A program made the position numbers and the translations under genes. Below, in pieces: positions 1 to 64,000 of a DNA stretch of 64,000 nucleotides (the first letter of the stretch is position 1; every line of letters starts with the position of its first letter). The notes under the pieces were generated by a model, which ran no database searches, was not told the origin of the DNA, and saw nothing but the letters and a program-made list of their open reading frames with translations. Source of the DNA: Podarcis filfolensis (lineage: Eukaryota); assembly GCA_964270895.1 (NCBI GenBank), contig OZ185435.1. The stretch is one strand, 5' to 3'.

Positions 1-330
1 AAAACAATACAGTAAAACAGAAAAAAGAAAAACAAAAACATTTAAAAACACATTCAATATTTCCATATCTTTATCTTTCATTTACTTGTTTCATCGACCT
101 CCTCACACCTCCCTTTTTTTTGTATTCTAGTTCAATTAGCTGTTTCAGCAAATCCTTTCCATCTTACTCAATTTTTGTTCCATAATTTATCTTAACCCAA
201 TCTAACCTTAAATTTTCCACTTTGACCCATTAACAATCTATTTTTACTTAATTCTTTATAACCTTTCTGCTAAAGCCATGTAACTTCATTCCAGCATCCT
301 TCTAACATTCCTTAATTTTACATGCTGTAG
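1..330 (-). mobile_element. L1 LINE 3'UTR fragment, cut by the window edge
   Basis: The reverse complement shares ordered blocks (GAATGTTA, ATTTGCTGAA, GAATACAAAA, GGGAGGYGTGAGGAGGTC) with the 3'UTR that follows the L1 ORF2 stop at 38149. Confidence 0.75.
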
Positions 331-815
331 AGTTTAAGCTTTTTAATTCTTTTGACAACACTTGCAAAATGTTCACATACATGCAGACAGCTTTATGTAC
401 ACCATCCCAGAAATAAGGGACGGGCAAGCGAGATACATACTCCTTTATTTTGCAATATTTATATACCGCTTGAACGGTGGTAAAATGGCTCTGTGGTAAC
501 TGCCTGACTTTGCAGTTCAGCCTTGATCACTGTAAGCGTGAACTCGTACAACACTGCAGCGTCTTGCAAAATGAAGCATACTTTCCATGGCCTGTGTAGC
601 AAGAGCCACCTTTAAGTAGTCATCTGAGCCTGAGTCATACTGGACACTCACGAATCTGCAGATGTTAGGTCTGCAGTATTTCTTCTTTTCAAGGATTAAA
701 TACTGCAAGCTACAGTGGTGGCAATAAAGGAAATGAAAAAGAAAATGGCTTAGATTAACCTTAAGAGGAACCATGTTGCCTGTCTTCTTGCAATTTGGCT
801 TCCTTTTCTCCCTAG

Positions 816-840
816 TCCAGATGTCAATTTGACATCTGGA
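816..840. repeat. Perfect 12+1+12 bp palindrome TCCAGATGTCAA-T-TTGACATCTGGA
   Basis: Read directly; the arms 816-827 and 829-840 are exact reverse complements. Confidence 0.95.
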
Positions 841-1165
841 AACATTGGATTTCTAGTGCCACATTTACTGCTAAGCTAGAACCCTATAGCTTTGCTTAGA
901 AATAATGTAATTATGCTGTTTAGTGTGTGTGAAGTTTTCTAGCAGAAGTATGAAGCACTGTTGCTATTGTTAGAATGGTGTTTTGGAACTTTGAATGTAA
1001 TATCATTACTGAGGACTAGAGTCCTGCTAAATGCAGGCTTATCCTTCTCTTTGCTTTCTTACTAAAATATAAAAAAATTGGAAAACTCATCCTTTTATAT
1101 AGTGCATTTTGAATGCTTAAAGCACTTCATGTACTTTCGCTTTGTAATTCTTTTAACAACCTTAT

Positions 1166-1351
1166 AAGAAGATGAGTTTGGATTTGATATCCCGCTTTAT
1201 CACTACCCTAAGGAGTCTCAAAGCGGCTAACATCCTCCTTTCCCTTCCTCCCCCACAACAAACACTCTGTGAGGTGAGTGAGGCTGGGAGACTTCAGAGA
1301 AGTGTGACTGGCCCAGGGTCACCCAGCAGCTGCATGTAGAGGAGCGGGGAA
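1166..1351 (-). mobile_element. Squamate CORE/MIR-like SINE, 5'-truncated
   Basis: GAGTTTGGATTTGATATCCCGCTTTATCACTACC...GTCACCCAGCAGCTGCATG matches from memory an abundant lacertid SINE. The family name was not verified by search. Confidence 0.7.
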
Positions 1352-1924
1352 ACGATTTTTATTGTATTTTCAATCATAATAAAAACTGACTTGAAACTAT
1401 GGCAGCTAGTTGTTTTCCACCCAAAAGAATATCCAAAGTAGCTTAAGGAAATGCTGATACATAAGAAATTTTTCACAGTGCTGCCCAAAGTCCCTAGACC
1501 TGTAAGTCCCTCCAAAGGTTGTCTCCTTTGGTCATTGTTCAATTTACTTCAGAACATTTTCAGGTGCCCTTAATAGGAATCTAATTTGGCACATTCATTT
1601 TACTTTTTGTTTAGTAAACAGGACTCAAGACTCTGAAACTACCAAGCGTGCCTAATATTGTATTTACAATTCACATCCATTCCTTGTTACTAAATAAACT
1701 TGAGGAAACAGGGGGGAAATGTGGAAAAATAATGGGCTGGGAAAATTTCCACTCCACATCACTACTGAAAAGCCATTAGTGGTAGGGGCCAGGTGAGCCT
1801 CCCTAGGGAGATGAGCACTTCTGGGAAGGTTCTCTCTTCAGGTAGGCATAATAAAAGTTCCTCTTTTTTTTGGAAGAGATTTTTGGGAATATTCTGTCCT
1901 GGGTTTTGCCTACTGCAAAGGGTA

Positions 1925-2030
1925 GTCTGGTCATCCCTTGCCATTGGCTATGCCTATTGGGGCTCTTGGGAGTTGTAGTTCACCTCTGGAGGGCCAAAGG
2001 TTCCCCACACCTGATTTAGAGCCATCCTTT
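1925..2030. mobile_element. Palindromic hAT-like MITE remnant (family also at 11598, 20034, 22399, 56350, 58437)
   Basis: CATCCCTTGCCATTGGC...TGGGAGTTGTAGT...CTGGAGGGCCAAAGGTTCCCCACACCTG; the end resembles the hAT-type terminus CAGGGGTGGGGAACC. Confidence 0.6.
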
Positions 2031-4101
2031 TGGGGCACTGCTCTCCTTTCTTTACGCTGCTCCTTGAATTGGATGTGAATAGCAGAAGCAGCTGATCGAA
2101 ACCACCTCCACAGTTTTAGCTACTCGAGTGCCAAATTGAACTCTGGCAGTCATTAAACTCTGTGGCAGACAAACCCAGAAGGACAAGAACACCCTGAGGA
2201 GAATCCAGAAACTTTGCAAAAGCAATCAGCAGCAGCAAGGCAGCTTAAAAATTATGTGCAGATCAGAGAATCTGGAAATAAGATATATCTGCAAAGTTCT
2301 GCAAGCTGGTGGGCCCATCTCAGGATGGATAGTGCTTTTGATTGTGAATTTACAGGGCTCATATAATATTCTTTTTACTATGGCGAAGGAAGGTGAAAGC
2401 ATGTTTTATAGCTAGCATATGATGACTTGGATGCCTGGAAGCTTTCCCAGGAGTGATTCAGTATGTTTAATTGCAGTGCAAGTCAAAAGGAGACAGTGTG
2501 GTTTGTGGATGAAAGTAGCCCATACATTGGGGAATGAATCTTAAGCCACATGGAGTGTTGAATCATGTCAATGCTATATTTCATGCAAGTAAAATAAGAT
2601 AATTCATGCACTTTATGAGGAAATGGTTATGATAATAGGGGCAACAACAAAAGGGTATGATTTGGCATCAGTTGAGGACGATCCAAAATAATTTAAAGGA
2701 ATGTAACCACAAAGGAGAACAGCAAACTCCCCCTGCTATCAGAGTTCAGCCATATCTTATAATTTAGAAAATTCTGCAAAAATTACACACAGTAGTAGAG
2801 CAGGGGGAGGAATGTTTGAATGGGAGAAAAGCCCCAAATGTTACCAAATCTTTTTTCTCTCCAGAGGGGTAGCCATGTTATTTTTGTGTGGTTTAGTTTG
2901 CTCATTACGATTGAAACATTCTCAGCTGGAGTTCCTGCCTCTTGCAACTTTTGTGATGCAGTCTCTTGGCACTAGTTGTCTGCTTTAGAGATCAGGATCC
3001 AAACAATTAGCAACACATTCTTTATGCTTGATGTGTTGCTGATGCATTTGAATCCTTGTAGGTTTTGAGGTCTCTGGAGGAGGGGTGCAGTTCAGACAAG
3101 CTGTCCTCCTTCACTGCTGAACTCTTGATTATTTCCGGGTCAGATGCCTTTTAGATTCTTCGTGTGGATTGCTCCCTTTTGCTCAGAAACAGGTTGGAAA
3201 CTGGAAGTGATACTGAAGTTTCATCTTGGTTGCACTTGTACAGTAGACCTTGGGAGGATTGTGTGGTACGTCGCGCAATAAGGCTGCAATCCCATGCACT
3301 CTTATTTAGTAGCAAGCCACATTCAACACAGTGGGGCTAACCTCTGAGTAAATGTGTGTAGTCTACAACTGCAAGAGTGATAATGGAATGATAGTTAGAA
3401 CTATATCCCCATGTGTTCCCATTTCAGTTTCTATATTAGTATTTTCCCCATTTATCAGCATTTTATAAGCTTAGCCTTATTTTGTTTGACCTATAAATTT
3501 ATTGTTTAGTATAACTTATAATTTATCATTGAATTTCAGAACCTTATAACTAAGAGGTTATCCACCTTCATTAATAAGCATTCCGTTTCTAATGCAGATT
3601 GAACACAATTTTCTGCAATGTATAATTCACTTAAATAATATGTACTGAGTTAATATTCTGATTCGAGGAGAGAGGGAAGCTTTTGACAGGACAAATTCGG
3701 CCTTCCAGGGCAGGAACCTCTCCCTACCCTAAGACACATTTTGGTTCTGTATTCCAAACTTATTAGTCAATTGTAGCTAGTTATTATGTTTTATAGCCTT
3801 GAGTTTTTCTCTTTCCAAAAGATGCTTAGGAGCTCTGTTTTAATATCTGTTAAATGTTCCAAATACATTGTAAGAGGACAGATGGGAAAATATATCCAGC
3901 TAGATTTCTGTTTCTCTCTCTCTCTCTCATTCTCATAAGCTTCCCAAAGAAGCAATTTCTTAGTTCCAGCAAATACAAAGGCCAACTTGTACAGACTGAC
4001 CAGGCTTTTTACAAGTCTTTCTCTTTCCCTCAGCATCTCTCTCTTTATGGCTACTGCATTTTGATACGTATAACCGTGTGTGTGTTTTCTGACTCATGAC
4101 G

Positions 4102-4475
4102 AGGGATGGGGAGAAATTTGTGTTGTTTCACATTTTCATACAAATTCACGCTTTCTGAAACAATACGCAAACTGAAATGCAGCTATCCTTCAAAATTCAT
4201 GTTCCTTCGAATTTTCTTAATGCACTTCTCCAACCAAAGATTGTGTACAAAAATGTGGCTTGGGGGGGGGGAGGTGCGCATAAAAAACAGCACACAAAAA
4301 TGCATTTTGTTAGGGAAGATGGCTTTCAAAACTGAATATAGCAGGAGAAACACATGCTGAAATACTGATACATTTTCATTGAGACTTTTGAAAACCTGGT
4401 GTGGAAATATGTACTGGACTGAACCATGAGATTGGAAAAACGAGAGACTGAAATGGACACATTTATTCCTCCCTA
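4102..4475. mobile_element. Possible old non-autonomous DNA transposon
   Basis: Begins AGGGATGGGGAGAA and ends TTCCTCCCTA (degenerate inverted ends). AT-rich interior, no TSD resolved. Confidence 0.35.
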
Positions 4476-5956
4476 CCCGTGACACTTCTGGTTAGCGGCA
4501 GAGATTTATGGATTCCCCAGGCATGTTTTAAAAGAAAGTGAGCCAGCATTGGGGTCTGCTGGCCTGCTTTTACTTGAATTCCATTCCAAGTGCCTCTTAA
4601 CAAGGATTAGGCGTGGCATGCTTCTAGCCATTACTGCCACATGGGTTAACTTGCAGAAATGTGGGGTCAAGATTTAGGTCCCTCAGATGTAATAAGGACT
4701 GACATGAACAGCAGGAAGTGGCGTCCTGTTGTTTGTTGCTAGTTGTAGCGGGGCGGCTTCCACTATGTGCATTAGATTTTGAAGATATTCTTTGTGCTTG
4801 GGAGTTCCAATAGCTTAGCAGTCTTTCTTCTTCTTCTGATGCTTTATGCACGTGTCTTGGGGGTCATCAGCCTTATTCCCTCTAGGGGTTTATGGAGTCA
4901 GTTTGACACCACCCCCATCCTGCAGGCATCTCTTCTCCACCTCCCCTCTCCCATCCTCCAATTGCTTTTGCCTAACCCCCTTTATAAAAAGTCAGGAGTT
5001 GTTTTTCCTGCTGGGATCTGTCTTTTGCCCATCCTTGTAATAACGCAACAGAACACCACTAACATAATGGCAAACAGTTCAGGGGGAGGGCAGGGGAACT
5101 TCCCCTTGCTTGCATCAAAATTTAAAAAACAGTAGTGGGCAAAAAATAAACCACTTAACCACATATTGCCCAAGTGATGTGAAGCCAGAGCAGATGTGAG
5201 CAAGACTGATAGATACTGGATTTTTCCAGGATGAACACAATGACTTATCACCCCTTTCACATGATACTGTATGTGCAAGAACAGGCTGTATACCTAGTTA
5301 AGGGTACAAGGAGAGTTTCACACCTTCTGGAACCCCTTCTTTTCACCTAATAGATAATTTGCAGGCCCGGGGTTTAGTTTGGAGATAGATGATACCAGTA
5401 TAGATCATGAAAAATTCAAACATCAGTTGTTTAGGATTTATACATGCAAATGTGTGCTACTTTCAGTAGAGCACACCTTCAGAGCACTGCACACCTGGCT
5501 GTGCAGTCCTCTGAAAGCAACAGAGTCCAGAGATGATGAGAATCCACATATGCTGTCTGTCTGCAGTGTGTTGGTTTCGGAAGGATGCACCTCCAAATAC
5601 AGTTTCCATTGAAAGCAATGCAGTCCAGAGTTTTTGCTTGGATGATTGGTACAGTACTGGGAAACACATTTGTATGTGTGCATCCCTGATCAATAGTCCT
5701 GATTCTAAGGCAAGGTGACGGTGGAGCAGTTTTGGACTTTGAGAATGTGGTTCTAAGGTACATCCTGCATTTTGAAGTCATTTTGAAAGCTGTAAGTGAA
5801 GCTTAAAGGATCAGCTGTCTGCTTGCATACTTTCTAAGAACTCTGTGGACCTGACAGGGAAGAATACATAGGTGATATCCCTGGATCTTGGGCTGCAGCT
5901 TCTGCCTAGCAGGCACACCTGTTGCTTGCCAGCTCTACTGAGCTACCAGGCAAAAT

Positions 5957-6006
5957 CAGAAATCATAGGATCATAAGAGTTGGAAGGAACCCTGATGATA
6001 TGCAGG
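5957..6006 (-). mobile_element. CR1 LINE extreme 3' end
   Basis: ATCATAGGATCATAAGAGTTGGAAGGAACCC resembles the reverse complement of the CR1 3' terminus. Confidence 0.55.
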
Positions 6007-7524
6007 AATATGCAGTTGTCCCTTATGAACCAGTTCTTAACATGTGGGTCACAACTCATCCATCTAGATTGAAATATACTTGCCCTTTCTGTTCCCCCTG
6101 CTCCTCCATTGCTGGTTAACGAATGACTCTGGATATATTTTCTCCTCTCCTGTGTAGTTGGGATTCATTAGCTGGGAAGAGTCTTCACATTCTACTTGAA
6201 CAGTATGCGCTATATATTGTTGTTGATAAAAAAGGCAGTTCTTAGATCCCATCTGGCACTGCCATGTGGAATGAAATCATGCAACTGTCACATGCTTTTT
6301 TAAAATGGCTATTGGCTGAGTAGTCACTGTCGATGTTGAAACCTCTCTCCTTAATTAAGGCATCATCTTAAAACATGTGCATGTGCTGGCTAAGTGCTAC
6401 TGTATTTCTGAATGTGCTTATCTAGCATGTTTTTGTTCCTTTTTTCAGATCTGCTAAGTTACCCTTTCCCCCCTGTATTAACCTCTGATTTCTGAAACCT
6501 TTACTTGAAATTTGCGGTTTAAAATAACTTTGTGCTGGATGTGCATGTTCAAATGCTAATTTAATCCTGTTTAGTAAAGAAATAGATGCAAGCAGTAGCA
6601 GCAGAGCTGTTTTCCCCAATACAGGAATGTGGTATTGCACTGCTGGCATTAGATTGAAGCTAGCATGAACATAGCGGGAAGGATTAAATCTTTGTTTTTT
6701 TAATTGATGAGAAAAGCACTAAAGCGCCATCCTGGTAGCACAGGAATCGCTATTCCATTCATGTCCAAAGCCTATAAAAAGGGAAAGCAACTGTTCAGCA
6801 TCTGAATGAATTTGGCAGCAGCACTAAAAAGACATGAGCTGTGTATATACAAAGCCCCTCCAAGTAGTGAATTCCTGTCGCATGCACCAACTTTTTTTAA
6901 CTCTGAAAACCCAAAAGACCATTTTGGCAGCTGAACTGATAATCCAACTATTATTTTCAGTATACTGCAAAGTATTGTTTGGATGCATCTAGGATGGTTG
7001 GAGTGGCAAAGGAGACTTCCTCGAGTATAGAAATCCTTGTGACTCATATACTTTCCTTTCCAAGGGAAATGAAAAAAATCAAACTTCCTGGTCAGCAAAG
7101 TTGTGAAAGAAATTCACAATTTGCACAAAGATGATGGGTGCAAAATAAATAGATCTCTGTTTCTGCTTATAATGACCCCTTGTTTGCTCATCCCTTTTGG
7201 ATTATTGAAATCCAGTCATTTCAGTAAGGCAGGCTGCTTAGCATATTAGTTGACTCTTGCTACTGGCTTGTCAAAAAGCAGGGAGATTTCAGCAGAATCC
7301 TTAACTTTTTCTGCTTGGCTCCCACTTACTCCCTTCCCCAGACATTCTCGCCTCCAGTCCTGGCCCAGGTTATAACAGCTGTACATTTATCATGTAAGCT
7401 GTTCTTATGTGTAAATTTATGGATTCGATGAACCTGCTGCATTTATGCTGGGCATTCAAGTTAGGGGGGAAAGGCAGAATGTGCGGGAAATGATGAGGCA
7501 CAGAGGCTTAACCTGTTACACAGA

Positions 7525-7718
7525 GACATCGGAAGTTGCCTTATACCAAATCAAAACGTTGGCCCATCTAGCTTGCTCCTGCCTGCGCTTAATTGGGAGC
7601 AGCTCTTTAGGGTCTCAAAAGAGTCTTTTCTAGTCCTGCCTAGTTAATGGAGATCCAGGATTGAAACTGGGACCTGCATGCAAGGAAGGTGCTCTGCCAC
7701 TAAGCTACACTCCTTCCC
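7525..7718 (-). mobile_element. tRNA-derived SINE (Squam3-like), diverged
   Basis: Reverse-complement head with A/B-box remnants at about 7650-7718 and tail GGAAGTTGCCTTATACC...CCCATCTAG at about 7525-7575; homologous to 12857-13011. Confidence 0.6.
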
Positions 7719-9814
7719 CAACTGTTGATTTCCTTTTGTGCTCTTAAGCACATATAGCACCTTTGGATGGTGGTGCTGAGGCAAAGGGTGGTGTGGCCCA
7801 CTGCTGTGCAACACTCTGAGGCCTGTGATGCATTCACACCCTCTCTCTTTTCCCCTCTCCCCACCACCTCCATCCCTGGTGCTTTCCCCCCACAAAGACA
7901 ATTTTTCCTGCTAATCCCAACAATTGATCTCTTACTAGGATGTTTCCCCATGTAGTGCAGAATGCACCGTGTTGGGAAAAGTAAATGAGCTGTTTCCATG
8001 GCAGTTTACACTGCAGAGAGCAGCATCCAGTGATATATGTTCTGTAATTTATTTATATTTTTTGGCGGGGTGGGAGAAGAGGAATGACAGGGGCAATGTG
8101 ACTGAATATCCCATTTGGCTTGGCCCATAATAGGGCAGGGCTTGCTCTCCCTAGGTTTAAAACAACGAATGTGTGAGATTGGTATTATAAAGTGGTTTAA
8201 CAGCTTTCTCTTGGTAGGGTCAAGGGGTCCCACGCTGCTCCAGCCACTCCCTATGCCTTGGAGCCTTGGGTCTTTGACAGGCCCCTGTGTGTTTCTGCAT
8301 TGAATGGTTCCACCTTCCACAGCTGACAGCTCTGCTACTGCTTGTTCATGTGGATATGAGAGAGGTCTTCCACAGGACTCCTGACATGGGCGTCTGCAAT
8401 ATTTTTTTCTGGTGTGGGCAAGGGGGACCCAAAAATTAAAGGGGGGGCAGTCTGGTTTCTCACACAGAAAGGAGAATAGTGTTTGTACATTTTTGCCCCA
8501 TATATCTGACTCTTCAAATGCTAGGCACATATCCTTTTTAAAAAAATGAATGCTGGGAATAAACAGATTATGGTTTACTTGGGGTGTGTGAGAGATGTGC
8601 AGACAAGAATCTATGATGTTCCTTGTTCTCCCAGTGAGCCTCCAGTCTAAATTTTGGTTCTTCAGGAAGCGGCAATAACACACACTTAAAGAGTTTATAA
8701 AGGCATCCACTTCTTTCCCCACTTTTGTTTCTTTTTTTAGGGGCCTGAGTGGGTGGTTAGGGCAACGAGTGCAGTGGCGCTTTAAAGACTCATTGATTTA
8801 AAGTGCCATGAGCTTGAAGTGGAACAGCAAGCTTATATTCACATGGTTGACATACCTGCCCTGTTAAGTCAAGTTAACATGTTGAAGGCTGAGTTGGAAT
8901 GTAAAAACACACCTCTGCATAGTTTTGTGTTTTCCTGTTTAAGACATAAGCGGCTTATGGTTAGTGTATAGCACTTTGTTGTGAAGTTGTCTTAATGAAA
9001 GCTTCCATGGCCTTCATGAAAATTCAGTACTTTTAGTCATCTGACCAAGAAGGAAAAAATGGTCAGAACACTCACAGGTTATTTGAAGCTTTTTGCCTGC
9101 AGAAAAGGAGGGACTGAATAATTTTGCTAAGGAAAGCCTTCATCCTTAACATGTGGAAAGGTCACAAAACTCGAGAGTCTAGAAGGGGAAGGGTTGGACG
9201 CCTGCTTTTTGCCAACTGCTAAATTAACTCCAGTCATTTCTTAGCCCCTGCTGAGAGCATGAAAAACAAGGGTGTGTGTGAAGACAGGAAGCAAACTGGA
9301 AGGATGGTGGAAAGACTATAATGACTTCATGATCTAGGTATCCTTAATGTGAACTGACAGTGTTTTTAATTATTGTTGTTGTTTATATAGTGCCTCTTTT
9401 TTCTCCCTTTGTTTTTTAAAATTTCTTTTTTGTTTCCCTTCTTTGTTAAATTTGCAAATAAATAATAATAGTGAAGACAATTGTAGTGGCTGAAGTCTGT
9501 GGTTTTTGTAAAAAAACGAAACAACACAGACTAAATGGAAAATGCTGACTCAAAATAAATGGCATTAGGAATAACTGGAAAAAGACGATGTTCTCAGTAA
9601 TAACTGCATCTGTGAATGCTGAATGATTTATATGAGAAGGGTTGGCAAGACTGAGGGTGCTGTACAGTCTAAAGAAGTGTAATGTTTTGGAAGAGCTGTG
9701 TTTTTCCAAATACTGCCTCCCAATGAGGCATGTTTGTGTATCTGTGTGACTTGTTGCATAAGGCATCATCTGCACCATCCATTTAAAGCCCTGCCACATC
9801 ACTTGCAATGCTAA

Positions 9815-9980
9815 TGGCTTCCTCCAAAGAATCCTGGGAACTGTAGTTTCTTAAGGGTGCTGAGAGTTGCCAGGAGACCCTTGTTCACCTCACAGAGTTA
9901 AGAGTTGTTCCAGAGTGCTCTGAGAAAGAGGGACTGATTGTTAAATCACTCTGGGAATTGTAGCTTTGTGAGGGGAATGA
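9815..9980. repeat. Short dispersed repeat with two CTGGGAAYTGTAG motifs
   Basis: GAATCCTGGGAACTGTAGTTT...CTCTGGGAATTGTAGCTTTGTGAGGGGAAT; a related motif occurs near 56575-56620. Confidence 0.5.
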
Positions 9981-11149
9981 ACCCAATGCTTCATTATGCA
10001 TAATGGTGAGCTTATTGAAATATGTTTGGGAATTGCCCTGTTGCAGTTTCTGTGGGCAAGGCACATCTTTTCATATACACCCAGGGTGGGGTGCCCATAT
10101 AACCCCAGTGCTACAACATGTATGCTGCTTTCTTAGGTGAAGAAATGTGTTATTGGGGGCATTCCAGTCTCCTTGCACTACAGTCTGGAAAATGGAACCA
10201 CCAGCTCTTGGATCTATACAGCCACTGTTGGCATTGCATTTCTTTTTTTCCCCTCCCCCTGCCCCCTTTTGGCTTGCAGCTCTCACTTGGGGTGAAAAAG
10301 GATCCCTACGAGGTTGCATTAAGTTCTACTGCACAACATAGGCCTAAGTGTACAACTGGAGAGCACACATACATTGGTTGGGTTGGATTTCTTTTTATAT
10401 GTGATCCTGCTGAGCAGGTGAGCAGCACGTTGCCAGAATACAGTGAGCAGAATAGCTAGCAGAAAGTGACCCAATAGTGGATGCTTTTACATCAACTCCC
10501 CCCCATCCTCTCATTCTTGATTTATTATATTTATCATAATTTTCCCCAGTTACAGTAGTGTGTGTGGGCAGAAGATAGTGGAACAGGGAGGACAAGTTGG
10601 CTTAACTTTTTAATTATTTGTCCTGAGGCTCAGTTGTTTCTGTGATGGTTTTTTGCTCAGGCATCCTCCCTCTTGTTTCAAAGCAAAAAGCAGAAATTGT
10701 GGGAGTTGGGAAGAGTGATTCTCTGTTTTCTTCAGAAGCTTATAGATTGTGCACAGTCTTGATTTCACAATATACAAGCAGCTCTGCAGATTCATGTCTT
10801 GCTAGAATCTTTTTTTTATTCTCTTGAGTCTGGTAGTGCTCTAGCTTTTCCCATCTTCACAGTTGGTTAATCTCTTTTAGCCCTAGTAGTCTGCCATCCC
10901 AGGAAAAACATCTGGGAGAGCGTCTGCTACCTTGTGCAAAATTCACTGTGTGGCAGTGTGTGATGCGTGCTTATTTGTGCTATTTTGGAATGTAGGCAGA
11001 AGCTAATGCTCCTTTCTTGAGTCATGGAAATAACTTTGTTGGAAGCTGTTTAACTTGTTTGCCTAAGAAGGAACTGCTTCTCGTTATACCCTGTTTCTAA
11101 GCTCAACCTTCTAGATTTTCCAAAGTTCAAAGCTTTTTCCTACATTCCT

Positions 11150-11815
11150 CTAAGGTTTGTACTTACTTATTTTTAAAAAATTGAATCCCACCAAACAAAG
11201 CCTGCAAGGCAGCATGCAACATTATGTAGAAATAACAGTAAAACTACTGTAAAATGCCCCAAGTATCAACTTTATAAATTGGAGTCTTCTAGACAAAAAC
11301 AACAGCAAACAATATAAAAATTAGCTTTAGTGAGTCGGAATCCCAAGCTACCTAACCATTTTAGGTCTCAGATCCCAAACGTTTCACTAACAATGTAAGA
11401 AGCAGTGCAGAGCTGCCACAGCAGGCTTTAGGGGGGAGAGAGTTCCACAGTAGGGGCTGCTACAGAAAAGGTCCCGCTGCTTGTAACTACCACCTAACAT
11501 TTGCTAACAATGGGACTTGGAGCAATCCCACCTCCTCAAATGATGTTTGTGCATTCTAGGGGATAGTGTCTTCTGTGGGAGAAAGCATTCTGTAAATCAG
11601 GGATAGCCAATGTGATGCCCTCCAGATGTTTCAACCACAGCATCTCCTAGCATCCCTGACTATTGGCCATGCTGAATGGGATTGGGGGAAGTTGTGGTCC
11701 AAAACATGTTGGATACTCCTTGCCCTAAATTAACCTGGACCAAGATGTATGTCTTTATTTAGGGCTTTAAAGGTTAACACCAGCACTTTGAATTGTGCTC
11801 AGGGATAATTTGAGG
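11150..11815 (-). mobile_element. Degraded L2 LINE 3' region, interrupted by a MITE
   Basis: GAGAGTTCCACAGTAGGGGCTGCTACAGAAAAGG and AGGGCTTTAAAGGTTAACACCAGCACTTTGAATTG resemble antisense L2 blocks (compare 17115-17160). Confidence 0.45.
11598..11726. mobile_element. Palindromic hAT-like MITE
   Basis: CAGGGATAGCCAATGTGATGCCCTCCAGATGTT...CATCCCTGACTATTGGCCATGCTG...GTTGTGGTCCAAAACAT; same layout as the 20034 and 58437 copies. Confidence 0.6.
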
Positions 11816-12856
11816 ACCACTTCATTTCTTCTCAACAGTAGTGTTTTGTTCTCCCACCATGTAGTGGTGAGCACAACTGAAGTTTCTTATCCCTCTCTTT
11901 AGAACATAAGAAGAACCCTGCTAGATCAGACCAAAGGCCAGCATCCTGTTCGCCCAGTGGCCAACCATTTATAAGGGTACAATCCAGCTCCATTAAAATA
12001 AGTAGAAGTCCTGCTGCTGACTTTAGTGGGAGTCCCATTAAGATTTAAGGTGCAAGAGACAGAAGTTAGCTTGTTTGCCTTATTTCTGTATAAGTCATCT
12101 CTCTCCATGCTGGAAACTTAATTGGACTGCATTAGAGCTCCCATCCAGCGCTATAGGGCAGTCATGCATTTATTTATTTTTAGGAGTTTCCATTTGGGAA
12201 CTATAAAATGCTACTCAGCCAGTTTAATCTAATTGTAATGGTTCAACTTGGGAGTTTTTTTCTTTCCTTTTTTCAAAAACCCAGACAAACGCGATGAGGA
12301 CTGGCATGTGTCCTTGTAAACAAATTGCAGGAAAGCTGCAGCGTGGAGGTCTGTGTCTTAAACTGTGCCAAATCTCTTAATTTGTATTGTGCTCTTGACA
12401 CTCCTGCTGAAAAGGCAGAGGAGTGGAGAAAAACGGAAAGTGAGGGGGAGGGAAGAGATGAAGGGAGATGGTCTCTTTGTTGTGCCTTGTTCACTTAGCA
12501 AGGATTCCTGCATGAAATGGGGGCAAAGGAGGCCAGGGCAGCATCCTGCCAAGCCCCTGGACAACAGCAAGACAGCAGTGTTCTCCCAGTCTTTGCTTAT
12601 TTAGCTGCAATGGGATGCATCTCAGAATTTGAGTCTGAGTCAGTCCCATATAGCCATCTCCCTTGTTGAGAAAGGGAATAGCTTTGGTGAAACCAGCGTT
12701 GTTTCTTGGACTGCTGCAAGTTCCCGACTCATGAATCTGTTGATTTAGCTGGCCCGTGTGTCTTGTTTTCATCTCCTGGGAGTTGGGAAGGTAATTTAAT
12801 GTACACGGGAGGCAAACTGCAGCTCCTTTTACCATAACAAAACCAATAATATTTAA

Positions 12857-13011
12857 GGAAAGAGCTGTGGCTCAGTGGCAGAGCATTCGCTCTGCACACA
12901 GAAAGTCCCAAGTTCAATCCCTGGCACCTCCAGGTAGAACAGGAGAGAGCCCTTTCTGAAACCCTGGGTAGCTGCTGCCAGTCAGTGTAGACAGTCCTGA
13001 GCTAGATGGAC
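12857..13011 (+). mobile_element. tRNA-derived SINE (Squam3-like)
   Basis: Pol III A box TGGCTCAGTGG (12868-12878) and B box GTTCAATCC (12912-12920), then the body GCTGCTGCCAGTCAGTGTAGAC...GAGCTAGATGGAC. Confidence 0.8.
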
Positions 13012-16000
13012 ATGATGGTGTTCTCATCTCCTGTAGCAGTAATTTAGCAGCAGGACACCGAGCTTGAAGGAGTGATACCGTTATCTCTGTTTTGTCTAAT
13101 ATCAGGACAGTTTACATATTACAGCTGTAAGTTATGGTGGTGGCTATGAACTATCCCACAGAGAGGCTGTTACCTTGCTGTGAGCTGTTCATTTGCAGTT
13201 GCTCAGCAAAGGCATTGGTCAGTTTTCATACTGCAAAAATAAGGGTCTGCTATCGCTTGCTGAAAAACACCCAGTCTTCACAAAGGTCCATTTCATTCCG
13301 TATTCATCTCACAGTAATGGCCATCCATAGAAAGACGTAAATAAGTGTCTTTGGTCACAACTGTTTAACCTGCAGCTGTACTCTGTCCTACAACACATGC
13401 AAGTTGTAGTCTGTGCTACAAGTGCCTAGTCCTAAAATAAATTCACATCCTGCTGACCAGTTATTTTGTGAGCAGGGCTCAGTAGTGTGGAAAGGCTAAG
13501 GTGTAGACTCTCCCCCCCCCCCCAACTTCCCAGCTGTTTTGGTTCTTTTCCAAAGGTACAGATGTGTGTATCACTAGCTACTACATTTGGCCCTGTTGAA
13601 GTGTGAGCATAATTCCGATTTGAATACAAAACCCCTCATCCTGCTTGGGGCTGTGCACACAGAAGCCTGCATCCATGTGTACACAGGCCAGTGGTGGTGC
13701 AGGGCAGCTGTGAATCACTTGCCTGCTCAGACTGCACTCTTGCCTGCCACTGATTTTACAAGCATAGAGATCTAGGGGAGAGAGCTTCTGAGAATATTGC
13801 ATGGAAACAATCAGGTTGTCAGTCTGCTGTCTTTTAAGAGCACTCTAATAAAATTGGCTATTGATTTTAAACATGGAATTAGGTTTACTGCTTTCAGTGG
13901 AAGAGCAGGAAACATCTGACATCTCATTTCAGAGTTGGACTAGAGGAAGCTCCTTGTGGCAAAGCTGGAAGTGAAATATTTCTAGCAAACGGCATTAATA
14001 AATTGGATGCAAAAGCAAAACAAGAATGGTGGGTTTATCAAGTGCACAAAATATATTTATTTAACAGCAACAGGTGCTAGGGTACAGATGTGTGTTTCTT
14101 GATACTACCCCCACTCCCAAAAGAGAGATGCTTTAAACGTTTGATACTGGTACCTTACTATCATATAGCTGACATTTTGTTTCAAGAGCAACATAACTCA
14201 TTCACCAATTGAAACATGCTGCAATCATTCAATGTCAGGCGTAGCATTTTTAAAAACTGAAGTACTGTAGGCAGAATGCCCTGTTTCAGACGTGTTAGTC
14301 ACCCAGTCTCTGTAAGTTGCTTTGACGCCTCTGACTTGTTTTTAGAATGCACTTTCCCTTCTTGGGCTGAGAATATATTCCAATTCACCAGGAAGACTTG
14401 TGCCTGCAGAAGGGTGCAGTGCTTTTCCAGCATTTATTTTTAGAGTCTGAATGCTTCTCCAAGACGGCCTTTTACATATTGTAAAGGTTCCTGGCCTCTT
14501 CCTCCCTCCCTGTCTCTTAATTTGGAGTGTGTGTGTATAAGAAATATCAAACAGACTGCCACAGGCTTGGGAATTCTTGATGCATTTGTGTCTTGAAAGC
14601 TGGTTTAATCTTGGTAATGATTGCAGCTCAATTTCTTTCAAGGTAATTCCAGCTGAGCAAACTTTTTAAGTGCCCAAAGATTTTCCTTGCAATAATGGAA
14701 ACAACAAAAATTAACCAGTGCCTCTCTTTCTGAATAGAATTCTCCACAGCACAAAACCTCAGTTTGCGTCCAAGTCAAAATACATGCACTTCTCCCATCT
14801 GGCAGGAGGAGCATTCACTGCTACTTTTGAGAGCTACCTGACTTTGTTGTCATTTTTATCTAGAAACAGACAAAACCATCAAATACACTTTCAGAAAAGT
14901 TGGGTGGTGCCATACTTAATAACATACCACAGTAGCTATCTGCTACCATAGAGGAGGGACAGTCCCATTTGATGATACATTTTTTTAAAATGAACAAAAC
15001 ACCACTTGGTTTAGTATCTTGGCGGTCAACCTTGCCATCAGTGCCACCTTCAGGCGGACAAAGTGGGGCTTGCTGACAGCAAAATAACTTCTAACTTGCA
15101 AGCTTGCAAGTCTTTCTTTGTAGCTGCTTCCTTACCTGCCCCACACCTGATGTCAGGTGAGTATGGGGGACATGGGCTTGTGGACTGTCTTTAACCGTGT
15201 GGTTAGAACTGGGAATTTCACAGCTGAACCAGAATCTATATTCCTGGATGTTTTAAAAGTTGTTGTCCGCGTAATAAGCCATCTTTAGCACTCCAGCGCT
15301 TTTGCTACAATTTATTATTTATGTGTTATGTGCCGCTCTGGAAGTGATGCTGGCTTTGGAGTGTCAAGCAGCATTCACAGGATTCCCAGAAACTGGTGGG
15401 GCTGTATCCACAACCTCTTAGGTTGAAATGGCCTGCAGCCCTTAGGTTACTGCTAATGTACCTCTTCCATCCTGCTTCACATTATGCAGAACTTGTCCAA
15501 AGCCCTTACAGTTCCAAGGAGACATGTACAAGGAAAGCAGGAGTGAGTGTTGGGTTCAGCCACGAAACTTTCAATGCAGGTCACTTTTCCTCAGCCTAAT
15601 CTACTCCATAGAGGCAGCTGCGAGGTTCACATGAGATAGCAATACATTAAAACAAAGACTGTTCACCTTTGGAATAGAGTGGAGGGGGGGGATTAAATAA
15701 ATCAAGGCATTATGTTATGTATCAGTTTTCTTTCCAATGTAACTTCATTGACTCTAGTACGAAGGTTACTGCAGATTCGACACACCCCAACCCCCACCAA
15801 AATGTCTAAGGAGGGGAGCCAGGGACCTCTACTTTTCAAATATGTTGAACATCCCAAAGTGGCTGGCCTGGAGTTGTTTGGTTGGCTCAGATACGCCTGC
15901 TTTTTAAGATCCTCTTATTTCCAAGTATCCTAAATAGCAAGTCGCGACCTCTGTGAATCGTTTTTATCATAAGCAGCTAAGAAATGATTCCTCCAGGGAG

Positions 16001-16947
16001 AGATTGCTGCAAAATATTGTCAACAGCAGTGCTGCAAGGTCTGTAGTAGCCTTTTAATGTTTGTTGGTGTTGGCGCAAAGTAGAATCTGTTATTTCAAAA
16101 CAAGGAAAGAGACTCTGAGATGAAAATATTTAATAAGATTAAATAATTGTTAGTGCAAAACAGACGAGGATGAAAAAAAGAGGGTGGGGTTTAACTAAGA
16201 ACATATTCCTTCAGCTGCATCAGGAAATAATCAAGAGCCAAAAAGAGAGTGTCTGAACTTTTGCTCCACTTGAAACAATAACTAGGAACTTGCTTCTATT
16301 TTAATTTTCTTGCTTAGCCCCTTGGTTTGTATGCTGTACAGCTTACGCTTGCCAGGTGGGATCTACAAATGAGATGCCACCCATTTTAAAAGTGTCCATT
16401 ATTTCAGAACATATCAAATGTACCGCCTTGTTACTTTTTACGTTTGAGTCCAGCAGTCCTTGTGTAGCTATTCTCATGCCAATTAATTTTAGCCTTTGTT
16501 GAGTTCTGGCGTTGAGTGTGTTGGGGTTGAGCCCGAGAGTGGAATTCCATGTAGTGCTAAGTGGGGTATGAGGTTCACCTCCACAATGGGACTTTCTCTC
16601 CCCCTCCTACTCCCCGTGTGACCCCTAAACTTGCTCTGTTTCCCCCCCACCCCCACCCTCCAAAGCAGATTTAGAGGCCAAGGGGTGGGCTAGTCCTGTT
16701 GTACGAGTGGACCACATTCTGCACATGCAACCATTAGCCCAGAGAGACTTTGATAGACCTTGCGGGAACTTGTCATCTCCAGAGCAGTGGTCGAGGATAA
16801 AATGGACCATCCTTGGATACCCTTGAAGGGAAGAGGGAAGGGATACATGTGTTACAAATAAGATGTCTGGCCAGCTTGATGATTTGGGGCTTTGCTACAT
16901 TCCTATGTAGAGGATGGCAAGGCTTGTTTTGTCGGCATCAGAAGTAT

Positions 16948-17223
16948 AACAATAATAATAATAATAATTTATTATTTATTCCCCAGCCACTCTGGGCGGC
17001 TTCCAAAAGAATATTAAAATACTGTGATACATCAAACATTAAAAGCTTCCCTAAACAGGGCTGCCTTCAGATGTCTTCTAAAAGTCTGGTAGTTGTTGTT
17101 CTCTTTGACATCTGGTGGGAGGGCGTTCCACAGGGAGGGCGCCACTACCGAGAAGGCCCTCTGCCTGGTTCCCTGTAGCTTGGCTTCTCGCAGTGAGGGA
17201 ACTGCCAGAAGGCCCTCGGTGCT
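16948..17223 (-). mobile_element. L2 LINE 3' end, relatively young
   Basis: (AAT)n tail at 16951-16968, then TTTATTCCCCAGCCACTCTGGGCGGCTTCC...GGGAGGGCGTTCCACAGGGAGGGCGCCACTACCGAGAAGGCCCT. The same terminus occurs in sense at 52668-52748. Confidence 0.75.
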
Positions 17224-17793
17224 TGATGTATGTTACATGTGCTTTGTTTATCCTTGTTGGTTGGCTGGTTTGGGTTGTTGTGGAGAGGATTCAGTAAAGC
17301 GAGTCCCCACCTGCAGTTTGACGGGGTACAGCTGACAGCAGATGGGATTACCATCTCATGTGCAGCTTGTGAGAACTACAACAGTTTGTAGGTGACACTT
17401 TTTGCTGAATGTGATATCTCCCTCCACAGTCAGTTTTTAATTACTCATTCCTGCTATTGCCCTTTTTACTACTACATAAAACTTTTAATTTACACAGTAT
17501 TGCAATCTTTAATGTGTTTGCTTTCAACCCAATCCTGTGAGGTAGCTCATTTGATACCCCATTTTCAGACCAGCAGTGAGGAACAGTGATGTGCCCAAAG
17601 TCTCACAGCGAGTCTATGGCTGAGCTAAGACTTTTTTACTCAAGCACAGAGCCAAGCTCAGCTTTGTATCATTGAACACATTGGCTCTTGGGTAGCATTA
17701 CTGCCTCTTAATTGGATTTTCAGCTGTCTTCCAGAACTGTGTCCCCATTTTGTTGGCAGCATAAGTGACGCCTGCTGTTTAATTTGCCTCTAG

Positions 17794-18016
17794 GTCATGG
17801 GGAATGCCACTGTGGGGAGTGCAAATGCCACCGTGGTTACATCGGGGACAACTGCAACTGCTCGACAGAGACGGGCCAGTGCCTTTCCAACGATGGCCAG
17901 ATGTGCAGCGGCCGAGGCAACTGCATTTGTGGGAAATGCCAGTGCACAGAACCGGGTGCCTTTGGAGAGACGTGTGAGAAATGCCCTACCTGCCCAGGCG
18001 TCTGCAGCACAAAAAG
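17794..18016 (+). CDS. ITGB5: Integrin beta-5 exon, Cys-rich I-EGF repeats ([12 protein letters not shown]...[11 protein letters not shown]), 223 nt
   Basis: TAG acceptor ends at 17793 and GT donor starts at 18017. The translation matches the ITGB5 EGF region. Phase 1 to 2. Confidence 0.97.
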
Positions 18017-18452
18017 GTATTGTGTGAGCTAGCTAGAGTGAAAACCCTTCAAATAACAACGATGACAGTGCCTGATTATGTCGCTCTCCAGTTTCATTGG
18101 TGTCCATCCCACCTGCCGATATACCTACAAAAAATCAGGAAGTGATGATGCATCACAGCTTGAACTTTACTTATCACTAGAATCCAGTGAGGTAGCTCAT
18201 CAATATTCCCATCTGCAGCTGAGACATGTGACATGTCTAAGACTACATCCATGAGTCCATTGTGCTTATTACGGCTTATTGTAGATGAGACCGTAGCTTT
18301 GAAGTACTTTCCATACCTGAAGTCTTTGGATCAGTTTTTGGCCTCAGCAGTTAAAAAGGTAGAACTGGGGGAAATCCGTTTGAGCTAGAGGGTAGGAGAC
18401 CCAACAGCCCCAGGATCATGCATCCACCGTCTGTCTTCATGCAAGGCAGCAA

Positions 18453-18628
18453 AGGATGTAGTTCTGTGGGAGAGCAGCTGCTTTGGAAGCAGAAAGTCCC
18501 AGGTTCAATCCCTGACACTTCCAAGCAGGACTGGGAATGTGTCCTGGCCGAGATCCTGGAGAACCACTCCCAGTCTGCATAGACAAGGACCAATGATCTG
18601 ACTTGGTATAAAGCAGCTTCCTGTGTTG
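18453..18628 (+). mobile_element. tRNA-derived SINE (Squam3-like), diverged
   Basis: GCAGAAAGTCCCAGGTTCAATCCCTGAC B-box region and tail GTATAAAGCAGCTTCCTGTGTT; homologous to the 12857 copy. Confidence 0.7.
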
Positions 18629-19670
18629 CTGTGTTCTATAGTTCTAACATCCATTTAGCTTGCATTGATGGATGTTTGTTTTGCTTAATGGCACTTGTTC
18701 AGGCTTGTACAGCTGGTGACACCCTGCCACCCCCAAGCTGAATGCAACTCCTTGCTTTTGTACTGGAACCTGTCAGGTATCTGACAACCTCCATTTCCCC
18801 CCAATTCCAAATCATATAGCAAAAACAGGTTTATGAAGCTGTAATATGTGCCTGGTATGCTGTGTTTTCAGCTTGACAGTTAATATGTTGTGCAGGCATG
18901 CATTAATAGTATTGTGTATAGTGAAATGCATGAAAGAATGCAAAATGATCTGAAGCAATATGCATTTTCTTTTTCATTTCAATTTTACACAGCCTTAACT
19001 GGCTAATTCTCTGTATTAGCCTCCAAAGGTTGGATACCTTCTCTACAAAACAGGACTGTCCTAAATATAATTTCCCAGTGCAAATCCTTTTTGGGGTTCT
19101 TCTTATCACTTCCCCTTTCTTTCTTTTTAAAAAGTATTATTAGAGAGTGACTATTTCTTCTTGAATGGGAACCGTTTCTCCTTACATACAAGAAACAAAT
19201 GTGTAGCCATGTCCCCTGTACCAATAAAATCAGCAGCAGCCTTTATATGTGGTTGCCACAGAGGGGGAAAGGTTTTATTTTGAGAAAACGTCTCTGTCCA
19301 TGTTCCCATGCAAATAGTGGTTGCTACAGTGCACTGAGACTTGTGGGGCAGAAAACAGGGAGGCCAACAGTCGGTGGAGCCAGAGAGGATAGAGAAAACC
19401 AGTGACAGACAGAACCCACTAATTCTAGTTTTGCTCCCATCCTCCTTCCTGCTGAGTTCTACGATGGGAACACTTGAGACTAAGGAGGAGGAAGCTGGTG
19501 GCAGTGCCACTTCCCTGGACTGGTTCTAAGTAAGAAGGCAGATGGGGAGCGGCCGAGGGTAAACGGAGGTTGGTGGGGCAGTGCCCCATTCCCTATGGGG
19601 GCAGACTCCACTGCACGCAGATGTGATTTGAAGGGAAGTCTATCAATCTCCTCTCATTCCTCTTTCTAAG

Positions 19671-19774
19671 GGACTGCATTGAGTGTATGCTGTTTAACTC
19701 AGGAAGACTGGCTGACAACCAGACCTGCCAAAAACACTGCCGGGACGAGATCATTACTCGAGTGGATGTTCTCA
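19671..19774 (+). CDS. ITGB5: Integrin beta-5 exon, beta-tail domain start (DCIECMLFNSGRLADNQTCQKHCRDEIITRVDVL), 104 nt
   Basis: Polypyrimidine tract plus AAG acceptor and GTAAGT donor; in frame with the flanking exons. Confidence 0.95.
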
Positions 19775-20033
19775 GTAAGTACAGGCAAGATAAACTAGGC
19801 AGAATCCTGGCAGAAGTCGATGCTGCTTATCAAAGTCTCACCACTTTAGGGGAAAGGGAATTTGGAATGTATTTCTTTAAAATGTAGACAAATGGTTGAA
19901 TGTATTAGAATTGTAAGGGAAAGGAACATTAAAGAACAACTGTGTGCGTAACGTAGGAAGAGAAGTAGCTGAGAGGTGATCCTATTGTATAGATATATTG
20001 GCTAGTGATACAGGAGACAATAGTTTCAGTTAA

Positions 20034-20143
20034 ACAGGAGTGGTCTTTCTGTGGCCCTCCACTTGTTGCTGGACTACAATTCCCAACATCCCTTACCATT
20101 AGCCATGCAGACTGGGGCTGATGGGAGTTGCAGTCCACCTCTG
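20034..20143. mobile_element. Palindromic hAT-like MITE
   Basis: GTGGCCCTCCACTTGTTGCTGGACTACAATTCCCAACATCCC...GGGGCTGATGGGAGTTGCAGTCCA, with internal inverted symmetry. Confidence 0.7.
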
Positions 20144-21867
20144 AGTTAAAAGAAAATTGTTGCTGCATGATCTAATGGCAACAGATATAGCCAGCCACTC
20201 TCTGTCTGGAGTACATTGTCATGTGGACTGAGTAGTTTGGTATCTCTGGACTTCAAGCTTTTGTCACATTCCATTTCTCGTGTGTGTGTGTGTGTGTGTG
20301 GCATTTGCAGGGGGGACGGACCATCACAGCTGTAGCTGCTCAGCTGTACTTGTGGCTCAACCCCACTCCCACCAGTTCACAGACAATGACTATTTGCCAA
20401 TGCAAATGTTGCAACATACTTTTTTTCTTCCTCTTTGTCTGTCTGTGGTGAGTTTGTTTGCTATTTAAATGTGACTCCATTATGAACCCCTAGGGAGAAA
20501 AGTCCAGATTTTTTCATTAATGGCATCCAAAACTGCCACAGAGGTGCGGGGTGTGTGTGTGTGTGTGTGTTCTTAAAAATGCCCCTGAAAGCCCTTCTGG
20601 GTACTTGTATAAATACAGATGCCTACTAATCGCAAAAAGCTAACTTCAGATAACAACATGCATACAGATAACCCTGAAATGCAGGCTTTTCGTTTGAAGC
20701 TGCTTTCCAAACTCATATGCTTAAGCTCTGCAGAGATAACGTAGCCAATATTGTGTTGAATTGCATGCAAAGCTCTTCCTGTGCAAACAGAAAAATTCTG
20801 GAGACCCACTTTGGGGAAGTGATTTGCACCAGCTTTATAAGTCTAGGGTAGAATTGAACTGAAACATTTGCGTTCCTTACTTGCTCCTTTATGGGGTCCC
20901 AACAGAGGCATGGACTCTACGGCTTCTGTAGCCACCACAATTTGGACAGAGCATAACTATGGTGGCATAGTGATCATATTGGACTCCTTCAAACATACTC
21001 CCTCACCTCTGCCCCAGAGTAGCCTATTGGGATCCAGCCTCTTCCAGGCCCTGGTTCAACACTTTCACAGCCTCTCCCGATTCAGACGGAATGGGGAGAA
21101 ATATGTGTGCCATCCATGCTCCAAATCCCTGGATGACAGCTCCCATTGGCTTCATATAGATGTTGAATAATATAGGAGAATGGACCCTTCTGCTTCACCT
21201 TCACATGCAGTGGCCAAACCTGCAGTAGATGGGTTTTTCCTGCAAACCCATCTGATGGGCCTTTTCATTTCATCTAACAGCCTGTCCTTATATGATCCAC
21301 TGGGGGTGGGGAGAGAAACTGCTTGAAACAGTCGCGTCTGCCCCTCCTCCTCCCCCAACTTCCCCCTTTCTCTCAAAAATGACCCTTCAAGCAATTTCTG
21401 GCAATAAAAACCATTCAGCACATTTTTGAAATGCAAACACAGTGGATTGATTGCAGTTTTGATAACATCTCCACTTTGTCAGCACTTTGTGCCTCAAAAT
21501 GAGACTGTTGTCTGTGGAGTATTCAAAAACGAAGGAAAGAGGGAAGCAAAAGGAATCCACGGGAGAGAGTGCAATCCCTTGGCATTGAAGCCGGCATCAT
21601 TTAGGAGCCTCGTTTTCTCAATCTTCCTTTTGTTATTAGGGCTTTACTTATTAGCCTAAACCAGATAGGCCTTTCATGTGCATTCTTCTGAAAATCTGTA
21701 GCTGGGTTCAAAAATGATGAGATGGAATGTCTGATCAGACCCTAGGAGCCTTTACAAATTGTTGGTTTATTGCTCAAAACGTGAACTTGATACTTGGTTT
21801 TAGCAGTGTTCCAAACAACTAGCATGAGAAACTGGGATACGCTGCTTTCCCTCAAATGCCACTTAAG

Positions 21868-22375
21868 TTGTTTGTTTTAATTATTTTTTGTTAAAGATTT
21901 TAATGCACGCTTAAGGTACATCTGTTGTCTCCACTTTCAATTCAGTCTTTTTCACAGTTCCTTTATATTTAGTGAGAGACATTTTTTGTCATTGACATAC
22001 TGCATTTGGGGGAAAAGAGAGGGTGGAGATTCTGTTCTTTTGTTCTATTTCCTATTTATTAGTCTTGGGGTTTGTGTCAGCATCACATGGGTAGGTCCTT
22101 TGTTTATGTATTTATTTTTATTGATAATGCGAGAGGTTAGGGGTCCGGTCCCAAACTTGGTTGGCTGCATTCAGTTGATTGTGGTGTGGCGTGTTTGGGG
22201 GGGGGGGGTAAGTTGTTGGGTCAGGTTAGCCAAATTGATTTGTATGCTGTTTGTGGGGATAGATCATTGTCCCGTTGTGCTGTGTATGTAAAGGGGGAAC
22301 CATACTGTGGTGAAGGAGTCCTTCTTTGCTTGTTCCCATGCTAGTTTGTGTTTGTTGGTTAACGTTTACTACTTT
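21868..22375 (-). mobile_element. L1-like LINE 3' end (ORF2 C-terminal tip, 3'UTR, A-rich tail)
   Basis: The minus strand reads KLAWEQAKKDSFTTVWFPFTY (resembles L1 ORF2 C-termini), then a C/A-rich UTR and a T-rich tail at the left end. No TSD resolved. Confidence 0.5.
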
Positions 22376-22398
22376 AACTTCTTGGCAAGGCTCTAGAG

Positions 22399-22505
22399 CA
22401 GATAGGGAACCTGTGGTCCACCAGAGGTTGTTGGGTCTTCAGCTGCCATCAGTTCCAGCCAGCATGGCCAATGGTTAGGGATAATGGGAGATGCAATTCA
22501 GCAAC
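22399..22505. mobile_element. Palindromic hAT-like MITE
   Basis: CAGATAGGGAACCTGTGGTCCACCAGAGGTTG...CCAGCATGGCCAATGGTTAGGGATAATGGGAG. Confidence 0.6.
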
Positions 22506-22524
22506 AAATGGTTCATAACAATAT

Positions 22525-22775
22525 AACAATGGCCCATCTAGTTCAGCATCCTGTTCTCACAGCAGCCAACCAGATAGATGCCTGTGGGAAACCTGCAAGA
22601 AGGATCTGAGCACTAGAGTACCCTCCTGCAATTTCCAACAACTGAAATTCAGAATTATTCTGCCTCTGACCATGGGGGCACAGCATTGCCTACACAGCTC
22701 ATGGAGACAGTGCATAGTCTCCATTATGGCTAGGTGTCTCGTCCTCCATGAACTTCCCCATCTGTTTTAGAAGGT
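22525..22775 (-). mobile_element. CR1-type LINE 3' fragment
   Basis: GGCCCATCTAGTTCAGCATCCTGTTCTCACAGCAGCCAACCAG...; related copies at about 11903-11970 and 52783-52965. The class assignment is from memory. Confidence 0.5.
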
Positions 22776-23481
22776 CCACCAGAACTTCTCCAGTGATGCA
22801 CTAGTGAATCTATTTTAAAGAATTAGTTTAAAGAGCATTCATTTATTAAATGTGACTAATTCAAGATGTTTAGCAGGGTTGTATTTGATTCCTCTCCTGA
22901 CTGAATGTCTGTATACCAGTTGCTCTTAGTTTGGTCTGAAGTTGTACATGCACAGGTAGGGATCTGTGGGCCATCTGCTATCAGGAGTAATGAAGGCTGA
23001 GGCATCTTTGAGACAGAAGCTCTTTGTGGCGACTGCAAAGGTCTGTGCTTCTGACATGGTCCACAAGCCATCTGCCAAGCAGCCATATGCTCACACAGTA
23101 AGAGAGATGAAAAGGGAAGATATCAGATTCTTAACATGGGAGCAGGAGCACAGGTAGATGGAAAGTAACCTGCTCAAGGATACTTGAAGGGCCAATCCTC
23201 ACATACAATCCTGCCTCACCCATTCAGATCCACCAATGGAAACATGCAGTTGCTGGGTAAATGGGATTTCCTTGTTTTCACACCCAGGCTTTGATACTCT
23301 TAAGTCTGAGGGGACTTCGTGTTTTGCTGTGTGGTGGAAACAAAACTTTATTGTCAGGCTTTTGGCCTAGGCTACTGAATATTATTTTTTACTTCCTGCT
23401 ATAATTTTGTTTAAGCTATGGCATTGCTCAACTATGTTTCAAATACTTTTTGTATAGCGTCATTATATTGCTGCAAAGGTA

Positions 23482-23707
23482 CAGTGGTACCTCTGGTTAT
23501 GTACTTACTTCGTTCCAGAGGTCCGTTCGTAACCTGAAACTGTTCTTAACCTGAGGTACCACTTTAGCTAATGGGGCCTCCCCCTGCCACTGCGCCGCCA
23601 CCGCCCCATTTCTGTTCTCATCCTGAAGCAAAGTTCTTAACCCGAGGTACCATTTCTTGGTTAGTGGAGTCTGTAACCTGAAGCGTCTGTAACCCAAGGT
23701 ACCACTG
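23482..23707. mobile_element. Tc1/mariner (Tigger/pogo-like) MITE, copy 1
   Basis: TIRs CAGTGGTACCT...AGGTACCACTG with TA duplications at 23480-23481 and 23708-23709. Confidence 0.9.
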
Positions 23708-24418
23708 TATTCAGTTTAATGCCTTCACTTGACCCTATGCAGCGTATCCATCACAGCATGTTTTTCTGTAATGCACGACATTGACATTATCAGTGTTGAA
23801 TATTTTAATCTCCATCTCCCCGCTATTCCCTGTGCCCCAACTGGATTGCAAAATTAAGCTTATTTCCAGACAATTACTTCCTCCATGGAGATTGGCATAA
23901 GGAAATGAAACTTCCTCTTCCAAAGAAAGCCTTCCAAGTTTCAGTTTTGTTTGGCCTTCTTTCAGAGACACATAGAAATTCCTCTTTAAGGAGGGCAGGG
24001 CCATACCAACATCTCCTTTGCAGTCTTGGAGTTGTGTTTATCCATAGCTTTCAAAATGTTTAGGCATGCAGCTGAGTCAATCTTTCACCTACTCACTATG
24101 TTAATGGTTTCAACCATTTTAGACATTTGAATGGTTTCCTAATTTGCTCCATATGTACCAACAGGAAGGCCGTCATATTGAAAGGAATCCAGAGACCCAA
24201 GAGACTTAGAATCTCAACTTATTCTTCCATTTCTGGGGTCAAAATAATGGTAATTCAAACCTGTGTTTTGATGCGCTGAACAAATGCCCAGCAAAACAAA
24301 GGGAGCATCTAATGCTGGGGATATGTTATAGGTTAAAATGCTTTTCAACATATGCCACAATATGCTAGGGTTTTAAATCTTTGTGTTATAAATAGGATTG
24401 TGTTACATTTTATTCCAG

Positions 24419-24535
24419 AAACTGATGACCCTCATTCAGTCTTGTGTGCTTACCCAGTGAAGGACTGTGTGATGAAGTTCACCTACATGGAACTCACCAG
24501 TGGAAAGACAAACATCACTGTTCTCAAGGAACCAG
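24419..24535 (+). CDS. ITGB5: Integrin beta-5 exon, beta-tail domain ([38 protein letters not shown]), 117 nt
   Basis: CAG acceptor and GTTTGT donor; the KDCVM.FTY.EL.SGK motif matches ITGB5. Confidence 0.95.
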
Positions 24536-25559
24536 GTTTGTTATATCGTACATGCTTTGTGCTGTTTGTCCATACCACCGAGGCAAAAGTTTGGTTGTGG
24601 ACTTGACTGGAGAATCCCTTAGAATATTTTGCTTCCTTTAACACCACTAAGGGTACAAGAGTTTGGATGTTGTCCCTAGATACTCTTTCCCTTTTCAGAT
24701 GTGCAGAAAACACACGAGCAGTTTTGTGGGGCCACTTCCACAGCCATGCCATGCACAACAGCCAGGGCTGAAAGTGAGGGTTTAAATTGCTGCACCAGCC
24801 TGGAGATGGTGCAGTGATTGAGCCTGATGCTGAGGGATCCTAGGCTAGCTCAGCCTCCTGCCCCCCATATACCGTGTTTTGAGACCTTTCACTGGCTGCC
24901 CATAGAACTCCCTTGTGTCTGTATATTTCAAAGGGGCAGTTCTGCATTGCTCTGTTGAAGGCAGCCTGCAAGAGTCCAGCTTAGCTGGGAGGAGACAGCT
25001 GAGCACAAGAGGGGTTTGGATTGCTCTGCCCACTGATTCATTTTCACTATGGGGGGGAAAACTGCTTGTAGGTTAAGCCAGAAGAACAGATTCACATAGG
25101 GAGTGGTCCACAGAATACTAGTGAGAGGGGATGAAGCTTGATGGTCAGTAATCAGTGCCAGGCACATCTGGAGCACATCAGAAGGACCTTGTGTGATGGG
25201 ATGATGAAGTCAACTTACCTCAGTGTTGCAAGCATTCTTGCCAGAAGAAACATCCGAGCCAATTGGAGCTTATTGGCTAGACCCAAATCCCCACCCTTAT
25301 TTTTAAGTCTAACTATGACCAAAGTAAAAAAGAATCTAGATAAGCAATGGTATATAGCATGATAATCTAAAGCTCCTGATCTAAACAGCTCCAGACTTCG
25401 GGGAAAGAGTCCAATATTGGATTTAAAATTTTAAAAATTAATACTTTTTGTAGTTGAAAAGTTAGGCAGTATTGTGCCCTACCTTAGCTTTAGGGAATTG
25501 AATGCAGTTGCTGCCCTGGCCTTGGTCTCCTGTCAAATTAGCTGAGCTGTGAGCTTGAG

Positions 25560-25868
25560 GTGGGTGGGGCATCATTTTCAGATGGCATTCCTTTCTAGGC
25601 GACTTTGGGGCTGCATGCCAGTGGTGGACGGGGCAGAGCAATGGATGTAAATTTTATCTATGTAAAGTAGGCCAGTTTGTATACGCACCCGCATTCCCCT
25701 CTCTAGCTTCCACCTAGACAAGCAAGAGGCATTATCAGAGTTCAAGGACACATTCTGAGCCAGGCAAACACGCTCAAGGAGCGTGTGAAATAGAATGCGG
25801 CCTGGGAAGAGTGTGGCTGAGGAAAGGGTGAAACTTGGGAAGAGCCCAGGCTGAGGTTCCCCACCCGT
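25560..25868. mobile_element. Non-autonomous hAT (Charlie-type end) remnant, copy 1
   Basis: Shares CAGTGGTGGAC...CAAGCAAGAGGCATT(A/C)TCAGAGTTCAA...GCCAGGCAAA with 49554-49843; ends GAGGTTCCCCACCC. Confidence 0.6.
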
Positions 25869-26224
25869 TCTTAAAAATGCTATACATATGGAGCTGTCAC
25901 ATGCAGCAAGCAAAAAGACATGTGAAATTCCCCATCCAGTGACCTTATATGTGCACAGAAGTAGCCACTTGCTGGATTGGGGATTTATAAAAACTCAGCT
26001 GCTGCAACAATATATATGCTGCAAATGAATTAGCAGAGCTGATCATATGTTAATAGTTAACTGTTGTCTCTGAAATACTGCATCATAAATTCTGCTGTTG
26101 GTTCTGAACCTTTCAGGCTTGATAAATAACTGTACTTGAAAAGGCAAGTTCTGATGTTTACACTGGATTTAGATAGTGTCCTTATCAAGGATGATCAACG
26201 GGGTCCCTTTCTTTTCCTTGCCAG

Positions 26225-26391
26225 AGTGTAGCACTGCCCCTGATGCCATGATGATCTTACTGGCTGTGGTAGGCAGCATTGTGCTCCTGGGGATTGTCCT
26301 CTTGGCAATTTGGAAGCTGCTGGTCACTATTCATGACAGGCGGGAATTTGCCAGATTCCAAAGTGAGCGTTCCCGGGCAAGATATGAAATG
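26225..26391 (+). CDS. ITGB5: Integrin beta-5 exon, transmembrane helix and membrane-proximal tail (CSTAPDAM...[28 protein letters not shown]), 167 nt
   Basis: CAG acceptor and GTAAGC donor; hydrophobic helix followed by the [12 protein letters not shown] motif. Confidence 0.97.
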
Positions 26392-27262
26392 GTAAGCATT
26401 CACTTCATGGGGGGGGGGGCCAGGAAAGAGCTGGAAAAGGGCTCAGTGCATAGGGGTGGGAAGAAATGTGCAAATGTGTACTGAGGACTACAGAGCAAGA
26501 AGGGAAAGTCTCGTTTTACTCTGTTCAGGGAAGGATTCATGGAGGCTGCTTGAGATCAGAATGGTGTGCAGGGAGGCAGAGGTGGCTCGGGTGGAGGGAC
26601 GCAAACATGTGCAGCGGCTGTGTTGGTGGCAGTTGAAGAGCCGCAACGTACTGGCAGCTCAAATTGCCTTTGCCCAGGAAGGCAGGCTGTGGCTTTGCTC
26701 TTGGGGCAGTTGGTCACGCCATGAAGAAACAGACAGCCGACCCCAGCGGAAGAAGACACAAGGCAGACAGATGCAGGGAGCTTGAGAAGGTGCTTCTCAG
26801 GCTCCATGCGCTTGGCTGCCGCCTGCCTGCTTGGAAAGACAGTGTGGCTTCCTTGAGCTGGTCAGGTGAGGAGAGGCATCAGGGCTTGCTCAGTTTGGGG
26901 GGGGGGGGAGCTGCCTCCGCCTTCACACTGGAGGGCTCTTCTAGTCAGTCACTCCTGAAGCGACAAACCAGCTGGCCTCTGCCAGCCGCTCCCCCCCCCC
27001 ATGGCAGAGGGACTCAGGAGTGTCAGTGGTTTCACCAGCGATATACTGCTAGGTGATGCCTCTATCGCAGTCTGCCTGTCATAGGCCTACACAACACTAT
27101 TACAGACTTTAGGAGTGCAGGGGGAAAGAATAGCAAAATAACTTTAAGGGGAGGGGAAAACAATGGAGATTTTAGCAGAACTTGTATTTGGTTTTCATGT
27201 CCAGAGTTTAATCTCCCTGTAAATACACTGTTTATATCACTTCCTTTTTTTCTTTTTTGTAG

Positions 27263-27358
27263 GCTTCAAACCCTCTTTACCGAAAACCTATTTCCACCCA
27301 TAGCTTAGATTTCACATTCAACAAGCTTAACAGGACCTATAATGGTACAGTTGATTGA
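27263..27358 (+). CDS. ITGB5: Integrin beta-5 terminal exon ([31 protein letters not shown])
   Basis: TAG acceptor after a T-rich tract; NPLY and NRTY motifs; TGA at 27356-27358. Confidence 0.97.
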
Positions 27359-28500
27359 CACTATGCTTGAAGGTGGAAGAGAGAGTGGAATGCTTGACAA
27401 TTGCTTGGCTTCCTCAGCGCTTCCCAAAAAGGAAGACTGAATCCTCTACAGTGGGACAGTATTCTAAACTTTGACTTGAATGTCAGGAGATGGCTTCTAT
27501 TGCACATTGAGGACAAATGGGTAGCAGCCCATGTGCTCTGCAGATCTCTAACCCAAGCCCCGCTGATGTGCTCAGAATGTGTTGTCACTGACCTGGAGCT
27601 CTTGATGCCGCGGAAGCGCCAACCTATTGAACAATGTGCCATATAGCAGCTTCAGCCATATCTTGGTAGGAAAAAAACATGCAGGTCCATTTCATAGGGG
27701 TATTGTGTCACTGCTGGTTTTTAGGGGAGAAAAACTAGCACTGGAGAAGGTGGTGGAAGCATTGTTTTTTTAAAAAAAAAATATCCAGGTGTTAAACAGT
27801 TTTTAGAATAAATTTTTATATTAAAAAAATAAAAGCAATTGCAAATATGTGCTATGAGTATACATATTCCTTTGCTTCCATGATCAAGTTTTTTTATGAA
27901 AGAAGTGTTGCACTATATTTAAGGACTTTTTATCAGAATTTAAATTACTATAAACAAGGAAGACTGCTTGTTCAGCCCATCAGTTTTAGGTTAACCTGTA
28001 CATTACAAACTGCTCAGTTATCTGAAATTCCACGTTACAGCAGTCACAGCACCTTTTAAGTAGCTGGAAATGTTTTGACTCCAAGCATGCTTATTTAGGA
28101 TTAATTCCCACTGAACTTTACTTCCAGTACACATGCTTAGCATCTGGTTGTTAATCTTTTTAACCTGAATTTATCAGCCCCTATTTGCTCACTACGTGAC
28201 CCATGGTGAAAATAAAATAAACCCAAGTGTGGACACTGTAATATTTGCATAATTCAACTAACCACAAAACTTAAGATACGTAATCTCTGTTTCTGTTCAA
28301 TGTCACCGGTTTTGCATGCTGGCAAAGGAGACAACTAGAGGTCCTCTAAAGGCTGCTCACTAGTTCTCACTATATGACACGTTAGGTTTAACCTAATCTA
28401 CTTTAACACTGAACAATAAAGATCTTTAAAGAAGCACAGTGTTAAATGTATTAAGATCAGGTTTCTAAATGCCTAGTTACAGAGAGGCAGCATATAAAGT
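27359..28500 (+). other. ITGB5: ITGB5 3'UTR, end uncertain
   Basis: AATAAA hexamers at 27807, 27828, 28211 and 28415; which is used cannot be read from sequence. Confidence 0.5.
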
Positions 28501-29178
28501 ACTTTTGTTTTATAAAGCTTACTGTTTGTTGGCAGTGACATTGCATTTCCTCTTCGCGAAGAAATCAGCCTTAATGCTGCGTCACCTTGTCCAAGAGGCA
28601 AAGTTGCTAGGTTCACTGTTCAATAATCTGTAATGAAGAGGTGTGGCAGCAGGCAAACAATTGGATGGGCTGAAAAGCAAAATCAAGTGAGTGGTGGGAC
28701 CACTGCAGCCCAGGAAGGGAGAAATTTCATATTATTCCACGCAGTCAACATGTAGCAAAATGACAACTGCAAAGCACTTGGGGGAAGCCACTTGCACCTA
28801 CTCCACTAAGTAATGACCATAGCATCACAGCAGCAGCTCAGGTTTAATATGACACGTATGAAAGGTCTTAAGCACACAAAGACCATTATCACAAATCCAA
28901 ATATGAGTTTAATGAAGTGCTGCTTCAAGTTCTTGCAATGACTGGGGAAAGAACAGTGCTCAAAACATTTCGTGACTCTGCAATTATAAAAAATAAGGGT
29001 CTATACACTTCCCTTGTACATACAATAGTACTGCAAACATTGTCCAGTTTCAATATAGCAGGCAGCTGCAAATTGAATTTTGTTAGGACTTTAATGACAG
29101 TTTCTTAAACTTCCCAGTTAAACTATCACTCCCAACACCTACATGTGCAGTGTAGATACATCAAGTATGAATTTAAGG

Positions 29179-29336
29179 CAGTGGCGTAGCGTGGGTTGTC
29201 AGCACCCGGGGCAAGGCAAGTAATTTGCGCCCCCTAACCCATGGATTTGCGCCCCCTAACCCATGGATTTGCCCTAACCCCAGATGTTGCGCCCGGTGCG
29301 GCCGGCCCCCCCTGCACCCCCCACGCTACGCCACTG
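29179..29336. mobile_element. Young hAT MITE, 158 bp
   Basis: Perfect 17-bp TIRs CAGTGGCGTAGCGTGGG, perfect 8-bp TSD ATTTAAGG (29171-29178 and 29337-29344), and an internal 22-bp tandem repeat. Confidence 0.95.
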
Positions 29337-31564
29337 ATTTAAGGCTACAACTTAACTCTAATTGTGTAGCCTAATGCCTGGAAGCATTTCTTGCTCCATT
29401 AGTTGAGCCTGCAAAACAAACCTCCAATTTCAAAAAAGAAAGAAGCTAATATTCTTGAGGATTAGAGTATATCTATTTCTTATGGTAATTTAAGAGACTA
29501 TTGTATCACAGCCTCAGTGCAGAAGGCAACATAAATTAAATAAAAGGCTAGCCAAGCTACCACTGATTCTCTCATTCTGACCCTTACAGGTCACAAAATG
29601 CATTTGCCAGGAGAAAACCAAGTTATTTTCATTTCCTGCTGGAGCAGTAGGTGCAGACATAGACCAACAGCTGTTTAAGCTTGCTACAATGAACATAATT
29701 ACTATCTGCTACCCAGCATCAAACTGTGTTTATTTAATATTTTTATACGCCACCTTTCCCTCAAGGCCTCTAAAGGCTTTATAATGGCAACATAACCAAT
29801 AAGAAGAGAACAGCCCATGGCATGTAAAAATAGAACACTCATCAATCAAAGCCAGGATTGATGGAGGAATGAGAAGAGTTGTACAATTACCTGACACACT
29901 AGAACTTATTAACTTTCCATCTTAACCACATTAACTAATTCACTCACACAAATAAAGTTGTCTCTTACAAGTCATAGTGGCTGGACATAGTGGAAAAGCA
30001 CTGTTTGGCTAATAGCAAAGAAAGGTTGCATATAACAGATTTACAGTGATAAAGGGCCACATTACAAAAGGCTGAAATTGTCCTTCACTGTTAAAATAAA
30101 CTGGCTCCAGTTTCATCACAAAATAAAAGTGTAAAGCAGCCAAATTAAAGGTGGGGTGGAAACTTGAAGACAACAACAATTAGGTACTGCAAAGCACCTC
30201 ATGCCACTTACATCTTCTGAATGAAATGGCCGTTGAACACTTCAACAGAGAATGGGACAGAACTACAGAATTTAAATGGCTATCAAGTGTTTGTGTTATT
30301 CCTATAATAATCTGTAATGAGCATTTCAATAACAGCCAGTTATGGAGAATCACTGTTATTGGGGTGGTTGGCTCAGTGCCTAGTATTGAATGAAGTAACA
30401 ATCTCTGATGGATTTGGTTCTTCAACAAGTACTGCAAGCCAATAAATAACTGCAGAATGAATATTTTTGCCATCATTAAGCTACTGCATTTCCTTGGCAC
30501 AGAAGTTTGCCAAGCAACCAGTCTAACAAGAAATATCACCTGATGACCACAACGCCAAAGACTGCATCAGCTTAAATGTATAAAAGTCAAATCCAGCCAC
30601 TTAAAAAAACCACCCTTATTTTACAAAAAAAGATACAATTAAGAAATTCAAGTTGTTTTATAAACTAGCACAGGTTAGCACATCCAGCACCCGTCTCCCT
30701 GTAATTCATTCACTGCCTCAGCTAGGAATGCCTATGGTATATTATGCAAATGAGTTTTTTTAAAAAAACACACAAACAAATTGTGACCTAGTTCTCATGT
30801 TGCTAACATATGGAAGGAAGCCAGGGAATGTAAAATTAGAGATTATAGAACACATTAACCCTGGACACAGATTTCTTTACAGAGATGTGCCTGAATGAAA
30901 AGCATTGTTCTCTTGGCCGCTTCCAAAACCATGCCAATTAAGGCCAAGCACATACAAATAGTAATGTATGCTAACAATAAGTCCGATCTAAATGAAGGAG
31001 GTATGTGCAACAAAACAAAGGAGAACCAGCTACTATCATTTTGTCAAAACAGAACTCCCCTATTTTGTTTACTGAAGTGAAAACACAGTTCTTTTCTGTT
31101 AAATATCTACTACTTCAATTAAACAGCTCTTTATACTTGGGACAGCCTTGGACACTTCCCTCTCAATCATCTCCAACTATCACTTTTCAGGAGTATCTAT
31201 TTTCTCTTCTCTGTTTTCTCACACCAACCCATATGAGTGATGCAGGCACATTTAAAAATGCTCTCTGCCTACCACTGCTCTAAGGAAATGTTAAAAGTAT
31301 GGCTAGACCCATCAACTGTCTTATATCAACACAGATATTACACTGAATTCACAGACAATGGCAGAAAGGAGGTGTAACTCAAACAGATGGTAAGAGCAGT
31401 GCTGAGCCTACATGAACCTCCTAAAGATGGTTAGGAAAACAGTACATCTGCATTTGTCTATTCTGTTCCAAAGCAGCACAAATGACAAATATTTCGTACA
31501 GCAGACAACTGCTTTCACATTTATATTCCAGCAAAAATGGTTGCCAAGTCCTAAACAATAGGCA

Positions 31565-31824
31565 CCATATTTTTCGCTCTATAAGACGCACCAGACCACA
31601 AGACGCACCTAGTTTTGGGAGGAGGAAAGCAAGAAAAAAAAATATCGTGAATCTCAGAAGCCAGAACAGCAAGAGGGATCGCTGCGCAGCGAAAGCAGCA
31701 ATCCCTCTTGCTGTTCTGGCTTCTGGGATAGCAGTGCAGCCTGCATTCGCTCCATAAGATGCACACACATCTCCCCTTACTTTTTAGGAGGGAAAAAGTG
31801 AGTCTTATAGAGCAAAAAATACGG
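31565..31824. mobile_element. Tc1/mariner (pogo-like) MITE with an internal hairpin
   Basis: 23-bp TIRs CC(A/G)TATTTTT(C/T)GCTCTATAAGAC with 2 CpG-type mismatches, TA on the right, and an internal 31-bp inverted repeat at 31655-31725. Confidence 0.9.
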
Positions 31825-31894
31825 TAAGTTTAGTTTCTTAGTTCTCGGCAGTTATTGTGGAAAACCAAACAGTAATAAACAAGTCTATGTAAAG

Positions 31895-32132
31895 TAGGGT
31901 TGCCATATTTCAAACAGTGAAAATCCGGACAGAAAAGTTGTGCTTTTTCTGGCAAGATTGCAAAAAATTGACATTTTGCAGCTATTTTAAGGAAAAATTG
32001 GCCAAATTGGCATTGCCGACATGGGCTGCCATATGCCCAAATTTTCCCAGTTGGGTGATTTCTGCCCAGACACTGCTGACGAATGCGGTATTCCAAATAT
32101 GTCTGGGAAATTCCGGGTGCATGGCAACCCTA
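31895..32132. mobile_element. hAT-type MITE
   Basis: TIRs TAGGGTTGCCAT...ATGGCAACCCTA; near-match flanks ATGTAAAG and AAGTAAAG. A partial head of the same type lies at 55003. Confidence 0.8.
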
Positions 32133-32479
32133 AGTAAAGAAACGTTTGAAAAACACAAAGGGTTATAGCACCCTCTGGTGGCTTAAATTTTATACAATGA
32201 CACAAATTTCTTTTTTTTTTTAGTCAAGATCTGTAGAATGCAAATGTTCACTAGAAGGGCTTGAAATTTACAAAAGCATATATTGACACCCAACTTTGTC
32301 TTGTCTGCAAGTGGAACATACTTCTGCTCACAGTGGAACTTGCCCTTCCTCTACTCCAGAGAGTTCGGGACATTTCATGGCAGATTTGCGGGGGCTCAGG
32401 GGGAGGAAGAGGATATCCATGCCACTGGGTATCATCCAGAGTATTTAATGTACAAAAAGACCTTCCCATTCTCATACCA

Positions 32480-33125
32480 TTTAAACATAGCCTTTTTGAA
32501 GTTTACTTTATTGTTGTGACAACCACTGCATTTTACCAGTGAGGCAATTATTAGAGAAGCAAGGATCCTGAATGTGCTTTGAGGTAGCAGATCATTAATG
32601 GAATGCATCATCTCCACATAGTACACAAGCATATTAACATCTAAGGCACACAATTCCTGCACCTGAGCAAGATTTTGAAACATATTTCACATCATGATCT
32701 AAAGCACCGAATGCTGGATGGAGAAACTACTCTGTGGAAGAGGGCCTAGCGCCCTATCACACTCAGTCCTTACATTTTAACACAACTGAGAACAGCAACT
32801 AAGAACTTTAAACAAGTGCAAATGCAATGTGATCAGGATTTGCTCGGCTTCCTCTTTTCTCACAATCTTTATGGCTCTGTGGTTCGCAAAACCACTGGAG
32901 TTAAAAAAAAAAGCCCTTTAAAGTGTTTTTAAAAATGGGATAGCACACGACGCACAGCTGTATGAATTCAGAATCAAAATTTACAATTTCTGTACTGATT
33001 CTCAAATAACTTTATAGCAAAATTTTAACATACAACAACATTAGGCAAAATAACAACAAAGAATTACCTTCTCAATCCTTCCTGCTTCTAGAATTTGGCT
33101 TGCTTAATGAAACACAGCAGTTGTG
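32480..33125 (-). other. UMPS: UMPS 3'UTR, end uncertain
   Basis: Follows the stop at 33126. The first minus-strand AATAAA is at 32507-32512; a longer UTR is possible. Confidence 0.4.
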
Positions 33126-33307
33126 CTATTTTTGTGCACTGACACCAATTCTCTGCAAGTAGCTTTCCCATGCTGCTTTTCTATAAGTCTCTGCTTCATC
33201 TGGGCGACTGGGCGCAGATAAGATACCACGGCCTACAATGATGATATCTGAACCTCTTTTACCAATCACTTCCTGAGGACTGAGGTACTTCTGCCCAAGA
33301 TTATCAC
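33126..33307 (-). CDS. UMPS: UMP synthase exon 6 ([28 protein letters not shown]...SAQK*), 182 nt
   Basis: CAG acceptor; ODCase IIVGRGI phosphate-binding motif; TAG at 33128-33126. Confidence 0.96.
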
Positions 33308-33433
33308 CTGCAATGGATCACAATCACAAATATGCCGTGTTATGCTTGCTCTCCAGGAGTTTCCTTCATAAAATGCTGGTGAGCTCCAAAAAGTGTTCCC
33401 CACTCTAACACTGGGTACAGATTTATCCTTATA

Positions 33434-33658
33434 CACTGGTACCTCGGTTTAAGAACAATTTGGTTTACAAACTCTGCAAAACTGGAAATAGTGTCTTGGT
33501 TTGAGAACTTTACCTCCGTCTAAGAATGGAATCTGAATGGTGGAAGGGCACTGGCGGCAGGAGGCCTCATTGGGGAAAGCGCGCCTCAGTTTAAGAATGG
33601 TTTTGGTTTAAGAACGGACTTCCGGAACAAATTAAGTTCGTAAACCGAGGTACCACTG
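33434..33658. mobile_element. Tigger/pogo-like MITE, copy 2 (UMPS intron 5)
   Basis: CACTGGTACCTC...GAGGTACCACTG flanked by TA on both sides. Confidence 0.9.
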
Positions 33659-34692
33659 TATTATTAAAATGTTATTAAGTGTGCACAGGAAATAAGCATG
33701 CTCTAAAAGGATCTAACCAAGATGAAATAATCAACATCATCAGGTACTGCACATCAGAGCAAATAATAATAACCAAATACCACAAAATAACAGTTTTCTT
33801 AAAGGGTTATTAACACTGATTAAATATGAAACATAAAGCCTCACTGGCATATCCATGGCAAATATGCCTTGATATTTGCATATAATTTAAAGCATGGCAA
33901 GCTTGCATACAAAACAGCAGGGACTGGTTTGCAGCCAAGGCTATGTGTGCAGCAATCCACTCATACAGCAGGACTTCCCATTCCTCTCCCAACAGACCCT
34001 TAAGATCTGCCCTGGAGGGACCTCCAGCACCCTACAGTGTAGCTCGGGGCTACAGGGGAGAGTTCCACTGTGCAAGTGGAAACCTGCTGTACTATTATCA
34101 GAACCAAGTGACTGACACATGGAAACATATGTGAGAGATGCAATTTGTCTGATGTTACAAATTCTGAACTTGCATACAAGCACAGATAAGTAGGAAATTA
34201 TTTCTAGTAACCTTAATGTCCAGTTACAGTTTTCAGTGAATGAAATAAGAAAATACTGGGCAGAGCATTATGAACATTTAGGGAACTTGTATATTGTATT
34301 TTATGATACTGTACTTATTTGGCTGCTTCTAGTGTGGAACAGTTAGTATGTTTTACTCCTACATTACAACTCTGTAAATCTGTTCATCATCTTCCCCACT
34401 CTCCTCACTGTAGTACTGTACATGAATTGGACAATTCTGAGAATTTGGATGTGATCTCTCACCCAAGGCTAGGGAATGCAGAACCAGACATACAAATCCA
34501 AAGGCAATCTCAATGTTAGGACAGGGAAGGGTATAATCTGAACAGGAACTACTGGGGACTTTGACTGCATTTTCACCCTCACCAGCATACAAACCAGAAA
34601 TATTTACGAGTGTACCTTTGAATTATTTCAATTATTCTGGTATTTTCATAAATATTTTGTACCATCAAATAAAGTGCCACAGAAATGCTTAC

Positions 34693-34807
34693 CTCCAGCT
34701 AGCATCTGAACACCAGGAGTTAGATGAAGAAATTCAGGTTTGTCAATAATTCTGGAGCCAGAAATAAATCCCAGAATAAAATCCGAGTGTTCCTCAGCCA
34801 TTTTAAC
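34693..34807 (-). CDS. UMPS: UMP synthase exon 5 ([17 protein letters not shown]...[12 protein letters not shown]), 115 nt
   Basis: TAG acceptor and GTAAGC donor; GFIS and TPGV motifs. Confidence 0.96.
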
Positions 34808-35357
34808 CTAAAGGAAAACAAATAAACAAGAGCAGTTAGAAAATGCTTTACACTCTTGCTCTAGAATGGAGGAACAAATACTAAACAAGGTGCTATTATG
34901 CAAGCACAAAGACTTGCAGCCTTAACAAAATCAAGACAACATGATAAAGAATTCACAATGGATACCATTATCTCATTAGCAAATGAGCATGCCAATCACA
35001 AACCTAACCTCCTTGCTTCCTTTGCCTCACCCCATTTCCCTCAGTTCCTACCCACACTCCCCCAAGAACTTTGTTTTTCATTTTTCAGCAGTGTAAACTC
35101 CCACTATTTTTCCTCAGACATTAATTTCACTGCAGTATTATGCTGCTACACTTCCATTCTGATCTATTCCAGAGAAAGCACCAGCAAATATTATTTTTGC
35201 TGGCTATGTCAAACTGGAGAAACTTATAGCAGCACATTAAAATCCAAGAAATGCTGCTTTTCAAAAGAGCTACCCCTTCCTCCCAGATGGTGTGTGTGTG
35301 TGTGTGGGAGATCTAGACCATTTAAGACATTTTGTTGAGATGAACGCTCCAACTTAC

Positions 35358-35533
35358 CACAGCTTTTGTATAGTCACCAGTGGCCAGCGACCCTTCTGAG
35401 CTCATCTCACCGATCAAGAGACACCCTCTCTGTAAAGGATGCCCTATTTCTTTCAATCCCTTAACAACTCCAGGTCCAGGAACAGCATGAGCATTAACTA
35501 TATCTGACCAGGATGCTATTTTGAAAATACCAC
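35358..35533 (-). CDS. UMPS: UMP synthase exon 4 ([19 protein letters not shown]...[17 protein letters not shown]), 176 nt
   Basis: CAG acceptor and GTAAGT donor; NAH and EMSS motifs. Confidence 0.97.
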
Positions 35534-35986
35534 CTGAAACATAAATAGACAATGTATCAGTTAAGCGTCTTTTTGGCAATCAGATAACTACTTAAGAGAT
35601 TAACCAGGGATACCCTTTTCACAACTTTTATTACCACTGTAGAAATATTGTCCAGAGTCATATTTTCCACACCTATCAAGGTCATAACTACACAGTACGA
35701 TCATGATATGGAATATCAATATTCTGTATTTGTTAGCACCCTGTAGGCTAGCCTCAGGCTTGGTTTCCTCAGTATTATTTTTCTCAATATAGCATACAAT
35801 CTGAATAAAAGTCTGCTCAAAAGCAAGGCCCTTGAAGGCTTGAAAATAAAGAGCTAGTTTCAAGTCAGTGAAGGCCACACCAACATTTCAAATTAAGAGT
35901 ACTAGGAACATATGCTGCCCTATAGAGATGTGCAACACATTATAGGTTGAAAAGAGGAAAGGGGTTAGTAGTTATGCCAAATTCAC

Positions 35987-36655
35987 CTTCATACTGATGC
36001 TTCACAGTATTTCCAATGTCTGCAAACTTGCGATCTTCAAATATCAAGAATTCATGCTTATCTGCAAGTGCTCTCAACTCCTTGGCTATTTCTTGGGTGA
36101 AATCATCCAGAATATCAATGTGAGTCTTCAAGATACAGATGGAAGGGCCCAAAGTTGCAGCGAGCTGGAGCAATTCTTTGGAGTTAGTCACATCAGCAGA
36201 AAGACACAAATTAGACTGCTTTTTCTCCATCAGCCTGAGAAGTTGTGCAGCGAGGGGATGAGTGTCTGGCAGTTCAGCCCGAGCAGCAAAGCTCATTTCT
36301 TTGCACATTCTTTTCACGGGAGGAGTACCATTTTGCTCAGGTGGTTTAATAATATTCTCCTGGATGAATTTTTCTACTCTTGCCACCATCTCAGGAGAAA
36401 CTTTTTCTTGCTGCTCAAGGATCTTGAGAATTTTAGATAAGGTGCATACAGAGTGTAGGCGTATGCCGTGCTTCTCCAACAGGGCTTCCCCTCCTTGCTC
36501 TCTGTCCAAAAGCACTATAGCATCTGTAACCTTCAACCCCTCTTTCCGAAGGGTCTCTGCCGTCTCCAGAACACTTGAACCAGTGGTAACTACATCTTCA
36601 ATGATCAGACAAGTTTCTCCTGAGTTTATTGTCCCCTCCACAAGACGTTTGGTAC
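35987..36655 (-). CDS. UMPS: UMP synthase exon 3 (OPRTase C-terminal half, linker, ODCase N-terminal half), 669 nt
   Basis: AAG acceptor and GTGAAT donor; PRPP-binding motif [13 protein letters not shown] and catalytic [10 protein letters not shown]. Confidence 0.98.
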
Positions 36656-36741
36656 CTTTTGAAGCAAAAAAGGGCATTTTTCATTAACCTACCAATACAA
36701 AAAAACCAACCTTGCCAGCTCAACTGAAAATATTGCTACTA

Positions 36742-36971
36742 CAGTGGTACCTCGAGTTACAAACGCCTCATGTTACAAACTCCGCTAACCTGGAAGAGTT
36801 ACCTCGAGTTGAGAACTTTGCCCCAGTATGAGAATGGAAATCGCGTGCTGGCAGCGCAGCGCAGCAGCAGCAAGAGGCCCCATTAGCGAAAGCACGCCTC
36901 TAGTTAAGAACAGTTTCAGGTTAAGAACAGACCTCCGGAACAAATTAAGTTCGTAACTAGAGGTACCACTG
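36742..36971. mobile_element. Tigger/pogo-like MITE, copy 3 (UMPS intron 2)
   Basis: CAGTGGTACCTC...GAGGTACCACTG with TA at 36740-36741 and 36972-36973; same orientation as copy 2. Confidence 0.9.
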
Positions 36972-37225
36972 TACTATTAAAAATAACAGGTGCACTACAC
37001 CAGTTAATAAAAGCTTGTGGTTAATACTTCTGCACTAAGGCTCCTAAATCACAGGCGTGTTATGTACATCAAATCATTACCTTTCTAGATATGCTAAAAC
37101 AACAAACTGTATATACACTACCGAGGAAGTTGGAAACTTTATTTATTATTAACATTTTTGCTGTCTTGAATATTCATTGCTTATAATGCCAATATTATGA
37201 TCTAGGTAAATTTGATTCTTTTTAC

Positions 37226-37379
37226 CATAGTCTTTAGCTTCTTTTCGCCGTATAAGCATTGGGATCTGGTTGGTTGAGCAGATGATTGTAGCCAGGGGCA
37301 AAGCCGTGTATGGGACCCCGCACACAGTGTCATACTTGATTGCAGCATCCTTTGCTGTTTGAAAAAGGAAACCTGCTAC
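37226..37379 (-). CDS. UMPS: UMP synthase exon 2 (VAGFLFQ...[11 protein letters not shown]...RRKEAKDY), 154 nt
   Basis: CAG acceptor and GTAAAA donor; OPRTase GVPY and RRKEAKDYG motifs. Confidence 0.97.
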
Positions 37380-37936
37380 CTGAAAGAAATTGTTATAAAT
37401 ATAAAATAGGTTCTACCATTATAACCAAACATTAATACATTGTCAATAAAATAAGGAAAGTCCACAAAGAATCACCAAAAAGAGAAACCATAAGCACCAA
37501 AGATCATATGGATTTCGTTTCTTCACATGATGCTTACTTCATCCCCTAAGTATGCTTGTGTTCTTTGCATTTAGGTTGAAGAGCAACAAGCAGTGATAGC
37601 TTATTTATTTCCTTGGAAGAATCATGTATTTGTGTGATCTCTGTTGCACTAGTGGGAATCCTTGTGTTGGGTTCCACTAGCCCAACTATTTGGTTGAATA
37701 TGGCACAAATGATCAGCTATGCTATTGAGTTCTGAGAAGGGTATCCTTTGCAACAATGCTGACAAGACAGATCAATGTTCTTATCACTTTGTGCCCTTCT
37801 TCCATCCATATCCCTCTACCTCACCTTCCACTACAGACAATTATGCATGAGGGAAAAACCCACCCCAACATGGTTCCAGGAGTACTACTAGCTGGCAGGA
37901 TTGCATCATCTTTGACAGCCGCCCGCTTCCCCAGCA

Positions 37937-37979
37937 ACTAGATGACCCTCGTGGTCCCTTTCTGACTCTTCTAACACTC
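37937..37979 (+). mobile_element. CR1 LINE extreme 3' end
   Basis: ACTAGATGACCCTCGTGGTCCCTTTCTGACTCT resembles the CR1 terminal hairpin region. Confidence 0.55.
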
Positions 37980-38001
37980 TTGCCATGTTTGTTTGCTTGT
38001 T

Positions 38002-38945
38002 TAAAAGAGGCTTTCCCTTTTTCAAGTATTTTAACTTTATACCATAACATATTATACATCAATATTTTTAACCATTTATCAATACCTTTTTTACATAATC
38101 TTACTAACTTTTGTCACTAATTACCACTTATTACCAATCCAGGCATTTTTAACATTCATTAATTTTGTAGTATTTCTGAAGATAGTCTTTAAATTTCTTC
38201 CAGTCCTCTTCCACCAACTCTTCTCCCAGGTCTCGGATTCTGCCAGTCATTTCCGCTAATTCCATATAGTCCATCAGCTTCATCTGCCACTCTTCCAGGG
38301 TGGGTAACTCTTGTGTCTTCCAATACTTTGCGATAAGAATTCTTGCTGCTGTAGTTGCATACATAAAGAAAGTTCTGTCCTTCTTTGGCACCAATTGGCC
38401 GACCATGCCTAAGAGAAAGGCCTCTGGCTTCTTAAGAAATGTATATTTAAATATTTTTTTCATTTCGTTATAAATCATCTCCCAGAAAGCCTTAATCTTT
38501 GGGCATGTCCACCAAAGGTGAAAGAATGTTCCTTCATTTTCTTTACACTTCCAACATTTATTGTCGGGCAAATGATAGATTTTTGCAAGCTTGACTGGTG
38601 TCATGTACCACCTGTATATCATTTTCATAATATTCTCTCTTAGGGTAAGAATTTGCTGAATTAAATTTTTATATGGGAATACAAAAGTGGGGAGGCGTGA
38701 GGAGGTCAAGAACATAAGTATATGAATTTGAGATTATTGGGAATAATGGATTTGCTTTTATTTTTGTGTTTTTTGTTTAATTTAACTTTTTTTTAATTAA
38801 TTGTGATTCTTTCTTTTGTATCTCTGTGTGTTTTGTTTTTTCTGTAATGTATGGCTTTTTATTTTGAGAATTTCTATCCTTCCTTTTTGTAAAATCTTAA
38901 TAAAAATTTATTTAAAAAAAATAAAAAAAATAAAAGAGGCTTTCC
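38002..38945. mobile_element. 5'-inverted (twin-primed) L1 insertion with TSD, in UMPS intron 1
   Basis: TSD (T)AAAAGAGGCTTTCC at 38002-38016 and 38931-38945. Inverted ORF2 C-terminus (CWKC-x8-H-x4-C knuckle) plus proximal UTR on the minus strand at about 38646-38017. Distal UTR, AATAAA (38899) and A-tail on the plus strand at about 38642-38930. Confidence 0.92.
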
Positions 38946-39259
38946 AAATCTCCAGGCATGGCTGGCCTCCAACTCCCCTCAGTCCCAGTCAACATGGTTA
39001 GGGCGGGAGGTGATGACAGCTGTTGTCCATTAGCATCGAGAGCACTAAATTAGAAGAGGCATTAAAGCGTTTTTGTCCTGCTGAAAAGGCTCACAGAGAA
39101 GCTGACATAAATTCGATAGCAGCAAGCTGCCCCCCCCCCCGCTTGCACCCTTGTAAACCCTTTTCCCCCAAGAGGAGGGGGGGAAACAAGGAGAGGAGAG
39201 GCAAACCGGCAAACCCCAGTCAGGAGCAGCGGTGCTTATAATGACCACCAGCTGCAATA

Positions 39260-39700
39260 GAAACGTGAGGCGCTGGTCTCTCGGCCTCCCTCCTCCAACT
39301 GCCTCGGGCCCGCCTTCCTCCCTCACGCGCGACCCGTGCCCGCCCGCGCGCCCGTGGGGCTCACCTTGTTGAGCAGGGCCGGGTGCGACACGATGACACG
39401 CAGGTCGACATAGGCCGGGGAGACGAGGCCGCTCTTGAGCACGAACTCGCCGAAGCGCACCGCCTGCACGCCGTATAGCTCCGAGGCTAACGCTTCCATC
39501 CTTCGAGGCTCTCGCGCGCACGTACGGAGAACAGCTCGCGCCGGGTCAGTCGCCGAGTAATGACGCAAGGGAAGGCGGGGTGGGGCGGGGCAACCCTCCT
39601 CCGTCGCTAGGAAACCGGGCGATTCCTTACGGGGCGCCACGTGCACATGCGCGCTAGGGCTGACTACTCTCGTTACCCAAGGGTACCTACTACTGTATTA
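39260..39700 (-). promoter_or_regulatory. UMPS: UMPS CpG-island promoter and 5' region
   Basis: Abrupt CpG-dense stretch over exon 1; GC boxes at 39573-39591, TGACGCAA at 39561, E-box CACGTG at 39638, NRF1-like GCACATGCGC at 39643. Confidence 0.85.
39365..39499 (-). CDS. UMPS: UMP synthase exon 1 ([45 protein letters not shown]), 135 nt
   Basis: ATG in strong Kozak context (AGGATGG); F.LKSG..SP.Y.DLR motif; GTGAG donor. The six exons sum to 1431 nt = 476 aa plus stop. Confidence 0.93.
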
Positions 39701-39992
39701 GTGGCACCTGGCTTTCTCTTGCATCCTGGCCGGCGCTATTTGCTTGGAGAGAAGGGGGTGCAATTGGTACCGGAGGAGGAGTGAAGGTTGTATATGCTCC
39801 GCTCCTAGGAGCGGAGAAGGCAGGGAGGCTTGTTTTGCAGTTGCTTGTGCTACTACTACACGGGTATTCTGGTGCACGTGTGTCCGGGTGAACGCGTGTG
39901 GACATCACCTAGCGGACACTGGTGTGGAGGCACAAAGCGGCGAGCCCACCCCCCACCCCGGTCTCCAGAATAGAGCTGCCCAGGAGAGGAGA

Positions 39993-40131
39993 GATGGGCG
40001 TAGACAGGATTTATGTTGGGGGGCAGGACTTTTGTTGGGGGGGGGGTAGGACCGACGTGATTGGTCAGTTTGTTATTTCTGTTGTTTTACTTGATCTAGG
40101 GAGGCAGCTGCCCCCCTTAGCTACGCCCATG
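39993..40131. mobile_element. hAT-like MITE upstream of UMPS
   Basis: Ends ATGGGCGTAG...CTACGCCCATG; no matching TSD. Related heads lie at 40474 (CATGGTCGTAGCCAGG) and 8385. Confidence 0.65.
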
Positions 40132-41099
40132 CCTTGGAGCGTTTGAGGGGGAAAGCGGTGAGTACATTTAATTTAGGGGAGTTCGAGAAGAGGGGGCGCC
40201 GCCTGTGCGTCCTAAAGCCGAATAAAAACTCCATCGCCAAAGGAAAAATCCCTCGGAGTGCAGCACTAGAATGGATGGAGGGACGACGACGACGACGACA
40301 CTGGAAGCAACATCTGCGTCGGAAGAATACTGAATAGGGTCCATTTTGAAAGAGAAGCTTCGGGCTTCTCAGGGATGGATAACTTTTTAAAGAAAGGACT
40401 ACAGGTTTTCCCGACTACAGGTTTTCCCGATTGAGATGTGTTTCGAACTTTTGTGCAAATAAGGACCTGGGAGCATGGTCGTAGCCAGGAATTATTGGGG
40501 AAGGGGGCAGAACCGAGTTATCTGTGACGCAATTGGTTAGTTCAGTTCAGTTATTTTTATTTATTTATTTTCAGCCGCACCCCCCTGGGAGCCAATAATC
40601 ACCTGCAGGGTCGTATAGCACGTTCGGGTTTACTCGCTTCGTAAGAACTCGGGCATTGCTCACATTAAGAACGTCCTCTGTTGTGGACGTTTAATCTTTA
40701 GTCTCTGCTAAAAGTTCGGGGTCACACACCACCACCTTTAGCAGTGAGTAACCTGATCAACATAGACCAGTGGAAATTGAACAGTTTTGGTGTGCGTCCT
40801 GTAGCAAAATTTGTATTTTTTTTAAAAGGTAGTGTTAGCAATGTCAAAATCGAATTTGCCCGAACACAGTAGAGCTAATCAATTCTCATTATTTCAAGGT
40901 TCATATTACAGTCTTAAAGCACATATGTCAGAAATCATAAATCCTATTTTTAAGGGGGGGAAAGTAGTATAGATAACAGACTTTCATTAAGCACATACAC
41001 CCCTTTCAGTTGTATCTAATGGCTTTACATGGCAGGCAGCTCTCACAATTTCTTCTCCTGTTTTCTTCCCCCATATAAGTCAAAATAAAAGCTTGTCTT

Positions 41100-44000
41100 T
41101 ATAATATCCGTCTTAATTGATTTTATCAGCAGAATTGCTTTTATATTAAAAAAAAATCCCATACTTGAATCTTTTGTATATTGTATTTATAAGGAAGGCA
41201 ATAGCCTAAAATGTAGATTTTATCATCTGTAGATAACATATATATTTATATATACTGCAGAAGAGTAAGAACATGTGACAGCAGGAAATCACTTTACAAC
41301 ATTACACATGAAGAATCAGAAGTATAAATAAAATATTTACAAAATGTTTTAGAAAACACATATGCATACAAAACAAAATCAATAATAAAATAATGAGATA
41401 ACACTTAAGGCAGACCAGCAAAAGACTGAAAATGATTAAGGCTGTGGAATTCGTTTGCACCTTGAAATTTTTTAAGCTCTTAATACAATCCCTACCACCA
41501 CCACCACAGAAATGATTGTTGCAAATATTTTTTAAAGTGTTATTTTTTGTAGTCTGCTGTGCCCTTTACATGTCTGACCTTAGTAGTATACTGTTGAAGT
41601 GACATGCTAGCAAAAGCAGACTCAGTGGTTTGACAGAAAGATGCAAAAGCACCAGCACTGAAAAAGAGAGCATAAGGATAAGATATGGCTTAAGTAGAAC
41701 AGATGTTTGTTACTACTAGCTTCAGAGTATAAGCTGAGAAATTACAGAATCCTGGCCTGTTAACAGTCACTAGTATAACGATTCTAGAAGCAGTTTGATA
41801 TTGGACAGTAATTGTATAACCAGCTTGGGGAGCCAAAAAAAAAGGGATCTGACATTTATTCTCTTAGGAAAGCACCATTTTCTGATGTGTCAGTCCATAA
41901 ACAATCAGCTTTGGGGAGAAACCAGAGCCCTGTGGAGGATTTTCTTCTACAAATGGATAGGAAAGATGTCTTCCATGCAATGGCACACAGATATTCATCT
42001 GAGAACTAAGTTGTGTCTAGCAATTCCTAGTTACAATCCAATGGTCCCAAACCGTGGCTAGTCACACTTTGTTGCATACAACTACCGGCTGCAGATGACA
42101 TATCCAACAAAATCAGCAGAGGATGAAGGGCACACATGAACACAGAGATATGCAGCCAGTCTTAAGTTGCTTTGTTACAAAAGATTAAAAGCAAGATTCC
42201 AGGAATTGTCACACATAATGCCTAAATGACCTTTGTGCCTCTTGGTTGTTATTGATGTTGCTGCAGAAGGTAAGACATCAACGGTATTCTGGTTCAATGT
42301 AGATTTTACATTCACATTACAAAGCCCTTTGAAGCAAAAACTGCTTTATGCCTGAGAAAACAACTCTCAAGACTTCATGATAAAACAGCAGTCAGTCCTT
42401 GTCTTAAATCCTGCCTATTTGCTTGCCACAGATTCAGGTATTTTTCCCCCCATAGGTGATTATTCCATAGGGATTTAAATGTACCATAGAGGTTTGTTCT
42501 TCAAGGATGCTTAAGTAATCTCTTTTGCATTCCCCCAGAATCACAAATAAAAGAACCAAAAGTAGGTACACATTTTGACAGTCACTCTTCCACGTATATG
42601 TAGAAGAACAGAACTAGAAAGTAGGTAGGCATTTTTACTGCAGCTAGAAAGAACAAGGAGATGTGGCAAAGATCCACATCTGTTTCTTTTATCATATCTA
42701 AAAGTTGTGATGCTTTACTGAGGTTGGCCTTGGTTCCAGTGAAGTGATCCATGACATGCAGTCTGGTCTCACTATGTTACGTATGTTTATTCAGAAGCAG
42801 CGCTGGCTCAATTGTTATCGTGTAACGTGAAGAAGCCGCCTTGAGCAGATGCTGAAAGGCTGGAAACAGAACTGTTTGTGTTGCATGGCCTGTAATGCAT
42901 CCCTGAACTAGCTCACGGCACTCAGGTGCAGTGGAGGATGCTGCCCCATCAACAGAGCTAAAGTCTCCTTGGCTTTTGTACATAGAATGGGGAAAGACAC
43001 CATCTTGTCCCTTTGCCTCTGACATCAACATGTTTTGGGCTGCCCATGCTCGGAAGGAAGTACCCACTGTGTTAGCGGAACTAGCTTTCCATTAAGTATG
43101 CATAGGATTGTAGCTAGCCTAGGTCACACTGAGTTGTGACTAATATCTTCCATTGATTACAGTGGGATTCTGCCATTGGTAACTTGGGCTGGATCTTGGC
43201 CATTGTTTATACCTGAGCCGATATGCTCCGCCTCTGGATGATTGTCAGTGCCTTGAGGAAATTGTAGCGACTAAAAGGAACCTCAAGAGTTGATCCTATC
43301 CCCACATTCCTTATTATAACAGTGGGTTAGATGATCACTGCATTGATGTTCATAGTATAACAAACCTCTTGATTAAAAAATAGCAGGGGAAAAACACTTC
43401 ATTGAAAAGTTAAAGGACATCAGCTTCTTTCCCTATGAAAAGGCCTTCTGCTTTGTTGAACCACATTTTCTAGCCAGAAAATCTAAGTCAAGTACCTTTC
43501 TCCTTTTCTGTACTGATTTGTTGGCTTGTTTCTTGGTTCACCAGACATCAGTGTGTTCACCACCTTTCTTATTACTCTCACTGTAGCAAGAACATTTACA
43601 GCTCCTGATTTGATCTGTTTGGGGTTTTGGGCAAGAGAAAGGAGAAAACAGTAAAATACTCCAGGTTAATATAATATGTCAGGTGCCACTGAGAGGCTAC
43701 AGAACCCTTGTCACTTGGCTACCAGGTTGCCTAATCCTGACAGCTACTTAGGACACAAGTGACTAAAAGATGTGCCAGAACCATTAGTATATTGTGTTCA
43801 ACAAATGGATGCCAACTGAACAGGCAAAATGAGAGAGCTCACCATGCCTTTGATTATTACTAGGTCCATTGCCACATTGCAGAGTTTATAGAAGATTAGT
43901 TGGTGGGATAGAGGAAAAAGTTAACTATGAATTGCTGATTGATTTCTAAATGATTAGGATATAGTCAGTCACTGTCTTGGCACTAAATTCCTCTTGGTGT

Positions 44001-45348
44001 GAAAAGCTGGACTAGTTCTTACAATATTAATTTGAGATAACTGCAATTTGGAACTATTCAAAAGCTTCTTAGTTTGAAAATACTTTGATGATTTATAAGG
44101 GGCTATTAAGTTAGTGGCGTGTTTAGTGCACAATAATGGACCATTACAATGACTTTTTATATTAATAGTCTTTTTTGAATTGTTATTTAACACCAGAGTT
44201 TGGGATGGAACAAATATGCTAGCATAGAAGTTAGGATTCTGGAGCTAGGAAGAGAGATGCATGTGTACAAATATGCAGTAAACTACCAGTCTCACACATC
44301 AAGACTAATTTTGAAGCAATAATTGTAAGGATGGACCCACTATGTTTACCACACTTTGGCCAACTTTGGATTGATTTCACAACTGATCAACTTTTAAAAC
44401 TGAAAAAGGAATAAGATTCCTTTTCATTTTACAGACTATATGAGAATTCAACAAACATTCTGCAATAGAAAAAGTCTTTGACATCTAGTTTACAGATAAC
44501 AGTAATTATTGTAACATAGCCTTTTCTCAACACACAGGTTTCACAAAAAAGTCTGTACAAGAGCTATAAAAATTTACTTTAAAAAATGTCTCATTGTGCT
44601 TCATCAAAACATTTTTTGTTCCAGTGAATTTACCATCTTAGCCGTAGCACATTGCTACTTTACAGTATGTTAGCTTTGAACATGTGAATGCTGGAGAATC
44701 CAAAGGACTTTTGACAAAGGTATACTATGATCCTGACCAATACGGCATACCTAAGTCACTTTACAGGCAAAGCTGACATTATGATAGCACAAGGGCCATA
44801 AAAAAACAATTCTGCCACAAGGTTAATTCTTATTGAAGACAAGTGGAATTCTCCTAGTGAAACAGAGCTTCATTAGCAACTATTTCTGCAAAATCTCGAA
44901 TCCAGTCCAGTGTTGTTGTTTCAGGAAATGCTGACTGTGGAGGGTCAGCCTAGTTTTATTTCTTTACTTTCCGTTGCCTTTCAAATACATGAGTTATAGT
45001 TTAATAAGATCAGCAAGGGTGTCCAGGTCTTTTAGAAGGCTGCCTTTCAAAAGTAAGGCAATGGTGTTTTGGTTACCATTTTCAAATGATGTATTTTTCT
45101 AAAATATTCTTCTGTATTTGACATGACTTCATCATTGCAAGATAAGCCACGCGAGGAGTTGCATATGCAACATCTGAAAGCCTCTAGTTCTAACCAGTTA
45201 GATAATGCAACTGCTGGAAAAGTACATACACTTTCTTTGACATCACATCAACTAGAATACTTTACACAGACATAAAGAGAGAGATTCCACCTTCTCTCTT
45301 TTCACACGCCATGGTGCTTCAGTGTCAAATCAAGGTACTTGTATTGCA
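41100..45348 (-). other. KALRN: KALRN long 3'UTR, distal end uncertain
   Basis: Follows the stop at 45349. Minus-strand AATAAA at 44955, 42786 and 41855; U-rich tract with UGUAAAUA at 41334-41341. Confidence 0.45.
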
Positions 45349-45894
45349 TTATATTCCTGGGTTCATCCTGCTCATTATGAAACTCTTAACATTGGGAATC
45401 GGCCGCACATCAAACTGGTGTTTGCGGCGTTCAATGAAGCTGGATAGGCGTGAGGTATCCAGTGGGATTTTGGAATAGCTGCCGTTGTGAAACTGCAGCC
45501 AAGGGTGCTGCAGACAAGTGGCTGCTGTTGGCCTCCTCCTGAAGTCTTCCTGAAGGATGACAGTGATGAAGTCTCTGGCAGCATGGCTTACATCACAGAA
45601 GTACTCATTGGGAAAGCTGAAGTCCACTCGGCACACATTGATGCAAGTCTCCTCCCTGCTTTCATCCAGAAAGGGGGACACACCACTCAGCATGACATAG
45701 GTGAGCACACCCAGGCTCCAAATATCTGTGCCCAGTGAAACAGGAGCACCTTGGATAACTTCTGGAGCAGCAAATTCAGGGTTTCCAAGGAGATGATGAA
45801 CATGGTAATGGCCAGTGATTTGAACAGCATCTTCCAGGTCTATTAGCTTAACGCGAGGCACTGGGATCCGCAAGTCAATGAGCAAATTTTCTGG
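45349..45894 (-). CDS. KALRN: Kalirin terminal exon, kinase C-lobe (PENLLIDLRIPVPRVKLIDLEDAVQ...MNPGI*), 546 nt
   Basis: CAG acceptor; DLE in place of DFG as in mammalian kalirin (Trio keeps DFG); TAA at 45351-45349. Confidence 0.98.
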   Translation of the reverse strand, partial: PENLLIDLRIPVPRVKLIDLEDAVQITGHYHVHHLLGNPEFAAPEVIQGAPVSLGTDIWSLGVLTYVMLSGVSPFLDESREETCINVCRVDFSFPNEYFCDVSHAARDFITVILQEDFRRRPTAATCLQHPWLQFHNGSYSKIPLDTSRLSSFIERRKHQFDVRPIPNVKSFIMSRMNPGI

Positions 45895-47013
45895 CTGTGG
45901 AGAGCAAGGATAAAAAAAGGTTCCATTGTTCATTGCTTTTGTATTATAAATCAGTTTAAGCCAACATTTATCACATTTACAGCCTGCCTGCCTTCCACCA
46001 CAGAACCCAGGACAGTGTATATGTGGTTCCTGTGGTCCTTCAGATCATACATTCTTTTGCTTTTTAAGGAAAAAAATGTACCAACAATGTATGTGCTGGC
46101 ACTTCTTCAGAACACACGTATGTCCCAAGTGAAGTACTATAAGTATTTGCTCAGCTAGTTTGGAGGCTTTACATTTTGATACTTACAGAGCTTTTCAGTG
46201 AATTTTCAGTGAATATTTGCTCAGAAGTAAGTTCCACTGTATTCAACAGGCCTTACTTTCATGTATAGAGGATTGCAGCTTTAATTATAATATTAGATTG
46301 ACCACCCAGCAAAGCACCATGCACAATGCACAAACTTGAGTGAAAGGTTTCAATGGATACCAGCTGAAGGATAGAGACATTTTGAAACTTGTCTACATTG
46401 GAGTACAATGATGTTTAAAACAAAAGGCACTACAGGAGGCCAGCCTATAAGATGTACAGGCCACAACTGCCCACTAGGTAGAGGTGGGTGAATGGGAAGC
46501 ATCATGTACAACCTTACAGAAAATATTTTACATCTTAGATTTATGCAGATATAAGTTCATGTCTGAGTAGTAGTTTGAGAAAAAACCTAGTTAAGCAGAA
46601 AAGGCAACAAAACTGCTATAAGCCAACACTGTGTATGTTTTGAGTTGCAGTGCAGACATGTGGACAGTCTGGTTACTCAGGCCATTTCACTAAAAAACAA
46701 GAATAAGCCTCTGTTGCACTGCTTATTCCATGTGCATATGTTGCTGAAGTATCCATCTTTCACAACATTCTGAGCCAGTCTAAGGAAGGATTTAAGCTTC
46801 ATGTAAGCAACATATAAATTAGCTTTATGTTTACATCTCTATCAAGGTATAAGCAAAGTTATGTGGACAAATGAAATGAGATCTCATCATCCCCCTCCAC
46901 ACACACACCCCAATTGCACATTTTTCAACAAGGAGCTTTTGTGCAAAAGGAAGGAAAGAACTGGCATGTTGGATCTTTGTGGGAAAACATTGAAGATGTA
47001 TGTGAGTTATACA

Positions 47014-47180
47014 CAGTTCTTTTTTTCTGAGGGGACGCAGGGGTATGCATACCCCTAAACATTTTGTGAGGTTTTGTACTTTACTGTATTTATTTTTCCC
47101 AATTTGAACTTTAAAATGGTGATTTTCTTGAGTCAAAATGAGAGTACCCCTAAAGGTTATTTTAAAGAAAAAAAGCACTG
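47014..47180. mobile_element. hAT-like MITE
   Basis: TIRs CAGT(T/G)CTTTTTTTCT...AGAAAAAAAGCACTG; flanks GTTATACA and GTTATGTG (decayed 8-bp TSD). Confidence 0.7.
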
Positions 47181-47461
47181 GTTATGTGTCATTTGTTAAT
47201 GACAAGATATTAAAACAGAAAAAATGACATCCTGTAAGTGAATTCTCAGAACTGCTTGGAATTTTTTTTGAAATTTGGACCAGGTGCCTTCATCACAAAT
47301 ATGGCTATAAAGAAGTAGTTGAAAGAAGGACAGATTAGTGACACAAAGCAGGTACTTTAAAGTGTTTTCATTATAGGTAGATTGTCTCTTCACCTGAATT
47401 TAGAATAGACTGAATGCTTGGAATTCACCATGATAGATAGAGATATACACAAGCTTCCTAC

Positions 47462-47600
47462 CTTTATATCCAAATGAGCGACTCGGCAGTTGTGAAGGTA
47501 CTGTAAGGCTTCCATTGTGTCTCTTATGTAAAAAGCTACTTTCTCCTCCATCAATTCATCATGATTCATTAAGTAGTCCAAGAGACGGCCATCATCCATC
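47462..47600 (-). CDS. KALRN: Kalirin kinase exon (MDDGRLLDYL...HNCRVAHLDIK), 139 nt
   Basis: TAG acceptor and GTAGGA donor; catalytic-loop HLDIK. Confidence 0.97.
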
Positions 47601-48015
47601 CTAAAAGCCAACAATTATGCACTGTGAAAAGCAATCTAGCATAATAACAAACTCTTGCTAATACTTCAAACATGCGACTAACACCTTATAATGGAAGTGG
47701 CATTTTTAAAAAGCAATAAATAAAATACTTATATATTGCAGTGTAATAAGGGCTATCTCATTTTAAATACAGTATAGGACTCTTTATTTAAGTGCATGCT
47801 ATTTCACACTGACTTATTATGCCCACCCCCCACCCCACCCCGGCCAATGCACATACTGGATTGTGTGAATCTGACATTCACAGTCATCTGAAATATTGCT
47901 CTTTTCATGGGGAAATGAAATCGTTTTCATTACAATCATGAAATGTGTGATTGCAAAGATGGAGGATTCCCTCAGTATAACAAACAAGAAGCTTAGCTTC
48001 CATCAAGAGACTTAC

Positions 48016-48216
48016 AGTTCTAAAATTAATATATAGGAGGAAGGTGACTCATAGGTGTCATGAATAGTGATATACTGAGGATGCTGCAAATGCTGCAACA
48101 TGGCTGCCTCGTGTGCTGCCTGCTCTTCCTTCTTCATTTTTTTATTGATGAACTTCACTGCAACATCCTTCCTGGTGGCTTTGTGGATACATTTCTTTAC
48201 AACAGCAAATCGACCC
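48016..48216 (-). CDS. KALRN: Kalirin kinase N-lobe exon (GRFAVVKKC...VAVK...YILILEL), 201 nt
   Basis: CAG acceptor and GTAAG donor; VAVK lysine. Confidence 0.97.
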
Positions 48217-48356
48217 CTGTGGGGAGAAATGATAATATGCATTATTCATTCATAAATCATGCACCCATTGTCTTAACAGATAACTTAAAAGAAACACCTG
48301 GCTTGTGCGTTTTAGTGAAATAATTGATTCCAATCTCATTTAGTGAAATAATTCAC

Positions 48357-48435
48357 CTTCCAATCTCATTCAGTTCTGTGTAGGCGAAATCAAAGTTCTC
48401 TTTCCAGGTCACGGTGGCTCCATCTGCTGCAGAGT
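48357..48435 (-). CDS. KALRN: Kalirin exon (SAADGATVTWKENFDFAYTELNEIG), 79 nt
   Basis: CAG acceptor and GTGAAT donor; matches the kalirin pre-kinase segment; phases chain. Confidence 0.95.
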
Positions 48436-48832
48436 CTGTGAAACCCAAAGGGATGGGGAAATAGAGTTGGTTGCAATGCCAATTATAGTCTTTATTACAC
48501 ATCAGTAATACAAAGGGAAAAGTTTAAAGAAAGAAAATCATGCGAGAGTCTTGACAAGCAAGCAGACGGCATGCCACCAAATGTGCACCCGGTTCCTAAA
48601 TATTACGCCTTGAAAACAAAAGAAAAGAGCTGATCTAAATACATGTGTGCTGATCGGAAAAGACACAATCATATATACGTCGCCCTCAGATATCTATAGT
48701 TGACTACAAAATGCCAACAAGAAGCTTGATAATCACACAAACTTTAGCTTTGGAAGCAGAACTCTGACTGACCAGCTCTAATATTATTCCCTCTGAAAAT
48801 TAGTATCCTTCCCTTTTTGACCAAGTTCTCAC

Positions 48833-48997
48833 CGTATTCTGGAAGTTTCACAAACTCAGAGGCTTCGCTGGGCAAACTGATTCCCCAGGGGTTGCTGGCG
48901 CTGACTCGGAACTGATATTGGCATCCAGGTGTGAGATCTTCAATAACGAGGTAGGTGTCCAAGGTGGAGGCAACAGACTGCTGCCAGACCTGTGAGC
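48833..48997 (-). CDS. KALRN: Kalirin FN3 exon, second half (SQVWQQSVASTLDTYLVIEDL...YQFRVSASNPWG...LPEY), 165 nt
   Basis: TAG acceptor and GTGAGA donor; FN3 YQFRVSA motif. Confidence 0.96.
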
Positions 48998-49553
48998 CTA
49001 CGGGTTATGCAGAGAGAGATTAAGATAACATTTTTTAAAAGAACATGACTATAGATTTTAGAGAAGGGAGGATGCTGTGCCTTACTGACTCTTCCCCTCC
49101 ACCCCACCACACTGAGACTAAGCTTTAATCCGGCCCTAATTGATAAAAAAATAAAAGAAATACAGATTCTTTTAGAAGTCACCTGTGCTAAAAAAAAGAA
49201 AAGAAAAGTAGCAACCACTTTGTCTTCTTGTATTGCCTGATTTAAACATGCAGTAGTGTGATGTTGTAGAATGGTCTATACCATATTAGACTAGAGGTAA
49301 GAGACATTATTTCTGAACACCATAATTAAAAAATCATTCCAAGTGGAAAACTAGTGCAATGGGGAAATCATTAGAACTTTATTTTCTATTGGCAGGGAGT
49401 TGAATAAATACATAAATAAATAAAAATTGCACAGGAAAGTATTCAGTAATACTCTTCATCCTCTGTGGACTGAAGCGGAATGGTCTGTTCTACCACTTCA
49501 GACCCAGCTGTAAAGAGAACTACCCGTTCTCTTCTGGGCAATCTTCTGGCAAC

Positions 49554-49843
49554 CACATGCCAGTGGTGGACAGCGCCAGAGGCAAAAGTGGGAAGAACCA
49601 TTAAATGTAAAATGTACAGCAGGCTAGTTTCTACACACATGCAAACATTCCTCTCTGTCCTCCATCCCAGCAAGCAAGAGGCATTCTCAGAGTTCAACAA
49701 TGCATTCTAGCCAGGCAAAAAACACTCAAGAGAGGCAGGAAGCAGGGGCAGTGAGGTGTGCTGCCTAGGAGTCTTGCTTGAGGGCTAGACAGAAAGGCCT
49801 GGAGGGCCGCAGTTGGTCCATGGGCCTGAGGTTCCTTCCCCCA
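49554..49843. mobile_element. Non-autonomous hAT remnant, copy 2
   Basis: Homologous to 25560-25868; ends GGGCCTGAGGTTCCTTCCCCCAG. Confidence 0.6.
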
Positions 49844-50635
49844 GCTTATTGCAGCATGCTGGTCATGCATTTTTCACTGATCTTTGTCAGGTGTATGGAC
49901 CAGTGTGGTGATCACCACCAGTTGAAGAACCCTTCACATCTGGACTGTGAGAGTCAGGATGACTGAAAACAGGCTTGCCAGATCAAGTCCATAGGTTTTG
50001 CCTTTCACTTAAATAGGCTGGCAACCCCATGTAATACTGGTGCTCCCTTGCTGCACTTGCCCTTGCATCCTCTGAGGCCCATGGTTAAGCTGGAGGTCCA
50101 CAGCTGACCAGCAGAAGAACCTGGCCCTGCTGTTGCTTCTCTTGCCATTGCCACCCACTGGCCTGCTCTCTCCCACTGGCCCACAGCAGGCAGTGCAAAG
50201 AAGCCATGGGAGTGAAGGGAAGGAGCAGCAGTTGCCACTGCCTGCTCACTTGCTGGCAGAGAAAGAGAGTGTGTGCAAGTGGGTAGTAGCAGGGAGGAGG
50301 AAAGAGGTCACTAGGGCTTCTTACCCAAGGGCTCCCAAAACCTCAAGCCAGTTCTGCTCACCTGTATTCTCTTGCCTGACACGGGACACGACTTGTCCCA
50401 CTTGCAGATGGGAGGGAAAGATAATGGCGAAGCCACTGCTGCTAACTTGCTCACAACCTCCCAGTTGCACCAGACAACCCTAGCAGAAAGAGGCAGCATA
50501 GGCAACACCCCAAATTAAAAGGCACTGAAGCCTATTAGCTCAGCCTAGCAGCTCCGCACAACAACCTGGATCATCCTATTACAATCAGTTGCAGACCAAA
50601 GGTGTACTATGAGTATGGAATGTTTAAGCATATAC

Positions 50636-50767
50636 CTTCTTCTCTGTACTCCACTGTGTAACCTGAAATGGTGCAGTTCCCTGTACTGGATGGAGGCAGC
50701 CAGCGAAGAATCACCGAGGTGCAGCTTCTTTCCTGAGCAATAGGGCGATTTGGGGCTGCAGGGACAC
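50636..50767 (-). CDS. KALRN: Kalirin FN3 exon, first half (VPAAPNRPIAQERSCTSVILRWLPP...YTVEYREE), 132 nt
   Basis: CAG acceptor and GTATAT donor; essentially identical to the mammalian kalirin sequence as I recall it. Confidence 0.96.
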
Positions 50768-51679
50768 CTGGGGTGTAGGCAGGGGAGCAAAATCAGGAGA
50801 GAGTTGCATTGCAAAGCATGTGAAAGAGGGTTTATTAAAACACACACAGAGAAAGTTTCCTAGAGCAATCATGGGTACAGCAGAACTGATGGACATGTAT
50901 TAGGACACAACTATTAGAGACTGCCAGAGATCTAGAATCTGATCCTGTACTTGTATGCTTTACTCTGCAGGATAAATGGCAGGTTGGAGGGGTGGGGAAA
51001 TGGTTGGGGCAGGGGCGCTAACTCCACTCCTCCCAAAATTTTAGCCCTAATTCCTCAGTCTTTGCTCCCACAAAACCTGCAATTAATCTAATCCAAGTAT
51101 CACCAGCCAGCACCCATTTGGTGACAATGGGCCATGCTATATACCAATATTGTGGGCAATTAACTTTGTTGTCTAAGTTCTTCTTGCAAATAATAGTACA
51201 CATGAGAGCTGATATACATGTTTAGGGTGGTAGAGGGAAGTATGCTGTTCACCCTCTAGGATTATATCACTTTAACTGTGTGTATATATATGTTTAGAGA
51301 GATGAAGAAGGGGAAGAGATAAATTTGTAGTGATGGGGGCATGTGTAGGGGAGAACTGGTTATTTCCCATGTACTTAATATTCCCCATGTAGAAAGTAGT
51401 ACACAAAGTACATGTAGTATTTCAAATGCAAATGCGGAATTACCCATTTGAATATCACACACATACACAACCAACCTGGTCTGCAAAAGCCTAGCATGTC
51501 AGCTTTCCACAGGCAGGGATAGTTTTGACATGTGTGGATTCCTCACCTGCATTTTGAAGTGGTATACAGGCCCATGTACCATTAAACCAAACATTTCAAA
51601 AGCTGATTGCACCATGATTTAAACCAATGGAAGCTCTGGCTGAGCAAACATACAAAAACCCCAGCAAGAAATCCATTAC

Positions 51680-51801
51680 CTTGTACTTTTATTGTAGCCG
51701 AAGTGGACGCTGTTCCAAGCTCATTTGTTGCCACACAAGTATAAATACCGCTGTCTTGAGGCATCACATTACAGATCTTCAGAGTGATTTCACCTGAATC
51801 G
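51680..51801 (-). CDS. KALRN: Kalirin Ig exon, second half (DSGEITLKICNVMPQDSGIYTCVATN...IKVQ), 122 nt
   Basis: CAG acceptor and GTAATG donor; Ig DSGIYTC motif. Confidence 0.97.
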
Positions 51802-52667
51802 CTGGGGAGGTGCAGATCTCAGTGTTTTAATCTGTTACTCTGCTAAGCATTTTACTCTGGCTCAGTTTCCAGTGGCAAGCTGCTGCCAATCCATTTCAAC
51901 TGACACAGAAAACAAGTCTCAGTAGATAGACAAGTAGAGCCCTTCGTATTATGCAGTTCTGTGGATGGAGGTGGCTTACAAGGAGAGGAGGAAGAAAGTA
52001 GTAATGGATCCAGCTCTCTGTGTTAATGATTAATGATTTAGAGGCCCATAAGAATGGCACAGTTCAGCACCAGGTAGAAAGTGGTGGTTTTTTAAAAATA
52101 ATAATAAATTCAGTGTGGGCTGTTATTGTGGTCCTCTGCTTCTTCTAATACTATCACTTAAACGTGCACTGCCTGCCTCTCCTGGAGTCAGCATAAACAG
52201 TGAGAGGTTGCTGCAGTGCCAGAAAAACCCATTATAAAGGCAATAGGGGTGTCCCACAGAGAACATCAATATTTCCTTTTGACCTGCCGAAAGGGCTACC
52301 AAAGAACTATTTCCCTTGCTTCACTTTAAAAAAACGCTTGCGGCCACATACTTTAAGATGCATGAAAATGTCACATGGAAACCGTACAGAACAATTCTGT
52401 GGTTGTACCCTGTGATGTATTTCATGGATAAAAGTACTCACATCATATGCGTGCCTTTGACTACAGCGCCTATATCTAAAGCGTCCTTGATTTCTTATCA
52501 TCAGAAGCATTCAGCTGCTCTGATGAATTTCCCTCATTGTTTCCTGAGGATGTGGACAAGGTTCTTTCAGAGGTGTGGCTTACTACATGTGTTCTTTCTC
52601 TTTCTCTCTTGTGATCAGGGAGTTGATTAAAACCTCCCTTAGAGAAGGTATGGCTCCAGCTCCCTTG

Positions 52668-52748
52668 AAAGTGATGAGAGTGGAGCTGGGGAAACCCAGC
52701 TAGATGGGCGGGGTATAAATAATAAAATTATTAATTATTATTATTATT
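52668..52748 (+). mobile_element. L2 LINE extreme 3' end with (TTA)n tail
   Basis: GGGGAAACCCAGCTAGATGGGCGGGGTATAAATAATAAAATT followed by (ATT)n; reverse counterpart of the 16948 terminus. Confidence 0.6.
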
Positions 52749-52782
52749 AACCTCCTTGCTCTTCTGAAGCCATGCTTTGATC

Positions 52783-52965
52783 TGGACTGGATCAGGCCAG
52801 TTGGCCCACCTAGCTCAGCATCCTATTCTCATAGCAGCCAACTAGATGGCTGTGGGAAACTGGCAATCAGGAGCCGAGCACAATAACACTCTCCCCTTCT
52901 GTGGTCCCCAGCAACCATGGAGGCAGAGCACAGCTGTCATGGTCTCCATTAATTTGTCCAATTCC
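52783..52965 (-). mobile_element. CR1-type LINE 3' fragment
   Basis: Homologous to 22525-22775 (CCCACCTAGCTCAGCATCCTATTCTCATAGCAGCCAAC...). Confidence 0.5.
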
Positions 52966-53234
52966 CCCTTTGAGGAGGAATGATAAGAAGAGTCTTGCTT
53001 CATCAGATCAAATACCCATTTAGTTCAGCAGCCTGTTCCCACATTCGCCAACCATATGCCTACATTTATTTACCTTTTTTTTTCAAATTTCAGTGTCCTA
53101 AACTGGCTCTCCTAACATAGTTGGGCATATAGGGTCATTAGCTGGATTGAAACACTTTTAATGCACCACATTTTCTAGGAGTGCAACTGCTACATTTGTG
53201 CCATCCCAACGCCCTCTGCAAAATATGAACGTAC

Positions 53235-53406
53235 CAGGAGGAAACTGCATATGCAGCTGTGCTGTTGTCGTTGTCAAGGATGTTCTGATCTGGTCCTTTC
53301 CAGGTTATGGTTGGCTTTGGTCGCCCACAGACTTTGCACTGCAACATTACCGTGTCACCAAGCAAGCAGGTGATGTCCACTAAGGGCACGAGAAACTCTG
53401 GAGCAA
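53235..53406 (-). CDS. KALRN: Kalirin Ig exon, first half (APEFLVPLVDITCLLGDTVMLQCKVCGRPKPTITWKG...VSS), 172 nt
   Basis: CAG acceptor and GTACGT donor; Ig I-set CKVCGRPKPTITW. Confidence 0.97.
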
Positions 53407-54251
53407 CTGCAGCAAAGGCCACACGTATAGAGACATAATGTTCACTGAAAACATAAAACTAACCACAGGATGTTGAAAATACAAAATGTGCCTCAGTGAT
53501 GCCTCTGTTGTATTGAGGGTTATTTATAAAAGGCTGTTATAAAGACCTTGCCCAACACCTGTAAAACCAAGCATCAAGCAATAAAAGCAGCATCTGTTAT
53601 CAGGTGAAACTCGGGAACCTGAAAATCTCAGCACTCTCACACACAAATTCACACCTGGAAAGTCTCCATGAGGAAACCCTACATCCCATGGTCTCCCATG
53701 AAATTCCAGAGCATTGCAAAGAATTCTGAGGGAAGTTCTAGAACAAGGGTTACCAATATAATGCCTTTCAGAACCAAAACGGGAGTCTCCAGAACACAAA
53801 GATGGATGAATAACTAAAATCATGTTGATCGTATTAAAAATACACGAAAATCTATTTAAATTTGAATAAACCAAAGGAAAGCAAGTAAACCGCATTCAAA
53901 TAAATTAATTAAATGTTCATTTTTTGTGAACAGATGCAATATGAAACCAAATATTAATCCAAGTAACATAATATTGAAGTATGATTGAATACTGAATATC
54001 TCATATTCCTCCCTTGTCTCTCCCTCTCACACACATATTTACCAGACAAAATTTGAATGTGGGTTCAAACTGGCTGGTTCACCATGCAATAGATTACTTG
54101 GGACTGTGAGCTGTACTTGCTTGGCATCATTCTTTCCTGCCTAATTACTCAGATAAGATTTCACAGGACTTGTTTGGGCAAAGATGATTAAACCCAACAT
54201 TTGGTTTGCTAGATCATGGGAACAACCTGCCACATTTCTGTCCTTACTCAC

Positions 54252-54279
54252 CTTCCTGGATGAAGTTTGGGTTGATGAT
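54252..54279 (-). CDS. KALRN: Kalirin 28-nt microexon (IINPNFIQE-V)
   Basis: Long polypyrimidine tract plus CAG and GTGAGT donor; matches kalirin ILNPNFIQEV and supplies the phase needed by the next exon. Too short for the ORF track. Confidence 0.93.
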
Positions 54280-55456
54280 CTGGAAAAAGAACACATACAT
54301 AAAAGAAATAGAAAAGTCTTTTTTAAAGGGACAATGAGAAGAGAGCTTATTCTCAGCAAAGTATTAGAGATTTGACATAAAGGTTGCTGAGGAACTAGAA
54401 GTACATCTGAAAGATTCTCATTCAGGATCCTGGGTGTGCTATTCCAGCACGCATGACTTCCAGAGTCTAGAAGTGCAAGGTGCTGCAGCGCACAGCATGG
54501 AAAGGGTTTTTGGGACCAAATGTGAGTCAGTGCCCCTAATCCCCAAGGTCCTATGTCTTTGTCATAATGTGCAACAACCACTATTTCCTAGGCCCATTCT
54601 TCAGCAATCAACATGACTGGGAGGAAACCACAAAGTTCATGTCATAGCTAGTTCTGGAGAGTCCTGAGATGCATAAAGATGGCTGCGCTGGAGTCAAAGA
54701 ACCATACAGTTCAGTATACCGCTCTCAAAAGCAGCCAAATTTTGAACATCTAGATAAGAATCAGGGTATTAAGACAAGGGCCACCCGTTGTTCTATGCCT
54801 CCAGTATCTGGTGATCTGAAGAGCCAGTGTGGTTCTTTCCTCTCTCAAGGGTAATTTGTCAAAGGCTGGCAGTGAGTAGAACTCTTTGACCCATACCACA
54901 TTGCCCTCAGGCCCAACTGTTGGTGGGTCACTGTCCCTGCTTTCTGGTAACAAACTGCACAGTGAGGTCTTCTGCAGCACATCATTCTGATGTAGACACA
55001 ACTAGGGTTGCCATACATTTCCTGGACATATACGGAAAACTGTAGTCGGAAGCAGCCTGTGGCCGGAAATCGGGGTGGGGGGTGGGCTAATCACTGACAA
55101 GCACTGGCACACTATAACCACAGACTAAGCTCTAAATGTGCACAACATTAAAATTTGAAGCTTTCAGTTACAAAGGGTTTCAAGTGAAATTTGAACCTCA
55201 GTTTTGTGGGATGACTTTAGAAACCTGTTGTTAGTCTTGAGAAGTGAAATCTGAGACAGGATTAACCTGTCAAATCAAATGTTTTAGCTTTTTTTTTAAA
55301 AAAAATTTTAATCTAATAATATCTGCAAATAGTAATGTTGGGACATAATAAAATTAGAATTTGTGTGTTCACACACCGAAGCAAAGTTAGTTATTTTTAG
55401 CAAATATTCTGAAATTCATTCAGTTCCTACTATAGAGCATTCCTACTATATACCTT

Positions 55457-56989
55457 TAGGCCCAATGTGATGGTCAAACTACACTTTATGTTACACTTCT
55501 GAAAAACATTACCACTCTTTCTTGGAGAAAAAGCAGCCTCTGTAAGCAATACTTTGCTTCAGCAGCAGAGAGCAGCTTTGCGCCAAGATTCATGGATTAA
55601 CGATGAACTGCTTTGCAACCATTCAAACACAAATGGATATTTAAAACAAAATATCACTATTTTGCATAAGGCTGAGATGGGAGGTTTTTTTGTTTATAGG
55701 CAGTACTACACATTATAAGTGCTGCAGGAAATAGAGCTGGCATTTTGTGTCTTAAAATTCACCAGCAAGAATCATAGTTTACTGAAACCTCTCAAAGTCA
55801 AATTTCAAAAGAGAAATTTGACGAATCGTAAAACTCCAAATTTCAGTTTTAAAATTATGAATTTTAAATGTTTACTACTTTCCCCTAACATTCACATTTC
55901 TTGCAACAATTGTAAAGACCCTAAATATGCAGAAAGCAGGACTGGCAAAAAGGGATCCAAATTATTTAAGGTTTTAACAATGCACCTTCAGGGCAAGTAG
56001 CCATGGCAAATTGCCTAGTCCATTTGGATGTGGCTCAGTTGCGCACTAATAAGCCTTTTCAGAATCCATCTCTTCTTTTTTTGCCTTTTGCCAGCCTGAG
56101 TTCTGCTCATGGAGAATATAGCAGTTACTGTATTACCTGTCATCTAGCCATTAAAAGTTTGGGGCATTTCTTTGGGTGGGGGAAGGGTGGCTATCCTAAC
56201 TGGCATACATCTTTCCAATCTGAATTGCACTTCCAAATGGGCCTGTGAAACAAACTGAAATAATTATAAGCTACCTTTGTTGTAACATTATTGTCCTTTG
56301 TGAAAAACCAGAAGACATAAATCAAGAATGGGAAACATGTGACTATCTAAATGTTGCTGGACTTCCAAATTCCCATCATCCCTGATGACTGGCCATGCTG
56401 GCTGGGGCTGTCGGGAGTTAGAGTGCAACAACTTCCGGGAGGGCATAGATTCTCCACTCAGGCATAAACAATGCAGGCTGAAGGGACCTTGTAATCAAGG
56501 CTTTCTGATTGTCGCACAGTACAGTCTGGTACACAACTTCTCACAAAGAATCTTGGGGTCTGTGGTTTGTTAAGGGTGCTGGGGAGTGTAGCGCTGTGGT
56601 GGGTAAACTACAGTTTCCAGTAATTTATTTTTCTTTTTTTGGGGGGGGGAGCCATAACTGTTAGCAGTGTTATAAAGGTGCATTTAATACACACATTCCA
56701 TTTGTCCAGAGATTTCGCAAAATAGAAACAGAAGGCAGTTAAGAAAAGAGCTAGGCTGGATTTTCTCTCTTAGATGCGTTAACATTTTATTCCCAGGGAT
56801 GGTTTGTGTTTTAACCTGGGGGGGGGGAGTAGTTGGAAATGGTATCCTCCCCTCCACACCTGTAAGGGCCTGATACACACACTGCCACGTTATCCTACTG
56901 CATGTGTAGGCCCAATGTGATGGTCAAACTACACTTTATGTTACACTTCTGAAAAACATTACCACTCTTACTTGGAGAAAAAGCAGCCT
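55457..56989 (+). repeat. 83-bp direct repeat pair (55457-55539 and 56907-56989), 1 mismatch, 1450 bp offset
   Basis: Read directly: TAGGCCCAATGTGATGG...AAAAAGCAGCCT; the mismatch is T55520 versus A56970. Confidence 0.95.
56350..56452. mobile_element. Palindromic hAT-like MITE
   Basis: ATGTTGCTGGACTTCCAAATTCCCATCATCCCTGA...GGCTGGGGCTGTCGGGAGTTAGAGTGCAACAAC. Confidence 0.6.
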
Positions 56990-58436
56990 ATAGAGACCTC
57001 TAAGCCAGTTTCCTGTCAAATGTCACCCCTTACCTGCTCTCTGCTCTTGACAGCACCATTCAGAGCCAAGAGCAGCTGCATTTTTGTTTACCAGGAAATT
57101 TAGCTGGTTGGTTGTGTTAAGAAAAGCAGAGAGCACCTATTAAGGACAAGCTTAGAGAAGGGAAGAGGTATATAGTGGCCATTTTGTTCTTAACCTACCC
57201 AAAGACTGAAGAGCCTCAGTATTCTGCTTTGGAGTCTAATGACTAGCAGACAGACAGAGGCAAGTGTGTGCACTCCCCTGCCCTTGCTATATATGCACCT
57301 TTCAAGAGAAGGAAGTGAGGAAGAACAAACGAAGATGGATGGATGAAGACAGTCAAAGCAGGGAGACTGTGGAACTGTGAGTGGTCCAAGCCAGCTGCTG
57401 GGAAGATGGCTGGACACTAAGTATTAGGCAGGGTCACTGGACACAACATGGTCAACCAAATGAATGGAGTATTACAGAACAAACTGAAGCACTGGGATAC
57501 TGCAAGTCTACTTTGGGAGCTGGGTGGCAATGTGTCCTACTTTACAGAGGACAGTCCTCTATTTGAAGTCCAGTTTAAAGATAAAGAGCCCCAAGTGGGG
57601 ACATCAGGGCCCACGAAGTTGTCCATCAACAGTGAGTATCTGGACCGGAAATTGAGAAGGCATATAGATCACCTGGCCAAAGTCTTCCACACTATGTTGA
57701 GATGCATCATATTTCTATTTAAATCACAGTAATTGCCTCTATTTTTATTATTAAATTTCTACACTGCCCTATATTTGCATAGATACATAGAAATTAGCAC
57801 ATACATAAATTAGCACATACATCTGTGTCTTCTTCTGTCAATGTATAAGTAGCCAACTTGTTTGTGAGTTCAAAACAGCACTTTAACATTTTGCAAGTTG
57901 ACAGAGTACTGTTGCTAGGGCAAGGCAGATGGCAGAAGGCCGCCTTCGCAGAGGGACAAATGTTTCATAACTGTCACGAGGAAAGAGGGATATGCTCCTT
58001 TTTCATGACAATAACATAATATATGGGGGAGCACATGAAATGAGCCTGTGTAAGGCCCAGTGTTGCTGGCCTTTTAGAATACGAGACCTTTCCCCTGACT
58101 CCTTCCATACAAAAATATTGCTGTATCTCATTTTCTTCTGGGCTTCCTCTTCCTTTGTCCCTAGGTTTTGTGTTCATGTAAACAAAGCAGTGAGGCCAAC
58201 AATGGATATTCTATTAAAAGTCTTTTAAAATAAACTATAATTACAAAGGCACAGCAAGTACAGTGGTATCAACATAGCACTGTTTAGCCAAAAGCAAATA
58301 AAAGAAGGAAATTGGGAGGTAGGAATTCACTGCCTTGTTGTATTAGTTGGTCTCTAAGGTGCTACTGGACAATTTTTTATTTCTTGTATCAAGTTTGCCT
58401 TACAGCTGAAGTCTGCAAGGCAAGTTTCACTGCAAC

Positions 58437-58568
58437 CAGGGATGGGGCACCAGTGGTTCTTCAACTACAGACTACAGCTTCCATCATCCCTGACCATTAG
58501 CCATGCTGGCTGGAGCTGATGGGAGTTGGGGGTCTAACAGTGGGAGGACCACGGGTTCCCCCACCTTG
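58437..58568. mobile_element. Palindromic hAT-like MITE, near full length
   Basis: CAGGGATGGGGCACC...CCATCATCCCTGACCATTAGCCATGCTGGCTGG...GGGTTCCCCCACCTTG; no TSD match. Confidence 0.7.
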
Positions 58569-59087
58569 TACTAAATGGAATCTGAAACTGCCCAGATCTT
58601 ACTGGTAAATGCACTTCAGTAGTACCAATGGACAGCAGCTGACCATGGACAGTTGCTAATATCGGTCAAAACAGGACCATTTCTCATTGGTAATGATTAA
58701 GGGCATATTCAAGTGATCACCAATGGTAGGTGTGGTTTTTTTTGTACACTCTTCTCCAGGGAATGGAAAACCAGCATTGTAGGCAGTCCAAAACACACTG
58801 GTGCATACAAGATACACATTTGCAGTATAGTAAGTATTAGCCCAAGCCAATCTGACACCTCATGTGCAGAATATAAAGGGCAGTTAAAAGGTTTTTAACA
58901 AATTAGATCAGTGATAGTTTGTTGCCCTTTAACACCGCCCTAGATCTGCTATCTGAGATGGCATTCTGCCTATCAGTCAGCGCCAAGTGCATTCCACTAC
59001 ACATGCAGAATTTCTCAGGGGGGTGGGTGGGATAGAAAAAGGTGCAAGGTGGGGGGAAGGGGAAGGTGCAAAAGGGTTATTGTCTAC

Positions 59088-59147
59088 CTCCATGCTAGTG
59101 TTGGGATCAAGGTCATCACATTCTGACTCCTCTGAACTGTTTGTCTC
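59088..59147 (-). CDS. KALRN: Kalirin 60-nt frame-preserving exon (ETNSSEESECDDLDPNTSME)
   Basis: AAG acceptor and GTAGAC donor; peptide matches mammalian kalirin as recalled. I could not find the next upstream exon within 59148-64000. Confidence 0.92.
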
Positions 59148-61779
59148 CTTTTTGGCAGCATGGAGGAAAGAGAACAAAGTTACAATGGGGAGAGAGATTA
59201 AGAGGCACAAGATCAGCAGAAGCAGGTGAGCGCAAGGTAGCAATGTGCACTGTGCAACTAACATGCTTTCCAAACAAAGAGGCACTAAGTGGCAAGCAGG
59301 AAAAGAAGAAAAAAGGTGTAGTAATCTTGAAATCATTCAAGGGAGGGGAAAAATCAAAGGTTTTAATGGAAGCAGCAGTATGAGGAGCTACCTCTGCTAT
59401 ACCAGCCCACTCCCACCCCCCATTTTGCAAGGCCCTTAAAACATACACAGCAATACTATACATGGAGAGCATTCAACAAACTCTTAACATTCTGTTCTAA
59501 TGCTGAAATCTATATCCTCCCAATGAACTCAGTTTGAAATAAAACGTCCGGTGGAGCCAAAAGAGTTCAATCTCCTTGGATTTGATGTGTTTTTAAAAAA
59601 GATTTTCAGGTGTTTGACCATTCAGCCTATCAAATGTCAATCCTTTAAAAATGTACATGATCCATATACTTCAGTCAGCTTAAACATAAATGCAATCTGA
59701 GGTGTGCAAGTACATAATTTTAAATTTAAGCACCCACCTTAAAAATCCAAACGGCATTTTCTTTGTTTCTGTTTTTTTATGCTCCTTGGCCCAAATCAAA
59801 AGAAACATTAGAGCACAGCATAAGGTCTCCCACTTACGGCTGCACTCAAAGATACCCCCTCCTGCACCGTCCTTACAATACCGATTGCCTATTGATTTGA
59901 GGTGTGTGTGGCCAGACTCAGTCCAGGAATCCTATCCCAACTGCTTATTGGTCTTTGTTTGTTATTGGTCTTATCACTGCTGATAGATCAAATTACTCAT
60001 TTGACGGTATGCACACAACATAACAGGCACTGCAGGCACCCTTCTGAGTGGTGGAAACTTTTCCATTCTTTTGTAGGATAATCTGCAAGCAGATAAAAGT
60101 GGATCACCCTGCCTGCCCTGTAGTGATTGTGGAAGGGAAGGATGCAATAATGCGATTCCTGATCAAAAGTGTAGTATCAAACCTTAGCTAGAACAAGGTG
60201 GTAGATGTGTTTAATTTTTACCATGTCAAACAGGCACCAAGAGAAAAATATTACTTTAAAAAAAGAAAGAAAGAAAACTGACTGATCAGTAGAGCAGATC
60301 ATGGGTAGTCAAGCAGATGGTACCCTCAGAATCTGGTTGAGTGCCGTTAGCCCCAGTCAATGGTCAGGGAGCTGCAGTTCAGCAACATCAGAAGGACACT
60401 CCATTGGTTACCCCTGAGTTAAGGGCTTTTATATCAAACAGAAATGAAAAAAGAAAATTGTCCTGGGAACTGCAAGAGTGTTTAAGGTGTATTTAGTTGT
60501 ACATAATTCTTGTGACTATTATTGTCCTGCATTCACACAAAAATAAGTGCTGGACTTAAACCAGACTTCTCTCCATTGTCATTTAAATTGCAAAGCAGTT
60601 TTGATGGATCTTTCTCGTTCCTGCCCAAAGAGTTTTGGGTTGAGATCCACAAACCAGTTTTGCCAAGATTTAGACAAATAATGATTCCATGAAAATCCCA
60701 CAAACTGCTAAAGCTACATATTAATATTTGTCATTATAATATGTCTTTACTCAGAAGTATTACAAGTAATCTGAGATGTTAAAAAGCCATATATTGCTGT
60801 TTAATCACAATTATTATTTATAACACAGCTCAAAATCATATGTTATATGTGTCAAAAAAAGACTAAACGAAGGAAATACTAAATGAAAATTTGAATCTCT
60901 TTGTTGGCTTCAATCTACACAACAGATAGTGTGCACCTATAGAACTATTAACTGTCCAGACAGGTTTGAGAAATATGCTACCACAAGAGCTTGTAGCTAG
61001 AGCTCTCTTTATACTACAATATTTTGATCCTAGTGTGTTTAAGACAGACACAAGAGAATGCAAAGGAAAAAAAGTGTTCTGCATAATATATATTTTGAGA
61101 AGTAACATTTTAAAGTTAGAATTTTAAAGAAATAGATCTACCACTAAACACATAGGGTGGAAGTCAGTATCATGCTAAATTATTGTTCCATCTGGCTGTT
61201 CTGGGAGTTTCGAAACCTCCTGAGCAGATTGGGAATGGTGGGCCATAGGGATAACTGTTTATATAACTTTCAATTGTTTATGTCACTTGCAAAGATGTAT
61301 TTTGAAATATTAAATTCTCTTTGAGTTTCTAAAATATTGTTCTAGATATTATATTAGAAATGTGAACCAATATCACAAATTATATGTAATACAGAATATT
61401 AGTGAAGAATTTTAAGAATGCATTCGTTTCCAATTAATAAGGGTTTCTCCACACCTGCACCCCTGTGGAATATTTTTAGAAATGTGGTTTCCTGGTAAAG
61501 ACCGATATGTGTTTGAAACATGCCGGACTGCAAGTAGAAACTATCCAAGGCATTTTAAATTGCAATATATGGCTCAACCCTCTTCTTCCTGTTATGCTGC
61601 TGAGATTGCAAAGGAGAACCAGGCTCATATACCTTAAACAGTCTGGTCAAGATGATTCCTGCTTTGGAAACACCTTGGCTTAATTACTGACTTGCATTAC
61701 GTGTGCCCTTGAAGACAACTTGGAAGCTTCAATTGGTATAGATGCAGAATATAGCTGGCAGAGTTCTGGGTAGTATGGC

Positions 61780-62160
61780 CAGATGGCTATATGTGTGTGT
61801 GTGGCGATCTATTCACCACATTAAATAAGCTGGTATTTACTTTTAAAGCCCTACACAGCTTAAGATCCCCAAACCTGAAGGAGCACCAATTCTCACTGCA
61901 ACCTGTGTGTGATTCAGGATCTTTTTTGGTACTGGCATGCCCTCTACGGAGTACTCCTGTTATAGAGACTTAGCCTGGTGCCTACATGGATGGCACCAGG
62001 CTGAAATATTATTGTTCAGCCTGGCATTTAATCTTGTGCATGTTTTAAGAATGTAGCCTCTCTCTACTCTGGTTTTATTGTTGCATTTTATGTCTATCTT
62101 GATGGTGCAATGCCCTGAAATTTTTATGAGTGGAGAATGGTATGAAAAGTTTTAAATAAA
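61780..62160 (+). mobile_element. Degraded L2 LINE 3' region
   Basis: TTTAAAGCCCTACACAGCTT...ACCTGAAGGAGC...CTGGTGCCT...GGTGGCACC-like blocks followed by a T-rich tail. Confidence 0.5.
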
Positions 62161-64000
62161 TATAGCAGCTATACAGAAGAATGGTCTGGTCATGGCAGAA
62201 GTGGGAAAAAGCTGCACCTGCTAGAACTGCAGCTCCTACGCATCTGCTAAAGTTATATGAGCCCTATCTTCCTTTACTTCAACTAGGGTAAGCAGATGAA
62301 AGCATTAAGTAGGCTCACTGAAGTTAGCACTGCTGAATAGACACTGACAAACACAAGCATATTAACACAAAAATGCAAACGTTGTTAGAATGCATGCAGA
62401 TTTTACATTGCCACCACCACAGTTAATTCAATTTAAACCCCAATTCAACAAAAACACTTCTGTGCAATCATTGGTATTCCAAAAACAGCATTAATTTGAA
62501 TGGAAACCAAATTATTTGCCTGAAGATTTTCTATGGCATGAGTCACAGAATGTAGACTTGGTCCATTTGATAAAGTTCTAGAGGGAGCAAGAAGGACCTG
62601 GGGTGGATTAGGCACTCTTCCATATTATCCAAACACTGTATGTGACAAATCACACAACCAGAATGAAAACTAAGAAAAACCTTACAAATAAAAATGACAG
62701 TGTATTAGTAGCCCCGACAAATGCTGGCTGAATGGCATCAGCAGGGATCTGGAACAGCATAAGAACATGAAAAAAGTGGCTGACTCCTCACCATATTTGG
62801 AAAAAACCCACAAACAACTTTCTGATTGCCTAAGCCCCACTGAATTCAGCAGTTCATTAGAGACCAAGATGGACTGAGACTTAAGAGCCTGATCAAAATA
62901 GTTGTTGGAAGTTAGTGATAGAAGAGCCCAGTAGACACCCACAATATTAGGAGGGTGATCCACAACAACTGATCACACCGCAGCTAGTGCCTAGGGGGCC
63001 ACGGTTGGAAAAAGGTTGGGAGACACTGGTCTAGGGATCTGCAAAGGGTGAATTGACAATGCTCACTGTGCAACAACTCAGGCCATCACTAAGGCTAGCA
63101 GTGTGAGTACCCTGTTTGTAATTCTGCTGGAAGTCACAGATCAGACTGCCTTATCCCAGATCCAGGTGGTTTGGGGTGGGCCTTTTTGTCACATGCTGTT
63201 ATGTTCGTTAAGGGTTGCAAGCTTATCATAGTTGCCTTGAGCATTTCACCCCCAAGAGTTTCACGAACCTACATTGCAGATCTCACAATGAATTTGCTAC
63301 ACGAACATTTTGCAGCCTTTGTCCATGAGAAGGTTGCTTGGCATAAAGCTGATATGTCAACCCCATGAAACAATGGTGTAGTGGTGGGCGAGAAGGTAAA
63401 GCTGGCATTTCACAATTAATTCCATGCCCCACTTCTTCATGGAAATGTTCAAAAAAATGTGTCACTGCAAGCAAAATGTACATACATCACTGTTGGGCCA
63501 CTTACAAAACTCCTGCTTCACTTCCACAAACATTCCTGGCACTTTTATACTAAAAAATTGCACTGAGATTTCTTCAGATCATGTTTATGGAGGGCAGGAA
63601 TTTTGTGCCAACTGCATGACTTGCGTGTCTTCCACTGTCTCCAGTAAGTCATGCCTATTAAGAGGAAAAGCATTGAAACTGGGTTTGAGGGAGTGGAATT
63701 CAATCCCATGGTGGACAAAAAATTCCTTGGATACTCCTTGCCAAATCAGTCTGTCTCTTTTTCAGCTAGAAAATGACAACCAGTGATGTGATTCTCACGA
63801 TGACTTTGAGGACTAGCGGGCATAAGTGGGATTTATGACTGTTATGTAAACCTCTTAGAAATTTTCTTTTTTGCTCAGAGTGGTGTGTCCCCCACCCCAC
63901 TAGGCATCACAGTTCCCAACTAAATGATTCTTTATTACAACTGGATTTTCCTATAACCCTTTTTTTTGGGGGGGGGGTTAAATAATTAGCCAGAAGAGCT

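Follow-up and report, generated by a model that had tools for sequence, protein, structure and literature searches.

A young 5'-inverted L1 copy in UMPS intron 1 of a lizard, very probably formed by twin priming

Results

Structure of the Insertion and Its Target Site

We analysed a stretch of 64,000 nucleotides, here called the window, in which intron 1 of UMPS contains 914 nt of L1 sequence lying between perfect 15-nt direct repeats. UMPS is encoded on the minus strand, and within intron 1 the distance from the exon 1 donor to the right repeat is 419 nt. The insertion consists of an inverted half, made up of the C-terminal part of ORF2 with the proximal 3'UTR, and a sense half, made up of the distal 3'UTR with an A-rich tail. 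The features of the locus are as follows:

38002..38016, no strand: left target-site duplication, TAAAAGAGGCTTTCC; exact repeat, present as a single copy in the empty-site contigs
38017..38148, minus strand: inverted half, part 1, with 132 nt of proximal L1 3'UTR; aligns to 101-258 of the in-window relative
38149..38642, minus strand: inverted half, part 2, ORF2p C-terminal domain with the stop codon at 38149-38151; from the translation and the match to human ORF2p
38642..38643, no strand: inversion joint; the A at 38642 fits both halves, and there are no filler letters
38643..38913, plus strand: sense half, distal L1 3'UTR; aligns to 260-419 of the in-window relative and is colinear with a Podarcis lilfordi copy (L001:16231-16620)
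38914..38930, plus strand: A-rich tail, A8TA8; read from the sequence, abutting the right repeat
38931..38945, no strand: right target-site duplication; exact repeat, with a contig of run X19 extending 41 letters to the left of 38940
39365..39499, minus strand: coding part of UMPS exon 1, with the ATG at 39499-39497 and the GT donor at 39364-39363; from a six-frame motif search and the sequence

The repeat TAAAAGAGGCTTTCC is exact at 38002-38016 and 38931-38945, the two copies being 929 nt apart and its only occurrences, and the pair sits precisely at both ends of the retroelement. An exact 15-mer repeat of any kind was obtained in 6 of 2000 shuffles of the surrounding 1.15 kb (about 0.3%). 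The inverted 3'UTR adjoins the left repeat directly, with zero extra letters at 38017, and filler letters are likewise missing from every other junction. The sense half is T-rich and non-coding and carries AATAAA at 38899-38904. The T at 38931 can be assigned either to the tail or to the repeat, so that the duplication measures 14 or 15 nt. The left copy of the repeat is preceded by TT, and under the 14-nt reading the bottom-strand cut falls at TTTT|AAA, which is the L1 endonuclease consensus as cited in Kojima 2010 (PMC2912911); it lies one base off if the T at 38931 is counted in the repeat. Two features by which insertions of the L1 clade are recognized are therefore present, namely a target-site duplication within about 10-20 nt at a TTTT/AA bottom-strand site, and a poly(A) signal followed by an A-rich tail that adjoins the 3' duplication. 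A preliminary description of this DNA had reported a direct repeat bracketing the element, a plus-strand 3'UTR with AATAAA and an A-tail on the right (38643-38930 in our coordinates) and a TT|AAAA nick context, all of which we recovered; it had also placed the insertion 420 bp from the UMPS exon 1 donor, and our search confirmed that exon, at a distance shorter by one nucleotide.

The ORF2 half has the same orientation as UMPS, and the half with the tail has the opposite one. A minus-strand AATAAA at 38557-38562, inside the inverted ORF2 piece, has the same direction as UMPS and is therefore a candidate cryptic poly(A) signal now situated in intron 1. The UMPS promoter and exon 1 are covered by a CpG island (39250-40250; G+C 0.60-0.68; 13-31 CpG per 250 nt vs. 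0-5 in the intron), and a run of ten C is found near 39134-39143. Contig depth is raised in all four sequencing runs used below at 37598-37729, 37928-37993 and 38946-39049, reaching 2 to 11 times the single-copy level, and the flanks of the insertion have one weak match (75%) to 58470-58532 of the window; the L1 apparently inserted into, or next to, a moderately repetitive element of greater age.

Identity of the Element

The minus strand is open for 165 codons from 38646 to 38152, ending in KINEC and followed by the stop at 38149-38151. The first of these codons straddles the inversion joint, which leaves 164 codons from L1, and the 132 nt after the stop (38017-38148) are non-coding, in agreement with the uninterrupted 164-aa ORF2 C-terminus and about 130 nt of UTR described earlier. 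The translation contains a Cys/His motif, CX2CX8HX4C. The Pfam match to zf-RVT was weak (E 0.006, below the cut-off) and, Pfam being sub-threshold, L1 identity was settled through the solved structures of human ORF2p: the piece matches residues 1100-1224 of human L1 ORF2p (E 1.5e-9) with the Cys/His motif aligned, at only about 30% identity across the C-terminal domain, and no other family matched in the same comparison with solved structures. Because of the match to the ORF2p C-terminal domain, the Cys/His motif and the lack of matches to another family in that comparison, the element is, judged by its predicted protein, an L1-clade LINE, truncated near residue 1100 of ORF2p (human numbering). 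The copy has neither an endonuclease nor a reverse-transcriptase domain and has been inert since the moment of insertion; no further ORF2 pieces were found in the window by tblastn. The longest mechanically called open reading frame (188 aa, 38149-38715, minus strand) starts in the distal UTR, read in antisense, crosses the inversion joint and continues into ORF2; it is not a gene but a fortuitous read-through that the inversion made.

Breakpoints of the Two Halves on Un-Inverted Relatives

Twin priming is textbook knowledge for mammalian L1. Under this mechanism the 3'-most base of the inverted half directly precedes the first base of the sense half on the source RNA, and the block ending ...CTTGAAAAAG is predicted to be contiguous with the block starting GGTAAGAATTTGCTG on the source element. 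We made the comparison copy by copy, with un-inverted relatives that are 80-91% alike. The closest of them, a contig of organism B (run X2, record 24), matches the minus strand of the window from 38166 down to 38016 and then the plus strand from 38645 onward, with 3 letters at this joint (38016/38645) that fit either side; it is an un-inverted family copy, about 91% alike, which reads ...CTTGAAAAAGGGTAAG... with exactly three G. The in-window relative (1-320) aligns with the inverted UTR at its positions 101-258 (80.0% identity) and with the sense half at 260-419 (79.6%), both scores lying above those of all 200 shuffles.

For alignment scoring, the two 3' pieces were joined by script in un-inverted order. 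This join aligns through the breakpoint with the in-window relative and with the Podarcis lilfordi copy, whereas the wrong-order and as-is arrangements do not:

In-window relative: un-inverted join 193; shuffles 73 +/- 9, maximum 102; wrong-order or as-is arrangements 93-124
Podarcis lilfordi copy (L001:16231-16620): un-inverted join 141; shuffles 74 +/- 9, maximum 106; wrong-order or as-is arrangements 61-84

Between the two halves there is no long inverted repeat, short A/T-rich matches being all that was found, which indicates that they are different, adjacent parts of L1 and not a snap-back duplicate. The preliminary description had proposed that the halves rejoin at one point and occur in the same order in the L1 copy at the start of the window, and the adjacency of positions 258 and 260 bears this out. 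It had also asked whether the halves might belong to different families or map far apart on the element; the near-equal identities to one and the same in-window relative answer the former, and the adjacent positions on un-inverted relatives the latter, both in favour of a common source.

The relative at window positions 1-320 (minus strand) is the tail of an older L1 from a related family, with a 3'UTR about 80% alike; its sequence sets in a few codons ahead of the ORF2 stop (near 320), and its 3' end is cut off by the start of the window. By blastn, the only other copy of the halves within the window was a distant one at 1-160. A protein word search returned relatives of 55-84% identity only, the named ones being from Podarcis lilfordi. 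A three-way MAFFT alignment proved misleading, as it stacked the halves on each other, and pairwise local alignments were used instead. A minus-strand L1 tail at Podarcis lilfordi L001 was uninformative as a reference, its UTR being shorter and diverged. In the same Podarcis lilfordi region (OX395127.1, L001), a spliced gene model at 3001-16244 (P0009, 'hypothetical predicted protein') has as its last exon an L1 ORF2 C-terminus that is 84% identical to the copy in the UMPS intron; this gene model is likely an annotation artefact. A second L1 tail lies near it on the other strand (L001 13103-13860).

Microhomology at the Junctions

At the left edge, L1 sequence can be recognized without ambiguity from 38017 onward, a base complementary to the first G of a GGG; the CC at 38015-38016 is also found in the right repeat and is therefore assigned to the target. 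This CC can pair with the second and third G of the GGG in the L1 RNA, and the 2-nt CC/GG primer homology noted in the preliminary description is thus real. With one mismatch allowed, pairing with GGUAAG is possible for five of the first six bases of the primer (...CTTTCC). The sense half starts at the GGG (38643-38645), so that 1-3 nt of L1 are present at both breakpoints.

At the inner joint, other copies of the family agree with the window as far as 38642 and proceed from there into different ORF2 sequence, as the loose ends of contigs show (38, 9 and 12 contigs in three runs). Since they diverge right after 38642, only the A at 38642 is common to both halves, and the microhomology at this joint amounts to 1 nt, which chance gives easily. 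Of the AGGGT at 38642-38646, earlier considered part of either half, the A keeps this double reading and the remaining four letters lose it.

Empty Site, Age and Variation between Animals

Contigs of four public runs were aligned to 37400-39350: X1 and X19, from different studies, are both labelled organism A, X2 is labelled organism B and X13 organism D. In three of the runs a contig passes from the left flank straight into the right one:

X1, organism A, record 4: 38010 to 38940, at record positions 434 to 435
X2, organism B, record 23: 38010 to 38940, at record positions 1006 to 1007
X13, organism D, record 9: 38010 to 38940, at record positions 259 to 260

The skip is exactly 929 nt in each of them and equals the repeat period, which means that the empty allele holds one copy of the repeat and nothing else. 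The flanks of these contigs diverge from the window by about 1.5% (X1), about 2% (X2) and 3-5% (X13). The insertion is accordingly missing from a further sample with the same organism label, as well as from two related organisms. Because an empty site with one repeat copy is found in X1, X2 and X13, the insertion is a single event, young and still variable between animals. It postdates the split of the window haplotype from the X1 haplotype, and both the perfect repeat and the open frame fit this timing. The recent age claimed in the preliminary description is thus supported by three other samples, and the orthologous empty allele that it had proposed to look for, with a single repeat copy, exists in all of them.

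In X19, the stretch 37400-38044 is matched by a contig with 0 differences, the last 28 nt of which lie inside the element, and a second contig, also with 0 differences, starts 41 letters left of 38940. Both edge contigs are at flank depth (about 90) and the left one is unbranched at 38016, and the X19 animal is for these reasons probably homozygous for the insertion. Given the 0 differences, X19 is probably the source animal of the window, so its edges do not count as independent support. Pieces of the 3'UTR are far commoner in contigs of organism A than of organism B and nearly absent in organism D (these being depths, not copy numbers), which suggests a young, lineage-restricted L1 subfamily.

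Discussion

Twin Priming and Its Alternatives

The sequences directly give a single 929-nt indel with one duplication and with two edges that point in opposite directions: the sense 3' segment carries the tail, and the inverted 5' segment meets the 5' duplication by its 3'-most L1 position. Ostertag and Kazazian, in 2001, reportedly put forward twin priming as the mechanism behind 5'-inverted L1 copies, and we consider it very probable that one L1 retrotransposition event produced the UMPS-intron insertion in this way, as a 5'-truncated and 5'-inverted copy. The event is ordinary in kind. Its steps we infer from the product. The L1 endonuclease would have nicked the bottom strand at TTTT|AAA, and the freed T-rich end would have primed on the poly(A) tail, the first cDNA copying the last ~288 nt of the RNA to yield the sense half (38643-38930). 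The top strand would have been cut 14-15 nt downstream, and its 3' end (...GCTTTCC) may have annealed at the GG inside the same RNA, from where a second cDNA would have run 626 nt toward the 5' end of the RNA, into the ORF2 C-terminal domain, giving the inverted half (38017-38642). The cDNA ends would then have been joined at a 1-nt overlap, and filling-in of the staggered cuts would have left the 15-nt duplication. Twin priming in a lizard L1 lineage, as the preliminary description had it, is supported by the family identity of the element, the adjacency of the breakpoints, the colinear alignment and the empty site.

An ordinary 5'-truncated L1 in the plus direction, of which the left 626 nt were inverted later by breakage and repair or by recombination, would have led to an identical final arrangement, but one of the two breaks would need to have coincided exactly with the junction of repeat and L1, so that the left repeat stayed whole. 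Moreover, there are no inverted repeats at 38017 and 38642 to drive recombination, and the CC/GG overlap at the left edge is a prediction of internal priming; a later inversion of the DNA therefore appears highly unlikely. We regard as even less likely an assembly artefact, in which reads of other L1 copies were wrongly joined into the inner part, the true insert being structured otherwise. In each of the four runs the ORF2 part is extremely repetitive, the short-read contigs break about 28 nt inside the element, and the inner joint (38642/38643) is known from the assembly alone, no contig crossing 38642 among the matches listed. However, the unique edges are already oppositely directed in a separate contig build, that of X19, where the left repeat leads into antisense 3'UTR (37400-38044) and the right repeat is preceded by the tail, and a random mis-join would not yield a left-edge breakpoint and a start of the sense half that are adjacent on relatives.

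The least likely of the explanations considered is that two separate L1 insertions, one minus and one plus, hit the same spot, or, as a variant, that the second priming took place on a different L1 RNA. L1 is young and active in this genome, as judged by contig depths, which would make a second insertion easier to envisage, but only one pair of repeats exists, and the filled and empty alleles differ in length by 929 nt exactly. Next to 38017 the minus-strand half lacks a separate tail, the T5 there being internal L1 sequence; both halves are equally identical to the in-window relative; and breakpoints on an element of ~6 kb that agree within 1-3 nt would be expected by chance in about 1 of 1000 cases, by our estimate.

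Comparison with Other L1 Systems

The UMPS-intron copy resembles the 5'-inverted L1 copies of human and chimpanzee (Kojima 2010, PMC2912911) in having one duplication of ~15 nt at a TTTT/AA target, a sense, poly(A)-tailed 3' segment, an inverted 5' segment, adjacent breakpoints on the source, a 2-nt microhomology at the 5' junction and no filler letters. In human 5'-inverted L1, duplications peak at 14-16 nt, the 5' junction shows a microhomology of 2-5 nt in ~70% of the copies, and extra letters occur in 3.9% (PMC2912911). Unlike the human and chimpanzee copies, the present one belongs to a native lizard L1 lineage in a lacertid-like lizard host, and the event is confined to the final 0.9 kb of the L1.

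Yamaguchi et al. (2014, PMC4245944) assayed LINE insertions in human HeLa and chicken DT40 cells, and found 5' inversions accompanied by duplications of 10-20 nt with a peak at ~15, a range into which the 15-nt duplication of the lizard copy fits. In these assays 5' inversion occurred only with human L1 in human cells, a single Nimb-2_DR insertion in DT40 being the exception, and not with L1 in chicken cells, from which the authors concluded that it depends on both host and LINE (PMC4245944). The lizard copy differs from the assayed ones in that a native L1 was inverted in the germ line of a sauropsid and, since no L1 inversion was obtained in chicken cells, it is mildly informative on host dependence. 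In Anolis carolinensis, many young L1 insertions are truncated and polymorphic and they are seldom fixed (Ruggiero et al. 2017, PMC5389967), similar to the insertion described here, which is also young, truncated and variable between animals but comes from another lizard family; the nearest named relatives of the host are lacertid (Podarcis lilfordi), which makes the comparison with the Anolis literature indirect. The truncated Anolis copies were called 5'-truncated only, the twin-priming paper being cited just for truncation (PMC5389967). Among open-access papers that join twin priming with lizard, Anolis or reptile, none reported a twin-primed lizard L1 copy; two of them cite Ostertag and Kazazian in the reference list alone, and one such paper applies twin priming to snRNA/L1 chimeras and deals with Anolis in another context.

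The insertion provides a clean natural example from outside mammals, in which duplication, empty site, adjacent breakpoints and primer microhomology can be seen together. Twin priming might, as we tentatively suggest, be a regular outcome of L1 retrotransposition in lacertid lizards, perhaps at a rate similar to the ~30% of human- and chimpanzee-specific insertions, one lizard case giving no rate in itself. If this were true, 5' inversion would be a property of the L1-clade machinery in amniotes generally and not of mammalian host cells, and the host dependence inferred from the chicken DT40 assays would have to be qualified, the UMPS-intron copy being one clean case. With its 929-nt difference, the locus can serve as a presence/absence marker for comparing closely related lizards. 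Repeat annotation can be misled by such inverted L1 copies, which may be called as two elements.
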